Positions 1-48,476 of a stretch of 48,476 nt of DNA are shown one piece after another. The stretch's first letter is position 1; the number at the start of each line of letters is the position of its first letter. The position numbers and the translations under genes were made by a program. Where the stretch lies: positions 1-48,476 of IMG/VR virus record IMGVR_UViG_3300037423_001743; one strand, written 5' to 3'. The notes under the pieces are model-generated. The model ran no database searches and was not told the origin of the DNA. It saw only the letters and a list, made by a program, of their open reading frames with translations. The stretch is from a virus. Its lineage: Duplodnaviria; Caudoviricetes.

Positions 1-216
1 GGGCCACCACGCAAGACCTCAGGGACCGCTTCCTCAGGGCGTCCAACCCGGACCCCGCGCCAGTCACGGCCGCGGACCAGGCGCTTCGGGTGCGCGGCGC
101 GTGGATGATCCGAAGCGGCATCGTCGTGATAGCACTCGCCCTGGTCATCGCCGTCGTGTGGTACGCCGGGTTCAGCGAACACATACCGTCGCCGTTCCTC
201 ATGCCGCTCTACGGCG
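1..216. repeat. Terminal direct repeat, left copy (circular overlap)
   Basis: Identical to 48261-48476 except position 89 G vs 48349 A. Confidence 0.97.
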
Positions 217-494
217 CCGGTTTCACCGCCATCACGCTCGGCTCCCTCGAGTACCTGAACCGGCCCACAAGGGAGACCCACCAGCGCGTCGTGGCGCGCC
301 TGGACCGCATCGAGCGCGGCCTCACCAGCCTGGCCGACCTGCTACCCGAGGAACTCGCCCAGCGCTGGTACGCCGGCTACATCGAGGCCACCAAGGAAAG
401 CCTGCAGCGGACCGGCACCGACCACTACCCGGCCAAGGCGCGCGGCACCGCCGACGTCATCAAGATCCAGCGGCGCAACGGGCAGCCCCGCTGA
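3..494 (+). CDS. Two-TM membrane protein, 3' part (gene starts at ATG 48206 across the circular junction; 182 aa total)
   Basis: Frame is continuous from ATG 48206 (RBS GGAGGG) through the overlap; hydrophobic segments GIVVIALALVIAVVWYAG and FLMPLYGAGFTAITLGSL. Confidence 0.75.
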   Translation, partial: ATTQDLRDRFLRASNPDPAPVTAADQALRVRGAWMIRSGIVVIALALVIAVVWYAGFSEHIPSPFLMPLYGAGFTAITLGSLEYLNRPTRETHQRVVARLDRIERGLTSLADLLPEELAQRWYAGYIEATKESLQRTGTDHYPAKARGTADVIKIQRRNGQPR

Positions 495-498
495 CGCC

Positions 499-1416
499 TC
501 AGAGGTCGCCCATCACGTTCACCCGGTCGTACGCTCGCCTCGCCCTCGCGGAACGCGCGGACGCGCCGTAGTGCCGCAGCATCTGAGGTGAGTCCCAGCC
601 GTTCAGCTCCATCAGGTCACCCTCCGCGCCGCCGGCGTCGAGCCAGTTGTGGCTGAACGTGTGCCGGAACATGTGCGGGTGGATGCGCAGGCCGAGCCGC
701 TCGCCGCGACGCTCGATGACCTGGTAGATACCCGACCTGGTCATGGCGACCCGGCGACGGACACCGAGCCACAGCGCGTCAAGGCCGGCTGCCGGGTGCT
801 CCGCCCGCTTCCGCAGGTACCGGTCCAGGGCGAGCGCGCACTTGTGGTCGAACTTCACCTGCCGGGACTTGCCGCCCTTGCCGGTCACCACCGCGGTCCG
901 GTCCTTCACGTCAACGTCGGCGACCCGCAGGTGGGTGATCTCCGACAGGCGGCAGCCCGTGCACGCGAACAGGCGCAGCAGCGCCGCGTCCCGGCGGGAT
1001 TCGAAGTCCCGGCCCGCCTCGGCGTCCTTGATCAGCCGGCGCATGTCCTCGATGGCCAGCACCTGCACCATCTTGGTGCCCAGCTTCGGCGCCGTCGGCG
1101 GCTTGAACCGGTCGTACGGGTTCGCGATCTCCTCCTCCTCGGCCAGCCACTTGAAGAACGCCTGCAGGCAGCGGCCGATGTTGTTGCGGTACGACTGCTG
1201 ATAGTCCAGGCCGGCCATGTGGACGAAGAACTGGCGCAGCTCGTCCCGGCCCACCTGCGGCCAGCGGCGCGCGCTCGTCTCGGCGGTGAGCCACCCGGCG
1301 AACCAGCGCACCGCATCGAGGTACATCTCCCGGGTCCGGGCGCTACGGCCGCCGGAGAGCATGTCGATCTCGAACGAATCGATCAGCGGCCCGAAGGCGC
1401 CGACGTCGCGCGGCAC
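499..1416 (-). CDS. int: Tyrosine integrase
   Basis: Catalytic motifs TGCRLSE, GKGGK, HPHMFRH, LNGW, RHYG. ORF is open to 1509, but GTG 1416 with an upstream GGGGA is the preferred start. Confidence 0.93.
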   Translation of the reverse strand: MPRDVGAFGPLIDSFEIDMLSGGRSARTREMYLDAVRWFAGWLTAETSARRWPQVGRDELRQFFVHMAGLDYQQSYRNNIGRCLQAFFKWLAEEEEIANPYDRFKPPTAPKLGTKMVQVLAIEDMRRLIKDAEAGRDFESRRDAALLRLFACTGCRLSEITHLRVADVDVKDRTAVVTGKGGKSRQVKFDHKCALALDRYLRKRAEHPAAGLDALWLGVRRRVAMTRSGIYQVIERRGERLGLRIHPHMFRHTFSHNWLDAGGAEGDLMELNGWDSPQMLRHYGASARSARARRAYDRVNVMGDL

Positions 1417-1484
1417 ATGTCCCCGTCGGCCCGGCACGGCATCCCTCAATCCGATAGGCGAATCGTCTCTGAGCGATTGAGCCA

Positions 1485-1506
1485 ACCGTATCAGGGTAGA
1501 TACGGT
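1485..1506. promoter_or_regulatory. Putative repressor operator upstream of integrase
   Basis: ACCGTATC-AGGGTA-GATACGGT palindrome; same CGTATC-N6-GATACG consensus as sites in the repressor/cro intergenic region. Confidence 0.75.
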
Positions 1507-1542
1507 CAAGGATCAACTGTGTTTGTGCAGGTGAGGCTATAT

Positions 1543-1587
1543 TGGAGCCCCCGGTCGGAATCGAACCGACGACATCTCGCTTACAAG
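1543..1587 (-). other. attP: attP core = 3' half of tRNA-Thr(UGU)
   Basis: Reverse complement CTTGTAAGCGAGATGTCGTCGGTTCGATTCCGACCGGGGGCTCCA: anticodon loop CT-TGT-AA, T-arm GGTTCGATTCC, CCA end; no 5' half; adjacent to integrase. Confidence 0.9.
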
Positions 1588-1659
1588 TAGAACCCCTGTG
1601 GACGATTGAGCACCCGCACGCCACCTGCGCAGGGCGTTCAACGGAAAACGCATAAGCGA

Positions 1660-1789
1660 AGGGTCGCCCAGGACCCTGCGGTAGTTCCCGGTCCATGCGG
1701 GTGAGCAGCTCGAGGTAGCCCTCGACGGTGGAGTCGGCGCGGCCGAGGTCGCGTAGGTGCCGCCTGTACGCGGCGAGGTGGCCGGTCAC
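1660..1789 (-). pseudogene. Possible remnant N-terminus of a former tyrosine integrase
   Basis: GTG 1789 is coupled to the stop of the upstream gene; VTGHLAAYRRHLRDLGRADSTVEGYLELL resembles integrase N-terminal helices; coding bias is lost after ~40 codons. Confidence 0.45.
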
Positions 1790-2229
1790 GACGGCCGCCA
1801 TTCGTCCCGGTAACCCGGCCTGGCGGCGTACGGCAGAACGAGCAGGCGGACCGTCGGGCATGGCCACGTCTGCGCGTCCACTTCACACATGTCCGGAGCG
1901 CTGAATCCGAGCCGGGGGGCCACGTTGTCGGGCACTCGCCGGTGCAGTTCGAGAATCCGCCGCTTGGCGTCAACCTCGGCCAGCACGCGCGCCGGATCCC
2001 ACCGGGCGATGTGCTCGGCGTCCTCGTGACTCGGTCGGCCGATGTCGTAGGCACCGACGCTGGCGATGACGTACATGCCGAAGGGCTCACTCGACTTCGA
2101 TGCACTCGGTCCGCTGTGGCGGATGCTGGCGTTCGCCTCATCGCGCAGCCACGGAGCCATCGAGGCCGCCCGCGCCACCCGCTCGTCGTCGTCCAACTGC
2201 GCGCGCAGCCAGGCGATCAGTTCGTTCAT
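1786..2229 (-). CDS. DUF6221-family protein
   Basis: LIAWLRAQLDDDERVARAA, HIARWDPARVLAEVDAKRRIL, LVLPYAARPGYRDEWRP motifs. Confidence 0.8.
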   Translation of the reverse strand: MNELIAWLRAQLDDDERVARAASMAPWLRDEANASIRHSGPSASKSSEPFGMYVIASVGAYDIGRPSHEDAEHIARWDPARVLAEVDAKRRILELHRRVPDNVAPRLGFSAPDMCEVDAQTWPCPTVRLLVLPYAARPGYRDEWRPS

Positions 2230-2258
2230 CGGTCGGCCCGCCCCTCAGATGACCTGGC

Positions 2259-2690
2259 TCAGCCAGCCCTGCGGCGGCCCTCTTCGTCGTGTGCCTCCTG
2301 GCCGGCCAGGAACCGGAGGTAGTCCAGCCACTGCGCCTTGCGCCGGGAGTCGACCTTCGGGTCCTCGAGTATCGCGATCGCGTCCTCGGTCGTCGCATGG
2401 AACGCCCGCGCCGTCTCCGGCGGCAGGCCCATCTCCTCCTCGGTGACGTACCCGAGCAGCACCGGGATCCGCCGCGGATCCAGTCGCAGGGCGATGAAGA
2501 TGGCACGCGCCTTCTCCGGCTCGGGCGCCTTGGTCTTCGCCTGCTCGTACCGGTTGATTGTCGGCCGGCTGACACCCGCGCGCTCCGCCAGGTCGTCCTG
2601 GCTCCATCCGCGGTACTCCCGCGTCGACCTGATGAGGGCGGCGAACCGGCGTAGCGGGTCGTCCTCATCGAGCGGCGGTTCGAGTGTCAT
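2259..2690 (-). CDS. Immunity repressor, XRE-family HTH
   Basis: REYRGWSQDDLAERAGVSRPTINRYE HTH; divergent from a Cro-like gene. Confidence 0.88.
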   Translation of the reverse strand: MTLEPPLDEDDPLRRFAALIRSTREYRGWSQDDLAERAGVSRPTINRYEQAKTKAPEPEKARAIFIALRLDPRRIPVLLGYVTEEEMGLPPETARAFHATTEDAIAILEDPKVDSRRKAQWLDYLRFLAGQEAHDEEGRRRAG

Positions 2691-2724
2691 GACTCCAGAG
2701 TATGGCAGGTCAGATACGTTGCCT

Positions 2725-2940
2725 CGTATCACCCCTGTTACATATCGGCTCTGATACAGACGCCCTGGTCCCATGCGCTACCCCCTTGCAGCCCCTACTC
2801 CGTCCCACGTTACAGAGTGACATAGATCAATAGCTGCACGAAGACTAACCGTCTGCCCTCTTGCGTATCAGACTTGATACGTGCATGCTCGTATCGTGCT
2901 TGATACGCAGACGCCCACGGAGGGCATCATGACTGATACG
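2725..2940. promoter_or_regulatory. Lysis/lysogeny switch with operator array CGTATC-N6-GATACG
   Basis: Perfect copies at 2864-2881 and 2890-2907; degenerate copies at 2725-2742, 2741-2758, 2923-2940; AT-richer intergenic region. Confidence 0.8.
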
Positions 2941-3168
2941 GACATCGGCCCGTATCCGCGGCTCACCGCTGCAGCCGTCGAGCGCGCCAAGACCAGGCTG
3001 AACATCTCTGACATCGACGCCCTCGGTCAAGAGCTCGGGTTCAGCCGCCAAAGCTTCTGGCGCGTTCGGCGCGGCCAGTACGACATCCGCCTCTCTCACG
3101 CCTGGAAGGTCGCCGAGCGCATCGGCTGGCCCCTGCACCGGGTGTTCGAGGGCGGGCCCCATGCCTGA
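2929..3168 (+). CDS. Cro-like HTH regulator
   Basis: RBS GGAGGG; DALGQELGFSRQSFWRVRRG HTH; divergent from repressor. Confidence 0.8.
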   Translation: MTDTDIGPYPRLTAAAVERAKTRLNISDIDALGQELGFSRQSFWRVRRGQYDIRLSHAWKVAERIGWPLHRVFEGGPHA

Positions 3169-3412
3169 CTACTCCAACCACCACCAGCTCGCCGGCCGCA
3201 TCGGCGGCCTGGTCAGCGCCGCCCGCCGCACCAATGAAGGCCACCGCAAGACCCGCGCTGCAGAAGGCCGTATGCGCCGGTTCCTCGAGCAGGTGCCGGC
3301 GGAGGTCACCGACCCGGCCGAGCGGATGCGCCGCGCCCTGCTACTGCAGCGGGCTCACATGCAGCGCATCGCAAAGAAGTCCGCCGACGTCCGTAGGAAG
3401 CCAGCGGCCTGA
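3161..3412 (+). CDS. Hypothetical basic protein
   Basis: Overlaps cro stop; GC3-biased. Confidence 0.7.
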   Translation: MPDYSNHHQLAGRIGGLVSAARRTNEGHRKTRAAEGRMRRFLEQVPAEVTDPAERMRRALLLQRAHMQRIAKKSADVRRKPAA

Positions 3413-3543
3413 GACCCGGGCCCAGGCCGGTCGCTGCGCCGGAATCGCCGTCCGGCTTGGGCCCGCATCCACAACACGAAGCAGCGCCCCCAGCGCCCGG
3501 ACAAGGCAAGAGCTGGAGGCGCCGACCCAAGGAGAAGTGTCCC

Positions 3544-3912
3544 ATGACGGACGCGGGAACGAACGACCAGACCTCCGACGAGCGCCGCCGCCAAGCGTTC
3601 CTCGCCATCCACGACCTGTCCATGCAGCTGAATCTGCCCATGCCCCTGAGCGTGACGTTCAGCCGCAGCGGCATCACGATCCGACTCGACGACGACACCC
3701 CCGCCTCGGACGTCCAGGCATGGGCCGACGCCCTCGGTCTCGGCGCGATTCGCGGCCTTCCGGTCCCGGCAGGGAACTTCACCTCGGTCCGGGCCGATGC
3801 GTCGTCCTACGACCGCGGCGGCGAGCCGGCTTGGCTGAGCTTCGACCACGCGACCGTCTGGTCCGCCGACCACTCCCGCTGCGACGCGGGCGAGGTCGGT
3901 GAGCAGGCATGA
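3544..3912 (+). CDS. Hypothetical protein
   Basis: RBS AAGGAG before ATG 3544; ATGA overlap with next gene. Confidence 0.7.
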   Translation: MTDAGTNDQTSDERRRQAFLAIHDLSMQLNLPMPLSVTFSRSGITIRLDDDTPASDVQAWADALGLGAIRGLPVPAGNFTSVRADASSYDRGGEPAWLSFDHATVWSADHSRCDAGEVGEQA

Positions 3913-4241
3913 CGCAACCGCTGCAGCCGTCCGTCCACGCCCGCGCCGTCGAACTCCTCGACGCGCTCGGCCCCACCGTCACCGACGTCGCCCGCAACCT
4001 CCAGGCCGCCGGCATCAAGGGCGAGCGGGCAGCCTGCTACGCCTGCCCGATCACCGTCTACCTGCTGAACTCCGATCTGGGCTGCACGGCCGTGGACACC
4101 GGCGACGTCGAGATCGCCCTCTGGTTCGCCGAGTACCCGGTGGCCGCGGACGACGTCGTGTACGTGGACACCCCGGACCCGGTCGCGCAGTTCATCAACC
4201 AGTTCGACAACGGCGCCTACAACCAGCTGGCGGTGGCGTGA
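3909..4241 (+). CDS. Hypothetical protein (CxxC)
   Basis: ATGA coupling; CYAC motif; GC3 bias. Confidence 0.7.
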   Translation: MTQPLQPSVHARAVELLDALGPTVTDVARNLQAAGIKGERAACYACPITVYLLNSDLGCTAVDTGDVEIALWFAEYPVAADDVVYVDTPDPVAQFINQFDNGAYNQLAVA

Positions 4242-4243
4242 TC

Positions 4244-4444
4244 ATGACCGCGCCCGTCACCACCACCGAAGAAACCGTGCAGGGGCTCCTCGACGTCTGG
4301 GAAGCCAGCCTCCACCACATGGACGCCGTCGAACTCGACCACGAAGCGCAACGCGTCGAGCTGTACCGGAAGTCCCCAATGGCCGACCGGATGCGCGCCG
4401 CCATCGACACCGAACGAGCCGCCCGGAACGGCGGTGCGGCATGA
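4244..4444 (+). CDS. Hypothetical protein
   Basis: Fills the gap; ATGA overlap with the methyltransferase. Confidence 0.65.
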   Translation: MTAPVTTTEETVQGLLDVWEASLHHMDAVELDHEAQRVELYRKSPMADRMRAAIDTERAARNGGAA

Positions 4445-5166
4445 ACTACCTGTCGCTGTTCTCCGGCATCGGCGGCATCGACCTCGGCCTCGACCGCGCC
4501 GGCATGACCTGCGTCGGCCAGGTCGAGAAGGACCCCTATTGCCGATCTGTCCTTGACCGCCACTGGCCGGGAGTACCTAAACATGACGACGTTCACACAG
4601 CCTCGGCATGGTGGCTGGAAAAGACCCGGCCTGCCGTTGACCTGGTCGTCGGTGGATTCCCATGCCAGGACATCAGCAACGCCCACACCAACGGATCACG
4701 TCTTGCACTCGAAGGCCGAAAATCCGGGTTGTGGCGCCTCTTCGCCGACATCGTCGAGGCAGTCGGACCAGGCTGGGTCCTCGTCGAGAACGTCGGCGCC
4801 TGGAGGCGATGGGTGCCCGGCGTGCGGCGCGATCTCCACAATCTCGGGTACGCCAGCCTGCCAGTTCAGGTGTCCGCCGGTAGCGTCGGCGCTCCCCACA
4901 AGCGGCCCCGTGTCTTGGTGGTGGCCCACGCCAACAGCCAAGGCGAACCACTGCGCGCCATCCATGCGGAAGTGGCCGGCCTACGCCCGCTTCCAAGAGG
5001 TGGCGGGTACTGGCGGGGCACCCAACCCCGAGCTCTTCGAGTGGCTCATGGGGTTCCCGGGCAGATGGACCGACTTAGGGCCCTCGGCAACGCCGTCGTC
5101 CCCCAGGTCGCCGAGCGCATCGGACGGCTGATCCTCGCCCACGCCGAACAGGCGGTGACGGCATGA
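4441..5166 (+). CDS. DNA (cytosine-5)-methyltransferase, large subunit
   Basis: Motif I LSLFSGIGG, IV GGFPCQD, VI LVENV, VIII PHKRPRVLVVA, X RALGNAVV. Confidence 0.92.
   Translation: MNYLSLFSGIGGIDLGLDRAGMTCVGQVEKDPYCRSVLDRHWPGVPKHDDVHTASAWWLEKTRPAVDLVVGGFPCQDISNAHTNGSRLALEGRKSGLWRLFADIVEAVGPGWVLVENVGAWRRWVPGVRRDLHNLGYASLPVQVSAGSVGAPHKRPRVLVVAHANSQGEPLRAIHAEVAGLRPLPRGGGYWRGTQPRALRVAHGVPGQMDRLRALGNAVVPQVAERIGRLILAHAEQAVTA
4910..5131 (+). CDS. Nested alternative-frame peptide carrying C5-MTase motif IX (putative small subunit)
   Basis: +1 frame encodes WPTPTA...PNPELFEWLMGFPGRWTD; frame open from 4553; start uncertain (GTG 4910 candidate). Confidence 0.6.
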   Translation: MSWWWPTPTAKANHCAPSMRKWPAYARFQEVAGTGGAPNPELFEWLMGFPGRWTDLGPSATPSSPRSPSASDG

Positions 5167-5444
5167 GCCACATCTACGCCTCCCTCGCGTACGGCCACTT
5201 CTCACCCAGCCGCGAAGTCCGCTTCGACCAGCTACGCCGCATCCGTGTCGCCGAAGGGCTACGCCACCACGCACTCGCCGCCGTCAACGCCGAACTCGCC
5301 AAGCCCGCCACCACCAACCCGCCCACCTACCGGCAGGTCGCCGAGGAGCACGGCTGGGACACGGCCGCCGGGCTGGTCAACCAGTGGATGGCCGACGGCT
5401 CCAAAGGCGAGTGGACCGACCAGCTCGAGGACGGTGCGCCGTGA
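5163..5444 (+). CDS. Hypothetical protein
   Basis: ATGA/GTGA coupling on both sides. Confidence 0.65.
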   Translation: MSHIYASLAYGHFSPSREVRFDQLRRIRVAEGLRHHALAAVNAELAKPATTNPPTYRQVAEEHGWDTAAGLVNQWMADGSKGEWTDQLEDGAP

Positions 5445-5665
5445 GCCCCCAGGTGCTGGCCGCCTTCCTCGTAGCGGTCATCTGCTCCCTCGCCGCCTGC
5501 ACCGCCGTCTGCTGGGCCGTTCACGAGAACGGCCGGCGGCGCAGCACCGACGCCCGCCTCCGCAAGGCCCAGGCCCGGCTGAACACCTACCGCCAGTGGG
5601 CCGACGACCACGTCTACCTCGCGTTCCCCGAGCCCCACGACCAGGAAGGCGGAGACCGCTCATGA
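5441..5665 (+). CDS. Small membrane protein
   Basis: N-terminal hydrophobic helix VLAAFLVAVICSLAACTAVCWAV; coupled overlaps. Confidence 0.65.
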   Translation: MSPQVLAAFLVAVICSLAACTAVCWAVHENGRRRSTDARLRKAQARLNTYRQWADDHVYLAFPEPHDQEGGDRS

Positions 5666-6387
5666 GCACCGCAATCGTCGACCCGTCCGACACCGGAGAG
5701 ATCGAGCCCACGCTCCCGGTCGGCGAGGCCACCGAAAACGTGGCCCTGCTCTACAACGTGCGGCCCCCCCGCCGGCCCGACGCGACCGGTGAGATCCCCG
5801 CCATCCGGCCGGACATGGGACCCAGTGATCCTGCGCCCTGCACGGTACGAGCGCCCGGCCGCCTTGAGGCGCGGCCGTGGGCGCCGCCGTTACCCGTCGC
5901 TGCTGGCACGCACCTGGCGCCGTCTGCGGGGTGCGTGGTGACCGCCCGTTTCAGCACCTGCAAATACCGGCCCATCCCAGCGAAGCCCGCCTTCATGGAC
6001 GACCCCGCACGGCCCTGCGCCCCCGAGCGAGGCCGCGCGTACCTGTTCACCTCCGACGACCGCGGCGACCAGCGAGAAGCCAAGAAGATCTGCCTGCGGA
6101 GATGTCCCTTCCAGGTCGAATGCCTCCGCTACGCCCTCGAGCAGGACGAGCGCTGGCACGTCTGGGGAGGCGTCCTCATGTCATCCGGCATCGAACGTGC
6201 CCGCGCCCGGCGCAGCTACCACATCGACCGGCAGGTCCGCGAACTGTGGGAGAAGCGGCTCAGCGACGGCCAGATCGGCGCCGCCCTCGGCATCAACAAA
6301 CGCACCGTCCGCGAGCACCGGCACCGCCAGCGGCTACCCGCCCTGTACGGGCCTGGCGGCAAGCGGAAGGCCGAGGTGGCGGCATGA
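5662..6387 (+). CDS. whiB: WhiB-family Fe-S transcription factor with N-terminal extension and C-terminal HTH
   Basis: PC...AKKICLRRCPFQVECLRYAL...HVWGG; C-terminal LSDGQIGAALGINKRTVREHR. Confidence 0.85.
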   Translation: MSTAIVDPSDTGEIEPTLPVGEATENVALLYNVRPPRRPDATGEIPAIRPDMGPSDPAPCTVRAPGRLEARPWAPPLPVAAGTHLAPSAGCVVTARFSTCKYRPIPAKPAFMDDPARPCAPERGRAYLFTSDDRGDQREAKKICLRRCPFQVECLRYALEQDERWHVWGGVLMSSGIERARARRSYHIDRQVRELWEKRLSDGQIGAALGINKRTVREHRHRQRLPALYGPGGKRKAEVAA

Positions 6388-6728
6388 ACCTCAATCCACA
6401 CACCCACAAACTGGATGGCCAGCCGCTCGTGGTCACGATCTGCGGCAGCACTCGCTTCCGCGCGGAGATGACCGAGGCGAATCGGGTGATGACTTTGAAG
6501 GGCCGCATCGTCCTCGCGCCCGGCGTCTTCGGTCACGACGGCGACGAGATGGCCGACGAGCAGAAGGCCGCCCTCGACGAACTGCACCTCCGGAAGATCG
6601 ACATGTCCGACGAGGTGCTGGTGGTCAACCCCGGCGGATACATCGGCGAGTCGACGCGGCGGGAGATCGCCTACGCGCTCCAAACCGGAAAGACCGTGCG
6701 GTACGTCGCATGGGAGGCACCGGCATGA
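6384..6728 (+). CDS. Nucleoside 2-deoxyribosyltransferase-like (DUF4406-like) protein
   Basis: TICGSTRF, LHLRKIDMSDEVLVVNPGGYIGESTRREIAYA. Confidence 0.7.
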   Translation: MNLNPHTHKLDGQPLVVTICGSTRFRAEMTEANRVMTLKGRIVLAPGVFGHDGDEMADEQKAALDELHLRKIDMSDEVLVVNPGGYIGESTRREIAYALQTGKTVRYVAWEAPA

Positions 6729-7159
6729 CGTGCGCGCACGTCTGGCCCGACGAGCTGGAACCCGAAACCACCTGCCTGCACTGCGGGCTGGCGTACGCCG
6801 ACTGGTCCGAGGTGGACGACGAAATGAGTGACCCGATCCCCGTCCCGGCGGTGCAACCCACGCCCGGCAGCCGGCTGGACGACCTGCTCGCGGTGTACGC
6901 CGGCCTCAAGCCGCAGGCCGACGAGATCGCGACGCGGCTGAAGACCGTGACCGACGCGATCAAGACCGAGCTGCTGGCGGCGGCGCCCGGGGCGCAGCGC
7001 GTCGACGTCGCTCACACGGCGCTGGCCCAGCCGCTGCGGCTGTCGTACGTGGAGACCTGGACGCTCGACACCAAACGGCTCAAGGCCGAGAACCCCGCTC
7101 TGTACGTCGCGTACGCCCGCAAGGGCGGCAGCTGGCAGCTGCGGGGGCGGTCGGCGTGA
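6725..7159 (+). CDS. Hypothetical phage protein (start could be 6824)
   Basis: Coupled overlaps; LDTKRLKAENPALY motif typical of phage recombination-module genes. Confidence 0.65.
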   Translation: MTCAHVWPDELEPETTCLHCGLAYADWSEVDDEMSDPIPVPAVQPTPGSRLDDLLAVYAGLKPQADEIATRLKTVTDAIKTELLAAAPGAQRVDVAHTALAQPLRLSYVETWTLDTKRLKAENPALYVAYARKGGSWQLRGRSA

Positions 7160-7416
7160 GCGAGCCGAGAGACGTGATCGGCGCTGTCCTGCCGAAGAGC
7201 CTGTCCCAGAAGAAGCGCGACGAGCTCACCGAACAGATCGTCAACGCCCTGTTCGATGCGGGGCTTCTGCTGGTCGACGATGCCACGACCATCGAGGTGC
7301 GCGGTGCCCGGGTACCGGTCGAGACGGTCGAGGCGTACGGGCTGACCATCAGGGTCGACGCCAACGGCAACGCCGCCGAGATCACCTCGCCGTGGGGCCT
7401 GGAGATCCTCGCGTGA
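7156..7416 (+). CDS. Hypothetical protein
   Basis: GTGA coupling on both sides. Confidence 0.65.
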   Translation: MSEPRDVIGAVLPKSLSQKKRDELTEQIVNALFDAGLLLVDDATTIEVRGARVPVETVEAYGLTIRVDANGNAAEITSPWGLEILA

Positions 7417-8213
7417 CCAGCGTCGAGGCATTCATGAGCGCGGCGCCGGCGAGCCCTGGAGGCAGCAGCCCCTGGGCCTCGCGGTACGCGGGCGAGCTCC
7501 GGCGGGTGGTGACCGATCAGGCGCGCGGCTCGGCCCGGAACCTGCAGCGGCATCTCGGCCCCAGCGAGCTGGGTGTGCCGTGCGACCGGCAGGTGGTCGG
7601 GAAGCTGGCCGGCCTGCCGGTCACCAACCACGTGGTGGACCCGTGGCCGTCGATCGTCGGTACCGCGGTGCACGCCTGGCTGGCCGACGCGTTCACCGCG
7701 GCCAACGCGCTGCTCGGGCAGGCGCGGTGGCTGGCCGAGCAGCGCGTGGTGCCGCACCCCGACCACGCCGGAACGGCCGACCTCTACGACGCAGCGGAAA
7801 CGGCGGTCGTCGATCACAAAGTGCTCGGCGAGTCCAGCATGGCCAAGGTTCGCAGCGCGGCCGGGCCGCCTATTCACTACGTCATTCAGCTCCTGCTGTA
7901 CGGCAAGGGCTACCGAAATCTCGGGCTGCCGGTGACGCGCGTCGCGCTGGCCGCCTATCCCCGCACGGCCGCCTCTTTGGACGGGCTCTACGTCTGGGAG
8001 CGGGCGACGGGGCCGCAGGACGACGCGCTGATCGACGAGGTTTTCCGCCTCACTGATCGACGTAAGGAAATCGCACGGCAATTGGTGAGCGGGCAGATCG
8101 CATTCACTGACATTCCCATTACAGCTGACGACGACCTCTGTTTCTTCTGCCCGTTCTACCGCCCACAGTCCAAGCGCGACAACGGACCCGGATGTCCCGG
8201 GCCCATCCACTGA
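7413..8213 (+). CDS. Cas4/RecB-like PD-(D/E)XK exonuclease
   Basis: LGPSELGVPC, GTAVH, GTADLYD, VVDHK, QLLLY, and C-terminal CFFC...GC Fe-S ligands. Confidence 0.85.
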   Translation: MTSVEAFMSAAPASPGGSSPWASRYAGELRRVVTDQARGSARNLQRHLGPSELGVPCDRQVVGKLAGLPVTNHVVDPWPSIVGTAVHAWLADAFTAANALLGQARWLAEQRVVPHPDHAGTADLYDAAETAVVDHKVLGESSMAKVRSAAGPPIHYVIQLLLYGKGYRNLGLPVTRVALAAYPRTAASLDGLYVWERATGPQDDALIDEVFRLTDRRKEIARQLVSGQIAFTDIPITADDDLCFFCPFYRPQSKRDNGPGCPGPIH

Positions 8214-8222
8214 GGAGAGCAG

Positions 8223-9050
8223 ATGCAACCGCAGTACCCCGCCCAGTACCCGACCCAGCCGCCGATGCCGCAGTACCCCCAGCAGCCGGCGTACCCGGCC
8301 CCGCAGGGCTACCCGCAGCAGCCGGCGCCCACCTACCCCCAGGCCTATCCACAGCCGCAGTACGCCCCGCCGGCGCCGCCGGCCCAGCCCCTGCCGACCG
8401 GCACCCTGGACACCTTCTACCAGCAGCCCAGCTCCGGCGGCGGACCGTCGTTCAAGTTCATGGACGCCAACCGCCAGCCGCAGATCGGCAAGCACTACGA
8501 GGGCTTCGTCGCCCGGCCGGTCACCGACGCCGACGTGCGCGCGCAGACCGATCAGAGCGGCAACGTGCAGACCTATCGCGACGGCCGGCCGAAGTTCGTC
8601 ATGGTCGTGCCGATGCAGGTCCAGCCCTCCCCGGAGTTCCCCGAGGGCCAGGCCGGCTGGTGGGTCAAGGGACAGGCCCGCGACGAGCTCGCCCGGGCCA
8701 TGGCCGAGGCCGGCGCCCCAGCCGGCGCCCCCGAGGCCGGCGCGTTCATCCGCGTCACCCTCGTCAGCGTGCGGCCGATCCCGGGCCGGAACCCGGCCTA
8801 CCAGTACCGGGTGGACTACGTCCGGCCCGGCAACCCGGCCCCGGCGCCGCAGCCGGTACAGCAGCCCGTCGCGGCCCCGGTGATGCAGCAGGCGCCGGTC
8901 CCTGCGCCGATGCCGCAGGCCGTTCCTCAGGTGCCGGTGCCGCAGCAGGTTCCGGCACCTGCGCCCGCCGCAGCAGCCCCCGCAGCGGCGGGCTTCACCC
9001 CGGAGCAAGCCGCCCTCTTCGCCAAGCTCACCGGCGCCCCCACCGGCTGA
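8223..9050 (+). CDS. Putative ssDNA-binding protein with Pro/Gln-rich termini
   Basis: RBS GAGGAG; beta-rich central domain (PSFKF...DGRPKFVMVVPMQ...WWVKG) next to exonuclease; QPQYP repeats. Confidence 0.55.
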   Translation: MQPQYPAQYPTQPPMPQYPQQPAYPAPQGYPQQPAPTYPQAYPQPQYAPPAPPAQPLPTGTLDTFYQQPSSGGGPSFKFMDANRQPQIGKHYEGFVARPVTDADVRAQTDQSGNVQTYRDGRPKFVMVVPMQVQPSPEFPEGQAGWWVKGQARDELARAMAEAGAPAGAPEAGAFIRVTLVSVRPIPGRNPAYQYRVDYVRPGNPAPAPQPVQQPVAAPVMQQAPVPAPMPQAVPQVPVPQQVPAPAPAAAAPAAAGFTPEQAALFAKLTGAPTG

Positions 9051-9063
9051 GCGGGCGACTGTC

Positions 9064-9098
9064 CGGCCCGGGCGTCCTTGCCCCTGCGCCCGGGCCGG
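9064..9098 (+). terminator. GC-rich hairpin after the putative SSB gene
   Basis: CGGCCCGGGCG...CGCCCGGGCCG inverted repeat; no strong U-tract. Confidence 0.45.
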
Positions 9099-9148
9099 GC
9101 GGTGACCTTCTCGGCCCACCCCAACTCGATGCACACGGAGGTGCCCCG

Positions 9149-9664
9149 ATGAACCGTCTCCTGATCCGCCTGGCACTGGGCGCCGGTTACCTCGGCACCA
9201 TCGTGGCCGCCAACTGGGCAGTTGCCCGGTTCGGCACCGTGGCGGTCGGCCTCGGTCTGGTCGCGCCGGCCGGTGTCTACTTCGCCGGGCTGGCCTTCAC
9301 CCTGCGCGACCTGCTGCACGAACTGGTCGGCTGGCGCGCCGTCTTCGCAGTGATCGCCGCCGGCGCTGCCCTGTCCTTCTGGGTCGCCACACCCTCGCTC
9401 GCTCTCGCGTCGGCCGCAGCCTTCGGTCTGTCCGAACTGGCCGACCTGCTGGTGTACGCGCCGCTGCGCCAACGGCGCTGGCTGGTCGCGGTTGCGCTGT
9501 CCAATGTGGTCGGCCTGCTGGCCGATTCGGTGCTGTTCCTGACGCTCGCCTTCGGGTCGCTCACCTTCCTACCTGGTCAGGTCATCGGGAAGGCCTGGAT
9601 GACGGCGCTGGCCGTGGTGCTGCTGGCCGCCGGGCGCCGGGCGTACCGCAGACGGACGGCCTGA
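9149..9664 (+). CDS. yhhQ: VUT/YhhQ-family queuosine-precursor (preQ0/preQ1) transporter
   Basis: IVAANW, FTLRDLLHE, ASAAAFGLSELADLLVY, SNVVGLLADSVLFLTLAFG motifs; multi-TM; RBS GGAGG. Confidence 0.85.
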   Translation: MNRLLIRLALGAGYLGTIVAANWAVARFGTVAVGLGLVAPAGVYFAGLAFTLRDLLHELVGWRAVFAVIAAGAALSFWVATPSLALASAAAFGLSELADLLVYAPLRQRRWLVAVALSNVVGLLADSVLFLTLAFGSLTFLPGQVIGKAWMTALAVVLLAAGRRAYRRRTA

Positions 9665-10437
9665 TGGAGACCTTCTACCTAGGCACGCACCAGCCCGGCT
9701 GGCTCAACTGGGCCGGGGTGCCGCTGTTCGTCTCCGACCGGCGCCTGCGTCGGTATGGCCAACTGCCGCGGGTAGCTGCGCCGTGGGCTTTGGACTCCGG
9801 CGGCTTCACCGAGCTGTCCACCCACGGCACCTGGGACCACGGGCCAACCCCTCGGGAGTACGTCGACCGGATCCATCGGTACCGGGACAAGATCGGCCAG
9901 CTGGACTGGGTTGCACCTCAGGACTGGATGTGCGAGCCCTTCATCCTCGCCAAAACCGGCCTCTCCGTACGCGATCACCAATGGCGGACCGTCGAGAACT
10001 ACTTCACCCTGACCAGCCTGGCGCCCGACTTGCCGATCATCCCGGTACTGCAGGGCTTCGAGCCGCACGAGTACATGGAGTGCGTCGACTTGTACGCCAG
10101 CGCAGGCCTTGACCTGCGTGACCAGCCGCTAGTCGGCCTCGGGTCGGTCTGCCGCCGACAGGGCACGGAGGCAGCCGAGCGGATCGTCAAGGCACTGCAC
10201 TCGCGCGGTATCACCCGCCTGCACGGGTTCGGCGTCAAGAAGCTCGGGCTGCAGCGGTTCGGTCACCTGCTCACCTCCGCCGACTCCCTCGCCTGGTCGT
10301 TCGACGCCCGCCGCTCCGCGTTGTTGCGCGAGTGCGTCGGTGACCGGCACAAGAACTGCGCCAACTGCCCACGGTTCGCCCTCGCGTGGCGCTGCGACCT
10401 GTTGGCAAGCCTCCAACCGAGGGCGGTGTCGGCATGA
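9664..10437 (+). CDS. dpdA: DpdA-like (TGT-fold) 7-deazaguanine DNA transglycosylase
   Basis: LDSGGF, PQDWMCEP, PVLQG, VGLGSVC, LHGFGVK, SADSLAW, C-terminal CANC; coupled to yhhQ. Confidence 0.85.
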   Translation: METFYLGTHQPGWLNWAGVPLFVSDRRLRRYGQLPRVAAPWALDSGGFTELSTHGTWDHGPTPREYVDRIHRYRDKIGQLDWVAPQDWMCEPFILAKTGLSVRDHQWRTVENYFTLTSLAPDLPIIPVLQGFEPHEYMECVDLYASAGLDLRDQPLVGLGSVCRRQGTEAAERIVKALHSRGITRLHGFGVKKLGLQRFGHLLTSADSLAWSFDARRSALLRECVGDRHKNCANCPRFALAWRCDLLASLQPRAVSA

Positions 10438-12212
10438 CCACAGACGCGCCTCCGGCCGCCCTATACGGAGAGCTGACTGCCGACGGCGCGACGATCGTGC
10501 TGATCGGCGTCGGCCCGGATCCGGACATCGCCCGGATGGCCCAGCTGATCCAGCTGATGACGCCTCTGGTCAAGCCCAGCGACCCGCCCGGCGCGCTCAC
10601 GCTGCCGGCCACCTGGGCGGCCGTCGTCCAGCTCGCCCAGCTGTTCGGCGCGGCCTGGCAGCCCGGCCCGCGGCTGCTGGCGTGGCTGCGCGAGGAGCTG
10701 CTGCGGCGCACGCCGGCCGCCGGCGGTCTGAGCGTCGACCTGCCGGACGGACTGGTGCCGCGGCCGTACCAGGTCGAGGGCGCGCTGATGATCGGCGCGC
10801 TCGGCCGGGCGCTGCTCTTCGACGACCCCGGCACCGGCAAGACCATCACCACCATCCTCGGCCTGCTCGAACGCGCCGCGGCCGGACACCCGGTCACCCC
10901 GGTCGTCGTCATCGCCCCGGCCTCGGTCGTCGACCCCTGGGTACAGGCATGGCAGGCGTGGGCGCCGGACTGGCGGACCATCGCCTGGCGCGGCAGCCCC
11001 GACTTCCGGCGGCGGCTGGCCGCGCGGCCGCCCGAGACCGCCTCGCACGTCGTGGTGACCAGCTACGACACCGCCCGTATGGACGCCGCCAAGGGCGGCC
11101 CGCTGGCCAAGCTCGCCGCGCGGACGGTCGTCGTGGACGAGTGCCACCTGATCAAGACGCCGCACGCCGCTCGGTCGGTGGCGGCGCGGCGGCTGGCCAA
11201 GCGCGCGGACAACTTCGTGGCCCTGTCCGGCACCCCGATCACCCACCATCCCGGCGACCTCTGGCCCACCCTGGAAGCCCTCGCGCCGCTGGCGTGGCCG
11301 TCCGGTGAGCGGTGGAAGGCCCGCTACTGCGTGACCGTCCCAGGCGACTACAGCGCCAAGGTGCTCGGCCTCAACGAGTTCACCGAGACCGAGATGCGCA
11401 CCACGCTGCTCGGCCAGCACCGGCGCGTGGCCAAGGCCGACGTGCTGGCGCAGCTGCCGCCGAAGATCTACAGCACGCGGCAGGTCGAGCTGCCGGCGGC
11501 GTACCGCAAGGCGTACGACGAGTTCGAGGCCGAGATGTTCGCCGAACTGCCCGATGGCCAAGAGCTGTCGATCATGGACGTGCTCTCACAACTCAACTTC
11601 CTCAACATGCTGTCCAGCTCGGCGGCCGACGTGCGGATCACCTACGAGCCAGATGAGGAGACCGGGGAGGAGAAGCGGCACGTCCACCTCGACCTCAAGG
11701 CGCCCAGCTGGAAGGTCGACGCGCTGCTCGAGGTGCTCGCCGAGCGCCCGGGTGAGCCGGTCGTGGCGTTTGCGCCCAGCCGCCAGCTCATGGTCCTGGC
11801 TGGGCAGATGGCCGAGAAGGCCGGGCACCAGGTCGGCTACGTCGTGGGCGGGCAGTCCATGCGCGAGCGCACCGACACGGTGGAGATGTTCCAGCGCGGC
11901 AAGCTCGACCTGCTCTGCGTGACCACCGGCGCCGGCGGCGTCGGCCTCACCCTGACCGCCGCGCGGACCGTGGTGTTCCTGCAGCGGCCGTGGTCGCTCG
12001 TCGAAGCCACCCAGGCGGAGGACCGCTGCCACCGCATCGGCAGCGAGATCCACGACTCGATCGAGGTCATCGACGTGGTGGCCACCAAGACCATCGACGC
12101 CCGCATCCGCGGCGTGCTCCACGACAAGGCCGGCCAGCTCGCGGATCTGCTGCAGGACAAGCGGATCGTCACCCAGCTGCTCGGTGGATCGACACTTCGG
12201 AAGGCTGCCTGA
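10434..12212 (+). CDS. SNF2-like SF2 helicase
   Basis: PRPYQ, DDPGTGKT, VVDECH, LSGTP, GGVGLTLTAA, QAEDRCHRIG. Confidence 0.92.
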   Translation: MTTDAPPAALYGELTADGATIVLIGVGPDPDIARMAQLIQLMTPLVKPSDPPGALTLPATWAAVVQLAQLFGAAWQPGPRLLAWLREELLRRTPAAGGLSVDLPDGLVPRPYQVEGALMIGALGRALLFDDPGTGKTITTILGLLERAAAGHPVTPVVVIAPASVVDPWVQAWQAWAPDWRTIAWRGSPDFRRRLAARPPETASHVVVTSYDTARMDAAKGGPLAKLAARTVVVDECHLIKTPHAARSVAARRLAKRADNFVALSGTPITHHPGDLWPTLEALAPLAWPSGERWKARYCVTVPGDYSAKVLGLNEFTETEMRTTLLGQHRRVAKADVLAQLPPKIYSTRQVELPAAYRKAYDEFEAEMFAELPDGQELSIMDVLSQLNFLNMLSSSAADVRITYEPDEETGEEKRHVHLDLKAPSWKVDALLEVLAERPGEPVVAFAPSRQLMVLAGQMAEKAGHQVGYVVGGQSMRERTDTVEMFQRGKLDLLCVTTGAGGVGLTLTAARTVVFLQRPWSLVEATQAEDRCHRIGSEIHDSIEVIDVVATKTIDARIRGVLHDKAGQLADLLQDKRIVTQLLGGSTLRKAA

Positions 12213-12516
12213 TGGCCAAGACCGGTGTCGTCTACCTCCTGCACTTCGACCGCCCGTTCGGCCACGCCCGGCACTACACCGGCTGGGCGGTTGACCTCGA
12301 TGCGCGTCTCGCCCAGCACGCCGCAGGAAGCGGGGCCAACCTGCTCGCCCACGTCGCCCGCGCAGGCATCGGCTGGACGCTCGCGCGGACCTGGACCGGC
12401 ACACGCGACCGAGAACGCCAGCTCAAACGCCAGGGCGGGGCCTCCCGGATGTGCCCGCTCTGCGGGGTGCGACCGCGGAAGACCTCATGATCGACACTTC
12501 GGAAGGCTGCCTGATG
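12187..12516 (+). repeat. 28-bp direct repeats flanking the GIY-YIG gene
   Basis: GATCGACACTTCGGAAGGCTGCCTGATG at 12187-12214 and 12489-12516. Confidence 0.92.
12212..12490 (+). CDS. Small GIY-YIG-type endonuclease
   Basis: GVVYLLHF...HYTGWAVDLDARLAQH...ERQLK; C-terminal CPLC. Confidence 0.8.
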   Translation: MAKTGVVYLLHFDRPFGHARHYTGWAVDLDARLAQHAAGSGANLLAHVARAGIGWTLARTWTGTRDRERQLKRQGGASRMCPLCGVRPRKTS

Positions 12517-12990
12517 TACGTCATAGGTGTTGATCCCGGCCCCGTCCCGGGCGTCGTCCGGCTCCACCTCGAGTACGGCCACGGCCCTACCCGGCTACTC
12601 GAGGCCGAGGCGTTGCAGGTGACACCACGGCTGATCCTGCCGGTGCTGGACATGCTGTCCGACCACAACCGCACCGCGATCGCGCTAGAGCAGTTCGTCG
12701 TCGGGCGCCGCGCCTCACAGTCGTCCACCCCAGCCGCCGGCGTGATCACCCGCGCCATGGTGGGTGCCATCGACGCGTGGGCCAGTGACCTCTCCGAGCG
12801 CTCGTGTGTGGCCCGCTCGGCAGCCGCGGTGAAGCCCTGGGCGGTTGACAAGCGCCTGCACGCGGACGGCCTGCTCGACATGACCGCCGGGATGCGCCAC
12901 GCCCGCGACGCCGCCCGGCACGCGCTGTTCTGCGCCGTGAAGGACTACGGCCTGCCCGACCCACTGAGCAGCAAGGCGGGTGCGCGATGA
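12514..12990 (+). CDS. RuvC-like Holliday junction resolvase
   Basis: N-terminal VIGVDPG, IALEQF, HARDAARH. Confidence 0.78.
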   Translation: MYVIGVDPGPVPGVVRLHLEYGHGPTRLLEAEALQVTPRLILPVLDMLSDHNRTAIALEQFVVGRRASQSSTPAAGVITRAMVGAIDAWASDLSERSCVARSAAAVKPWAVDKRLHADGLLDMTAGMRHARDAARHALFCAVKDYGLPDPLSSKAGAR

Positions 12991-13208
12991 CCGACGACGC
13001 GGTCAACCACCCTCGGCACTACACCGCCCACCCGAGCGGCGTCGAGTGCATCACGATCACCGAGCACATGGGCTTCAACCTCGGCAACGCGATCAAGTAC
13101 ATCTGGCGGGCGGACCTCAAGAGCGACGCCGTCGAGGATCTGCGCAAGGCGGCCTGGTACGTCAACCGGGAGATTGAGCGACGCACCCGTAGCGGTGATG
13201 GCACGTGA
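12987..13208 (+). CDS. DUF3310 (SaV-like) protein
   Basis: DAVNHPRHY, FNLGNAIKYIWRA, EDLRKAAWY. Confidence 0.88.
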   Translation: MTDDAVNHPRHYTAHPSGVECITITEHMGFNLGNAIKYIWRADLKSDAVEDLRKAAWYVNREIERRTRSGDGT

Positions 13209-16200
13209 CCCCCGAAGAGATGTCCGCGCTCGACGTCGCGCGTCAGCTCGCTGCGGCCGGCATCCCGATCTTCATCGCGCAGCCGGACAGCTCGACCAAA
13301 ACCGGGTATCGCCCGCCACCCCGCTGGGAGCGCACGGTCCCGGACCCGGCAATCGTCGATCTCTGGCGGCCGGGTCTTGCGCTGTGCGCGGTGATGGGGT
13401 GCGGGCTGGACCTCATCGACTTCGACCCGCGCAACGGCGGCAACCCGTCTGCGCTCAACGGCATGACACCACGGTTCCACGGCCTGGCCTCCACACCGTC
13501 GGGTGGCGCGCACGGCTTCATCGCCTCCCTGGGCGTCGGCAGCCGCGACAACGTGTTGCCGGGTATCGACGTCAAGGGCGGCACCCCCGAAGGGTCGAGC
13601 CGCGGATTCGCGTTCATCGCCCCCACCGTGCGGGTCAGCGCGGTCACCGGCGAGCCGGCCGCCTACCGGTGGGTGCAGGCTCCCGCCCTCGGCCAGCTCA
13701 ACGGGGATGTGTCCGGGGCGAACCTGGCCGCCCGGATCCGCGAGCTGCGCACCTCCACCGAGACGGCGCGCGGCGTCGGCGGGCCGCAGTGGTGGCAGGA
13801 CTTCATGGCCCAGCGCGAGCCACAGTCCGCGCCCGCGGCCGAGAAGGCGATCGAGGAGAAGCTGGCCGAGGTCGTCGCGTGGACCACGGAGTCCGGCACC
13901 GGATTCCGAACAATCCTGCTGCGCGCCGCGCTGACCCTCGGCGGGTACGTCGGCGGTGGCTACCTCGCCGAAACCGACGCCCGCGAGCGCCTCGAGAAGG
14001 CGGTCGAGACCGTGTGGGGCACCCCGGACACGGATGACCTGCTGTGGATCCAGCAGGGCCTGGATGACGGCGCCGTACGCCCCTTCTACGTGTTCACCGC
14101 CGAACAGGAACGCACCCACTCCGAGGCAGCCCAGGCGGTTGCCCGCGAAGGTGAGGCGCCCCCGACCGCGGAGCCGCCCGCAGAACCGCCGTGGACGGTG
14201 TTCAGCGCGCTGGGTGTCGAGCCGTTCGACCCGGCCGGCGACACCTCCGACCAGGGACTGGCCAAGGCGGTCGCCTACCGGATGTACCCCGCGCTGCGGT
14301 ATGCCAAGGACGCCGGGCTGTGGATCAAGCGGGAGCGCGACGTCTGGGACGAGTGCGCCGACGACATGTCCGATTGGATCGTGTCGCTGCTGGCCGAGCT
14401 GATGCCGCTCGGCGAGACCCCCGTCCCGAAAGACGTCACCCAGCGCACCGAGCTGCACTGGCAGGCGGCCCGCCGCGCGACGTTCATGAGCTCGGCGGGG
14501 ACCGGGAAGATCGGCCGGAAGTTGCGGGCCATCATCCGTAGCGACCACCCGGCCTCGCTGCGTATCTCCGACCTGGACACCAACCCGGAAGTGCTCTGGG
14601 CAGGTGGTATTCCGTGGGACCTGCGCGCGTCCGGGGAGGTGCCGACACCGGCGATGTGGGTGGATCCCAACACTCCACACCTGCGCACCGCCCTGTGCGC
14701 GCCCGACCCGAGGGTCATGACGCCTCGCTGGGACGCGTTCGTGGCCGCCGTACTGCCGGATCCGGAGGTCCGGGCGTGGGCGCTGCGCGTGCTGGCCATC
14801 GCGCTGACGGGCTACCCGGACGCCGCCCTGCCGATCCTGTACGGGCGGGAACGGTCGGGTAAGACGTCGCTGGTCGAGATGCTGGTGACGGTGCTTGGTA
14901 GCTACGCCCACGCCGCCAACCCGAAGCTGCTGAGCTCACAGGACAACTCGCACGACGCGATCATCTACGACCTGCGCGGACGCCGGCTTTCGTTCATCGA
15001 CGAAGGCCCCAAGCGCGGACACGACGCGACCGAGCGGCTCAAGCAGCTCACCGGCGGCGGCTCGCTGACCGGCCGGCCGATGCGCGCCAACCCGGTCACC
15101 TTCACCCCCAACCACACCCTGGTCATGACGACCAACCCTGAGCCGAACCTGACCGATCCCGCGCTACGCGCCCGTGTGCGGCTGATCCCGTGCGACAGCC
15201 CAGAGGAGGTCGTCAAGCCGCTGCGGGTGCGCCTGCTCGGAAACGGGTTGGTCACCGAGGCGCCGGGCATCCTCGCCGCGATGATGCGGGAGACCGCGGC
15301 GTGGCTGGCCGACCGCGACACCGCCGCCACCTCGGCCGCGCCGATCAGCATCCGCGGGCTAGCCGACGAGATCGCCGCCGGTCAGGACCCGGTGCAGGAG
15401 TGGGTGGAGACGTGCACGGTACCGACGACGCCGGGCACGCAGAGCCGGATCCTCTACAGCCAGCAGTTCGCCCGCTGGCACCAGGACCACCCGCGCTACC
15501 GGCGTCTGTCCCTGCCGACCGAGACCGCGTTCGGCCGCCGGCTGACCGAGCTCGGCTACCCGGCCGCGCGGCACGAGAACGCCAATTACCGACCACTGTC
15601 CGTGTTGAACGGAGGCGGCCACGGGGTCACACCGCAGCCGCCGAGTACCGCCGCATTCATGGCTCCGGCTGGAGGGTTGCTGGAGGGTTCCTGGAGGGTT
15701 CTGGAGGGTTCTGCCGCGAACCCTCCAGGGGTAGAAACCCCAGCTCAGGGCACACTTTCTGATAGGTCCCTGGAGGGTCTGGAGGGTTTTCCTCTACTAC
15801 AAGACACAAACTCACAAAATATAGAGGTACAGAAAAATACACAGGGAAAGGTGGCGAAACCCTCCACCCTCCAGCCGTCCACCCAAAAGGGTGGTCTGAC
15901 CTCGGATAACCCCGCTGATGGAGGGTTGGGGGGCAACCCTCCAGAAACCGCGCAGGCGACCCTCCCGGGCATGGAGGCGGAAGGCCCCTCTCGGCGGGCT
16001 GATCCGACTACAGGCCGTTACACCAAGGCAGCGCAGAAGGCCGCGGAGAAGGAGGCCGCTCGGCGGGCCGCCGCGGGTGAGTCGGTGCCGTTGCCGGTCT
16101 CGGTCGACCGGGCCGGTGTGATCGCCCCGCTCGACCCAGTCGGTGCAGCTACCGAGATCGTGGCGGCGGGTGCTCGGTCCGGCGCACTCACGGTGGACGT

Positions 16201-17899
16201 CGAAACCTCCGGCTACCCGGTGGGTCACCCCGACTACGCGCTGCGCACCGTCCAGCTCGGCGACGAACAAGCCGCTGTGGTGCTCGATCCCGCCGATTCC
16301 GAGCAGGCCGCGGTGATCCGGCAGGCCTTGGAGGCGTGGCCACGATTGCACGCGCACTCCGCGACTGCAGACCTCGTGCCGCTCGTGCACGCCGGCCTGG
16401 TTGGCGAGGCATGGGCGTGGCAGCGGATGCACGACACGGTGATCCCCGCCAAGCTGGCCGACCCGCAGTCCACCAGCAGCGACCCCGGCCTCAAGCAGCT
16501 CGCTGAGGCGGTCCTCAACGGTTCGGCTACTGCACCCACCGCCGACAAGGCACGCGCTGCCCTGTTCAAGGTCAACGGCTGGCTGACCGACACCAAGCCC
16601 ACGACGCCGCTGGAGCGGTCCGGCTGGGCCCAGGTCGACTCGACGTGCGCCACGATGATCCGCTACGCGGCCAGCGACGTGCTCGACACCGCGGCACTCG
16701 CTGTCCGGCTGCCGCAGCCGCCGGCCGAGGTGGTCGAGCGCGAGCGTGCCGTGCAGCGCATCACCGCCCGGGTGGCGTACCGCGGTGTCCGGGTGGACCG
16801 CGACCAGGTCGCCCGTCTCGAGGCCGAGCACACCCCAGCCATGCAGGCCGCCGCTGAGCGGGTCCGCGCGCTGGGTGTCGAGAATCCCGGCAGCGACCGG
16901 CAGCTGGCCGACCGACTGACCGAGCTGGGCGTGACGCTGCCCCGCACCGCGCCGAGCACCCGCCATCCGGAAGGGCAAGCCAGCGTGGCAGCCGGCGTCC
17001 TGGAAGGACTGCGTGACGCACCTGAGCGGGCCGTAGAGCTGATTTCAGCCGTCCTGGACTACCGGCACCACGAGACCGTCCTGACGACGTTCCTGGAGCC
17101 GTACCGGGTGCTCTGCGAGGCGGGCGACGGCCGGGCCCGGCCCACGGTCTACACGCTCGGCACCGATACCGGCCGGATGTCCTGCGTGCGGCCCAACCTC
17201 CAGCAGTTGCCGCGGCAGGGCGGCGTGCGCGCGTGCATCACCGCAGACCCCGGCCACGTGCTGGTCTCGGCCGACTTCTCCGGTGTGGAGATCCGGGTGA
17301 TGGCGGCGCTGAGTCAGGATCCCAACCTGGTCAAGATCCTGGCTGAGGGCGCCGATCTGCACGCCATGGTCGCCGAGCAGGCGTTCGGACCGGAGTTCAC
17401 GAAGGCCGACCGGTACACCGCCAAGCGTGGTGTGTTCGGGTGGGCGTACGGCGGTGGTGTCCCGGCGCTGGCCCGCCAGGTGGGCGTCCCCGAGTCGACC
17501 ATGGCCGCCATCGTGGACTCCCTGCAGCTGGTCGCGCCGCAGTACGTGGCCTGGGCCGACGAGGTCAAGCGGCAGGTACGCGCCGGCGCCACCCAGATGC
17601 CCACCTATGCCGGCCGGACCATCCACCTGCCGCGTGAATACCCCCATAAAGCCCCGAATTACTGCATCCAGGGCACGGCCCGGGAACTGCTGGTGGACGC
17701 GCTGCTCGACTGGGATCAGACCCGCTGGGGCGGTGGTGTGGTGCTGCCGGTCCACGACGAGATCGTGGCCGTGGTGCCCGAGCAGGACGCCGAGGAGGCC
17801 ACCACGGCCTTGGTGGGCTGCATGAGCCGTGAGCTCTACGGAATCTCGATCGTTGCGGAGGCGAGCCAACCGGCCTTCGCCTGGCGCGACTCGGCTTGA
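13205..17899 (+). CDS. Multidomain replicase: PrimPol + D5/SF3 helicase + 3'-5' exonuclease + family A DNA polymerase
   Basis: PrimPol LIDFDPRNGG, STPSGGAH; SF3 YGRERSGKT, FIDEG, VMTTN; exonuclease VDVETSG, YAASDV; PolA ADFSGVEIR, RYTAKRGVFGWAYG, PVHDEI; one uninterrupted 1564-codon ORF. Confidence 0.9.
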   Translation: MTPEEMSALDVARQLAAAGIPIFIAQPDSSTKTGYRPPPRWERTVPDPAIVDLWRPGLALCAVMGCGLDLIDFDPRNGGNPSALNGMTPRFHGLASTPSGGAHGFIASLGVGSRDNVLPGIDVKGGTPEGSSRGFAFIAPTVRVSAVTGEPAAYRWVQAPALGQLNGDVSGANLAARIRELRTSTETARGVGGPQWWQDFMAQREPQSAPAAEKAIEEKLAEVVAWTTESGTGFRTILLRAALTLGGYVGGGYLAETDARERLEKAVETVWGTPDTDDLLWIQQGLDDGAVRPFYVFTAEQERTHSEAAQAVAREGEAPPTAEPPAEPPWTVFSALGVEPFDPAGDTSDQGLAKAVAYRMYPALRYAKDAGLWIKRERDVWDECADDMSDWIVSLLAELMPLGETPVPKDVTQRTELHWQAARRATFMSSAGTGKIGRKLRAIIRSDHPASLRISDLDTNPEVLWAGGIPWDLRASGEVPTPAMWVDPNTPHLRTALCAPDPRVMTPRWDAFVAAVLPDPEVRAWALRVLAIALTGYPDAALPILYGRERSGKTSLVEMLVTVLGSYAHAANPKLLSSQDNSHDAIIYDLRGRRLSFIDEGPKRGHDATERLKQLTGGGSLTGRPMRANPVTFTPNHTLVMTTNPEPNLTDPALRARVRLIPCDSPEEVVKPLRVRLLGNGLVTEAPGILAAMMRETAAWLADRDTAATSAAPISIRGLADEIAAGQDPVQEWVETCTVPTTPGTQSRILYSQQFARWHQDHPRYRRLSLPTETAFGRRLTELGYPAARHENANYRPLSVLNGGGHGVTPQPPSTAAFMAPAGGLLEGSWRVLEGSAANPPGVETPAQGTLSDRSLEGLEGFPLLQDTNSQNIEVQKNTQGKVAKPSTLQPSTQKGGLTSDNPADGGLGGNPPETAQATLPGMEAEGPSRRADPTTGRYTKAAQKAAEKEAARRAAAGESVPLPVSVDRAGVIAPLDPVGAATEIVAAGARSGALTVDVETSGYPVGHPDYALRTVQLGDEQAAVVLDPADSEQAAVIRQALEAWPRLHAHSATADLVPLVHAGLVGEAWAWQRMHDTVIPAKLADPQSTSSDPGLKQLAEAVLNGSATAPTADKARAALFKVNGWLTDTKPTTPLERSGWAQVDSTCATMIRYAASDVLDTAALAVRLPQPPAEVVERERAVQRITARVAYRGVRVDRDQVARLEAEHTPAMQAAAERVRALGVENPGSDRQLADRLTELGVTLPRTAPSTRHPEGQASVAAGVLEGLRDAPERAVELISAVLDYRHHETVLTTFLEPYRVLCEAGDGRARPTVYTLGTDTGRMSCVRPNLQQLPRQGGVRACITADPGHVLVSADFSGVEIRVMAALSQDPNLVKILAEGADLHAMVAEQAFGPEFTKADRYTAKRGVFGWAYGGGVPALARQVGVPESTMAAIVDSLQLVAPQYVAWADEVKRQVRAGATQMPTYAGRTIHLPREYPHKAPNYCIQGTARELLVDALLDWDQTRWGGGVVLPVHDEIVAVVPEQDAEEATTALVGCMSRELYGISIVAEASQPAFAWRDSA
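15669..15944. other. Putative replication origin (iterons + AT-rich tract) inside the replicase linker
   Basis: Eleven TGGAGGGT copies in both orientations around an A-rich tract at ~15790-15850. Confidence 0.75.
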
Positions 17900-17915
17900 G
17901 GAGACCGGAGTTACT

Positions 17916-18536
17916 GTGACCCTGCTCGACCAGATCCGGGACGTTGCGGATGCGCTCACCGAACCCCACATCCACAGCGAACCCGTCCGCTACTGGGACA
18001 ACAACCGCAACCCCAAGATCCGCCAGCACCGCACCGTCCAGCCTGGCCTCCTCGCCCAGCTGTACCAATCCGTCATCCCCGTCTTGTCCAGTGCAGAACC
18101 CGCGGCCGGTGGCGTACCGGGCAGCCGGCCACCCCTCGCCGTCGAAGCACTGTCCCGGCACGACACCATCGCGATGGCGGTGTTGCGCTGGTGCCGAAGC
18201 CTCAACCTCACCTTGAGGGTTTCCGTCGAATCCAACGTGCGCGCCCTCGTCGGCGCCGCCGCCACCATGGACAACGACACCGCCCGCGCTCTGCTGTCGG
18301 AGATGCGGCAGTGGCTACGCTGGTGCAACGTCCTCACCGGCTGGGAACGCCTCTACCGCCCAGCCGGCGTCACCTGCCCTGTCGTCGAATGTGGCAAGCT
18401 CAACAGCCTGCGGATCAACCTGACCAGCAGCACCGCCATGTGCCAGGCATGCGGAGCCACCTGGTCCGGTGACGACGGCACCATCACCGTCCTCGGCGCG
18501 CACATACGCGCCGTCACCAATTCCATCCCCGCATAG
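17916..18536 (+). CDS. Zinc-ribbon protein, putative late-gene regulator
   Basis: CPVVEC...CQAC; last early gene before the late promoter. Confidence 0.6.
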   Translation: MTLLDQIRDVADALTEPHIHSEPVRYWDNNRNPKIRQHRTVQPGLLAQLYQSVIPVLSSAEPAAGGVPGSRPPLAVEALSRHDTIAMAVLRWCRSLNLTLRVSVESNVRALVGAAATMDNDTARALLSEMRQWLRWCNVLTGWERLYRPAGVTCPVVECGKLNSLRINLTSSTAMCQACGATWSGDDGTITVLGAHIRAVTNSIPA

Positions 18537-18576
18537 CCCTGAGACGTACCCGACATGCTGCCTGACCTGCGAGGAC

Positions 18577-18604
18577 TTGACAACGGTAAGCGGCCACCTA
18601 CGAT
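18577..18604 (+). promoter_or_regulatory. Putative late promoter
   Basis: TTGACA-16 bp-TACGAT. Confidence 0.6.
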
Positions 18605-18636
18605 CATGCGCAGGTAGGACCAAACTCTTGATCGCC

Positions 18637-18662
18637 AGCCCCGCCATCGAGCGGGGCTTTGT
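18637..18662 (+). terminator. Terminator-like hairpin just downstream of the late promoter
   Basis: AGCCCCGC-CATCGA-GCGGGGCT followed by TTGT. Confidence 0.6.
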
Positions 18663-18701
18663 CGTACCCGAAACCAAGCCCGCCCGCGCGAGGAGCCCGC
18701 C

Positions 18702-19202
18702 ATGCCGCTGACCGCCACGCTCGCCGCGTCCGTCATCGCAGACCAGAGCGCCGCCATCGACCTCGGCACCGTCTCCTTCCCGCTGCGCAAGTACGTGTCC
18801 ATCGCGCTCGCCAACGGCACCGGCGCGAACCAGGCCGACCGGCTCTGGACCGACACCCGTACGGTCGCCGGCTCGGGCACCGACGCCCTCGACCTGGCCG
18901 GCTCGCTCGTCGACGCGTTCGGCACCACGGTCACGTTCGTCAAGCTCAAGGGCGTCCTCATCAGCGCGGCCGCAGGCAACACCAACAACGTGCGGGTGAA
19001 CCGGCCCGCAGCCAACGGTGTGCCGCTGTTCCTCGCCGCGTCCGACGGCATCGACGTGCTGCCCGGCGGCGTGTTCGTGTGGGTCGCGCCCGGCGTCGGC
19101 GTCACCGTGACCGCCGCCACCGCCGACCTGCTGAACGTGGACAACTCCAGCTCCGGCACGTCGGTGACGTACGACATCGTGCTGGTCGGCACCTCGGCCT
19201 GA
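18702..19202 (+). CDS. Beta-rich putative virion (decoration-like) protein
   Basis: RBS GAGGAG; Ala/Gly/Thr/Val-rich beta pattern; first late gene. Confidence 0.55.
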   Translation: MPLTATLAASVIADQSAAIDLGTVSFPLRKYVSIALANGTGANQADRLWTDTRTVAGSGTDALDLAGSLVDAFGTTVTFVKLKGVLISAAAGNTNNVRVNRPAANGVPLFLAASDGIDVLPGGVFVWVAPGVGVTVTAATADLLNVDNSSSGTSVTYDIVLVGTSA

Positions 19203-19208
19203 CCGGTC

Positions 19209-19508
19209 ATGGCTCGAGTCCGGGGGACGACAACAGCGCGGGGCTACGGATACGGGCACCAGCAAGCCCGGGCCCGAGCACTGGCCGGGCTGCACGACGG
19301 CACACCCTGCCCACGCTGCGGTGCCGCGATGTACCGCAACCAGCAGCTCGACCTCGACCACACCGAGGACCGGCAGGGATACCGCGGCCTGGCTCATGCC
19401 AGGTGCAACCGGCAGGCAGGCGGCAAGGCCAAGGCCATGCGCTACCGCAAGCGCAAGCAACAGCCGACAGCGCAGGCGCAACCGACCCGACGCTCACGCA
19501 ACTGGTGA
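19209..19508 (+). CDS. Terminase-associated HNH endonuclease
   Basis: RGYGYGHQ, CPRCG, LDLDH, GLAHARCNR; upstream of TerS. Confidence 0.8.
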   Translation: MARVRGTTTARGYGYGHQQARARALAGLHDGTPCPRCGAAMYRNQQLDLDHTEDRQGYRGLAHARCNRQAGGKAKAMRYRKRKQQPTAQAQPTRRSRNW

Positions 19509-19640
19509 CACAGCGTGGTGGGTAGGGGGGCACCCCCGGCACGGCGAAACGGACATTCTAGACCCCAGCGCAGCAGTCAGGCGTTTCCGTCCGTGACCGC
19601 CGGAGGGTTCTCGTGACATGCGTGACACAGGGGGTGACCT
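19505..19640. other. Candidate cos/packaging region
   Basis: Non-coding gap between HNH and TerS; GGGGG-CA-CCCCC and five GTGAC repeats. Confidence 0.4.
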
Positions 19641-19646
19641 GCAGTA

Positions 19647-20075
19647 ATGCCCGATTCGGCGGCTGAGCGGAAGCGGCGGTCACGCGCGCATGGCCGCGGT
19701 GACCATTCGCTGTGTCTCCCCGAGCGTTGCCGTCACGCACCTGCGTTGCCCGAACCTGATCGGCCCACCGAGGTGCCCCCTCAGTCGATCGGGCTCGCCG
19801 ACGAGTTCCGTGGTGGCATCGAGTTGGCCGTGCAGGCTTATGTGGAGAGCCTCGGCTATGCCCAGGGCGATCCTCGCGCGATCCTCGGCACCATCGCGAT
19901 CCGGCTGGCCAAACGGGTCGACGACTCCGGTGCGGTGCCGGCGGCGGTGCGTGAACTGCGGGTCCTGCTCGCACAGTTGACCGAGGTCCCGAACGGGCCG
20001 GCTGGGCAGGTGGACGAGATCCGCGTGCAGCGAGCGCTCCGCCGTCTCGATGCCCTGATCACCAACGCGGCCTGA
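19647..20075 (+). CDS. terS: Terminase small subunit
   Basis: Position directly upstream of and coupled to TerL; LAKRVDD...AAVRELRVLL helical pattern. Confidence 0.72.
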   Translation: MPDSAAERKRRSRAHGRGDHSLCLPERCRHAPALPEPDRPTEVPPQSIGLADEFRGGIELAVQAYVESLGYAQGDPRAILGTIAIRLAKRVDDSGAVPAAVRELRVLLAQLTEVPNGPAGQVDEIRVQRALRRLDALITNAA

Positions 20076-21532
20076 TGCCGCTCGCGGCGCCGGTGCTGCG
20101 GGGTAATCAGCAGCCGCGGTACCTGATCAAGCCGCAGGCGTTCGCCTCTGCGGCGGTCGAGACGATCGAGCTGGCCGCATCCGTCGGTCTGAAGCTGGAT
20201 CCCTGGCAACAACTATGCATCGACAGCGGCCTGGGCGAGGACCGGTTCGGCGAACTCGTTGCGTTCCTTGTTGCGATCATGGTGCAGCGGCAGAACGGGA
20301 AGGGCGGAATCACCGACGCCCTCGAGCTGGCGTGGCTGTTTCTCTTCGGCGATCACAAGATCATCCATTCGGCGCACCGTGCCGACACCGCCACCGGCGC
20401 TTTCCGCCGGGTTAAGCGGCTGATCGACGGATCGGACGACCTTTCCCGCCGTGTCAAGCGGATGAACGAGTCGTCGGGTGAAGCCTTCATCGAGCTCAAG
20501 AACGGCCAGATGTGCGAGTTCCGCACTCGCGGCCGGGACGGCGGTCGTGGTCTGTCCGCGGGAAAGCTGGTCCTGGACGAGGCACTCGAGATGGAGCTCG
20601 AGGTGATGGCCGATCTGCTGCCGGTGTTGCTGGCCATCGACGGCGCGCAGGTGTGGCTGACCTCGACGCCACCGAAGCTGTACGGCCAGTACCTCACCCA
20701 GCTGCGCAAGCGGGCGTTGAACGGTGAGGCCGAGGGCAACACGGTGTGGGTCGAGTGGTCGAACCCGTCTGGTGTGGATCTTTCGAAGCCTGAGGTTCTG
20801 GCCGCGGTCAATCCTGCGCTCGGGTACCGGCTGACCTTGGCGAAGCTGAACGTATTGCTGCGCGAGCTCGGCCCCGAGCTGTTCGCCAGCGAATGCGGCG
20901 GGATCTGGCCGGAGGAGGAGAACGCGGGCTGGGCCGTCATCTCCAAGGACGCCTGGCAGGCCGCGAGAGTCTCCGTGGAGTCGCAGATCGTCGGCCGTCC
21001 GGCGTTCGGGGTGAGGGTGTCACTGAACCGCAGCTACGCCGCGATCGTTGCAGCGGGCGCGCGGGAGCACGGCGGGAAACAGATCGAGCTCACGGTCAAC
21101 GAGAGCGACGTCGTGGACTTCCGACCCGGCACGGCCTGGGTCGTGCCGCGGTTGAAGGAGCTCGAGAAGCACGACCCGTCGGTGCTGATCATCGACGACA
21201 AAGCGATCGCCGATGAGGCCGAGAACGCCGGCCTGGTCGTGCACCGGGCCACTGCGTCTGACGTCGCCACCGGGCACGCACTGTTGTTCGACGGGATCGC
21301 CGGCCATGACCTCGAGGGTCGGGACGTGCACCATCTTGATCAGCGGGAACTGACCGACGCGGTGAGGGGCGCCGGTGAGCGGAAGATCGGCACCAGCGGG
21401 AAGGCGTGGGCTGCCATCGATCCGGCTGTGGAGATCGTCCCGATCGAAGCCGCGGATCTGGCGCTGTTCGGACATTCGACGCCGCGGGTGCACCGGCCGC
21501 TGGTGTTGGCGCCGTTCGCGTTGTGGGGATGA
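20075..21532 (+). CDS. terL: Terminase large subunit
   Basis: LDPWQ, RQNGK (Walker A), GRGLS, LVLDEA (Walker B), NPALGYR. Confidence 0.92.
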   Translation: MPLAAPVLRGNQQPRYLIKPQAFASAAVETIELAASVGLKLDPWQQLCIDSGLGEDRFGELVAFLVAIMVQRQNGKGGITDALELAWLFLFGDHKIIHSAHRADTATGAFRRVKRLIDGSDDLSRRVKRMNESSGEAFIELKNGQMCEFRTRGRDGGRGLSAGKLVLDEALEMELEVMADLLPVLLAIDGAQVWLTSTPPKLYGQYLTQLRKRALNGEAEGNTVWVEWSNPSGVDLSKPEVLAAVNPALGYRLTLAKLNVLLRELGPELFASECGGIWPEEENAGWAVISKDAWQAARVSVESQIVGRPAFGVRVSLNRSYAAIVAAGAREHGGKQIELTVNESDVVDFRPGTAWVVPRLKELEKHDPSVLIIDDKAIADEAENAGLVVHRATASDVATGHALLFDGIAGHDLEGRDVHHLDQRELTDAVRGAGERKIGTSGKAWAAIDPAVEIVPIEAADLALFGHSTPRVHRPLVLAPFALWG

Positions 21533-21771
21533 GTGGAGGCTCTGCGGTGACGACATATGGGATCCCTATCGACGAGATCACGCGGCAGGCCCGCGAGGTG
21601 TCGCCGGCGCGGACGATACTGACCTGGATCGGCGCGGTGCTGTTCGCGTTGGGCTGGGTGCTGCACAAGACGTTCATGGTGCTGTGGCTCGCGGGTGCGT
21701 GGGCGTTCGTGGCGATCCGGGAAGGTTGGCGCGAGGCCGGCAGGACACGGGTGAGCCGTGGCACTGGTTGA
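21529..21771 (+). CDS. Small membrane protein between TerL and portal
   Basis: Hydrophobic ILTWIGAVLFALGWVL and FMVLWLAGAWAFVAI; start may be GTG 21547. Confidence 0.65.
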   Translation: MSGGSAVTTYGIPIDEITRQAREVSPARTILTWIGAVLFALGWVLHKTFMVLWLAGAWAFVAIREGWREAGRTRVSRGTG

Positions 21772-23122
21772 TCGGATCAACTCCGGGCTCGCCGACCTGC
21801 GGCACCGCGACGGGCAACTGTCGCTGAACGACTGGGCCGACTACTTCTCGTTCGGCGGGAACTCGTACCCGGTCATGCAGACCACCATGGGTGGGGTTGA
21901 CCGGGAGTCGGTTGGCGCGACGTCGGTCGCTGGGTTCAAGGGCAACGGGCCGATATTCGCGCTGGTGCTGGCGCGCCTGCAGGCGTTCTCGCAGGTCCGG
22001 TTCCAGTGGACCAGGTTCCAGGGCTCACAGCCGACGGACCTGTTCGGTACTCCGGAGTTGGGCGTGTTGGAGCGGCCGTGGCCGGGTGGGACGACCTCCG
22101 ACCTGCTGGCCCGGATGGAGATCCACGCGTCCGCGGCGGGCTGCGCCTACGTGACCCGGCCGCGACGTGATCGGCTGTCGATGCTGCGCCCGGACCGGGT
22201 GACGATTGTCATGGGGTCGGAGACTGACGCGGATGACCCGTCCGAGGCACCGGATGTGGAGATCGCCGGTTTCATCCACACCACCAGTCACGGCAAGATG
22301 ACCTTCTTCGGCCCGGACCAGGTCGCGTACTACGCGCCGATCCCGGACCCGGACTACCGCTTCCTCGGCATGTCGTGGATCACCCCGGTGATCCGGGATG
22401 TGCAGGCCGATTCGCTGGCCACAGAACACCGGACCCGGTTCTTCTCGAACGCCGCCACACCGAACATGATGATCAGGTTCGATGCGTCGGTCGGGTTGGA
22501 CAGGGTCAAGGAATTCAAGGCGCTGTTCGAGTCGGAGCACAAGGGCGCGTTCAACGCCTGGAAGACCCTCTACCTGGGTGGCGGCGCGGACCCGGTCACC
22601 GTCGGTTCGTCGTTCAAGGACATGGACTACGCGGTGATCCAGGGCCGCGCCGAGTCGCGGCTGGCCGCGGCGGCGGGAGTCCCACCGAGTTGGGTGGGCT
22701 TCGCGGAGGGTCTGTCCGGAAGCTCCCTGAATGCGGGGAATTTCAACTCGGCCCGCCGCCGGTTCTCCGATGGCACCATGGTCCACCTGTGGACGAACGC
22801 GGCGACGTCGCTTGAGGTGCTGCTCGGCCGGCCGCCGGGTGCGTCGCTGTGGTTCGACTCGCGGGTCCCGTTCATGCGGGAAGACGCCGAGGATCTCGCC
22901 GGGATCCAGCAGAAGCAGGCGCAGACGATCGTCGCGCTGGTCAAGGACGGATTCACACCCGAGTCGGCGGTCGCCGCGGTGATGAAGAACGACTTCAATC
23001 TGCTCGTTCACACCGGGCTCATTTCGGTCCAATTGGTCCCTGGTAGCGGGACGGCGCCGTCGCCGAACGGGAACGGCAAGGTCGCAGCGCTCAACGGGAG
23101 TGGACCAGCAGGTAGTCAATGA
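21758..23122 (+). CDS. Portal protein (HK97-like)
   Basis: LRPDRV, GMSWI, FFSNAATP, IA-like LAAAAGVPPSWVG motifs; position after TerL. Confidence 0.9.
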   Translation: MALVDRINSGLADLRHRDGQLSLNDWADYFSFGGNSYPVMQTTMGGVDRESVGATSVAGFKGNGPIFALVLARLQAFSQVRFQWTRFQGSQPTDLFGTPELGVLERPWPGGTTSDLLARMEIHASAAGCAYVTRPRRDRLSMLRPDRVTIVMGSETDADDPSEAPDVEIAGFIHTTSHGKMTFFGPDQVAYYAPIPDPDYRFLGMSWITPVIRDVQADSLATEHRTRFFSNAATPNMMIRFDASVGLDRVKEFKALFESEHKGAFNAWKTLYLGGGADPVTVGSSFKDMDYAVIQGRAESRLAAAAGVPPSWVGFAEGLSGSSLNAGNFNSARRRFSDGTMVHLWTNAATSLEVLLGRPPGASLWFDSRVPFMREDAEDLAGIQQKQAQTIVALVKDGFTPESAVAAVMKNDFNLLVHTGLISVQLVPGSGTAPSPNGNGKVAALNGSGPAGSQ

Positions 23123-23630
23123 GACCCTGGAGTCGCTGGATGTCATCCTTGGCATGACCTAGGGCGCTGTTGCAGTTCATGCAGAGCAACCCTCTGATCT
23201 GCCCCGTGGCGTGGCAGTGGTCAATGTGGAATGATCGTTCCCCCTGCTCGCATCTGCAGGCGGCACAGCGGCCGTCCTGGTCCGCAAGCATCTGGTCGTA
23301 CTGCTCGGCGGTAAGTCCGTAGCGCGCGAATGCGCGAGCGCGTCGCTCGTCGGGGCTCATCGCGGCGTACTTCCGCTTGTTTGCTACCAGCTGCCGATCC
23401 CATTCGGCGCCGGGATTCTCCAGTCGCCATTTTCGGCGGTAGCAGGTGCCGCATAGGTCCTGAGCAAGGACCGGCTTGTCCGGGTGGCATGGGGCCATTC
23501 GCCGTGGCCGCGACTTGTACCTCTCCGGATTGGTCTCCTGCCACCACTTCTGGTAACACGACGCGCATTTTCCACGTGCCCAATGCGGACGGTCGGGGTG
23601 GCATTCGGCCGGACGCTGGGTTTTCGCCAT
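23091..23630 (-). CDS. Endonuclease VII-type HNH homing-like endonuclease
   Basis: YGLTAEQYDQMLADQDGRCAAC, HIDHCHATGQIRGLLCMNCNSALG; two N-terminal CHPD...CxxCY repeats; antisense to the operon. Confidence 0.88.
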   Translation of the reverse strand: MAKTQRPAECHPDRPHWARGKCASCYQKWWQETNPERYKSRPRRMAPCHPDKPVLAQDLCGTCYRRKWRLENPGAEWDRQLVANKRKYAAMSPDERRARAFARYGLTAEQYDQMLADQDGRCAACRCEQGERSFHIDHCHATGQIRGLLCMNCNSALGHAKDDIQRLQGLIDYLLVHSR

Positions 23631-23682
23631 AGCTGCAACTGTACCGAACCTGTGCAACTCCAAAGAAGGTGGCGGTGAGCGG

Positions 23683-26289
23683 ATGAGCGTCGACGCTGGC
23701 GGCCGGGTGCGGCGCGCTCTCGAGGGTGACGACTCGCTGCTGGTCACCCGCTCTGTGGCACTCGACGACATCCACGTCCGCGCGGGCGGCACCGGCCGTG
23801 ACGTGGTCGCCTATGCCGCCGTGTGGATGTCACCGGCCGAGGTCGTCGACTCCGAGGGCCACTACCGGGAACAGAACGCGCCCGACGCGATGAACAACAG
23901 CATCGCTCAGCGTGCCGGCCGGATCTACTCGGTCTACAACCACGCCAAGACACTCGCCGGCACACCGTCGGAGCTGCACTCCGTGCCGCTGGGCAAGCCG
24001 TTGGAAATCCGCGCGGACAAGACCGGCCTGTTGACCGTCACCCGGTACAACAAGGACCCAGAGGCCGACCGGATTCTGGAGGCGATCAAGTCAGGGTCGC
24101 TGACCGGCATGTCCTACACCGGGGTGTTCCTGCGCTCGGATCCGCAACTGCGCCCATTCGAGCGCTACGGCCCGGACCGGGCCGGTGAACTCCAACTGGT
24201 GACCCGGCTGGAGACGGCCCTCATCGAGTACGGGCCGACCCCGAACCCCACTTTCGCGGATGCCGCCATCGTCGGTGTCCGCAATCGGAGGCCGCAGGTG
24301 GACGAAACCGAACCGCAGGTCGAGCCGCAGGAACGGGAGATCATCACCGTTGCGGTCCGCGCGGAGGCCGCTGCCGAGCCGGTCGAGGATGACGCGGTCG
24401 AAGAGGCCGAACGGGCCCAGATGGCCGCCGCGTCGATCAATGACCTGCCCGACAGCGCGTTCGCCTACATCGAGCCGGGCGGAACCAAGGACGACCAGGG
24501 CAAGACTGTCCCACGGTCGAAGCGCCACTTCCCCATCCACGACGCCGCCCACGTGCGCAACGCGCTGGCCCGGGCGCCGCAGTCACCGTTCGGGGACAAG
24601 GCCATGCCGAAGATCCGCGCCGCGGCGAAGAAGTTCGGCATCAAGGTGTCCGACGACAGCACGACCAGCAGCTCCGGCCGCCAGAGCGCACCGGAGCATC
24701 ACCGTACCGAGCCGCACCCGCACTCGGCCGCGACCGACAACAACCAGAACAGGAGCACATCCGTGGAAAGCGACCGAGAGCACATGACGGTCGAGGAGCG
24801 GGTCGCGCGGCAGAGCGAGATCCGTACCCGGCTGGCGGAACTCGACACCGAGTACTCGGGTGCGGAGTTGCCGCAGCAGGCCCGCGCCGAGTGGACCGGG
24901 CTGCAGGAGGAGCTCGTGACCCACGAGCGGGCGATCACCGACGCCAACTCCCGCGCCGAATATCTGCGCTACATCAACGACAACAACCCGGGCGCGACGG
25001 AGCGGGTCGACAACAGCCGCGCCGGCTACAGCCAGGACGGCGGCCCGGGCGGATTCGGCAGCCGGATGGGTGCGGCGGGTCCCGCCTTCCACCAGTCGCG
25101 GGACATCTACGACCTCGCCTCGATCCGCAACCGCGCCCGGCACATCGACGAGGTCCCGGTGCTGTACCGGGAGTACGCGCAGCGTGCCGTGGAGCAGGCC
25201 CGATTCCTGAGCGCCACTGGCCAGCGGGGCGCGCCGACCAAGGAAGACGCGCAGGCGCGGGTCGCGACGCTGCTGGACACCATCGACGACGAGCACGGCT
25301 CGCTGGCCCGGCGGATCCTCGTCACCGGCTCCCCGCTGTACGAGCGGGCGTTCGGGAAGATGCTCGGCCGGCAGTCCGTCATGGGGCTGACCGCGGAGGA
25401 GTCCCGGGCGCTGTCGCTGGGCACCGACTCGGCAGGCGGCTACGCCGTCCCGTTCCAACTGGACCCGACCGTGATCCTCACCTCGAACGGTGTGGTGAAC
25501 CCGCTGCGGCAGATCTCCCGGGTGGAGACCATCACCGGCAAGGAATGGGATGGCGTCACCTCCGCCGGCGTCACGGTGTCGCGTGGCACCGAGGGTCAGG
25601 AAGTCGGCACGGGCGATCCGTCGTTCGTGCAGCCGTCGGTCCGTACCTCCCGGGTTCAGGGCTTCGTGCCGTTCAGCATCGACCTCGACGTGTCCTGGGG
25701 CGCGCTGCGCACCCAACTGACCCGTCTGCTGCAGGATGCCAAGGACGTGGAGGAGGCGACCGCCTTCGCGACGGGCAACGGCACCGCACCCAACCCGTCC
25801 GGCGTCATCTCGACGCTGGGCACCGCCAGCTGGGTGGACACCGCCGGCTCGGCCGTCCTCGCGGCTGGGGATGTCTATCTGCTGGAGAATGCGATGGCGC
25901 CGCGGTTCATCGCGAACTCGTCGATCGTCGCCAGCAAGACGACGTTCAACCGGTTCCGGTCGCTGTTCCAGGCGCAGGCGTCGTCTGCGGGTGACCCGTT
26001 CGCCCGTCCGTCCGGGTCCATGGGGGCGCAGTTCAACGGCTACCCCAAGTACGAGCTGTCCACCATGTCCACATCCATCGGCACGGGCAGCCTGATCATG
26101 CTGCAGGGCGACTTCTCCAACTTCCTGATCGTCGACCGGGTCGGCATGGGCATCGAGCTCGTCCCGCACCTGTTCGGCACGGCCAACCGGTACCCGACCG
26201 GTACCCGGGGCGTCCTGGCGCTCTGGTTCAACAGCAGCAAGATTCTGGCGGACAACGCGTTCCGCCTGCTCAGGATCAAGAGCACGTAG
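23683..26289 (+). CDS. Prohead protease-DUF6582-major capsid protein fusion (HK97 fold)
   Basis: Protease AYAAVW, YNH, GMSY, LIEYG..PNPTF; DLPDSAFAY...FPIHDAAHVRNALAR domain; capsid AGGYAVP, NPLRQI, GNGT, GDFSNFLIVDRVG. Confidence 0.9.
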   Translation: MSVDAGGRVRRALEGDDSLLVTRSVALDDIHVRAGGTGRDVVAYAAVWMSPAEVVDSEGHYREQNAPDAMNNSIAQRAGRIYSVYNHAKTLAGTPSELHSVPLGKPLEIRADKTGLLTVTRYNKDPEADRILEAIKSGSLTGMSYTGVFLRSDPQLRPFERYGPDRAGELQLVTRLETALIEYGPTPNPTFADAAIVGVRNRRPQVDETEPQVEPQEREIITVAVRAEAAAEPVEDDAVEEAERAQMAAASINDLPDSAFAYIEPGGTKDDQGKTVPRSKRHFPIHDAAHVRNALARAPQSPFGDKAMPKIRAAAKKFGIKVSDDSTTSSSGRQSAPEHHRTEPHPHSAATDNNQNRSTSVESDREHMTVEERVARQSEIRTRLAELDTEYSGAELPQQARAEWTGLQEELVTHERAITDANSRAEYLRYINDNNPGATERVDNSRAGYSQDGGPGGFGSRMGAAGPAFHQSRDIYDLASIRNRARHIDEVPVLYREYAQRAVEQARFLSATGQRGAPTKEDAQARVATLLDTIDDEHGSLARRILVTGSPLYERAFGKMLGRQSVMGLTAEESRALSLGTDSAGGYAVPFQLDPTVILTSNGVVNPLRQISRVETITGKEWDGVTSAGVTVSRGTEGQEVGTGDPSFVQPSVRTSRVQGFVPFSIDLDVSWGALRTQLTRLLQDAKDVEEATAFATGNGTAPNPSGVISTLGTASWVDTAGSAVLAAGDVYLLENAMAPRFIANSSIVASKTTFNRFRSLFQAQASSAGDPFARPSGSMGAQFNGYPKYELSTMSTSIGTGSLIMLQGDFSNFLIVDRVGMGIELVPHLFGTANRYPTGTRGVLALWFNSSKILADNAFRLLRIKST

Positions 26290-26302
26290 TCCATCTCAAG
26301 CC

Positions 26303-26343
26303 GGCAGCGCCCGTCCCCTCCCGGAGCGGGCGCTGCCTTCTAT
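26303..26343 (+). terminator. Terminator after capsid gene
   Basis: GGCAGCGCCCG...CGGGCGCTGCC followed by TTCTAT. Confidence 0.7.
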
Positions 26344-26357
26344 CCGGGAGAAAGAAA

Positions 26358-26564
26358 TTGTCCAGCATTGAGATCGAAGACGTTCAACGACTGAACGTGA
26401 AGCCGGGGGACGTGCTCCTGGTGACCGTCCCGCATGGGACGTCGGCGCAGGATGTCGACTACGTCAAGAACAAGTTCGAGACGACCCTTCCCGTCCGTGT
26501 CATCGTGAAGCCCTCGGATGTCCAGGTTGAGGTCGTCGAGGCCGATTCGGCGGTGACTCGATGA
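26358..26564 (+). CDS. Hypothetical protein
   Basis: RBS GGGAG, TTG start; ATGA coupling to the next gene. Confidence 0.6.
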   Translation: MSSIEIEDVQRLNVKPGDVLLVTVPHGTSAQDVDYVKNKFETTLPVRVIVKPSDVQVEVVEADSAVTR

Positions 26565-28438
26565 GGGTGCTCATCCATTCGAACGCACCCTGGGCGGGAA
26601 GCGGTTATGGCGGACAGACGGCACTGCTTGCCAAGCGCCTGCCCGGCCTCGGTCACGAGGTTGTCGTCTCGGCGATGAACGGCCTGGACGGCCGCCCGTT
26701 GGACTGGGAAGGCACGTTGGTGCTGCCGTCTGGGATGACGGCCTACTCGAATGACGTGATCGCTCCGCACGCGCGGATGATCTTCGGTGGCGACCCGGGG
26801 CTGGTCCTGGTCCTCTACGACGCGTGGGCGATCGACCCGAAGCCGCTGCGGGACTTCGCCACCGCGGTGTGGGCGCCGATCCAGTCGCATCCGGTACCTC
26901 CGAGTGACCTGGAGTTCTTCCGGGCGTCGGGGGCACAGCCGATCGCCATGTCCCGGTACGGCGAGCGGGAACTGGTCGAGGCCGGCCTGCAGCCGGTGTA
27001 CGTGCCGCACGCGGTGGACACGCAGGTGTTCAAGCCGTTGACCGCCGACGAGCGGGCCGCGGCGAGGGAGATGCTGGACGTTCCTCAGGACGCGTTCGTG
27101 ATCGCGATCGTGGCGGCGAACAAGGACAAGACCCCGGCTCGGAAGGGCTGGGGCGAGCAGATGTGGGCGTTCGCGCAGTTCTGCAAGCGGCACCCCGACG
27201 CGGTGCTGCTGGTGCACGGCCTGCTGGAGACCGCCGGCGGCGTGAACCTGATGAACCTGGTCTACGACCTGGGCATCCAGGACGCGGTGCAGTTCACCAA
27301 CCAGTACAAGCAGGTGACCGGGCTGTACGCCCCGGAGGATGTGGCGGCCCTGATGGGCTGCGCGGACGTGCTGTCGAACTGTTCGTGGGGTGAGGGGTTC
27401 GGCCTGCCCGTGCTCGAGGCGCAGGCGTGCGGGACGCCGGTCGTGGTCACCGATGGATCGGCTGGCACGGAGTTGTGCGGTTCCGGGTGGCTGGTGGAGA
27501 CGCAGCCGTACTGGCATCCGTTCGCGCAGTCGTGGTGGCACGCCCCGATCATCAAGAGCATCGGCAAGGCGTGGGAGAAGGCGTACAAGCAGGCCCGCGA
27601 GCCGTGGATGCGGGAGAAGGCCCGCGGGTTCGCGGTCGGCTACGACGTGGACACCGTGATGACCCAGTACTGGAAGCCGGCGCTGGAGATGCTCGAGCAG
27701 TACGCGGGCGCGGTGCCGGTGCGGCCGCCGAACCGCAACCACGGGACGATTCCGCTGCCCACCCGTGAGGCCGACGGCCTGCGGTGGATCCAGCGTGGCG
27801 GGCACACCGACGATTGGATCGCCGTCAACCACGAGGATTCGCTGGTGCCGGTGCTGGACGGCCTGCTGCCCGACGGTGGTGTGTTCGTCGATGTCGGCGC
27901 GCACATCGGCCGGTGGGCGCTGCGCCTGGCGAAGAAGGCGTCGCGGGTGGTCGCGGTGGAGGCGAACTCGGCGACCGCTGCGGTGCTGCGCGCCCACATC
28001 GCCCTGAACGACATCGAGAACGTGGACGTGCTTGAGATGGCCGCGTGGGATTCGCAGACCCGGCTGTCCCTGTCCGACCCGAACGGGAAGGTGACTGGCG
28101 GGTCCACCCGGGTCGTCGAAGCCGACGATGCCACCGTGGATGCGCTGCCGCTCGACGACGCCCTGTTCGCCGTCGATCCGGACCTGGTCAAGCTCGACGT
28201 CGAGGGCGCGGACCTGCACGCGCTGCGCGGCATGCGGGACACGCTGGCCCGTAGCCGGCCGGTCCTGTTCATCGAAGACCACAGCATCTACGGCTACTAC
28301 CAGCTGTCCGACCTGACGGACCTGCTCGCCGAGTTGGGCTACGACAGTGAGCCGTTCATGGCTTCACTGCCGGGCGGCCGGCACGCGCCGTACATCATCG
28401 CGAGACCCAAGGAGGACACCGATGGCGACAGAGCCTGA
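26561..28438 (+). CDS. GT4 (GT-B) glycosyltransferase fused to FkbM-family methyltransferase
   Basis: SGYG, VPHAVD, RKG, GEGFGLPVLEAQACGTPVV; then FVDVGAHIG, VAVEAN, LVKLDVEGAD, RPVLFIE. Confidence 0.9.
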   Translation: MRVLIHSNAPWAGSGYGGQTALLAKRLPGLGHEVVVSAMNGLDGRPLDWEGTLVLPSGMTAYSNDVIAPHARMIFGGDPGLVLVLYDAWAIDPKPLRDFATAVWAPIQSHPVPPSDLEFFRASGAQPIAMSRYGERELVEAGLQPVYVPHAVDTQVFKPLTADERAAAREMLDVPQDAFVIAIVAANKDKTPARKGWGEQMWAFAQFCKRHPDAVLLVHGLLETAGGVNLMNLVYDLGIQDAVQFTNQYKQVTGLYAPEDVAALMGCADVLSNCSWGEGFGLPVLEAQACGTPVVVTDGSAGTELCGSGWLVETQPYWHPFAQSWWHAPIIKSIGKAWEKAYKQAREPWMREKARGFAVGYDVDTVMTQYWKPALEMLEQYAGAVPVRPPNRNHGTIPLPTREADGLRWIQRGGHTDDWIAVNHEDSLVPVLDGLLPDGGVFVDVGAHIGRWALRLAKKASRVVAVEANSATAAVLRAHIALNDIENVDVLEMAAWDSQTRLSLSDPNGKVTGGSTRVVEADDATVDALPLDDALFAVDPDLVKLDVEGADLHALRGMRDTLARSRPVLFIEDHSIYGYYQLSDLTDLLAELGYDSEPFMASLPGGRHAPYIIARPKEDTDGDRA

Positions 28439-28643
28439 CTTGTACGTCGGCAAGGAGCCGGTCACGTTCGAGCACGAGGGCGCGCCGGTGTTCATCGGCC
28501 CCCACATCGTGGTTCGCGCCGGACATCCGATCATGGAGGGCCGGGAGGGCTTGTTCACGCCGCTGGTCGTCCACTATGACGTGGCGGAGCCGGCGAAGGA
28601 CGTTGCGGCGAAGCCGGCCCGTACAGCGCCACCCAAGCGCTGA
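28422..28643 (+). CDS. Small hypothetical (head accessory-like) protein
   Basis: RBS AAGGAGG; basic Pro/Ala tail. Confidence 0.7.
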   Translation: MATEPDLYVGKEPVTFEHEGAPVFIGPHIVVRAGHPIMEGREGLFTPLVVHYDVAEPAKDVAAKPARTAPPKR

Positions 28644-28672
28644 TCCTCGCGTCGACGAGACGACCTGAGCGG

Positions 28673-29089
28673 GTGGGCGTTCTCGACGTCGATGTCTGCG
28701 CTCGCACCATCGTCGGCCCGGTCGTGCCGTACGGCCCGGCGGCGGTGGGTCGTCTCCGGCCGGGCCGCCGCTACCGGTTCCAGCCCGGCTGGCCCACCTA
28801 CGGCAGTAGCGTGCTACTGCTCCGCGACCACGACCAGTCGCAACGCCTCGGCCGAGCTGTCGACCTCGCGGAGGCGCTCGACGGCCTGCACGTGTTCGTG
28901 CGGGTCGGCCCGGGCCGGGCGGGTGATCGGGCGCTCCGGCTTGCCGCGGCGGGCGCGCTCGGATTGTCGCCCGGCGTGGAGCTATACGCCTTCGAGCCGG
29001 ACCCGCTCAACGCCGGCGTCGACCTGGTGCTCGCCGGCGAACTGCTCGAGGTCAGTTTGACCGACAACCCCGCTTTCGACTGGAGGTGA
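28673..29089 (+). CDS. Second, stand-alone HK97-type prohead protease
   Basis: RTIVGPVVPYG, LLRDHD..QRLGRA, DGL, GLSPG, LLEVSLTDNPAF. Confidence 0.75.
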   Translation: MGVLDVDVCARTIVGPVVPYGPAAVGRLRPGRRYRFQPGWPTYGSSVLLLRDHDQSQRLGRAVDLAEALDGLHVFVRVGPGRAGDRALRLAAAGALGLSPGVELYAFEPDPLNAGVDLVLAGELLEVSLTDNPAFDWR

Positions 29090-29095
29090 CCCGCC

Positions 29096-29692
29096 ATGCC
29101 GGTGACGGCGATGAGCTCAACCAGCGTCGACGTTCCGGTCGGCGGCGAGTGGGTGATCACGGTGCTGGTCACCGACGCCTACGACAACTTCGTCGCGCAG
29201 GCCCCGGTCGTCACTGTCACCCTGCCCGACGGGTCGACCGCCACCCCAACCGTGACCACGCTCTACGCCGGTGCCTACCGGACCGCGTATGCGCCGGCGA
29301 CCGCCGGTCGGCACGTCGCCCGGGCGGTGGCCACCGGGTACGGCGCGGCGACGTTCGCGGCGTTCGCGAAGGCCATCACCGCGGCGGCCGGGATGCCGGA
29401 CGTGGACGCGGTCGACGACTACCTGGCGCCGCACTCGTGGACCGACGCGCAGCTGCAGCAGGCCCTCGATGCCGAGGCAGCCGCGCAGCGAGCGATCTGC
29501 GCCGTGCCAGCCGAGTACCCAGCCGACCTGCGTGAGGCGCTGCTGCGCCGCGTCGCCCGGAACCTGGCCATGCGCCCGATCCCGCTCGCGGTGCTGCAGG
29601 GCGATGCCGAGATCGGCAGCTCGGTCCTGCCGGGCTCGGACCCTGAGGTGCGCAGGCTCGAGAAACCCTATCTGCGACTTTTAGTAGCGTAG
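29096..29692 (+). CDS. Head-to-tail adaptor with N-terminal Ig-like domain
   Basis: RBS GGAGG; beta-rich N-terminus; C-terminal DAQLQQAL...PADLREALLRRVAR...DPEVRRLEKPY. Confidence 0.72.
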   Translation: MPVTAMSSTSVDVPVGGEWVITVLVTDAYDNFVAQAPVVTVTLPDGSTATPTVTTLYAGAYRTAYAPATAGRHVARAVATGYGAATFAAFAKAITAAAGMPDVDAVDDYLAPHSWTDAQLQQALDAEAAAQRAICAVPAEYPADLREALLRRVARNLAMRPIPLAVLQGDAEIGSSVLPGSDPEVRRLEKPYLRLLVA

Positions 29693-29701
29693 GGGGACAT
29701 C

Positions 29702-30043
29702 GTGAGCAACGCCGACACGAGGCTGGCGATCGCCGCGGCGGTGTCCACTGTCACCAACCACACCGGGTACGCCAGGCGGCCGACGGTGCCGAAGCCCGGT
29801 GACGCGTGGCCGCAGTGGCGCGGCAACGAACGGGCCGACGGGTTCGCGTTCGTCGAGTCGTGGGCGGTCCTCATCATGCTGCCGTCGGAAGAGGTCAGCG
29901 CCGATGAGTGGGCGGACACCTACGGCGAGCAGCTGCTCGCGGCGCTTGAGCCGGTGATGTTCGTCGACCAGCTACAGCCGGCTGTCTTCAAGTTGAGCAA
30001 CAACGACGCGTACGCGTTGATGATCACTGGACGAACGGAGTAA
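29702..30043 (+). CDS. Tail terminator/neck protein
   Basis: Position between adaptor and tail tube; size. Confidence 0.6.
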   Translation: MSNADTRLAIAAAVSTVTNHTGYARRPTVPKPGDAWPQWRGNERADGFAFVESWAVLIMLPSEEVSADEWADTYGEQLLAALEPVMFVDQLQPAVFKLSNNDAYALMITGRTE

Positions 30044-30047
30044 CGCT

Positions 30048-30458
30048 ATGCCAGCCCCCGCCGGTGCATTCGTCGTTAAGAACAGCCTGCTCACCGTGGA
30101 TGGCACCGATTACGCCAACCAGTGCACCAAGTCGCAGCTCGTGCCTGACCAGCCGCTGCAGCAGGTGCGCACGCTCGTGCCTGATGGCGTCGTGTCCGAC
30201 GTGGACTCGGCGACCTACACGTGGGACATCTCCGGCCTGCAGATCAACAGGGCGGGCGGCCTGGCCCGCTACCTGCGCAGCCTGACGCCGGGCACGCAGA
30301 TCAGCGTGGTGATGGGGCCGAACAACGTCACAGGCGACCAGAAGGCGAGCTTCACGGCGATCGCGATGATCCCGCCGCTCGGCGAAGAGCAGGGCAAGTT
30401 CGCGACGGTGGATCTGTCGATGCCGGTCCTCGGTACGCCGGTGTTCGCCGACATCTGA
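30048..30458 (+). CDS. Major tail (tube) protein
   Basis: FVVKNSLLTVDGTDY beta-rich protein preceding chaperone and tape measure. Confidence 0.75.
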   Translation: MPAPAGAFVVKNSLLTVDGTDYANQCTKSQLVPDQPLQQVRTLVPDGVVSDVDSATYTWDISGLQINRAGGLARYLRSLTPGTQISVVMGPNNVTGDQKASFTAIAMIPPLGEEQGKFATVDLSMPVLGTPVFADI

Positions 30459-30489
30459 TCCACCCCGACCGTCCACGAGAGGCCCCGGA

Positions 30490-30801
30490 ATGCCGTCCAT
30501 CGATCTGCACATGACCGTCCGTATGGAGGACGGCACCGAGCACGACGTACACGCGGATCAGCGCGACCTCGCCAAGTGGGAGGCGCAGCCGTTCGCCGCG
30601 GAGGGTCGCCAACACCTGCAGATGCGTTACCTCGGCTGGTCGGCGCTGTTCCGCCGCGGCGACTACAGGCAGCCGTGGGAGAGGTTCAACAACGTCGACT
30701 GCGTCGAGGCCGTCGCCCCCGACGCCGCAGAGGACGGCGAGGATGAGCAGGGCCCGCGCCCGTCGGAGCGTGGCCAGAAGGTTCCGCCCGGCGAGAGCTG
30801 A
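30490..30801 (+). CDS. Tail assembly chaperone (G)
   Basis: Follows tail tube; acidic C-terminus; candidate slippery site at 30750-30756. Confidence 0.72.
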   Translation: MPSIDLHMTVRMEDGTEHDVHADQRDLAKWEAQPFAAEGRQHLQMRYLGWSALFRRGDYRQPWERFNNVDCVEAVAPDAAEDGEDEQGPRPSERGQKVPPGES

Positions 30802-30929
30802 TCCTGCTGTCGTACATGGCCGGCTTCGACCTGCTCTCCAATGAGGCGTGGGGCGGCCGGGACATCGCCACGCTGATCGACGTCATCGAGGACCACGCCG
30901 AGTCGATCAAACGAGCCGGCCGGGGGTGA
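30747..30929 (+). CDS. Tail assembly chaperone -1 frameshift extension (T)
   Basis: -1 frame open 30747-30929: WPEGSARRELILLSYMAGFDLL...DIATLIDVIE; G-GGC-CCG heptamer in the correct phase. Confidence 0.6.
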   Translation, partial: AGPAPVGAWPEGSARRELILLSYMAGFDLLSNEAWGGRDIATLIDVIEDHAESIKRAGRG

Positions 30930-30933
30930 CGCG

Positions 30934-31386
30934 GTGGCGGTCAGCTTCGAGGAGTTCGCCCGGGAGTTGCGATCGTTCGACGACCGCCGGGTCGTGGTCC
31001 GGGAGATGGGTAAGGAGATGCGCGGGCTGCTGCCGCCGCTGCGCACAGCGATCCGGGCCCACGCGCTGGAGATCCTGCCGAAGGAAGGCGGCCTGAACGA
31101 GTGGGTCGCCGCAGCCCGGATCACCGTGTCCGTCAAGACTTCCGGCCGCCGGGTCGGCGTCATCGTCAAGGGCTCCCGCAGGTCGGTGAAGAACAAGTCG
31201 GATCTGGACCGGATCGACCGGGGCCGGGTCCGCGCCCCGTCGTGGGGCCGCCGCTTCCGCGGTCAGTGGCATACCCAGGCGGTCCCGCCGGGGTGGTTCA
31301 CCGAACCGGTCACCGACGAGACCCGGCTGCATGACGCCGCCGAGCGGGCCCTGGACCGGGCGTTCGACGAGATCCGCAGGGGGTGA
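30934..31386 (+). CDS. HK97 gp10-like tail completion protein
   Basis: FEEFARELR...GRVRAP.WG...PGWFTEP pattern; basic. Confidence 0.6.
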   Translation: MAVSFEEFARELRSFDDRRVVVREMGKEMRGLLPPLRTAIRAHALEILPKEGGLNEWVAAARITVSVKTSGRRVGVIVKGSRRSVKNKSDLDRIDRGRVRAPSWGRRFRGQWHTQAVPPGWFTEPVTDETRLHDAAERALDRAFDEIRRG

Positions 31387-31392
31387 ACCGCG

Positions 31393-33177
31393 ATGGCTCG
31401 TGACGTTGAAGCGAATCTGACCGCGTCCGACAAGACCGGCTCCGCGGTGGCCTCCGCGGAACGCAACTTCCGGCGCGCCTCTGACCGGATCAACGAATCG
31501 CTGAAGAAGCTCGGCCTCAACAAGATCGACCTCAAGGCCGACCCGAGCCAGGCGCTTCGTGAAATCGACAAGACCGAGCGCAGGCTGCGGGAACTGTCCC
31601 TCAAATCGGCCACCGTCGAGATCAAACTCGACACCGAGAGGGCCTTAAGTGATCTGACCCGGTTCCGTAAGCAGCTGTCCGGAGTGGAGGCCGGCGCTGC
31701 GAAGGCGGAACAGTCGCTGATGAGTGTGCTGGGGGAGGTGGCTCCGATCCTCGCCGGGATCGGCGCCGCCGCGGCGCCGGTGATCGGTGCGGCGATCTCC
31801 GGTGCGATCATCGGCGGCGCCGGCGCTGGCGGTGTCATCGGCGGTTTGATGCTGGTCAAGGACGACGTCCGGGTGTCGTCGGCCGGTAAGGCGCTCGGCG
31901 AGAAGCTGCTCGGCAGCCTGCGCAACGACGCCGCCGTGTTCGTCGACCCGGTGCTGAAGGCCATCGACATGATCGGCGCCGCGTTCGACCGGCAGGAACC
32001 GCATTTCCGGAACATCTTCGTCAACGCGTCGAAGTTCGTGCAGCCCCTCACCGAGGGACTGACCGGCTTCCTCGACCCGGTGATCGAAGGCTTTGACCAG
32101 CTGGTCGCCAAGGCCGCACCGGTGATCGACGCGATCAAGCGGGGCTTCGCCGAGGTCGGCGACGCGCTCGGCGACGTGTTCGACTCGCTGTCCGACAACG
32201 GCCGTGAAGCCGGGCTGGCCATCTCGATCATCTTCAACGCCGTCGCCGTGTCGGTGCGGATCGTCGGCGGCATCATCAACGCGCTGACCGAGGCGTTCGG
32301 GTTCCTCATCGACGTCGCCAACAAGTTCGGGTTCCTGTCCGACGAGGGCAAGGCCCACCTCGAGTCGATGAAGCAGGCGACCGACGCCGCCGCCGGCAGC
32401 ACCGGCAACCTCACCGACAAGTTCGTCGCCGCGATCGAACCCGGCAACCAGCAGGCGCAGACCCTCGCCGACATCGAGCAGGCGGCCCGTGGCCTCGACG
32501 AGGCGAACCGGACCCTGTACGGGTCGCAGGTCAGCGCAGCGCAGGCCATCGCCGACGCCACCGCCAAGATCAAAGACAACGGTAAGGCGTTGTCCCTGAA
32601 CACGCAGAAGGGTCGCGACAACCGCAAGGCCCTGGCCGACGTGGCCGGGGCGCTCGCCACCAACTACCAGAACTACGTCAAGGTCAACGGTGTCGGCGCG
32701 GCGTCCGAGGGGGTCGCGGACAACAACCGGAAAGCGTTCATCAAGCTGGCGGAAAAGGCCGGATACGCGGCCGGCGCCGCGCAGGATCTGGCGACCGAAT
32801 TGGGCCTGATCCCGGGCAAGAAGACCACCCAGATCGTCGCGAACACGCACGACGCCGCGGGCCGGATTGCGGCGCTGCAAGCCCAACTCAATGCGCTGCA
32901 CGGCAAGACGGTGTACGTCACCGTGAAACGGACCGGGGACATTCACGTGTCCGGGCCGGGCGGCTCCGGCACCCAACTGAAGGGCGCCGCCACCGCGATG
33001 TGGTCGGCGTCCGCCGGCGGCGGCAGCTACCGCATCGGCGGCCCGCGGCAGTTGTCCGCCACCGTCGAGAACACCATCTTCCTCGACGGCAGCCCGTTCC
33101 GCGCCTACACCGACAGTGTCGCCCTCGCCGAACGGCGGCGCGCCGACTACCGGCGGCGGGTCGGGGCCCGCCGATGA
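31393..33177 (+). CDS. Tape measure protein
   Basis: N-terminal LTASDKT; Ala/Gly-rich helical repeats; position. Confidence 0.88.
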   Translation: MARDVEANLTASDKTGSAVASAERNFRRASDRINESLKKLGLNKIDLKADPSQALREIDKTERRLRELSLKSATVEIKLDTERALSDLTRFRKQLSGVEAGAAKAEQSLMSVLGEVAPILAGIGAAAAPVIGAAISGAIIGGAGAGGVIGGLMLVKDDVRVSSAGKALGEKLLGSLRNDAAVFVDPVLKAIDMIGAAFDRQEPHFRNIFVNASKFVQPLTEGLTGFLDPVIEGFDQLVAKAAPVIDAIKRGFAEVGDALGDVFDSLSDNGREAGLAISIIFNAVAVSVRIVGGIINALTEAFGFLIDVANKFGFLSDEGKAHLESMKQATDAAAGSTGNLTDKFVAAIEPGNQQAQTLADIEQAARGLDEANRTLYGSQVSAAQAIADATAKIKDNGKALSLNTQKGRDNRKALADVAGALATNYQNYVKVNGVGAASEGVADNNRKAFIKLAEKAGYAAGAAQDLATELGLIPGKKTTQIVANTHDAAGRIAALQAQLNALHGKTVYVTVKRTGDIHVSGPGGSGTQLKGAATAMWSASAGGGSYRIGGPRQLSATVENTIFLDGSPFRAYTDSVALAERRRADYRRRVGARR

Positions 33178-34565
33178 CTACGTTCGTCGGCGCCGGCACG
33201 GCGGTGTCCGGCAACAACGCGGCGACGCTGACCCCGGGGCTGCACGCCAGCACCCAGGCCGGGGACCTGATCCTGCTGCACTGCTCCATCCGCGGTACCA
33301 CCGCTACCATGACCTCGCCCGGCTACCAGGTGGTCGCCGACAACACCAACGAGCGCATCCTCGCGAAGATCGCCGGAGCCGGTGAGCCCGCCCCGGTCGT
33401 CACGTTCACCGGCGGCGCGGCAGGCGACGACAACATCGCGCAGGCCGCCACCTGGCGCGGCATGGAGCCGTCCGTCGGGAACATCGTCTCCGTCGTCCAA
33501 ACCAACGGCACCGCGGTCAACCTGGCCTACCCGGCGCTGACCGTCCCCGCCAACAACCACACCGTCATCGTCGGCGGGTGGCGGCAGGACGACACCACCG
33601 GCATCGCCACCATCGCCGGCTACACCGAGATCGACGAAACGAACGTCACCGCCGGCAACGACGCCGCGCAGGTGTGGGATTACCAGATCCAGACCACCGC
33701 GACGAACCTGTCCGCCGGCAGCTTCACCGTCACCGGCCTCACCGCGATCTCCAAGGGCCTGACCCTGCTGGTCCGGCCGGCCGCCGCGATCGCTGTGACC
33801 ACCCAGACGTCGTGGCCGCCGCGCACCCTGATTTCGGTCACCGGGCTGACCCTCGGCGACGACGTGTCCGTGTACCGGCAGGTCGCCGGCGAGCGGACCC
33901 TGCTCCGCGGCGGCACCGGCGTCGACGTGCTCGACCCGTCGTTCCTGGTGGTCGACGCGGAGTTGCCGTTCGGGGTCGCGGTGAGCTACGTGGCGGTGGT
34001 CAACAGCTTCGCCGAGTACGCCACCGGCTCGACCGTGTACACCCTGACCGGCGGGAAGGTGGCCGTCTCCGACGCGGTCGGTGGAGTCGCCGCCGAGACG
34101 GTCATCCTGTCCTGGCCGGAGAAGGGCCGCGACACCAACTCGTCGGTGTACCGGGCCGGCGGCCGGAACATCGTCGTGTCCGCGCCGCTCGGCCAGTTCA
34201 CGTCGACGGTCGAGTTCTTCGTCGAGACCACGTCGGCGGTCGACAACCTGACCGAGGCGCTCGCGTCGGCGACCAGCAACACGCTGCAGATCCGGCAGGC
34301 GGGCGGCTACGACGGCGTCGACTGCTACGTCGCGGTGTTGAAGACCGCGGAGCGGCGCTGGTCGCAGGACGGCTCCGACCAGCGGCGGGTGATCGCCGTG
34401 GATGTGGCCGAGGTGTCCGGGTGGGCGCCCACCCTCGAGGCCCGCGGGTTCACCCTCGGCGATATCGCCACCTACTACGGCGTGAACGGCACCCTCGCCG
34501 ACATCACCGCCGACGGCCGGTTCTCCACCCTGCTCGGCCTGGCCCAAGCGGACTTCACCCCATGA
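33174..34565 (+). CDS. Minor tail protein (distal tail-like, with N-terminal beta domain)
   Basis: Coupled to tape measure; Thr/Gly/Ala-rich; QAGDLILL motif. Confidence 0.72.
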   Translation: MTTFVGAGTAVSGNNAATLTPGLHASTQAGDLILLHCSIRGTTATMTSPGYQVVADNTNERILAKIAGAGEPAPVVTFTGGAAGDDNIAQAATWRGMEPSVGNIVSVVQTNGTAVNLAYPALTVPANNHTVIVGGWRQDDTTGIATIAGYTEIDETNVTAGNDAAQVWDYQIQTTATNLSAGSFTVTGLTAISKGLTLLVRPAAAIAVTTQTSWPPRTLISVTGLTLGDDVSVYRQVAGERTLLRGGTGVDVLDPSFLVVDAELPFGVAVSYVAVVNSFAEYATGSTVYTLTGGKVAVSDAVGGVAAETVILSWPEKGRDTNSSVYRAGGRNIVVSAPLGQFTSTVEFFVETTSAVDNLTEALASATSNTLQIRQAGGYDGVDCYVAVLKTAERRWSQDGSDQRRVIAVDVAEVSGWAPTLEARGFTLGDIATYYGVNGTLADITADGRFSTLLGLAQADFTP

Positions 34566-35644
34566 TCTCGATGTCCGCCGACGCCCTGTCGGTGCTGCAG
34601 TCCGGCGCGCAACGCCAGTACGTGCGGGTCGAGTCGTGGCTGGACGACCAGCTCCTCGCCGACGACGTGCCGATCGACTCCGGCGGCGAGCAGTGTGACC
34701 GGTCGCAGCAGGTCCCGGAACGGGTGTCGCTGACCGTGCCCCGCACCGCGGACGGCGTGAACTGGTCACCCGAGGGTGACGATCTGCATCCGCTCGCCGC
34801 GAACGGGCAACGGCTGCGGGTGCTGCTCGGTGTCGGCCTGGCCAACGGTGTGGTCGAGTGGGTGCAGCGCGGCGAGTTCGTCATCTACTCGTCCGAGGCC
34901 AGCGGGGACACCGTCTCCGTCGAGGCGTACGGGCTGCTGTGGTTCATTTCTGAGGCCCGGCTGGTGTCCCCATACCAGCCGTCCGGCACGCTGGTGTCCA
35001 CGCTGCGCAGCCTGATCGAACCGGCCCTGACCGTCGACGTCGACGCCGCCCTCACCGACCGCAGCGTGCCGACGACGGGCATCAACTACGACGAGGACCG
35101 GCTCGGCGCCGTCAACGAGCTCCTCGACGCGTGGCCCGCCGTCGCGCAAGTCCAACCCGAGGGGTACCTGCTGGTCGAACCCGACACTGACCCGACCGTC
35201 GCTGACTTGGCTCTGTCCTCCACGGGCGCGAACGCGGTCGTCATTAACCGGACCGGCAGCAGCAGCCGGGACGGGTTCGCGAACGTCATCGTGGCCCGCG
35301 GCACCGCCGCCGACGGCGGCCAGATCCAGGGCGCCGCGTTCGACGCGTCGACCGGCCCGCGCCGCTACGGCGGCCCGGCCAACCCGCTGCCGGTGCCGTT
35401 CTACTACGCCAGCCCCCTACTCACCACGGTCGCGCAGTGCAACAGCGCCGCGAACACGAAGCTCGCGCGCCGCCGTCGGCTGGCGCAGCAGCCGTTCGAC
35501 ATCGTCATCCCGCCACGGCCGGACATCGTCGCCGGTGATGCCGTGTCCGTCGACGGGGTGCTGTGCACAGTGGAGAAACTCGGCCTGCCGTATGTGCCCG
35601 ACGCGTCCGGGATGCCGTTGACGTTGAGGCGGGTGCCGACGTGA
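34562..35644 (+). CDS. Minor tail/baseplate hub protein (DUF5047-like)
   Basis: LAANGQRLRV, RGEFVI, YDEDRLGAVNEL, ANVIVARG, FYYASPLLTT. Confidence 0.75.
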   Translation: MISMSADALSVLQSGAQRQYVRVESWLDDQLLADDVPIDSGGEQCDRSQQVPERVSLTVPRTADGVNWSPEGDDLHPLAANGQRLRVLLGVGLANGVVEWVQRGEFVIYSSEASGDTVSVEAYGLLWFISEARLVSPYQPSGTLVSTLRSLIEPALTVDVDAALTDRSVPTTGINYDEDRLGAVNELLDAWPAVAQVQPEGYLLVEPDTDPTVADLALSSTGANAVVINRTGSSSRDGFANVIVARGTAADGGQIQGAAFDASTGPRRYGGPANPLPVPFYYASPLLTTVAQCNSAANTKLARRRRLAQQPFDIVIPPRPDIVAGDAVSVDGVLCTVEKLGLPYVPDASGMPLTLRRVPT

Positions 35645-36390
35645 GCGGGCAGGCGGGGAAACCGACCACGCGGCTCGCGACGGCGACGTCGGCGAAGTCC
35701 GGCAGCACCTGCACGGCGGTCATCGACGGCATCGAGGTCACGGTGCAGTGCGCCCGGGACCTGACCGTCGCCTCCGGCGACGTGCTGATGCTGGTGCTGT
35801 TCGCGGCGCAGTGGTTCGCCGTCGGCCGCGCCTACACGGCCGCGCCGGTCGACACCACTCCCAACAATGTGGCGCCGCCGCAGCCGAGACCGACGACGGT
35901 TACCGGAACGACGGTGATCTCGCCGGTGGAGACCCGTTCCTACCGGTCCGGTGGGTGGCGCAGCGACAACGACGACGTGTACCAGGGCCAGTACGCCGGG
36001 AACGGCAACCACACCGGCTGCGCGTTCTATGGCAACAAACCGCGCTCGCTGTCCGGGGTGACCGTCACGTCCGCCCGGATCAAGGTGCGCCGCCCCGACG
36101 CCGGCGGGATGAACGCCGCGCAGGCCACAACGCTGCGGCAGGTCACCCAGAAGACCCGGCCCGCAGGTGCACCCACCCTGACCGGATCGACCGCCGGTCC
36201 GTCGCTGCGCCGCGGCCAGACGACGAACAGCTTCGCCATCCCGACCAGCTGGGGCCAGGACTTCGTCGACGGCAACGCGGGCGGCCTGGCCGTGTACGAG
36301 TCCGACGGCTCGCCGTACGTGATCCTGGCCGGGCGTAGCCGCTGGTCGGCCGCTTTCACCATGACGATCAGCTGGCAGAGGAGCACCTGA
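35641..36390 (+). CDS. Minor tail protein
   Basis: GTGA coupling; tail cluster; beta-rich. Confidence 0.7.
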   Translation: MSGQAGKPTTRLATATSAKSGSTCTAVIDGIEVTVQCARDLTVASGDVLMLVLFAAQWFAVGRAYTAAPVDTTPNNVAPPQPRPTTVTGTTVISPVETRSYRSGGWRSDNDDVYQGQYAGNGNHTGCAFYGNKPRSLSGVTVTSARIKVRRPDAGGMNAAQATTLRQVTQKTRPAGAPTLTGSTAGPSLRRGQTTNSFAIPTSWGQDFVDGNAGGLAVYESDGSPYVILAGRSRWSAAFTMTISWQRST

Positions 36391-36902
36391 TGCCCACCAC
36401 CAGTCGCGGCTACGTGTACCCGGCGTCCACCGAGCATGACCGGGTCTACGAGCACATCCAGAACCTCGCCAGCAGCGTCGACACCGACATCAGCGCGTTG
36501 ACCTCCGCGTGGACGGACTACACACCTACCTGGACCTCCACCGGCACGGCGCCCGCCCTGGGCAACGGCACGCTCACCGGCCGGTACAAGCAGGTCGGTA
36601 AACTCGTCACGGTCAAGATCAAGATCGTGTTCGGGTCGACCACCACGTTCGGCACCGGCGGGTACTCGTTCAGCCTGCCGGTCACCGCGAGCGGCACCGG
36701 AGACCAGGTCGGTGCCGCCTACTTCCGGGACACGTCCGGCACATCCTCCGGGCACTACAACGGCATCAGCTCGATCAGCGCGGGTGGGACCACGATCACC
36801 GGCTTCGAGTCGACCAACCACGCGCAGATCCAGGCCACGATCCCGGTGGTGTGGGTCAACACCGACTTCTTCGTCTTCACCATCACCTACGAGGCGGCAT
36901 AA
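36390..36902 (+). CDS. Minor tail/fibre protein
   Basis: TTSRGYVYP, WTDYTPTW, GNGTLTGRYKQVGKLV, YSFSLPV. Confidence 0.75.
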   Translation: MPTTSRGYVYPASTEHDRVYEHIQNLASSVDTDISALTSAWTDYTPTWTSTGTAPALGNGTLTGRYKQVGKLVTVKIKIVFGSTTTFGTGGYSFSLPVTASGTGDQVGAAYFRDTSGTSSGHYNGISSISAGGTTITGFESTNHAQIQATIPVVWVNTDFFVFTITYEAA

Positions 36903-36905
36903 ACC

Positions 36906-38039
36906 TTGCCCAGAAGACGCTCTGCTGCCCTTTTCGCCGCGGTCCTCACCGCGGCTTTTCTATGCCCATCGCGGGCGGCCGCCGACGACCCACCCACCCG
37001 CTCGGAGCAGTGGCGGGCCATCGCCGTGCAGGCATTGGACGAGTTCAAGGCGGCCGACGACGGCAACCAGCGGACCAACACGTACGCGTGGGCGCTCGAG
37101 GCCGAGATGCGGCTGAACGGGTACGACACCGCCTACGGCCGGCAGTTGCTGAACAAGGTGTACTCGCAGCGCAAGCCCGACGGCGGGTACGGCCTGCCGT
37201 TCGCCTATGACGCGCTGGGCGACGGCACCGTCAACGGCGTCGACACCACCTACACGGTGACCCTGGCCGGGCATGTGGGGCCGCCGTTCCTGCTGGCCTA
37301 CCGGCACGGCGTCGACACGGTGACCGCAGCCGACGGCAGCACCTGGTCGGTGAAGGCGCAGATCAAGCAGATCGTGCTGTTGCTGATGAGCACGCCGCAC
37401 ATCGACACCGCGCAAGGCCAGTGCCTCGCCTACTCGCGGAACCCGAACGACGCCCAGGTGTACGGCTGCGTCCACAACGCCAGCGCCGGCGCGGCGCGGT
37501 TCCTGTGGGACGCCAACGCCGCTGGGCTCGGCCGCGGCGGCCTGGCGGCGCTGGTGGAGGGCATCACCCGCCGCGAGGTGTACGCGTACATCGTCGGTCC
37601 GATCACCATCTACGGGGTCACCCGCACGAACTGGTGGCGCTACATGGACACCACCAGCCTCAACGACTGCGATCACAACAGCTACGACGCCGAGAGCATG
37701 TACTTCCTGGCGCCGCTGATCGGGCAGAACTCCGCGTGGATGCACATGAATCTGGACTGCGCCGACAACAGCAGCGCCCCGATCGCGCACATCCGGCTGG
37801 CTGCGCTGCCCGCCGTGCCGGGCCGCACCGACGCGGCGACCGGGCTCGCGACGTGGTGCCTGCTCGGCGATCGCTGGCTGCCCGAGGCGCAGGAGTTCCT
37901 GGCCACGACGAACGACCTGCAGCGGGTCACCCAGATCGCGCAAGGCGCCGTCCGGGTGGCCGACAACTGCCGCCAGGCGGGCGAACCGATACCTGGGCCA
38001 TCCGGCTCGCCGTCCCCGCTCCGTGCCATCGGTCAGTGA
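36906..38039 (+). CDS. Secreted protein with signal peptide, probable alpha/alpha-barrel
   Basis: MPRRR + hydrophobic core + AAA-DD cleavage site; QRKPDGGYG motif; multiple Cys. Confidence 0.65.
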   Translation: MPRRRSAALFAAVLTAAFLCPSRAAADDPPTRSEQWRAIAVQALDEFKAADDGNQRTNTYAWALEAEMRLNGYDTAYGRQLLNKVYSQRKPDGGYGLPFAYDALGDGTVNGVDTTYTVTLAGHVGPPFLLAYRHGVDTVTAADGSTWSVKAQIKQIVLLLMSTPHIDTAQGQCLAYSRNPNDAQVYGCVHNASAGAARFLWDANAAGLGRGGLAALVEGITRREVYAYIVGPITIYGVTRTNWWRYMDTTSLNDCDHNSYDAESMYFLAPLIGQNSAWMHMNLDCADNSSAPIAHIRLAALPAVPGRTDAATGLATWCLLGDRWLPEAQEFLATTNDLQRVTQIAQGAVRVADNCRQAGEPIPGPSGSPSPLRAIGQ

Positions 38040-38049
38040 GGAGATCGGA

Positions 38050-39054
38050 ATGCCTTTCCCTGTCGGCCTGACCCTGATCACGGTCTCCGGCACCGTCGCC
38101 GAGTACCCCAACGGGGGCGTTACCTCCGGGTCGATCACGTTCACGTCGCCGACGTGGCTGACCAGCTCCGTCGACGACGCCGTGGTCCCGCAGTTCGCCA
38201 AGACGGTCACACTCGCCGCCGATGGCACGTTCACCGTCAACCTGCCGGCCACGAACGACCCGGGGTGGACCCCGCAGGGTTGGGCGTACGACGTCAGGAT
38301 CGCGGTCGGGGGTCTCGTGTTCCGGGCGTCGCTGTCTCTGCCATACGACGGTGGCGCGGTCAACGTGGCCGATGTCTTGGCCCCGACGGCGCCGGTGCCC
38401 GGCCAGAGCTACGTGCTGCTGTCCTCGCGCGGCGCCCCGAACGGGGTGGCCAGCCTGGACGGCTCGGGGCTGGTCCCGCTGGCGCAGGTCGACCCGCTGG
38501 TGTCGGGTCGCTACCGGGCGAGCGATCAAGGCTTCGCTGCCTGGACGTTCGACGTCGAAGACGTACAGGCCAGCACGGTGCTGCCGCTCGGGGGCCTGTC
38601 TCACGTGGTTAGGTTCCGGGCGCTGACCAGCGTCATCTCGAATTTGCACTTCCACGTGGTCACCGGGGGCTCCGGCCTGACCGCCAACCAGTGCTTTGCC
38701 ACGCTGCACAATGACGCCGGGGCGCAGCTTGGGGCGGGGGCGATCACTGGCGACCTGTCGCCGGCATCGAGTGCCGGTTGGGGGTCGGGTGGGTTCAAGA
38801 CCTGTCCGCTGCAGGTCGCCCAGGCGGTCACGCCGTACGCCTGGTACCGGGTGCGGTTCTGGGGCAACGGCACCACCGGGCCGGCACTGTCCCGCAAGGT
38901 CAACTCCGCATCGGCCCTGCTGAACGCGCAGCTGGCCGCAGCGAACTCCCGCTACTCGACGGCGGACACCGGCCTGACCACTGCCGGATCGGCACCGAGC
39001 AACATCGGCGCGCAGACTGGGGCGGCCACTGCCTGGTGGGTAGGGGCCTCATGA
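38050..39054 (+). CDS. Tail fibre/receptor-binding-like protein
   Basis: RBS GAGGAG; DGTFTVNLPATNDP N-terminal module; GAPNGVASLDGSGLVP hinge motif. Confidence 0.7.
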   Translation: MPFPVGLTLITVSGTVAEYPNGGVTSGSITFTSPTWLTSSVDDAVVPQFAKTVTLAADGTFTVNLPATNDPGWTPQGWAYDVRIAVGGLVFRASLSLPYDGGAVNVADVLAPTAPVPGQSYVLLSSRGAPNGVASLDGSGLVPLAQVDPLVSGRYRASDQGFAAWTFDVEDVQASTVLPLGGLSHVVRFRALTSVISNLHFHVVTGGSGLTANQCFATLHNDAGAQLGAGAITGDLSPASSAGWGSGGFKTCPLQVAQAVTPYAWYRVRFWGNGTTGPALSRKVNSASALLNAQLAAANSRYSTADTGLTTAGSAPSNIGAQTGAATAWWVGAS

Positions 39055-39965
39055 TCATCGAGGGTGTCGACTACGCCTGGGACCGACCCAGCGCCGCCGG
39101 CCTGGCCGCCGCCGGGAAACGCTTCGCGATCCGCTACGGCGGGCCCGGCTCGGCCGGCAAGCAGCTCGACGCGGCCGAACTCAGCGCGCTGCGGGCGGCC
39201 GGGCTCGACGTCGTCGCCAACGCTGAGGGCACGGCGGATGGGCTGCTCGGCGGCTGGGACGTCGGCCGGTCCTGGGCGCGGGAGGCCGACCAGCATTTCC
39301 GTTCCCTCGGTATGCCCGCCGACCGGCCCATCTACCTGTCGGTCGATTTTGACGTCACCGACTCACAGTTGAAGGGGCGAGTGGCAGACGCGCTGCTCGG
39401 CGCGCGGTTGGAGCTCGGTGCCAACCGCGTGGGCGTGTACGGGTCGTACAAGGTCATGCAGTGGGCTCGGGCGAACGGACTGGCCCACTGGTTCTGGCAG
39501 ACCTACGCGTGGTCGGGCGGCCGGTGGGCTGCCGGTAACCACCTGGAGCAGTACCGCAACGGGGTCGCGCTCGCCGGCGGCACCGTCGACCTGACCCGCG
39601 CCACCACCGCCGACTACGGGCAATGGGGCTACCAACCGGAGGACGAAGTGACGCAGGAAGAGATCGCGGCTGGTGTGGGCGCCTTCTTCTGGGGGGCCTA
39701 CCACTACGTGATGCGGGGGACAACCGACACCTTCAACAAAGCGGACGCAGAGACGCAGAAGGTTTGGCGCAACTCTGCGATCGTCCTGCAGAAGGTGCTC
39801 GGCGGCCCGGTCAGCGAGGCCAACATCATCGGCGCGGTCAGCCAGGTCGACGAGGCAGTCTGGGCCAAGATCCCCAAGGATGTTACGGCCGCGGAGAAGG
39901 CCACCCTGCTGCGGGCCGTCCTCGGCGATGACGCGGCTGCCGTCGGCGCGCTGCTGCAGGCCTGA
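39051..39965 (+). CDS. Endolysin, DUF1906/GH25-like glycoside hydrolase
   Basis: GVDYA, FAIRY, PIYLSVDFD, VGVYG, WFWQTYAWSGG. Confidence 0.85.
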   Translation: MIIEGVDYAWDRPSAAGLAAAGKRFAIRYGGPGSAGKQLDAAELSALRAAGLDVVANAEGTADGLLGGWDVGRSWAREADQHFRSLGMPADRPIYLSVDFDVTDSQLKGRVADALLGARLELGANRVGVYGSYKVMQWARANGLAHWFWQTYAWSGGRWAAGNHLEQYRNGVALAGGTVDLTRATTADYGQWGYQPEDEVTQEEIAAGVGAFFWGAYHYVMRGTTDTFNKADAETQKVWRNSAIVLQKVLGGPVSEANIIGAVSQVDEAVWAKIPKDVTAAEKATLLRAVLGDDAAAVGALLQA

Positions 39966-39968
39966 TCC

Positions 39969-40373
39969 GTGCCGCTGCCAGGTCCGCCGCGCCGCGGCGT
40001 CCGAGTCGTCGCCTACGCCATGATGGCCGCCGCCGGCGGCGTCGCGTTCGCGATCCCGGTGTCCAGCATCAAGAGCAGCACGGGCTGGCTGGTTTACATG
40101 TGGGCCCTGTTCCTTCTCGTCGGCGGCCTGCTGTGCGGGTACGGCGCGGTCACCGACCGGTGGATCGGCGAGCTGGCGGGGCTGCCGTTGATCAGTTCCG
40201 CGTGGGGTGTGTACTTCGTGGTCCTCGCGCTATCCCGCACCGTCAGCGGCGCCGCCGCAGCACTCGCGTTCGGTGCCGTCGCGCTGATCCTGCTGGCTCG
40301 CTGGCAGGACGTGTCCAAGGTCAGACGGGAGGCGGACCGCGCTGCCCATCCGGGACCTCGGGAGCTTGCATGA
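39969..40373 (+). CDS. Four-TM membrane protein (holin candidate)
   Basis: Four hydrophobic segments; follows endolysin. Confidence 0.65.
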   Translation: MPLPGPPRRGVRVVAYAMMAAAGGVAFAIPVSSIKSSTGWLVYMWALFLLVGGLLCGYGAVTDRWIGELAGLPLISSAWGVYFVVLALSRTVSGAAAALAFGAVALILLARWQDVSKVRREADRAAHPGPRELA

Positions 40374-40696
40374 AGGCCAACGAGCTGATCGTCCCGTTGG
40401 TCACCCTGCTGCTCGGCGGCGGTGGGCTGGCGTTCCTGCAGGCCATCTTCCGGGGTGTCGGGTCGCTGCGTGGCGGTGCCCGGGCCCGGGAGCGGGAGGC
40501 TGTCAACGACCTCGCGCGGGCCCGCGACGCAGCCGATGAGCGGGCCGAGTGGGCGGAGGCGGACCGTGACTTCTGGCACGCGACGGCGGCCCGGTGGCGT
40601 TACCAGCTGGTCAGCAAGGGGATCGAGCCGATCCCGGCAGACCCGGTGCCGCCGTCGGCGCGGCGCGGCAAGGCCAGGCCGTCGAAGCTGAGCTAG
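40370..40696 (+). CDS. Membrane-anchored coiled-coil lysis-cassette protein
   Basis: LIVPLVTLLLGGGGLAFL TM then charged helix; ATGA coupling. Confidence 0.65.
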   Translation: MKANELIVPLVTLLLGGGGLAFLQAIFRGVGSLRGGARAREREAVNDLARARDAADERAEWAEADRDFWHATAARWRYQLVSKGIEPIPADPVPPSARRGKARPSKLS

Positions 40697-40896
40697 CGAT
40701 GGACGTGCTCGTCGTCGTACAGCTGCTCCCGGCAGCCGTCGGCCCGGCAGTCCCACAATCGGACCGGTTTGCCGCACACCGGGCAGCCACCGTACGACGG
40801 CGTCAGCTGGTTCTCGTGGCCGCGGGGGCAGACCGTCGGGGCGTCCTCGATCCACACGATCTTCCCGTGTTCCTCGATCGGGATCAGCCGCACCAT
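40693..40896 (-). CDS. Small zinc-ribbon protein
   Basis: CPRGH, CPVC, CRADGC. Confidence 0.6.
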   Translation of the reverse strand: MVRLIPIEEHGKIVWIEDAPTVCPRGHENQLTPSYGGCPVCGKPVRLWDCRADGCREQLYDDEHVHR

Positions 40897-40973
40897 GCAC
40901 CGAACCTACGTCGGCTTGAACGACGGAGCTCAGCATTCACGTTCCAGGCCGTTTCCTTGAAGATCAGATCGGA

Positions 40974-41177
40974 GTGATCGTCATGCTCGCTCGCATCCGT
41001 AAGGCTGTCATCGCCGGGCTCGGTGCTGGCATCGCTGCTGGCGTCGGCACCCTCGTGCAGTCCGGCGCGCCCACCAAGGACGAGGTCAGCAAGGCGCTCG
41101 GCGTGGCCATCGTCGCCGCTGTAACCGTCGGCTGGGCCACGTACAAGGTCCGCAACGCCCAGCCGGTCAGCCGATGA
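40974..41177 (+). CDS. Two-TM holin-like protein
   Basis: RKAVIAGLGAGIAAGV and ALGVAIVAAVTVGWATYKVRN; start may be 40983. Confidence 0.65.
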   Translation: MIVMLARIRKAVIAGLGAGIAAGVGTLVQSGAPTKDEVSKALGVAIVAAVTVGWATYKVRNAQPVSR

Positions 41178-41446
41178 AGCCCAGCGTTGGACGAGTCGTG
41201 CACTATGTCAGCCACGGCACCCCGCTCCGCGCCGATGGCACCCAGGCATTCGCCGCACACTGCCGGGCCGCCATCGTGACCGAGGTCGAACTCGGCGTGC
41301 CGAAGAGTCTCGGTGGTGAGCGTGTCGGCCTGGCCGTGCTCAACCCGACCGGCATCTTCATGCACTCGCTCGAAGCCGGGGGGTGCAAGTACCACGACGG
41401 CACCGACGTCGGCGGTACCTGGCACTGGCCGGAGCGCGTCGAGTGA
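41174..41446 (+). CDS. Conserved phage hypothetical protein
   Basis: KPSVGRVVHY...RAAIVT...LAVLNPTG...GTWHWPERV. Confidence 0.75.
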   Translation: MKPSVGRVVHYVSHGTPLRADGTQAFAAHCRAAIVTEVELGVPKSLGGERVGLAVLNPTGIFMHSLEAGGCKYHDGTDVGGTWHWPERVE

Positions 41447-41688
41447 GCGTGTGGACGTGGGCGTGGATCGGCTGGGGCGTCTACTTCGCTGTGGTCGAAG
41501 GTATGGCCCTGTTCAACTCCAAGCCCGGGGACACACTGTCCGAGCACGCCTGGGCCTGGCTGGGCTACGCGGCGACCGGCCAGGGTCCGCTGCGCCGGCC
41601 GTCGGGCTGGACGCGGCTACGCCGGTTCCTGCTCCTCGCCGGCCTGGCCTGGCTGGTCGTCCACCTGCTCACCGGAGGCGTCTTCTAG
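41443..41688 (+). CDS. Small membrane protein
   Basis: WTWAWIGWGVYFAVVEG, GDTLSEH, C-terminal TM. Confidence 0.7.
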   Translation: MSVWTWAWIGWGVYFAVVEGMALFNSKPGDTLSEHAWAWLGYAATGQGPLRRPSGWTRLRRFLLLAGLAWLVVHLLTGGVF

Positions 41689-41873
41689 GTCGCCGACGTC
41701 GACTCCGGCCTCGGCGAGGATCCGCTGTACGGTTCCGATGGCCAGCCAGTCGATTACGTCGTCGCCGTGCACGATGCGGTACGCCGAGGTAAGGCGCACC
41801 CCTTCACCCCAGACACGAGATCAAAAGCGCTCACGGTCGAGCTGAGACCGTTCTCCCTGGTCAGCGCAACATC

Positions 41874-41916
41874 AAAGCGGCCCCACTGCCTCTCGAGGTG
41901 GTGGGGCCGCTTTCTT
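41874..41916. terminator. Bidirectional terminator between late operon and transfer module
   Basis: AAAGCGGCCCCAC...GTGGGGCCGCTTT(CTT). Confidence 0.82.
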
Positions 41917-41921
41917 CGTTC

Positions 41922-42191
41922 TCACGTCGCGTTCTTCACGACCCTGCGGGCCCACTCGAACACCGTCCGGCCGACCCGGCGCCGGCGGCCCGCGCCCCGA
42001 CACATCCGGCAGTCCCGGAACACGCGGCCGTCCTTGCGGTCATGTCGGCCGCGGCCGTGGCAGCACCAGCAGTTGCCGAACGGGAACCACCAACACGACA
42101 CCGCGTAGTACACCGCCCACCCGAACGCGGTGATCGCGAGGACACCGCGGGGGTGCGCAGCCACCCAGCTTCCGATCCCAGCAGCGCTCAC
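41922..42191 (-). CDS. Membrane-anchored CxxCxGxG zinc-finger protein of actinomycete transfer modules
   Basis: RBS GGAGG, GTG 42191; TM then CWCCHGRG...CRMCRGAG. Confidence 0.72.
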   Translation of the reverse strand: MSAAGIGSWVAAHPRGVLAITAFGWAVYYAVSCWWFPFGNCWCCHGRGRHDRKDGRVFRDCRMCRGAGRRRRVGRTVFEWARRVVKNAT

Positions 42192-42209
42192 CGGCAGACC
42201 TCCGAATCG

Positions 42210-42379
42210 TGTCGCAGACGTTGTCGCGGCAGCGGATCTTGTCGCGGATCCGCGACATGGCCCGCGACATGGTTGAGCAGGGAAAACACGCTGATGTCGC
42301 GTGTCGCGGCACCCCCGCCGGACCACGAAAAACGGGCCCTGGCGGGGGTTGCGGGCACCGACGTCAGCGAGCCGCGACA
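42210..42379. repeat. clt-like locus: 8-bp TGTCGCGG/CCGCGACA repeats
   Basis: Copies at 42210, 42222, 42240, 42295, 42302 (forward; two imperfect) and 42250, 42262, 42372 (reverse), immediately 3' of traB. Confidence 0.7.
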
Positions 42380-42384
42380 AGCCT

Positions 42385-44442
42385 TCATGGGGCCTGGTCC
42401 AGCTCCGGCAGTGCCGCCGCCTCTAGGGCTGAACGGCGGGCGCCCTTCAGGTTCGTCCACACCTTCCCGGCCTTCACCTTGACGTCCTGCGTCGGCACCC
42501 CGTACCGCTCCAGCGACTCTCGCACCATGTCCGCGGTGATGCCGCCGTAGAACTCCGGCCACCGCTCAGCCAGCCGGGCGGCCAGCACCTGCCACGGCAC
42601 ACCCGCCTCACCGTCGCGGAGCACCGCGAGCGCGTCGGCCAGCATGTTCCGGGCGTGGACCTTCTGGGCCGGCTGGTCCCCGCCGACGACCTGGCCGCGG
42701 CGCAACTCGGCCGCCCGGGCCACGATCGCCTTCGTCGTCTTCTCGTCCGGGAAGAACGACCGCACCGGGCCTGGCTTCTCCAAACCGATCATCACGCCCC
42801 AGCCGGCGTCCAGCTTCGGCCGGTACACCGTCGCCGTCAGCCCGCGCTTGTAGGCGCCGGTGCCCAGGATCATGTCGTTCTCCAGCTGCCCACCGACCGA
42901 CAGGCACCAGCGCACCGACACACAGCGGACGATGTTCGGCGGCAGGCTCGTCTTGTCCGGGATCTGCGTGGCCAGGCAGATGTGGATCCCCAGCGCCCGG
43001 CCGCGCTTGATCGCCCGCTCCGTGTCCTGCCCGATCTGCTTGTCGAAGCCGAACAGCTCGTGCACCTCGTCCAGCAGCACAAACACCGGGTGCAGGCCCG
43101 AGCCGGGCTTCGCGGCGAGTTCGGGGGTCACCTTGCCCAGCGGGGCCTGGCCGCGTTTCTTCGCCGCCAGGATCCGCTTGCCGCGCCGCTCACACTCGGC
43201 GAGAACCCAGGCGATCAGGTCCCGGCCCGCCTCGAACGCCTCGTCGTCGACGCCGACGATGTACGTGGAGCACAGGTCGGCCATGTCGAGGAAGTCACCG
43301 GTCCCCTTGAACTCGGCGATCTTCATCTCACACGTCGGGTCGAGCAAGGCGATCGTGGCCAGGGTCCGGGCGGCGTACGTCTTGCCGGAGCCGGGCTGCC
43401 CGCCGACCAGGTCATTCGTCTCGAACAGGGTCGTGAACACCGGACGCTGCCGCTCATCGGTACCGAACGAGTGCGGGCTGAAGAAGCTGGTCCGGGCGTT
43501 CGGGTCCCCGAGGGACCACTTCGGCTGCCCCATCTTCGACGCCGGCTGATACCCGACCCACAGGTCCACCTGCCCGGCATGGTCCGGGCCCGCCGACGGC
43601 CACACCTGATCCACCGGCAGGCGCAGCGCCGACGACAGGGCGCCGCGCATCTCGAGCACCTTCACCGCCTCCAGGCCGGCCGGGAGGTTGACCCTGGCCA
43701 GCCAGCCCGGGCCATCGACGTGGATGCCGGGGTGCGCGAACTCGATCGACCCCGGCTCCTTCATCGCGGTCAGGTTCAACGCCACCATCGCGTTGCGGAC
43801 CATCTCACCGGTCAGCTTGGTGAACTTCCGTCCGTGCGTCACCCGGTCCGTGATCGGCTTGTCCACCGGCCGGCCAAGGCGGGCGAACAGCAGCACCGAC
43901 ACCACGGCGGCCGCCCGCCAGGCCAGCGACGGCACCAGGTCCATCGCCAGCACCACGGCCAGGCCGACGGCGAGGATCAGGCAGAGAACGCCGAGAGCGA
44001 TCCACCGGGCCTGCGCGTTCTTGCTGCGCTTCTTGTCCAGCTGCATCCACACGTGCGGGTCGTTGCTGGTCGCGGCTTTCTGCCGCAGCTCCCAGTTGCC
44101 CTGTTCCGCCATCGCCCAGCCCAACACCTTGCCGACTAGCCGGCCGGCGCCCTTCGGCGCGTACCAGGCGGTCTTCGCCATGTACCAGGGGCTGCGCACT
44201 CCGTGGAACGCCGCCCAGTACCCGACAGCGCCGGTCAGCTGCTTGGCCGTCTGGCGCCGCTGGTCGGGGCTGAGCAGCCACGCCGGGACGATCGGCTTAC
44301 GCCGGGCGTCCGTACGGGTGATGTCCGCCCACGTCGTGCCGATCGACACGTCCGGCGGATCCACCGGCACGCCCTGGTGCGCCTCGATCACCCCGACGGT
44401 CTCGGCGTCGTCCAGCAGCAGGTCAATCTCCTGGTCAATCAC
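42385..44442 (-). CDS. traB: TraB-like FtsK/SpoIIIE DNA translocase
   Basis: N-terminal TM pair; GGQPGSGKT, VLLDEVHELF, GRALGIHICLATQ; C-terminal winged-helix-like domain. Confidence 0.88.
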   Translation of the reverse strand: MIDQEIDLLLDDAETVGVIEAHQGVPVDPPDVSIGTTWADITRTDARRKPIVPAWLLSPDQRRQTAKQLTGAVGYWAAFHGVRSPWYMAKTAWYAPKGAGRLVGKVLGWAMAEQGNWELRQKAATSNDPHVWMQLDKKRSKNAQARWIALGVLCLILAVGLAVVLAMDLVPSLAWRAAAVVSVLLFARLGRPVDKPITDRVTHGRKFTKLTGEMVRNAMVALNLTAMKEPGSIEFAHPGIHVDGPGWLARVNLPAGLEAVKVLEMRGALSSALRLPVDQVWPSAGPDHAGQVDLWVGYQPASKMGQPKWSLGDPNARTSFFSPHSFGTDERQRPVFTTLFETNDLVGGQPGSGKTYAARTLATIALLDPTCEMKIAEFKGTGDFLDMADLCSTYIVGVDDEAFEAGRDLIAWVLAECERRGKRILAAKKRGQAPLGKVTPELAAKPGSGLHPVFVLLDEVHELFGFDKQIGQDTERAIKRGRALGIHICLATQIPDKTSLPPNIVRCVSVRWCLSVGGQLENDMILGTGAYKRGLTATVYRPKLDAGWGVMIGLEKPGPVRSFFPDEKTTKAIVARAAELRRGQVVGGDQPAQKVHARNMLADALAVLRDGEAGVPWQVLAARLAERWPEFYGGITADMVRESLERYGVPTQDVKVKAGKVWTNLKGARRSALEAAALPELDQAP

Positions 44443-44448
44443 GGTGTA

Positions 44449-44634
44449 TCAGCTCCCCGCCGAGTTCTGAACGGCGATCTCCAGCCGGGCCTTCGTGGCG
44501 CGCAGCCGCTTCGACCACGGCATGGTCGGCTCCTCGAGCTCGACACCGATCAGCGCCGAGGTGGCCTGTACCTCGGCGCGCAACGTGAAGAGGCGGACCC
44601 GCAGGTCCGTACACATCTGGCAGTCCGCTGCCAT
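44449..44634 (-). CDS. Hypothetical protein (CxxC)
   Basis: RBS GGAGG; CQMC. Confidence 0.6.
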   Translation of the reverse strand: MAADCQMCTDLRVRLFTLRAEVQATSALIGVELEEPTMPWSKRLRATKARLEIAVQNSAGS

Positions 44635-44711
44635 GCTGGTGATTCCTCCGTCCCAGGGGGTTGAGGGGCGCGGCCGTGACGTGCAGGTCGGTCAGCCGCG
44701 CCCCCGCTCGG

Positions 44712-45050
44712 CTACCAGTCGACGGTCTCGCCGCGCGACGTCGCCATGTGGCGCAGTGTTGCCGCGCCTTCGCTGGTCGTGTCCGCGTAGCCGTCCTGGT
44801 CGATCGGGCCCTTGTAGCCCGACTCGCGCAGCGCGAAGAACCGGCGATCCTTCTTTGACAGCGGAGAGCCGTCCCAGCCCCGCCGCGAATCCGGCAGCTC
44901 GCGCGCCATCCGGTCGACGTCTTCCCGGCTCGGCGCCGAGGTGCGCTCCTTGGTGGCGACGTTTCCGCTGGTCGTCGTAGGGACGGACCCGCCCGCGGAC
45001 CGGCTGCTTCCGTTGCAGCGGCGGCCGCCGTTGGCCTTGCTCTGGCACAT
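44712..45050 (-). CDS. Hypothetical protein
   Basis: RBS AAGGAG; MCQSKANGGRRC; FFALRESGYKGPIDQDG. Confidence 0.7.
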   Translation of the reverse strand: MCQSKANGGRRCNGSSRSAGGSVPTTTSGNVATKERTSAPSREDVDRMARELPDSRRGWDGSPLSKKDRRFFALRESGYKGPIDQDGYADTTSEGAATLRHMATSRGETVDW

Positions 45051-45065
45051 CTCGATCTCCTTCTC

Positions 45066-45191
45066 TCACTGCCTCCGCGCCCGGCGGGCACGGATGTGGT
45101 CTGGGACATCTGCCTCGTGCCGCTTCGGGCACGTGGCGTACTCGCCTGGCTTGCTCTCGACCTCGCAGCCGCACGGCATGCGCGTGGTCAT
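45066..45191 (-). CDS. 41-aa Cys/His peptide (not in ORF track)
   Basis: RBS GAGG; MTTRMPCGCEVESKPGEYATCPKRHEADVPDHIRARRARRQ fills the gap. Confidence 0.5.
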   Translation of the reverse strand: MTTRMPCGCEVESKPGEYATCPKRHEADVPDHIRARRARRQ

Positions 45192-45196
45192 CGACC

Positions 45197-45880
45197 TCAC
45201 GACGGCACCTCCGCCAGCTCCGGCACCCGGCCGTTGACCCGCTCCAGCTCCGGCTGCTCCTTCGGCGGCCGGTACCGCTGGACGGTCTTGGTGGACAGAT
45301 TGAGACGCTCGGCCAGCTGATCGTTGGTCGCCTGCGGGGTCCGCTTGTGGGCGCGCTCCACCCGCTCCTTGCTGGTCGGCTGAGGCTTCCGAGCGGGCGG
45401 CTCCGGGGTGGACAGACTGTCCACCGGCTCGGGCGGCTGCTCGATCGCCTCAGGGGCGCGAGAGAGCGGTTGCTGCGCGGGCTGCTCGGCCTCCCGGATG
45501 CGCCCGCCCAACTCGACCAGACACACCCACGCCACGACCACGAGGCCGTCCACGGTCAACGGGATCAGGTGCGCGGCGCCCGGCTCCTCGCCGTACCGCA
45601 GCGCCACACCGACCATGTGCCAGTAGCTGACCCACGCGGCGATGCCGGCGATCGTGGCCGTCGCCGTCAGCCGGGCGAACGACAGGCCGGCCTTGCGCAC
45701 CGGTACCCGGGCGATCAGCTCGATCGTCAACAGCAGGGCGATGGGCGCCCACGCGGCGATCGCTTGGCTGATGACGTTCCCCGACGCGTGGAGGATGTTG
45801 GCGACGATCGACACCACCACGCCCAAGGTCAACGCCGCACGGGCGCCGTGGCGCACGCGCCGCAGCTGCTCCAGGCTCAC
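45197..45880 (-). CDS. DUF2637 (SpdA-like) membrane protein with C-terminal HTH
   Basis: SIVANILHA, AAWAPIALL, AAWVSYWHM, PLTVDGL; C-terminal NDQLAERLNLSTKTVQRY. Confidence 0.82.
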   Translation of the reverse strand: MSLEQLRRVRHGARAALTLGVVVSIVANILHASGNVISQAIAAWAPIALLLTIELIARVPVRKAGLSFARLTATATIAGIAAWVSYWHMVGVALRYGEEPGAAHLIPLTVDGLVVVAWVCLVELGGRIREAEQPAQQPLSRAPEAIEQPPEPVDSLSTPEPPARKPQPTSKERVERAHKRTPQATNDQLAERLNLSTKTVQRYRPPKEQPELERVNGRVPELAEVPS

Positions 45881-46134
45881 CGCGTCACCCCCTGGTGCGG
45901 CAGGGGCGCCGGTCGCCCGGCGTGGACGCGTTGGATGTCACGGGCCCAACGGTTCGCGTGCTGGTGCGCTGACGCCCGGGCGAACACCCAGATCAGCCAC
46001 ACCATCGGCGCGGCCAGCGTCGCCAGCAGCGCGTTGAACATCAGCGATACCGGGATCTTGGTCTCCGCGTACACCACCGCGGCCACGTACAGCAGGCTCA
46101 CCGCGGTCAGGATTCGGCGGGTCCGCGCGCTCAC
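45877..46134 (-). CDS. Two-TM membrane protein (Spd-like)
   Basis: Two hydrophobic helices; GTGA coupling to the DUF2637 gene. Confidence 0.6.
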   Translation of the reverse strand: MSARTRRILTAVSLLYVAAVVYAETKIPVSLMFNALLATLAAPMVWLIWVFARASAHQHANRWARDIQRVHAGRPAPLPHQGVTR

Positions 46135-46420
46135 CACGCCACCGCCGATCGCATCGCAGGCACGAACCCGCCCGAACACCACGGCAGGCACAGCGTTGGT
46201 GCGAGAATGCTCTTCACGGTTCGCAGGTCTCCTCTGCGGCCGAGGCCCCTGAGTCGCGCTGCAATCGCTTCTCGGGGGCCGCCTTGTCTAACCCCCATCA
46301 TGTCGCGAAAGTCGCCACTAGCGCAAGAGGCCGGACAGACGCGATACTGACGAGATGGTGTTCTCTGTCGCGTTAGACGTAAGATCAACCCCGCCAGAAG
46401 ACCTAGGCGAGGAGCTGAGC

Positions 46421-46630
46421 GTGGGGGAGTGGATGAGCGTGGCCGAGGCCGCCGAGGTGCTCGAGGTGGCAGCTCGTACCGTTCAGCGCTCGCTCGCGAC
46501 GGATGATCGCCGGACCCGAGAGTGGGGTGCGGAGAACGAGGGCTGGCGGCGCAAGCCTCTGGCTGAGCGCACCATCTATCAGCTGCGCCGAAGTGTCGTT
46601 CTTCGCAAGGCTGGCCGGAATGATCCATGA
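46421..46630 (+). CDS. Excisionase/MerR-like HTH DNA-binding protein
   Basis: RBS GAGGAG; WMSVAEAAEVLEVAARTVQR; divergent from transfer operon. Confidence 0.7.
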   Translation: MGEWMSVAEAAEVLEVAARTVQRSLATDDRRTREWGAENEGWRRKPLAERTIYQLRRSVVLRKAGRNDP

Positions 46631-46637
46631 CTCCATC

Positions 46638-46714
46638 TGACGCCGGAATGTCGCCAGCCGCGACGACACTGGCGGCGTCCAACCGGAGACATTCAGGGCG
46701 ACATTCCGGCGTCA
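46638..46714. promoter_or_regulatory. Perfect 18-bp inverted repeat upstream of XRE gene
   Basis: TGACGCCGGAATGTCGCC (46638-46655) and GGCGACATTCCGGCGTCA (46697-46714). Confidence 0.7.
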
Positions 46715-46733
46715 TTGACGCTACCGTGAGGGT

Positions 46734-47462
46734 ATGACGAACAACGCCCTCCGCGCGGCGCGCACCGCCCTGCGGCTCAGCCAGGACGAGTTCGCGCACG
46801 CCTTGCGTGACGCGGGGCTGCGCGACGGCCGGCCCAACGACGCCAGCAAGCGCCTCGTGCAACGCTGGGAGTCGGGTAAGACGGGCACGCCACGCGCAGC
46901 GTACGCCCGCGCGCTGGAGATGGTCACCGGCGTACCGATCGAGCTGCTCGGGTTCCCCGCCGGCACCGACACCATGGTCGTCGATGACGGCCGCGGCGGG
47001 CACGACCTCGAGGTCCGCGCACCAACGCCGGCGTCCGGGCCCGCACGGGGGCAGAGCTACAGCGGCATCTGGCTCAGCCGATACGAGTACTTCTCATCCG
47101 GTCGCGAGAACGCCTTCACCCAGCTGCACCACGTCCTGCTATTGCAGCACGGCGACCGGATCACCGTGCGCAGCCTGCCCGCCTCGGCGAACTCGCTAGT
47201 GACCATGGACCTCAGCGTGGACGGCAGCGTCATCACCGGCACCTGGGTCGAGCAGACGAATCCGAACGGCTACTACCGCGGCGCCCGCTACCACGGGGCG
47301 ATCCAGCTGCTTGCCGAGCCGACCGGCCGTCGCCTGTCCGGCAAGTGGGTCGGCTTCGGCAAGGACGGCGACGTGAACACCGGCCCATGGACGCTGACGT
47401 TCCTAGACGCCAACACCAGCAAGGCGACGATCGCCAAGTACGACCGGCCGCCCGAGGGCTAG
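46734..47462 (+). CDS. XRE-family regulator with C-terminal beta-barrel domain
   Basis: LRAARTALRLSQDEFA...VQRWESG; C-terminal YSGIWLSRYEY...GTW...YHGAIQL...GKWVG. Confidence 0.85.
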   Translation: MTNNALRAARTALRLSQDEFAHALRDAGLRDGRPNDASKRLVQRWESGKTGTPRAAYARALEMVTGVPIELLGFPAGTDTMVVDDGRGGHDLEVRAPTPASGPARGQSYSGIWLSRYEYFSSGRENAFTQLHHVLLLQHGDRITVRSLPASANSLVTMDLSVDGSVITGTWVEQTNPNGYYRGARYHGAIQLLAEPTGRRLSGKWVGFGKDGDVNTGPWTLTFLDANTSKATIAKYDRPPEG

Positions 47463-47830
47463 GAGAAGATGCTACCGATGCCGCCGGTCACCAGGAAGAT
47501 GATGGCAGGAATCACGAACAAGTAGCCCATGATCAGCCCGGCGATCGCCATGCCACGGCCGCCCTTGCCGTTCTTCGACTCGACCAGCCCGGCGTGCCCG
47601 CAGATCACTGCGGCGATGCACGGGATCCCGAAGACACAGAACCCGCCCAGCATGCCAATGATCCCGAAGATCAGCGCGGCGACCGACCAGCCGGACACTG
47701 GCGGGCTCTGGGCGATGACGACCTGCGGCGGGTACGGCGTCGGCTGTGAGCCTTCCTGGTAGCCGCGGTACCAAGCCTCCCGCATCTCCCCGTCTGTCGG
47801 TTGGTACGGCTGGTTTGAGTCGTCGCTCAT
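47459..47830 (-). CDS. DUF4190-family membrane protein
   Basis: SGWSVAALIFGIIG, AVICGHAG, GRGMAIAGLIMGY. Confidence 0.82.
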   Translation of the reverse strand: MSDDSNQPYQPTDGEMREAWYRGYQEGSQPTPYPPQVVIAQSPPVSGWSVAALIFGIIGMLGGFCVFGIPCIAAVICGHAGLVESKNGKGGRGMAIAGLIMGYLFVIPAIIFLVTGGIGSIFS

Positions 47831-48205
47831 GGTCCGCCCCTGGCGTCCGGGCTGGGTGTGGGCTGGGTTGGTGCGGCCGGCCCCAGCCCGGGTACCGGCC
47901 GCAAGCACAGAGTGGACGGCCCACGCAAGGCTGCGGAACAGTTACGGGAATGGATGGGACGATCGGTGAACGAAATCGGCCAGTCGTACGCCTTTGATGT
48001 CCGTCTGTCAGTGAAGATGTGCAAGCTGCACGATGAAGTTACCGAACGATTAGGACTAGTAACAATCACAGGGCCACAAAGCCGGACGGACCAGTATCTA
48101 AATCGGTCTGACCACTGTTGTTGATCTCGACACATGAGGATGATGCCCTGATGTCTCAGCTTCCGCGAGCTGAGACATCCCAGGGGGATTCAACGGAGGG
48201 CGGCA

Positions 48206-48476
48206 ATGACAACCGAACCAGGACGCCAGCGGCGGCCATACAACCCGATCGACGACGATGGGGCCACCACGCAAGACCTCAGGGACCGCTTCCTCAGGGC
48301 GTCCAACCCGGACCCCGCGCCAGTCACGGCCGCGGACCAGGCGCTTCGAGTGCGCGGCGCGTGGATGATCCGAAGCGGCATCGTCGTGATAGCACTCGCC
48401 CTGGTCATCGCCGTCGTGTGGTACGCCGGGTTCAGCGAACACATACCGTCGCCGTTCCTCATGCCGCTCTACGGCG
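48206..48476 (+). CDS. Two-TM membrane protein, 5' part (continues to 494)
   Basis: RBS GGAGGG, ATG 48206; in frame with ORF 90..494. Confidence 0.75.
   Translation, partial: MTTEPGRQRRPYNPIDDDGATTQDLRDRFLRASNPDPAPVTAADQALRVRGAWMIRSGIVVIALALVIAVVWYAGFSEHIPSPFLMPLYG
48261..48476. repeat. Terminal direct repeat, right copy
   Basis: Matches 1-216 with one mismatch. Confidence 0.97.

Follow-up and report, generated by a model that had tools for sequence, protein, structure and literature searches.

A phage gene joining primase, helicase, exonuclease and DNA polymerase, with a predicted replication origin in its linker DNA

Can one phage gene encode a whole set of replication activities, and is the DNA that joins its parts no more than a joint? 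The question is raised by the replicase gene of a soil actinobacterial phage, known from an uncultured virus record (IMGVR_UViG_3300037423_001743), of which 48,476 nucleotides, here called the window, were analyzed.

Organization and conservation of the fused gene

The replicase is encoded by a single open frame on the plus strand (positions 13205..17899; 1564 codons, 1564 aa), in which Prim-Pol, SF3 helicase, winged-helix (WH), 3'-5' exonuclease and family A DNA polymerase (PolA) domains are joined; all coding features listed below are on the same strand. Its GTG start shares GTGA with the TGA of the upstream gene, and MTPEE is the N-terminus in relatives. The first-pass annotation had reported the catalytic motifs of four activities in this frame, and they were found there, the catalytic residues being invariant in alignments, with a departure in motif Exo II.

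The N-terminal region (aa ~1-184; 13205..13756) is represented by a catalytic domain of the AEP Prim-Pol fold, assigned by alignment, ESM features and the AF2 model. Residues D72, D74, H103 and D122, which we take to be the DxD of motif I, the His of motif II and the Asp of motif III (the motif labels used for the other domains are assumed in the same way), are invariant in all 16 sequences of the N-terminal alignment. By sequence the primase is a weak call: Pfam Prim-Pol PF09250 gave no match on the query and matches 4 of the 16 members of the alignment (best 1.4e-11), and PHROG 1156, ‘DNA primase’, matches across aa 7-789. A PDB sequence search with the N-terminal alignment returned chance hits only, and comparing the two N-terminal types profile against profile was uninformative (probability 0.9%, E 0.057). 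Among ESM feature hits, 29 of 30 were Prim-Pol (score 0.97), and residues 1-179 of the AF2 model match the primase-polymerase of pRN1 ORF904 (Z 12.8, rmsd 3.2, 157 aligned). A helical bundle (aa ~195-315; 13790..14150), present in the secondary structure of both models, follows where a PriCT domain would sit.

The D5_N-like collar and SF3 AAA+ helicase (aa ~335-727; 14207..15385) were identified by Pfam (DUF5906/SF3 at aa 545-648, E 1.5e-8), by TIGR01613 (P4-type primase C-terminus, above its cut-off), by motifs and by fold. Residues G547, G552 and K553 of Walker A, D599-E600 of Walker B, N644 of motif C and the arginine finger R657 are invariant in 30 of 30 sequences. A C-terminal WH domain (aa ~728-800; 15386..15604), with wing strands at aa 788-790 and 793-800, was assigned in the AF2 model. 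The fold of collar, AAA+ and WH together (model residues ~330-800) matches E5, D5 and PriRep5 with Z 23-24 (23.2 for the helicase part against PriRep5 of SaPI5), NrS-1 was also matched, and the structural alignment to PriRep5 and E5 reaches model residue 800.

Beyond the linker lie the exonuclease domain (aa 983-1166; 16151..16702; PF01612, 25.4 bits against a cut-off of 23.6) and the PolA domain (aa ~1201-1564; 16805..17896; PF00476 at aa 1201-1543, E 4e-52). The exonuclease residues of Exo I-III, acidic D998, E1000, D1056 and D1158 with the tyrosine Y1154, are invariant in alignments of 30 and of 40 sequences; the polymerase residues of motifs A, B and C, D1357, E1362, K1407, F1411 and H1517-D1518-E1519 are conserved in 30 of 30 sequences and are invariant or at least 90% conserved in the 40-sequence alignment. 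F1411 is presumably the Phe at the position equivalent to E. coli 762. Exo II of the query reads HSATAD, with S1052 and A1055 where Asn and an aromatic residue stand in the consensus. The best cultured-phage PolAs are ~33% identical to that of the query.

All four parts, Prim-Pol, SF3, exonuclease and PolA, are present in 118 of 120 homologues among the matches listed, and the frame is therefore not an assembly artefact. The homologues belong to temperate phages of Actinoplanes, Micromonospora, Nocardioides and their kin. Exonuclease and polymerase are in frame with the WH domain in 69 of 80 distinct WH-bearing loci, and four further loci of the 80 carry in frame a polymerase of the type found in Pas55, a fusion of phage phiAsp2. 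That assembly or gene calling joined two genes would agree with the window being an uncultured virus record compared with contigs only, but the fused gene is also present in isolate genomes of Actinoplanes, Micromonospora, Nocardioides and Kribbella, and positions 15600-16200, singled out earlier for a possible stop or frameshift, are uninterrupted as far as contigs reach. Contig X3 covers 15500-16100 with 34 substitutions and no gaps, and contig X5 covers 15500-16071 with 10 substitutions and no gaps; contig X1, identical to the window over 13000-18100, is possibly its own source. Continuity was judged on contigs. An artefact, to which we give practically no probability, was rejected on the conservation of the fusion, and the single-gene replisome claimed for this locus is supported at the level of the gene.

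Homologues were found with alignments as queries, a single-query genome scan having given no match. None of the 4795 matching phage records covered 80% of the full query, no plasmid record covering 80% of the primase-helicase was found, and the phage collection searched contained no cultured phage with the full replicase.

Linker DNA and its predicted recognition by the winged helix

The linker (aa ~801-955; 15605..16070) is of low complexity, rich in Ala, Lys and Glu at its end, and poorly conserved as protein: only 19 of 119 homologues could be aligned across it, with ~41% identity. Its GC3 is 0.58, against 0.87-0.91 in the domains. All 11 copies of TGGAGGGT in the window lie within 274 bp of the linker (15670..15943, unstranded), against 1.34 expected, a result obtained in 0 of 100 shuffles; the first copy starts 66 bp past codon 800. 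They are arranged in the order FFFFRFF, AT-rich patch, RRFR, with spacing peaks at 9, 11 and 21 bp; each of the three codon phases is represented, as is either strand. Among 10,000 synonymous recodings, the mean was 0.71 copies and the maximum 5. The patch (15786..15850, unstranded), a predicted melting site, holds the lowest-GC 60-mer of the window (0.35 against 0.43 elsewhere). The linker had earlier been treated as a mere joint, a view that did not hold, since its DNA is origin-like.

In 41 of 56 records the top 8-mer of the linker exceeds all control windows, while in the other 15 it does not; the GC minimum of the locus falls inside the linker in 30 and outside it in 26. In L069, an unfused relative, the same inverted array with an AT patch is situated directly after the helicase stop, in non-coding DNA, as in SaPIs. 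Cumulative GC skew showed no turn at the linker. In the close strain L001, 5 of the 28 linker differences from the window fall within repeats, about the share expected from length; base 4 is hit by three of these five, although Asn794 is kept; the repeats showed no extra conservation over the rest of the linker in this comparison.

In origins of SaPIs, as described in the available part of PMC9371898, 6-12 short iterons face each other across an AT-rich centre, ~300 bp in all, right past the WH domain, and the 11 copies over 274 bp in the query have a matching layout. By this analogy, the linker DNA is likely the replication origin of the phage. It would resemble a SaPI origin in its working, yet would not be one, since it lies within the frame.

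Two residues of the wing covary with the repeat, each ranking first of 330 columns: N794 (15584..15586) with base 4 (AMI 0.54) and R789 (15569..15571) with base 3 (AMI 0.47). The analysis omitted 22 of 80 loci, namely 21 with fewer than five TGnnGG copies and one duplicate. Asn794 was found in 14 of 19 loci with A at base 4 and in 1 of 39 with another base (Fisher p 1.5e-8), while all 36 loci with C at base 4 have Lys, Arg or Trp at 794. For N794, seven independent pairs were available, of which 6.9 pointed the same way and none the opposite (median p 0.016); for R789 the independent pairs were not significant (median p 0.125). Wing columns adjoining 794 score near zero. In L043 and L047, whose helicases are 94% identical, both wing residues and the repeat are switched, from TGGAGG with Arg and Asn in L043 to TGACGG with His and Lys in L047. 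Exceptions to the 794 code are L005 (Ala) and L057 (Arg), each with TGGAGG; the held-out loci fit it in 13 of 13 cases, base A occurring in only one.

In the PriRep5-origin structure, by the accessible part of its description, the wing contacts iteron bases, including through K777-N778-Y779-K780 (bioRxiv 10.64898/2026.10.17.759575). The second wing strand of the query reads A793-N794-Y795-R796, with N794 as the candidate counterpart of PriRep5 N778. The covariation supports the prediction that the WH wing recognizes the linker repeats. The wing codons are situated ~100 bp from the repeats, so that transfer of both in one block can contribute to the covariation.

Comparison with known fusions and origins

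Primase-helicase-polymerase fusions as such are already known, Pas55 of phiAsp2 and gp55 of Lactococcus phage 1706 having been reported in 2016 (Kazlauskas et al. 2016, PMC4889955, in the part available); the set of modules in the query differs. These phage fusions, one with a DnaG-type primase, SF3 and PolA and the other with AEP, SF3 and PolB, are closer precedents than PREX of the apicoplast, which the first-pass annotation had named. The PREX helicase is of the T7 type. In the accessible description (PMC10201439), PREX is likewise a polyprotein of primase, helicase, exonuclease and PolA, but has a TOPRIM primase and a PolA of cluster 8 and is nuclear-encoded, while the query combines AEP with SF3. 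Phage 1706 gp55, compared by its partial description only, shares with the query AEP primase, SF3 helicase and polymerase in a single chain, the polymerase being of family B. Supplements of PMC4889955 and PMC10201439 may list relatives of this replicase.

Pas55 (NC_005885), similar to the query, is an actinophage chain of primase, helicase and PolA adjoining a separate helicase gene. It differs in its TOPRIM-type primase DUF3854; no alignment links its front half to the query, its PolA is 34% identical across 264 aa, and the query PolA forms a separate long branch outside the Pas55 clade. Neither an iteron array nor an AT patch was found in the linker DNA of Pas55. The claim of independent evolution accordingly stands against PREX and Pas55, where only the PolA core aligns and the tree positions are far apart, but the family itself forms a network in which modules are swapped. 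Relatives pair the query-type primase-helicase with a Pas55-type PolA (L045, L064, L076 and L123, by the tree; L045 is 42% identical to Pas55), or a query-type PolA with TOPRIM or AAA_25 front ends. In the unrooted PolA tree, stand-alone PolAs nest within the fused clade; the fusion is therefore dispensable, and the direction of its history is unrooted.

The remaining systems share parts of this plan. PriRep5 of SaPI5 has the same order of primase, SF3 and WH, but SaPIs, according to the portion of PMC9371898 consulted, have no fused polymerase and carry the origin after the stop, whereas in the query the origin-like array is translated and followed by exonuclease and PolA. pRN1 ORF904 and the NrS-1 polymerase (AEP-SF3-WH) match in the folds of the primase (Z 12.8) and the helicase (Z 19) but are without PolA; the origin of pRN1, just downstream of the gene, is a stem-loop (PMC4234260, in part). 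PolA-S3H fusions of virophages and polinton-like viruses join PolA and SF3 helicase in a single chain and are described, in the available part of bioRxiv 2024.03.18.585575, as lacking an exonuclease domain; that text sets helicase-fused polymerases against exonuclease-bearing ones, and the query family has both helicase and exonuclease. Cultured actinophages Liebe, Eden, Buldak, Percival and Shaeky keep this order at ~27-33% identity, but with primase/helicase and PolA as separate genes that are direct or near neighbours, and their best 8-mer arrays reach just 3-5 copies. A published account of this architecture or of an in-frame origin was not found in a search that covered few subscription papers.

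Proposed initiation, alternatives and meaning

The gene likely encodes a self-loading replicase that binds a predicted origin in its own linker DNA (probability about 0.7). By analogy with SaPI PriRep5, hexamers would load through the WH wing on the repeats flanking the AT patch, melt it and then move 3'->5' along the leading-strand template (cf. PMC9371898, in part); the N-terminal AEP would prime, and the C-terminally tethered PolA would extend and proofread. A primase-helicase gene followed by its own origin may have lost its stop codon, so that translation continued across the origin and on into a PolA that lay downstream; the linker would therefore be origin-shaped DNA, merely tolerated as peptide. 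Later swaps of front ends and PolAs apparently took place at the linker joint. The first-pass annotation also raised two candidate features, a hexamer carrying six polymerases and a use in primer-free amplification.

The origin-bearing frame might instead yield a product that is cleaved within the disordered linker, or use a second start there, with a primase-helicase hexamer and free PolA acting separately. The poor protein conservation of the linker and the stand-alone PolAs of the same clade agree with this, Plasmodium PREX is proteolytically matured, judging by a reference title, and twelve tethered PolAs at one origin would presumably crowd. We regard it as unlikely: a Shine-Dalgarno sequence with an in-frame start was found in 2 of 42 linkers against 11 of 210 control windows (-8 kcal/mol), without enrichment, the consensus of the alignment showed no conserved motif for cleavage, and Toxoplasma Prex migrates as the full-length protein of 280 kDa (PMC8113025, in part). 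Less probable still is that the repeats are an accessory site, or operators by which the gene would be repressed or road-blocked through its own WH domain or some other protein, the true origin lying elsewhere. Covariation speaks for recognition rather than initiation, the skew has no turn, single copies drift in L001, and pRN1, with a similar protein, uses a stem-loop rather than iterons; yet the opposed arrays match SaPI origins in number, size and position, and the array sits in the middle of the gene, far from its start. That the repeats are slippage by-products of a low-complexity peptide, with covariation due to linkage, is highly improbable. Their ordinary conservation against L001 and the adjacency of wing and repeats fit this, but not the copies in every phase and on either strand, far above synonymous recoding, nor the single wing column standing out from its neighbours, nor the equivalent non-coding array of L069.

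Beyond the self-loading replicase, a stronger version can be advanced tentatively, and we consider it rather less probable: a complete 4.7-kb one-gene replicon, in which an intact ~1-MDa hexamer would be initiator, helicase, primase and proofreading replicase, the linker would be the origin, and residues 789 and 794 would set the repeat. The proposed code pairs Lys or Arg with G, or His with A, at base 3, and Asn with A, or Lys, Arg or Trp with C, at base 4; sister phages would therefore hold mutually orthogonal replicons.

The replicase represents a large, uncharacterized family of temperate actinophages. Isolates of Actinoplanes, Micromonospora, Nocardioides and Kribbella, among them Micromonospora sp. 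MW-13 and Nocardioides sp. Root190, carry it as a prophage, so that it can be induced and studied. Two questions find a natural test case in the family: whether a single chain is able to serve both fork strands, and how a ring helicase handles six tethered polymerases. With its predicted origin, the linker would also be a clear example of DNA shaped by two codes at once, that of an origin and that of a peptide. If gene and origin form a single cassette with a readable code, it might serve actinomycetes as a minimal or orthogonal replicon and might also be put to use in origin-dependent isothermal amplification.

Domain composition and occurrence of the fused replicase

The replicase gene (13205–17899, plus strand) is a single open frame of 1564 codons, and the statement of the first-pass annotation that this frame holds the catalytic motifs of four activities was borne out, the residues being invariant in alignments of relatives. 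Pfam domains were found for SF3 helicase (DUF5906, aa 545–648), 3'-5' exonuclease (aa 983–1166) and PolA (aa 1201–1543). The Pfam Prim-Pol domain does not match the query, and matches 4 of the 16 members of its N-terminal alignment, in which D72, D74, H103 and D122 are invariant. ESM features show Prim-Pol in 29 of 30 matches, and the first 179 residues of the AF2 model (aa 6–807; mean pLDDT 89.2) match the fold of pRN1 ORF904 (Z 12.8). Model residues ~330–800, including the winged helix, match poxvirus D5/E5, NrS-1 and SaPI5 PriRep5 (model versus PriRep5: Z 23.2, 388 aligned). The catalytic residues of helicase, exonuclease and polymerase are invariant in 30/30 and 40/40 aligned relatives. 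The Exo II motif of this putative proofreading domain, HSATAD, departs from the consensus of Asn plus an aromatic residue.

A homologue search restricted to proteins of 860–2737 aa gave 975 matches among 7999 scored candidates; primase, helicase, exonuclease and polymerase parts are all present in 118 of the 120 homologues listed from these, one being the window's own. Since the length limit is biased toward fused forms, loci were also examined. Helicase and PolA share one frame in 60 of 77 locus records (8 of them duplicates); of the remaining 17, 8 are fragments cut off by contig ends, 5 are fusions in which the helicase is of another type, 2 have their frame broken within exonuclease/polymerase (loci L042 and L068) and 2 are stand-alone primase-helicases (loci L069 and L077). 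Frame breaks within the exonuclease/polymerase half occur in L042, L068 and L208, and none in their linkers. The possibility of a break in the query linker was checked on contigs, and those from sequencing runs X3 and X5 cross it without gaps. The fusion is thus real and widespread; among its named carriers are Actinoplanes, Pseudonocardia, Micromonospora, Nocardioides, Kribbella and Labedaea. None of the 4795 matching cultured-phage records reaches 80% coverage of the query, the best matches being split primase/helicase and PolA genes (~29%).

A LAGLIDADG-bearing insert in the helicase (L014, P0106) or inserts of 250–400 aa in PolA (P0008, P0075, L030, L031, L050, L225), found in relatives, are likely inteins. 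Two loci with query-type PolA, L231 and L233, in viral contigs of 117–122 kb, have exonuclease and polymerase parts 1.8–2.7 kb apart, representing a split gene or an intron.

Two triple fusions are named in the text of Kazlauskas et al. 2016 (PMC4889955): 1706 gp55, with AEP, SF3 and PolB, and phiAsp2 Pas55, with a DnaG-type primase, SF3 and PolA, whereas the query combines AEP, SF3, exonuclease and PolA. Czernecki et al. 2023 list PREX and AEP-PolA fusions in cluster 8, as well as an actinophage D29-like cluster with 'no known partners'. Neither the order AEP-SF3-exonuclease-PolA nor an origin within a linker of this kind turned up in the literature searched, subscription papers and supplements being outside its scope.

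Linker repeats and the winged helix

All 11 window copies of TGGAGGGT lie within 15670–15943 (1.34 expected; 0/100 shuffles), in the order FFFFRFF, AT-rich patch, RRFR, and the patch has the lowest GC of the window (0.35 at 15786). The repeat is a feature of the DNA, because its copies occupy all three codon phases and no more than 5 copies arise in any of 10,000 synonymous recodings of the linker peptide, versus 11 observed. Origins within replication genes exist, as in lambda O. Among 56 records, a single 8-mer occurs 5 or more times in the linker in 45, the linker's repeat count exceeds every same-size control window in 41, and the locus GC minimum falls in the linker in 30; repeat spacings peak at 9, 11 and 21 bp. 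The linker is open in the gene's own frame in 48/49 records, partly from the selection of fused loci, and in each other frame in only 1–3 of 48.

SaPI origins are described as 6–12 short iterons that the winged helix of Rep binds, lying right downstream of rep and opposed about an AT-rich centre (PMC9371898), ~300 bp in size (bioRxiv 10.64898/2026.10.17.759575). The repeats and AT patch of the query linker, a predicted origin, follow this layout, and so does the unfused relative L069, with opposed GTGGCGGA arrays flanking an AT patch directly 3' of the helicase stop. Several observations count against the origin reading. In the close strain L001, 5 of 28 linker differences fall inside repeats, no fewer than by chance; GC skew does not turn at the linker. 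The best arrays of five cultured split phages have just 3–5 copies, and the Pas55 linker has no array. An opposed GGACAGC array is present in the linker of L215, a fusion of Prim-Pol, AAA_25 and query-type PolA.

From 212 records bearing the winged helix, 80 distinct loci were obtained; the comparison used the 58 in which one TGnnGG repeat occurs 5 or more times (22 excluded). Residue 794 is Asn in 14/19 loci with A at base 4 versus 1/39 others (Fisher p 1.5e-8), and Lys, Arg or Trp in 36/36 loci with C and 1/19 with A. It ranks first among 330 helicase columns for base 4 (AMI 0.54; next 0.18), and the near-zero scores of the wing columns beside it argue against plain linkage. For base 3 the top-ranked column is residue 789, which is His in 29/33 loci with A and Lys/Arg in 16/20 with G. 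When the wing is left out of the tree, 13 changes of base 4 are counted, and well-supported branches give 7 independent pairs, 6.9 in the same direction and 0 opposite (median p 0.016); base 3 pairs on this tree are not significant (p 0.125). Loci L043 and L047 are 94% identical, yet differ in both wing residues and in the repeat, and 13/13 loci added later fit the rule, just one of them with A. By these sequence comparisons, the protein's own wing tracks its repeat. Both residues sit on wing strands in the AF2 model, and the residue–base pairs fit the known Asn-adenine and Lys/Arg-guanine recognition chemistry. In the reported PriRep5-origin cryo-EM structure, the wing is inserted in the major groove, with contacts including K777-N778-Y779-K780 (bioRxiv 10.64898/2026.10.17.759575), which A793-N794-Y795-R796 of the query resembles by motif, not alignment.

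The closest relatives, L002 and L004 (helicase 83–88% identical), have the wing AGIKYR and repeats GGACAGT and GGCGGGT, both changed relative to the window, which would reflect fast switching of predicted origin specificity.

Exchange of replicase modules

Front ends were exchanged, apparently at or near the linker, because the query PolA is 78–86% identical to that of Micromonospora-type loci, while the helicase there is just ~50% identical and the primase does not align. Other front ends joined to the query PolA clade are a second SF3 type, TOPRIM (DUF3854; L025/L176) and Prim-Pol + AAA_25 (L215), and four loci (L045, L064, L076, L123) join the query-type AEP-SF3 to Pas55-type PolA. Two groups of stand-alone PolAs are nested within the fused clade in a quick unrooted tree of 59 of 117 sequences, with fused rows subsampled.

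Host phage and proposed replication

The window (48,476 bases, 89% complete, about 70% GC) encodes a tyrosine integrase (502–1509, minus strand), an HTH repressor (2262–2774, minus strand) and terminase, portal, capsid and tail proteins, a gene content that identifies it as a temperate tailed phage. The segment 23683–28438 encodes an 868-aa fusion of prohead protease with capsid protein, as well as a 625-aa fusion of glycosyltransferase with FkbM methyltransferase. The FtsK/SpoIIIE-like (685 aa) and DUF2637 proteins of the right end (42388–45880, both minus strand) resemble products of actinomycete conjugative-element genes. DpdA (9664–10437; E 1.6e-88) is preceded by a frame (8192–9664) matching the Vut_1/queuosine-precursor transporter at aa ~325–483, and no Que biosynthesis genes were found among the window ORFs scanned; this set (8192–10437) suggests deazaguanine DNA modification from an imported precursor. 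With a C5 cytosine DNA methylase (4441–5166) besides DpdA, the phage therefore has two DNA-modification systems.

The replicase ORF is joined to the upstream DUF3310 gene via a GTGA overlap, and exonuclease and SNF2 helicase genes and a candidate that we take to be RuvC-like also lie upstream. SSB, ligase and 5'-3' exonuclease were not identified among the window ORFs scanned; therefore, the replicase probably still depends on host factors.

The replicase product may be cleaved, as the title of a reference on Plasmodium PREX calls its maturation proteolytic, while Toxoplasma Prex is reported as observed at full length (PMC8113025); an internal start for free PolA was not found in the linker (2/42 versus 11/210 controls).

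SaPI Reps are described as self-loading 3'->5' hexamers of the leading strand (PMC9371898). By analogy, two rings of the replicase would load, one each side of the AT patch, with priming by the N-terminal AEP and extension by the tethered PolA. Rings of E1 and MCM translocate N-face first; if the replicase ring does so, PolA would be positioned at the leading template exit, and spare PolAs could act on the lagging strand.
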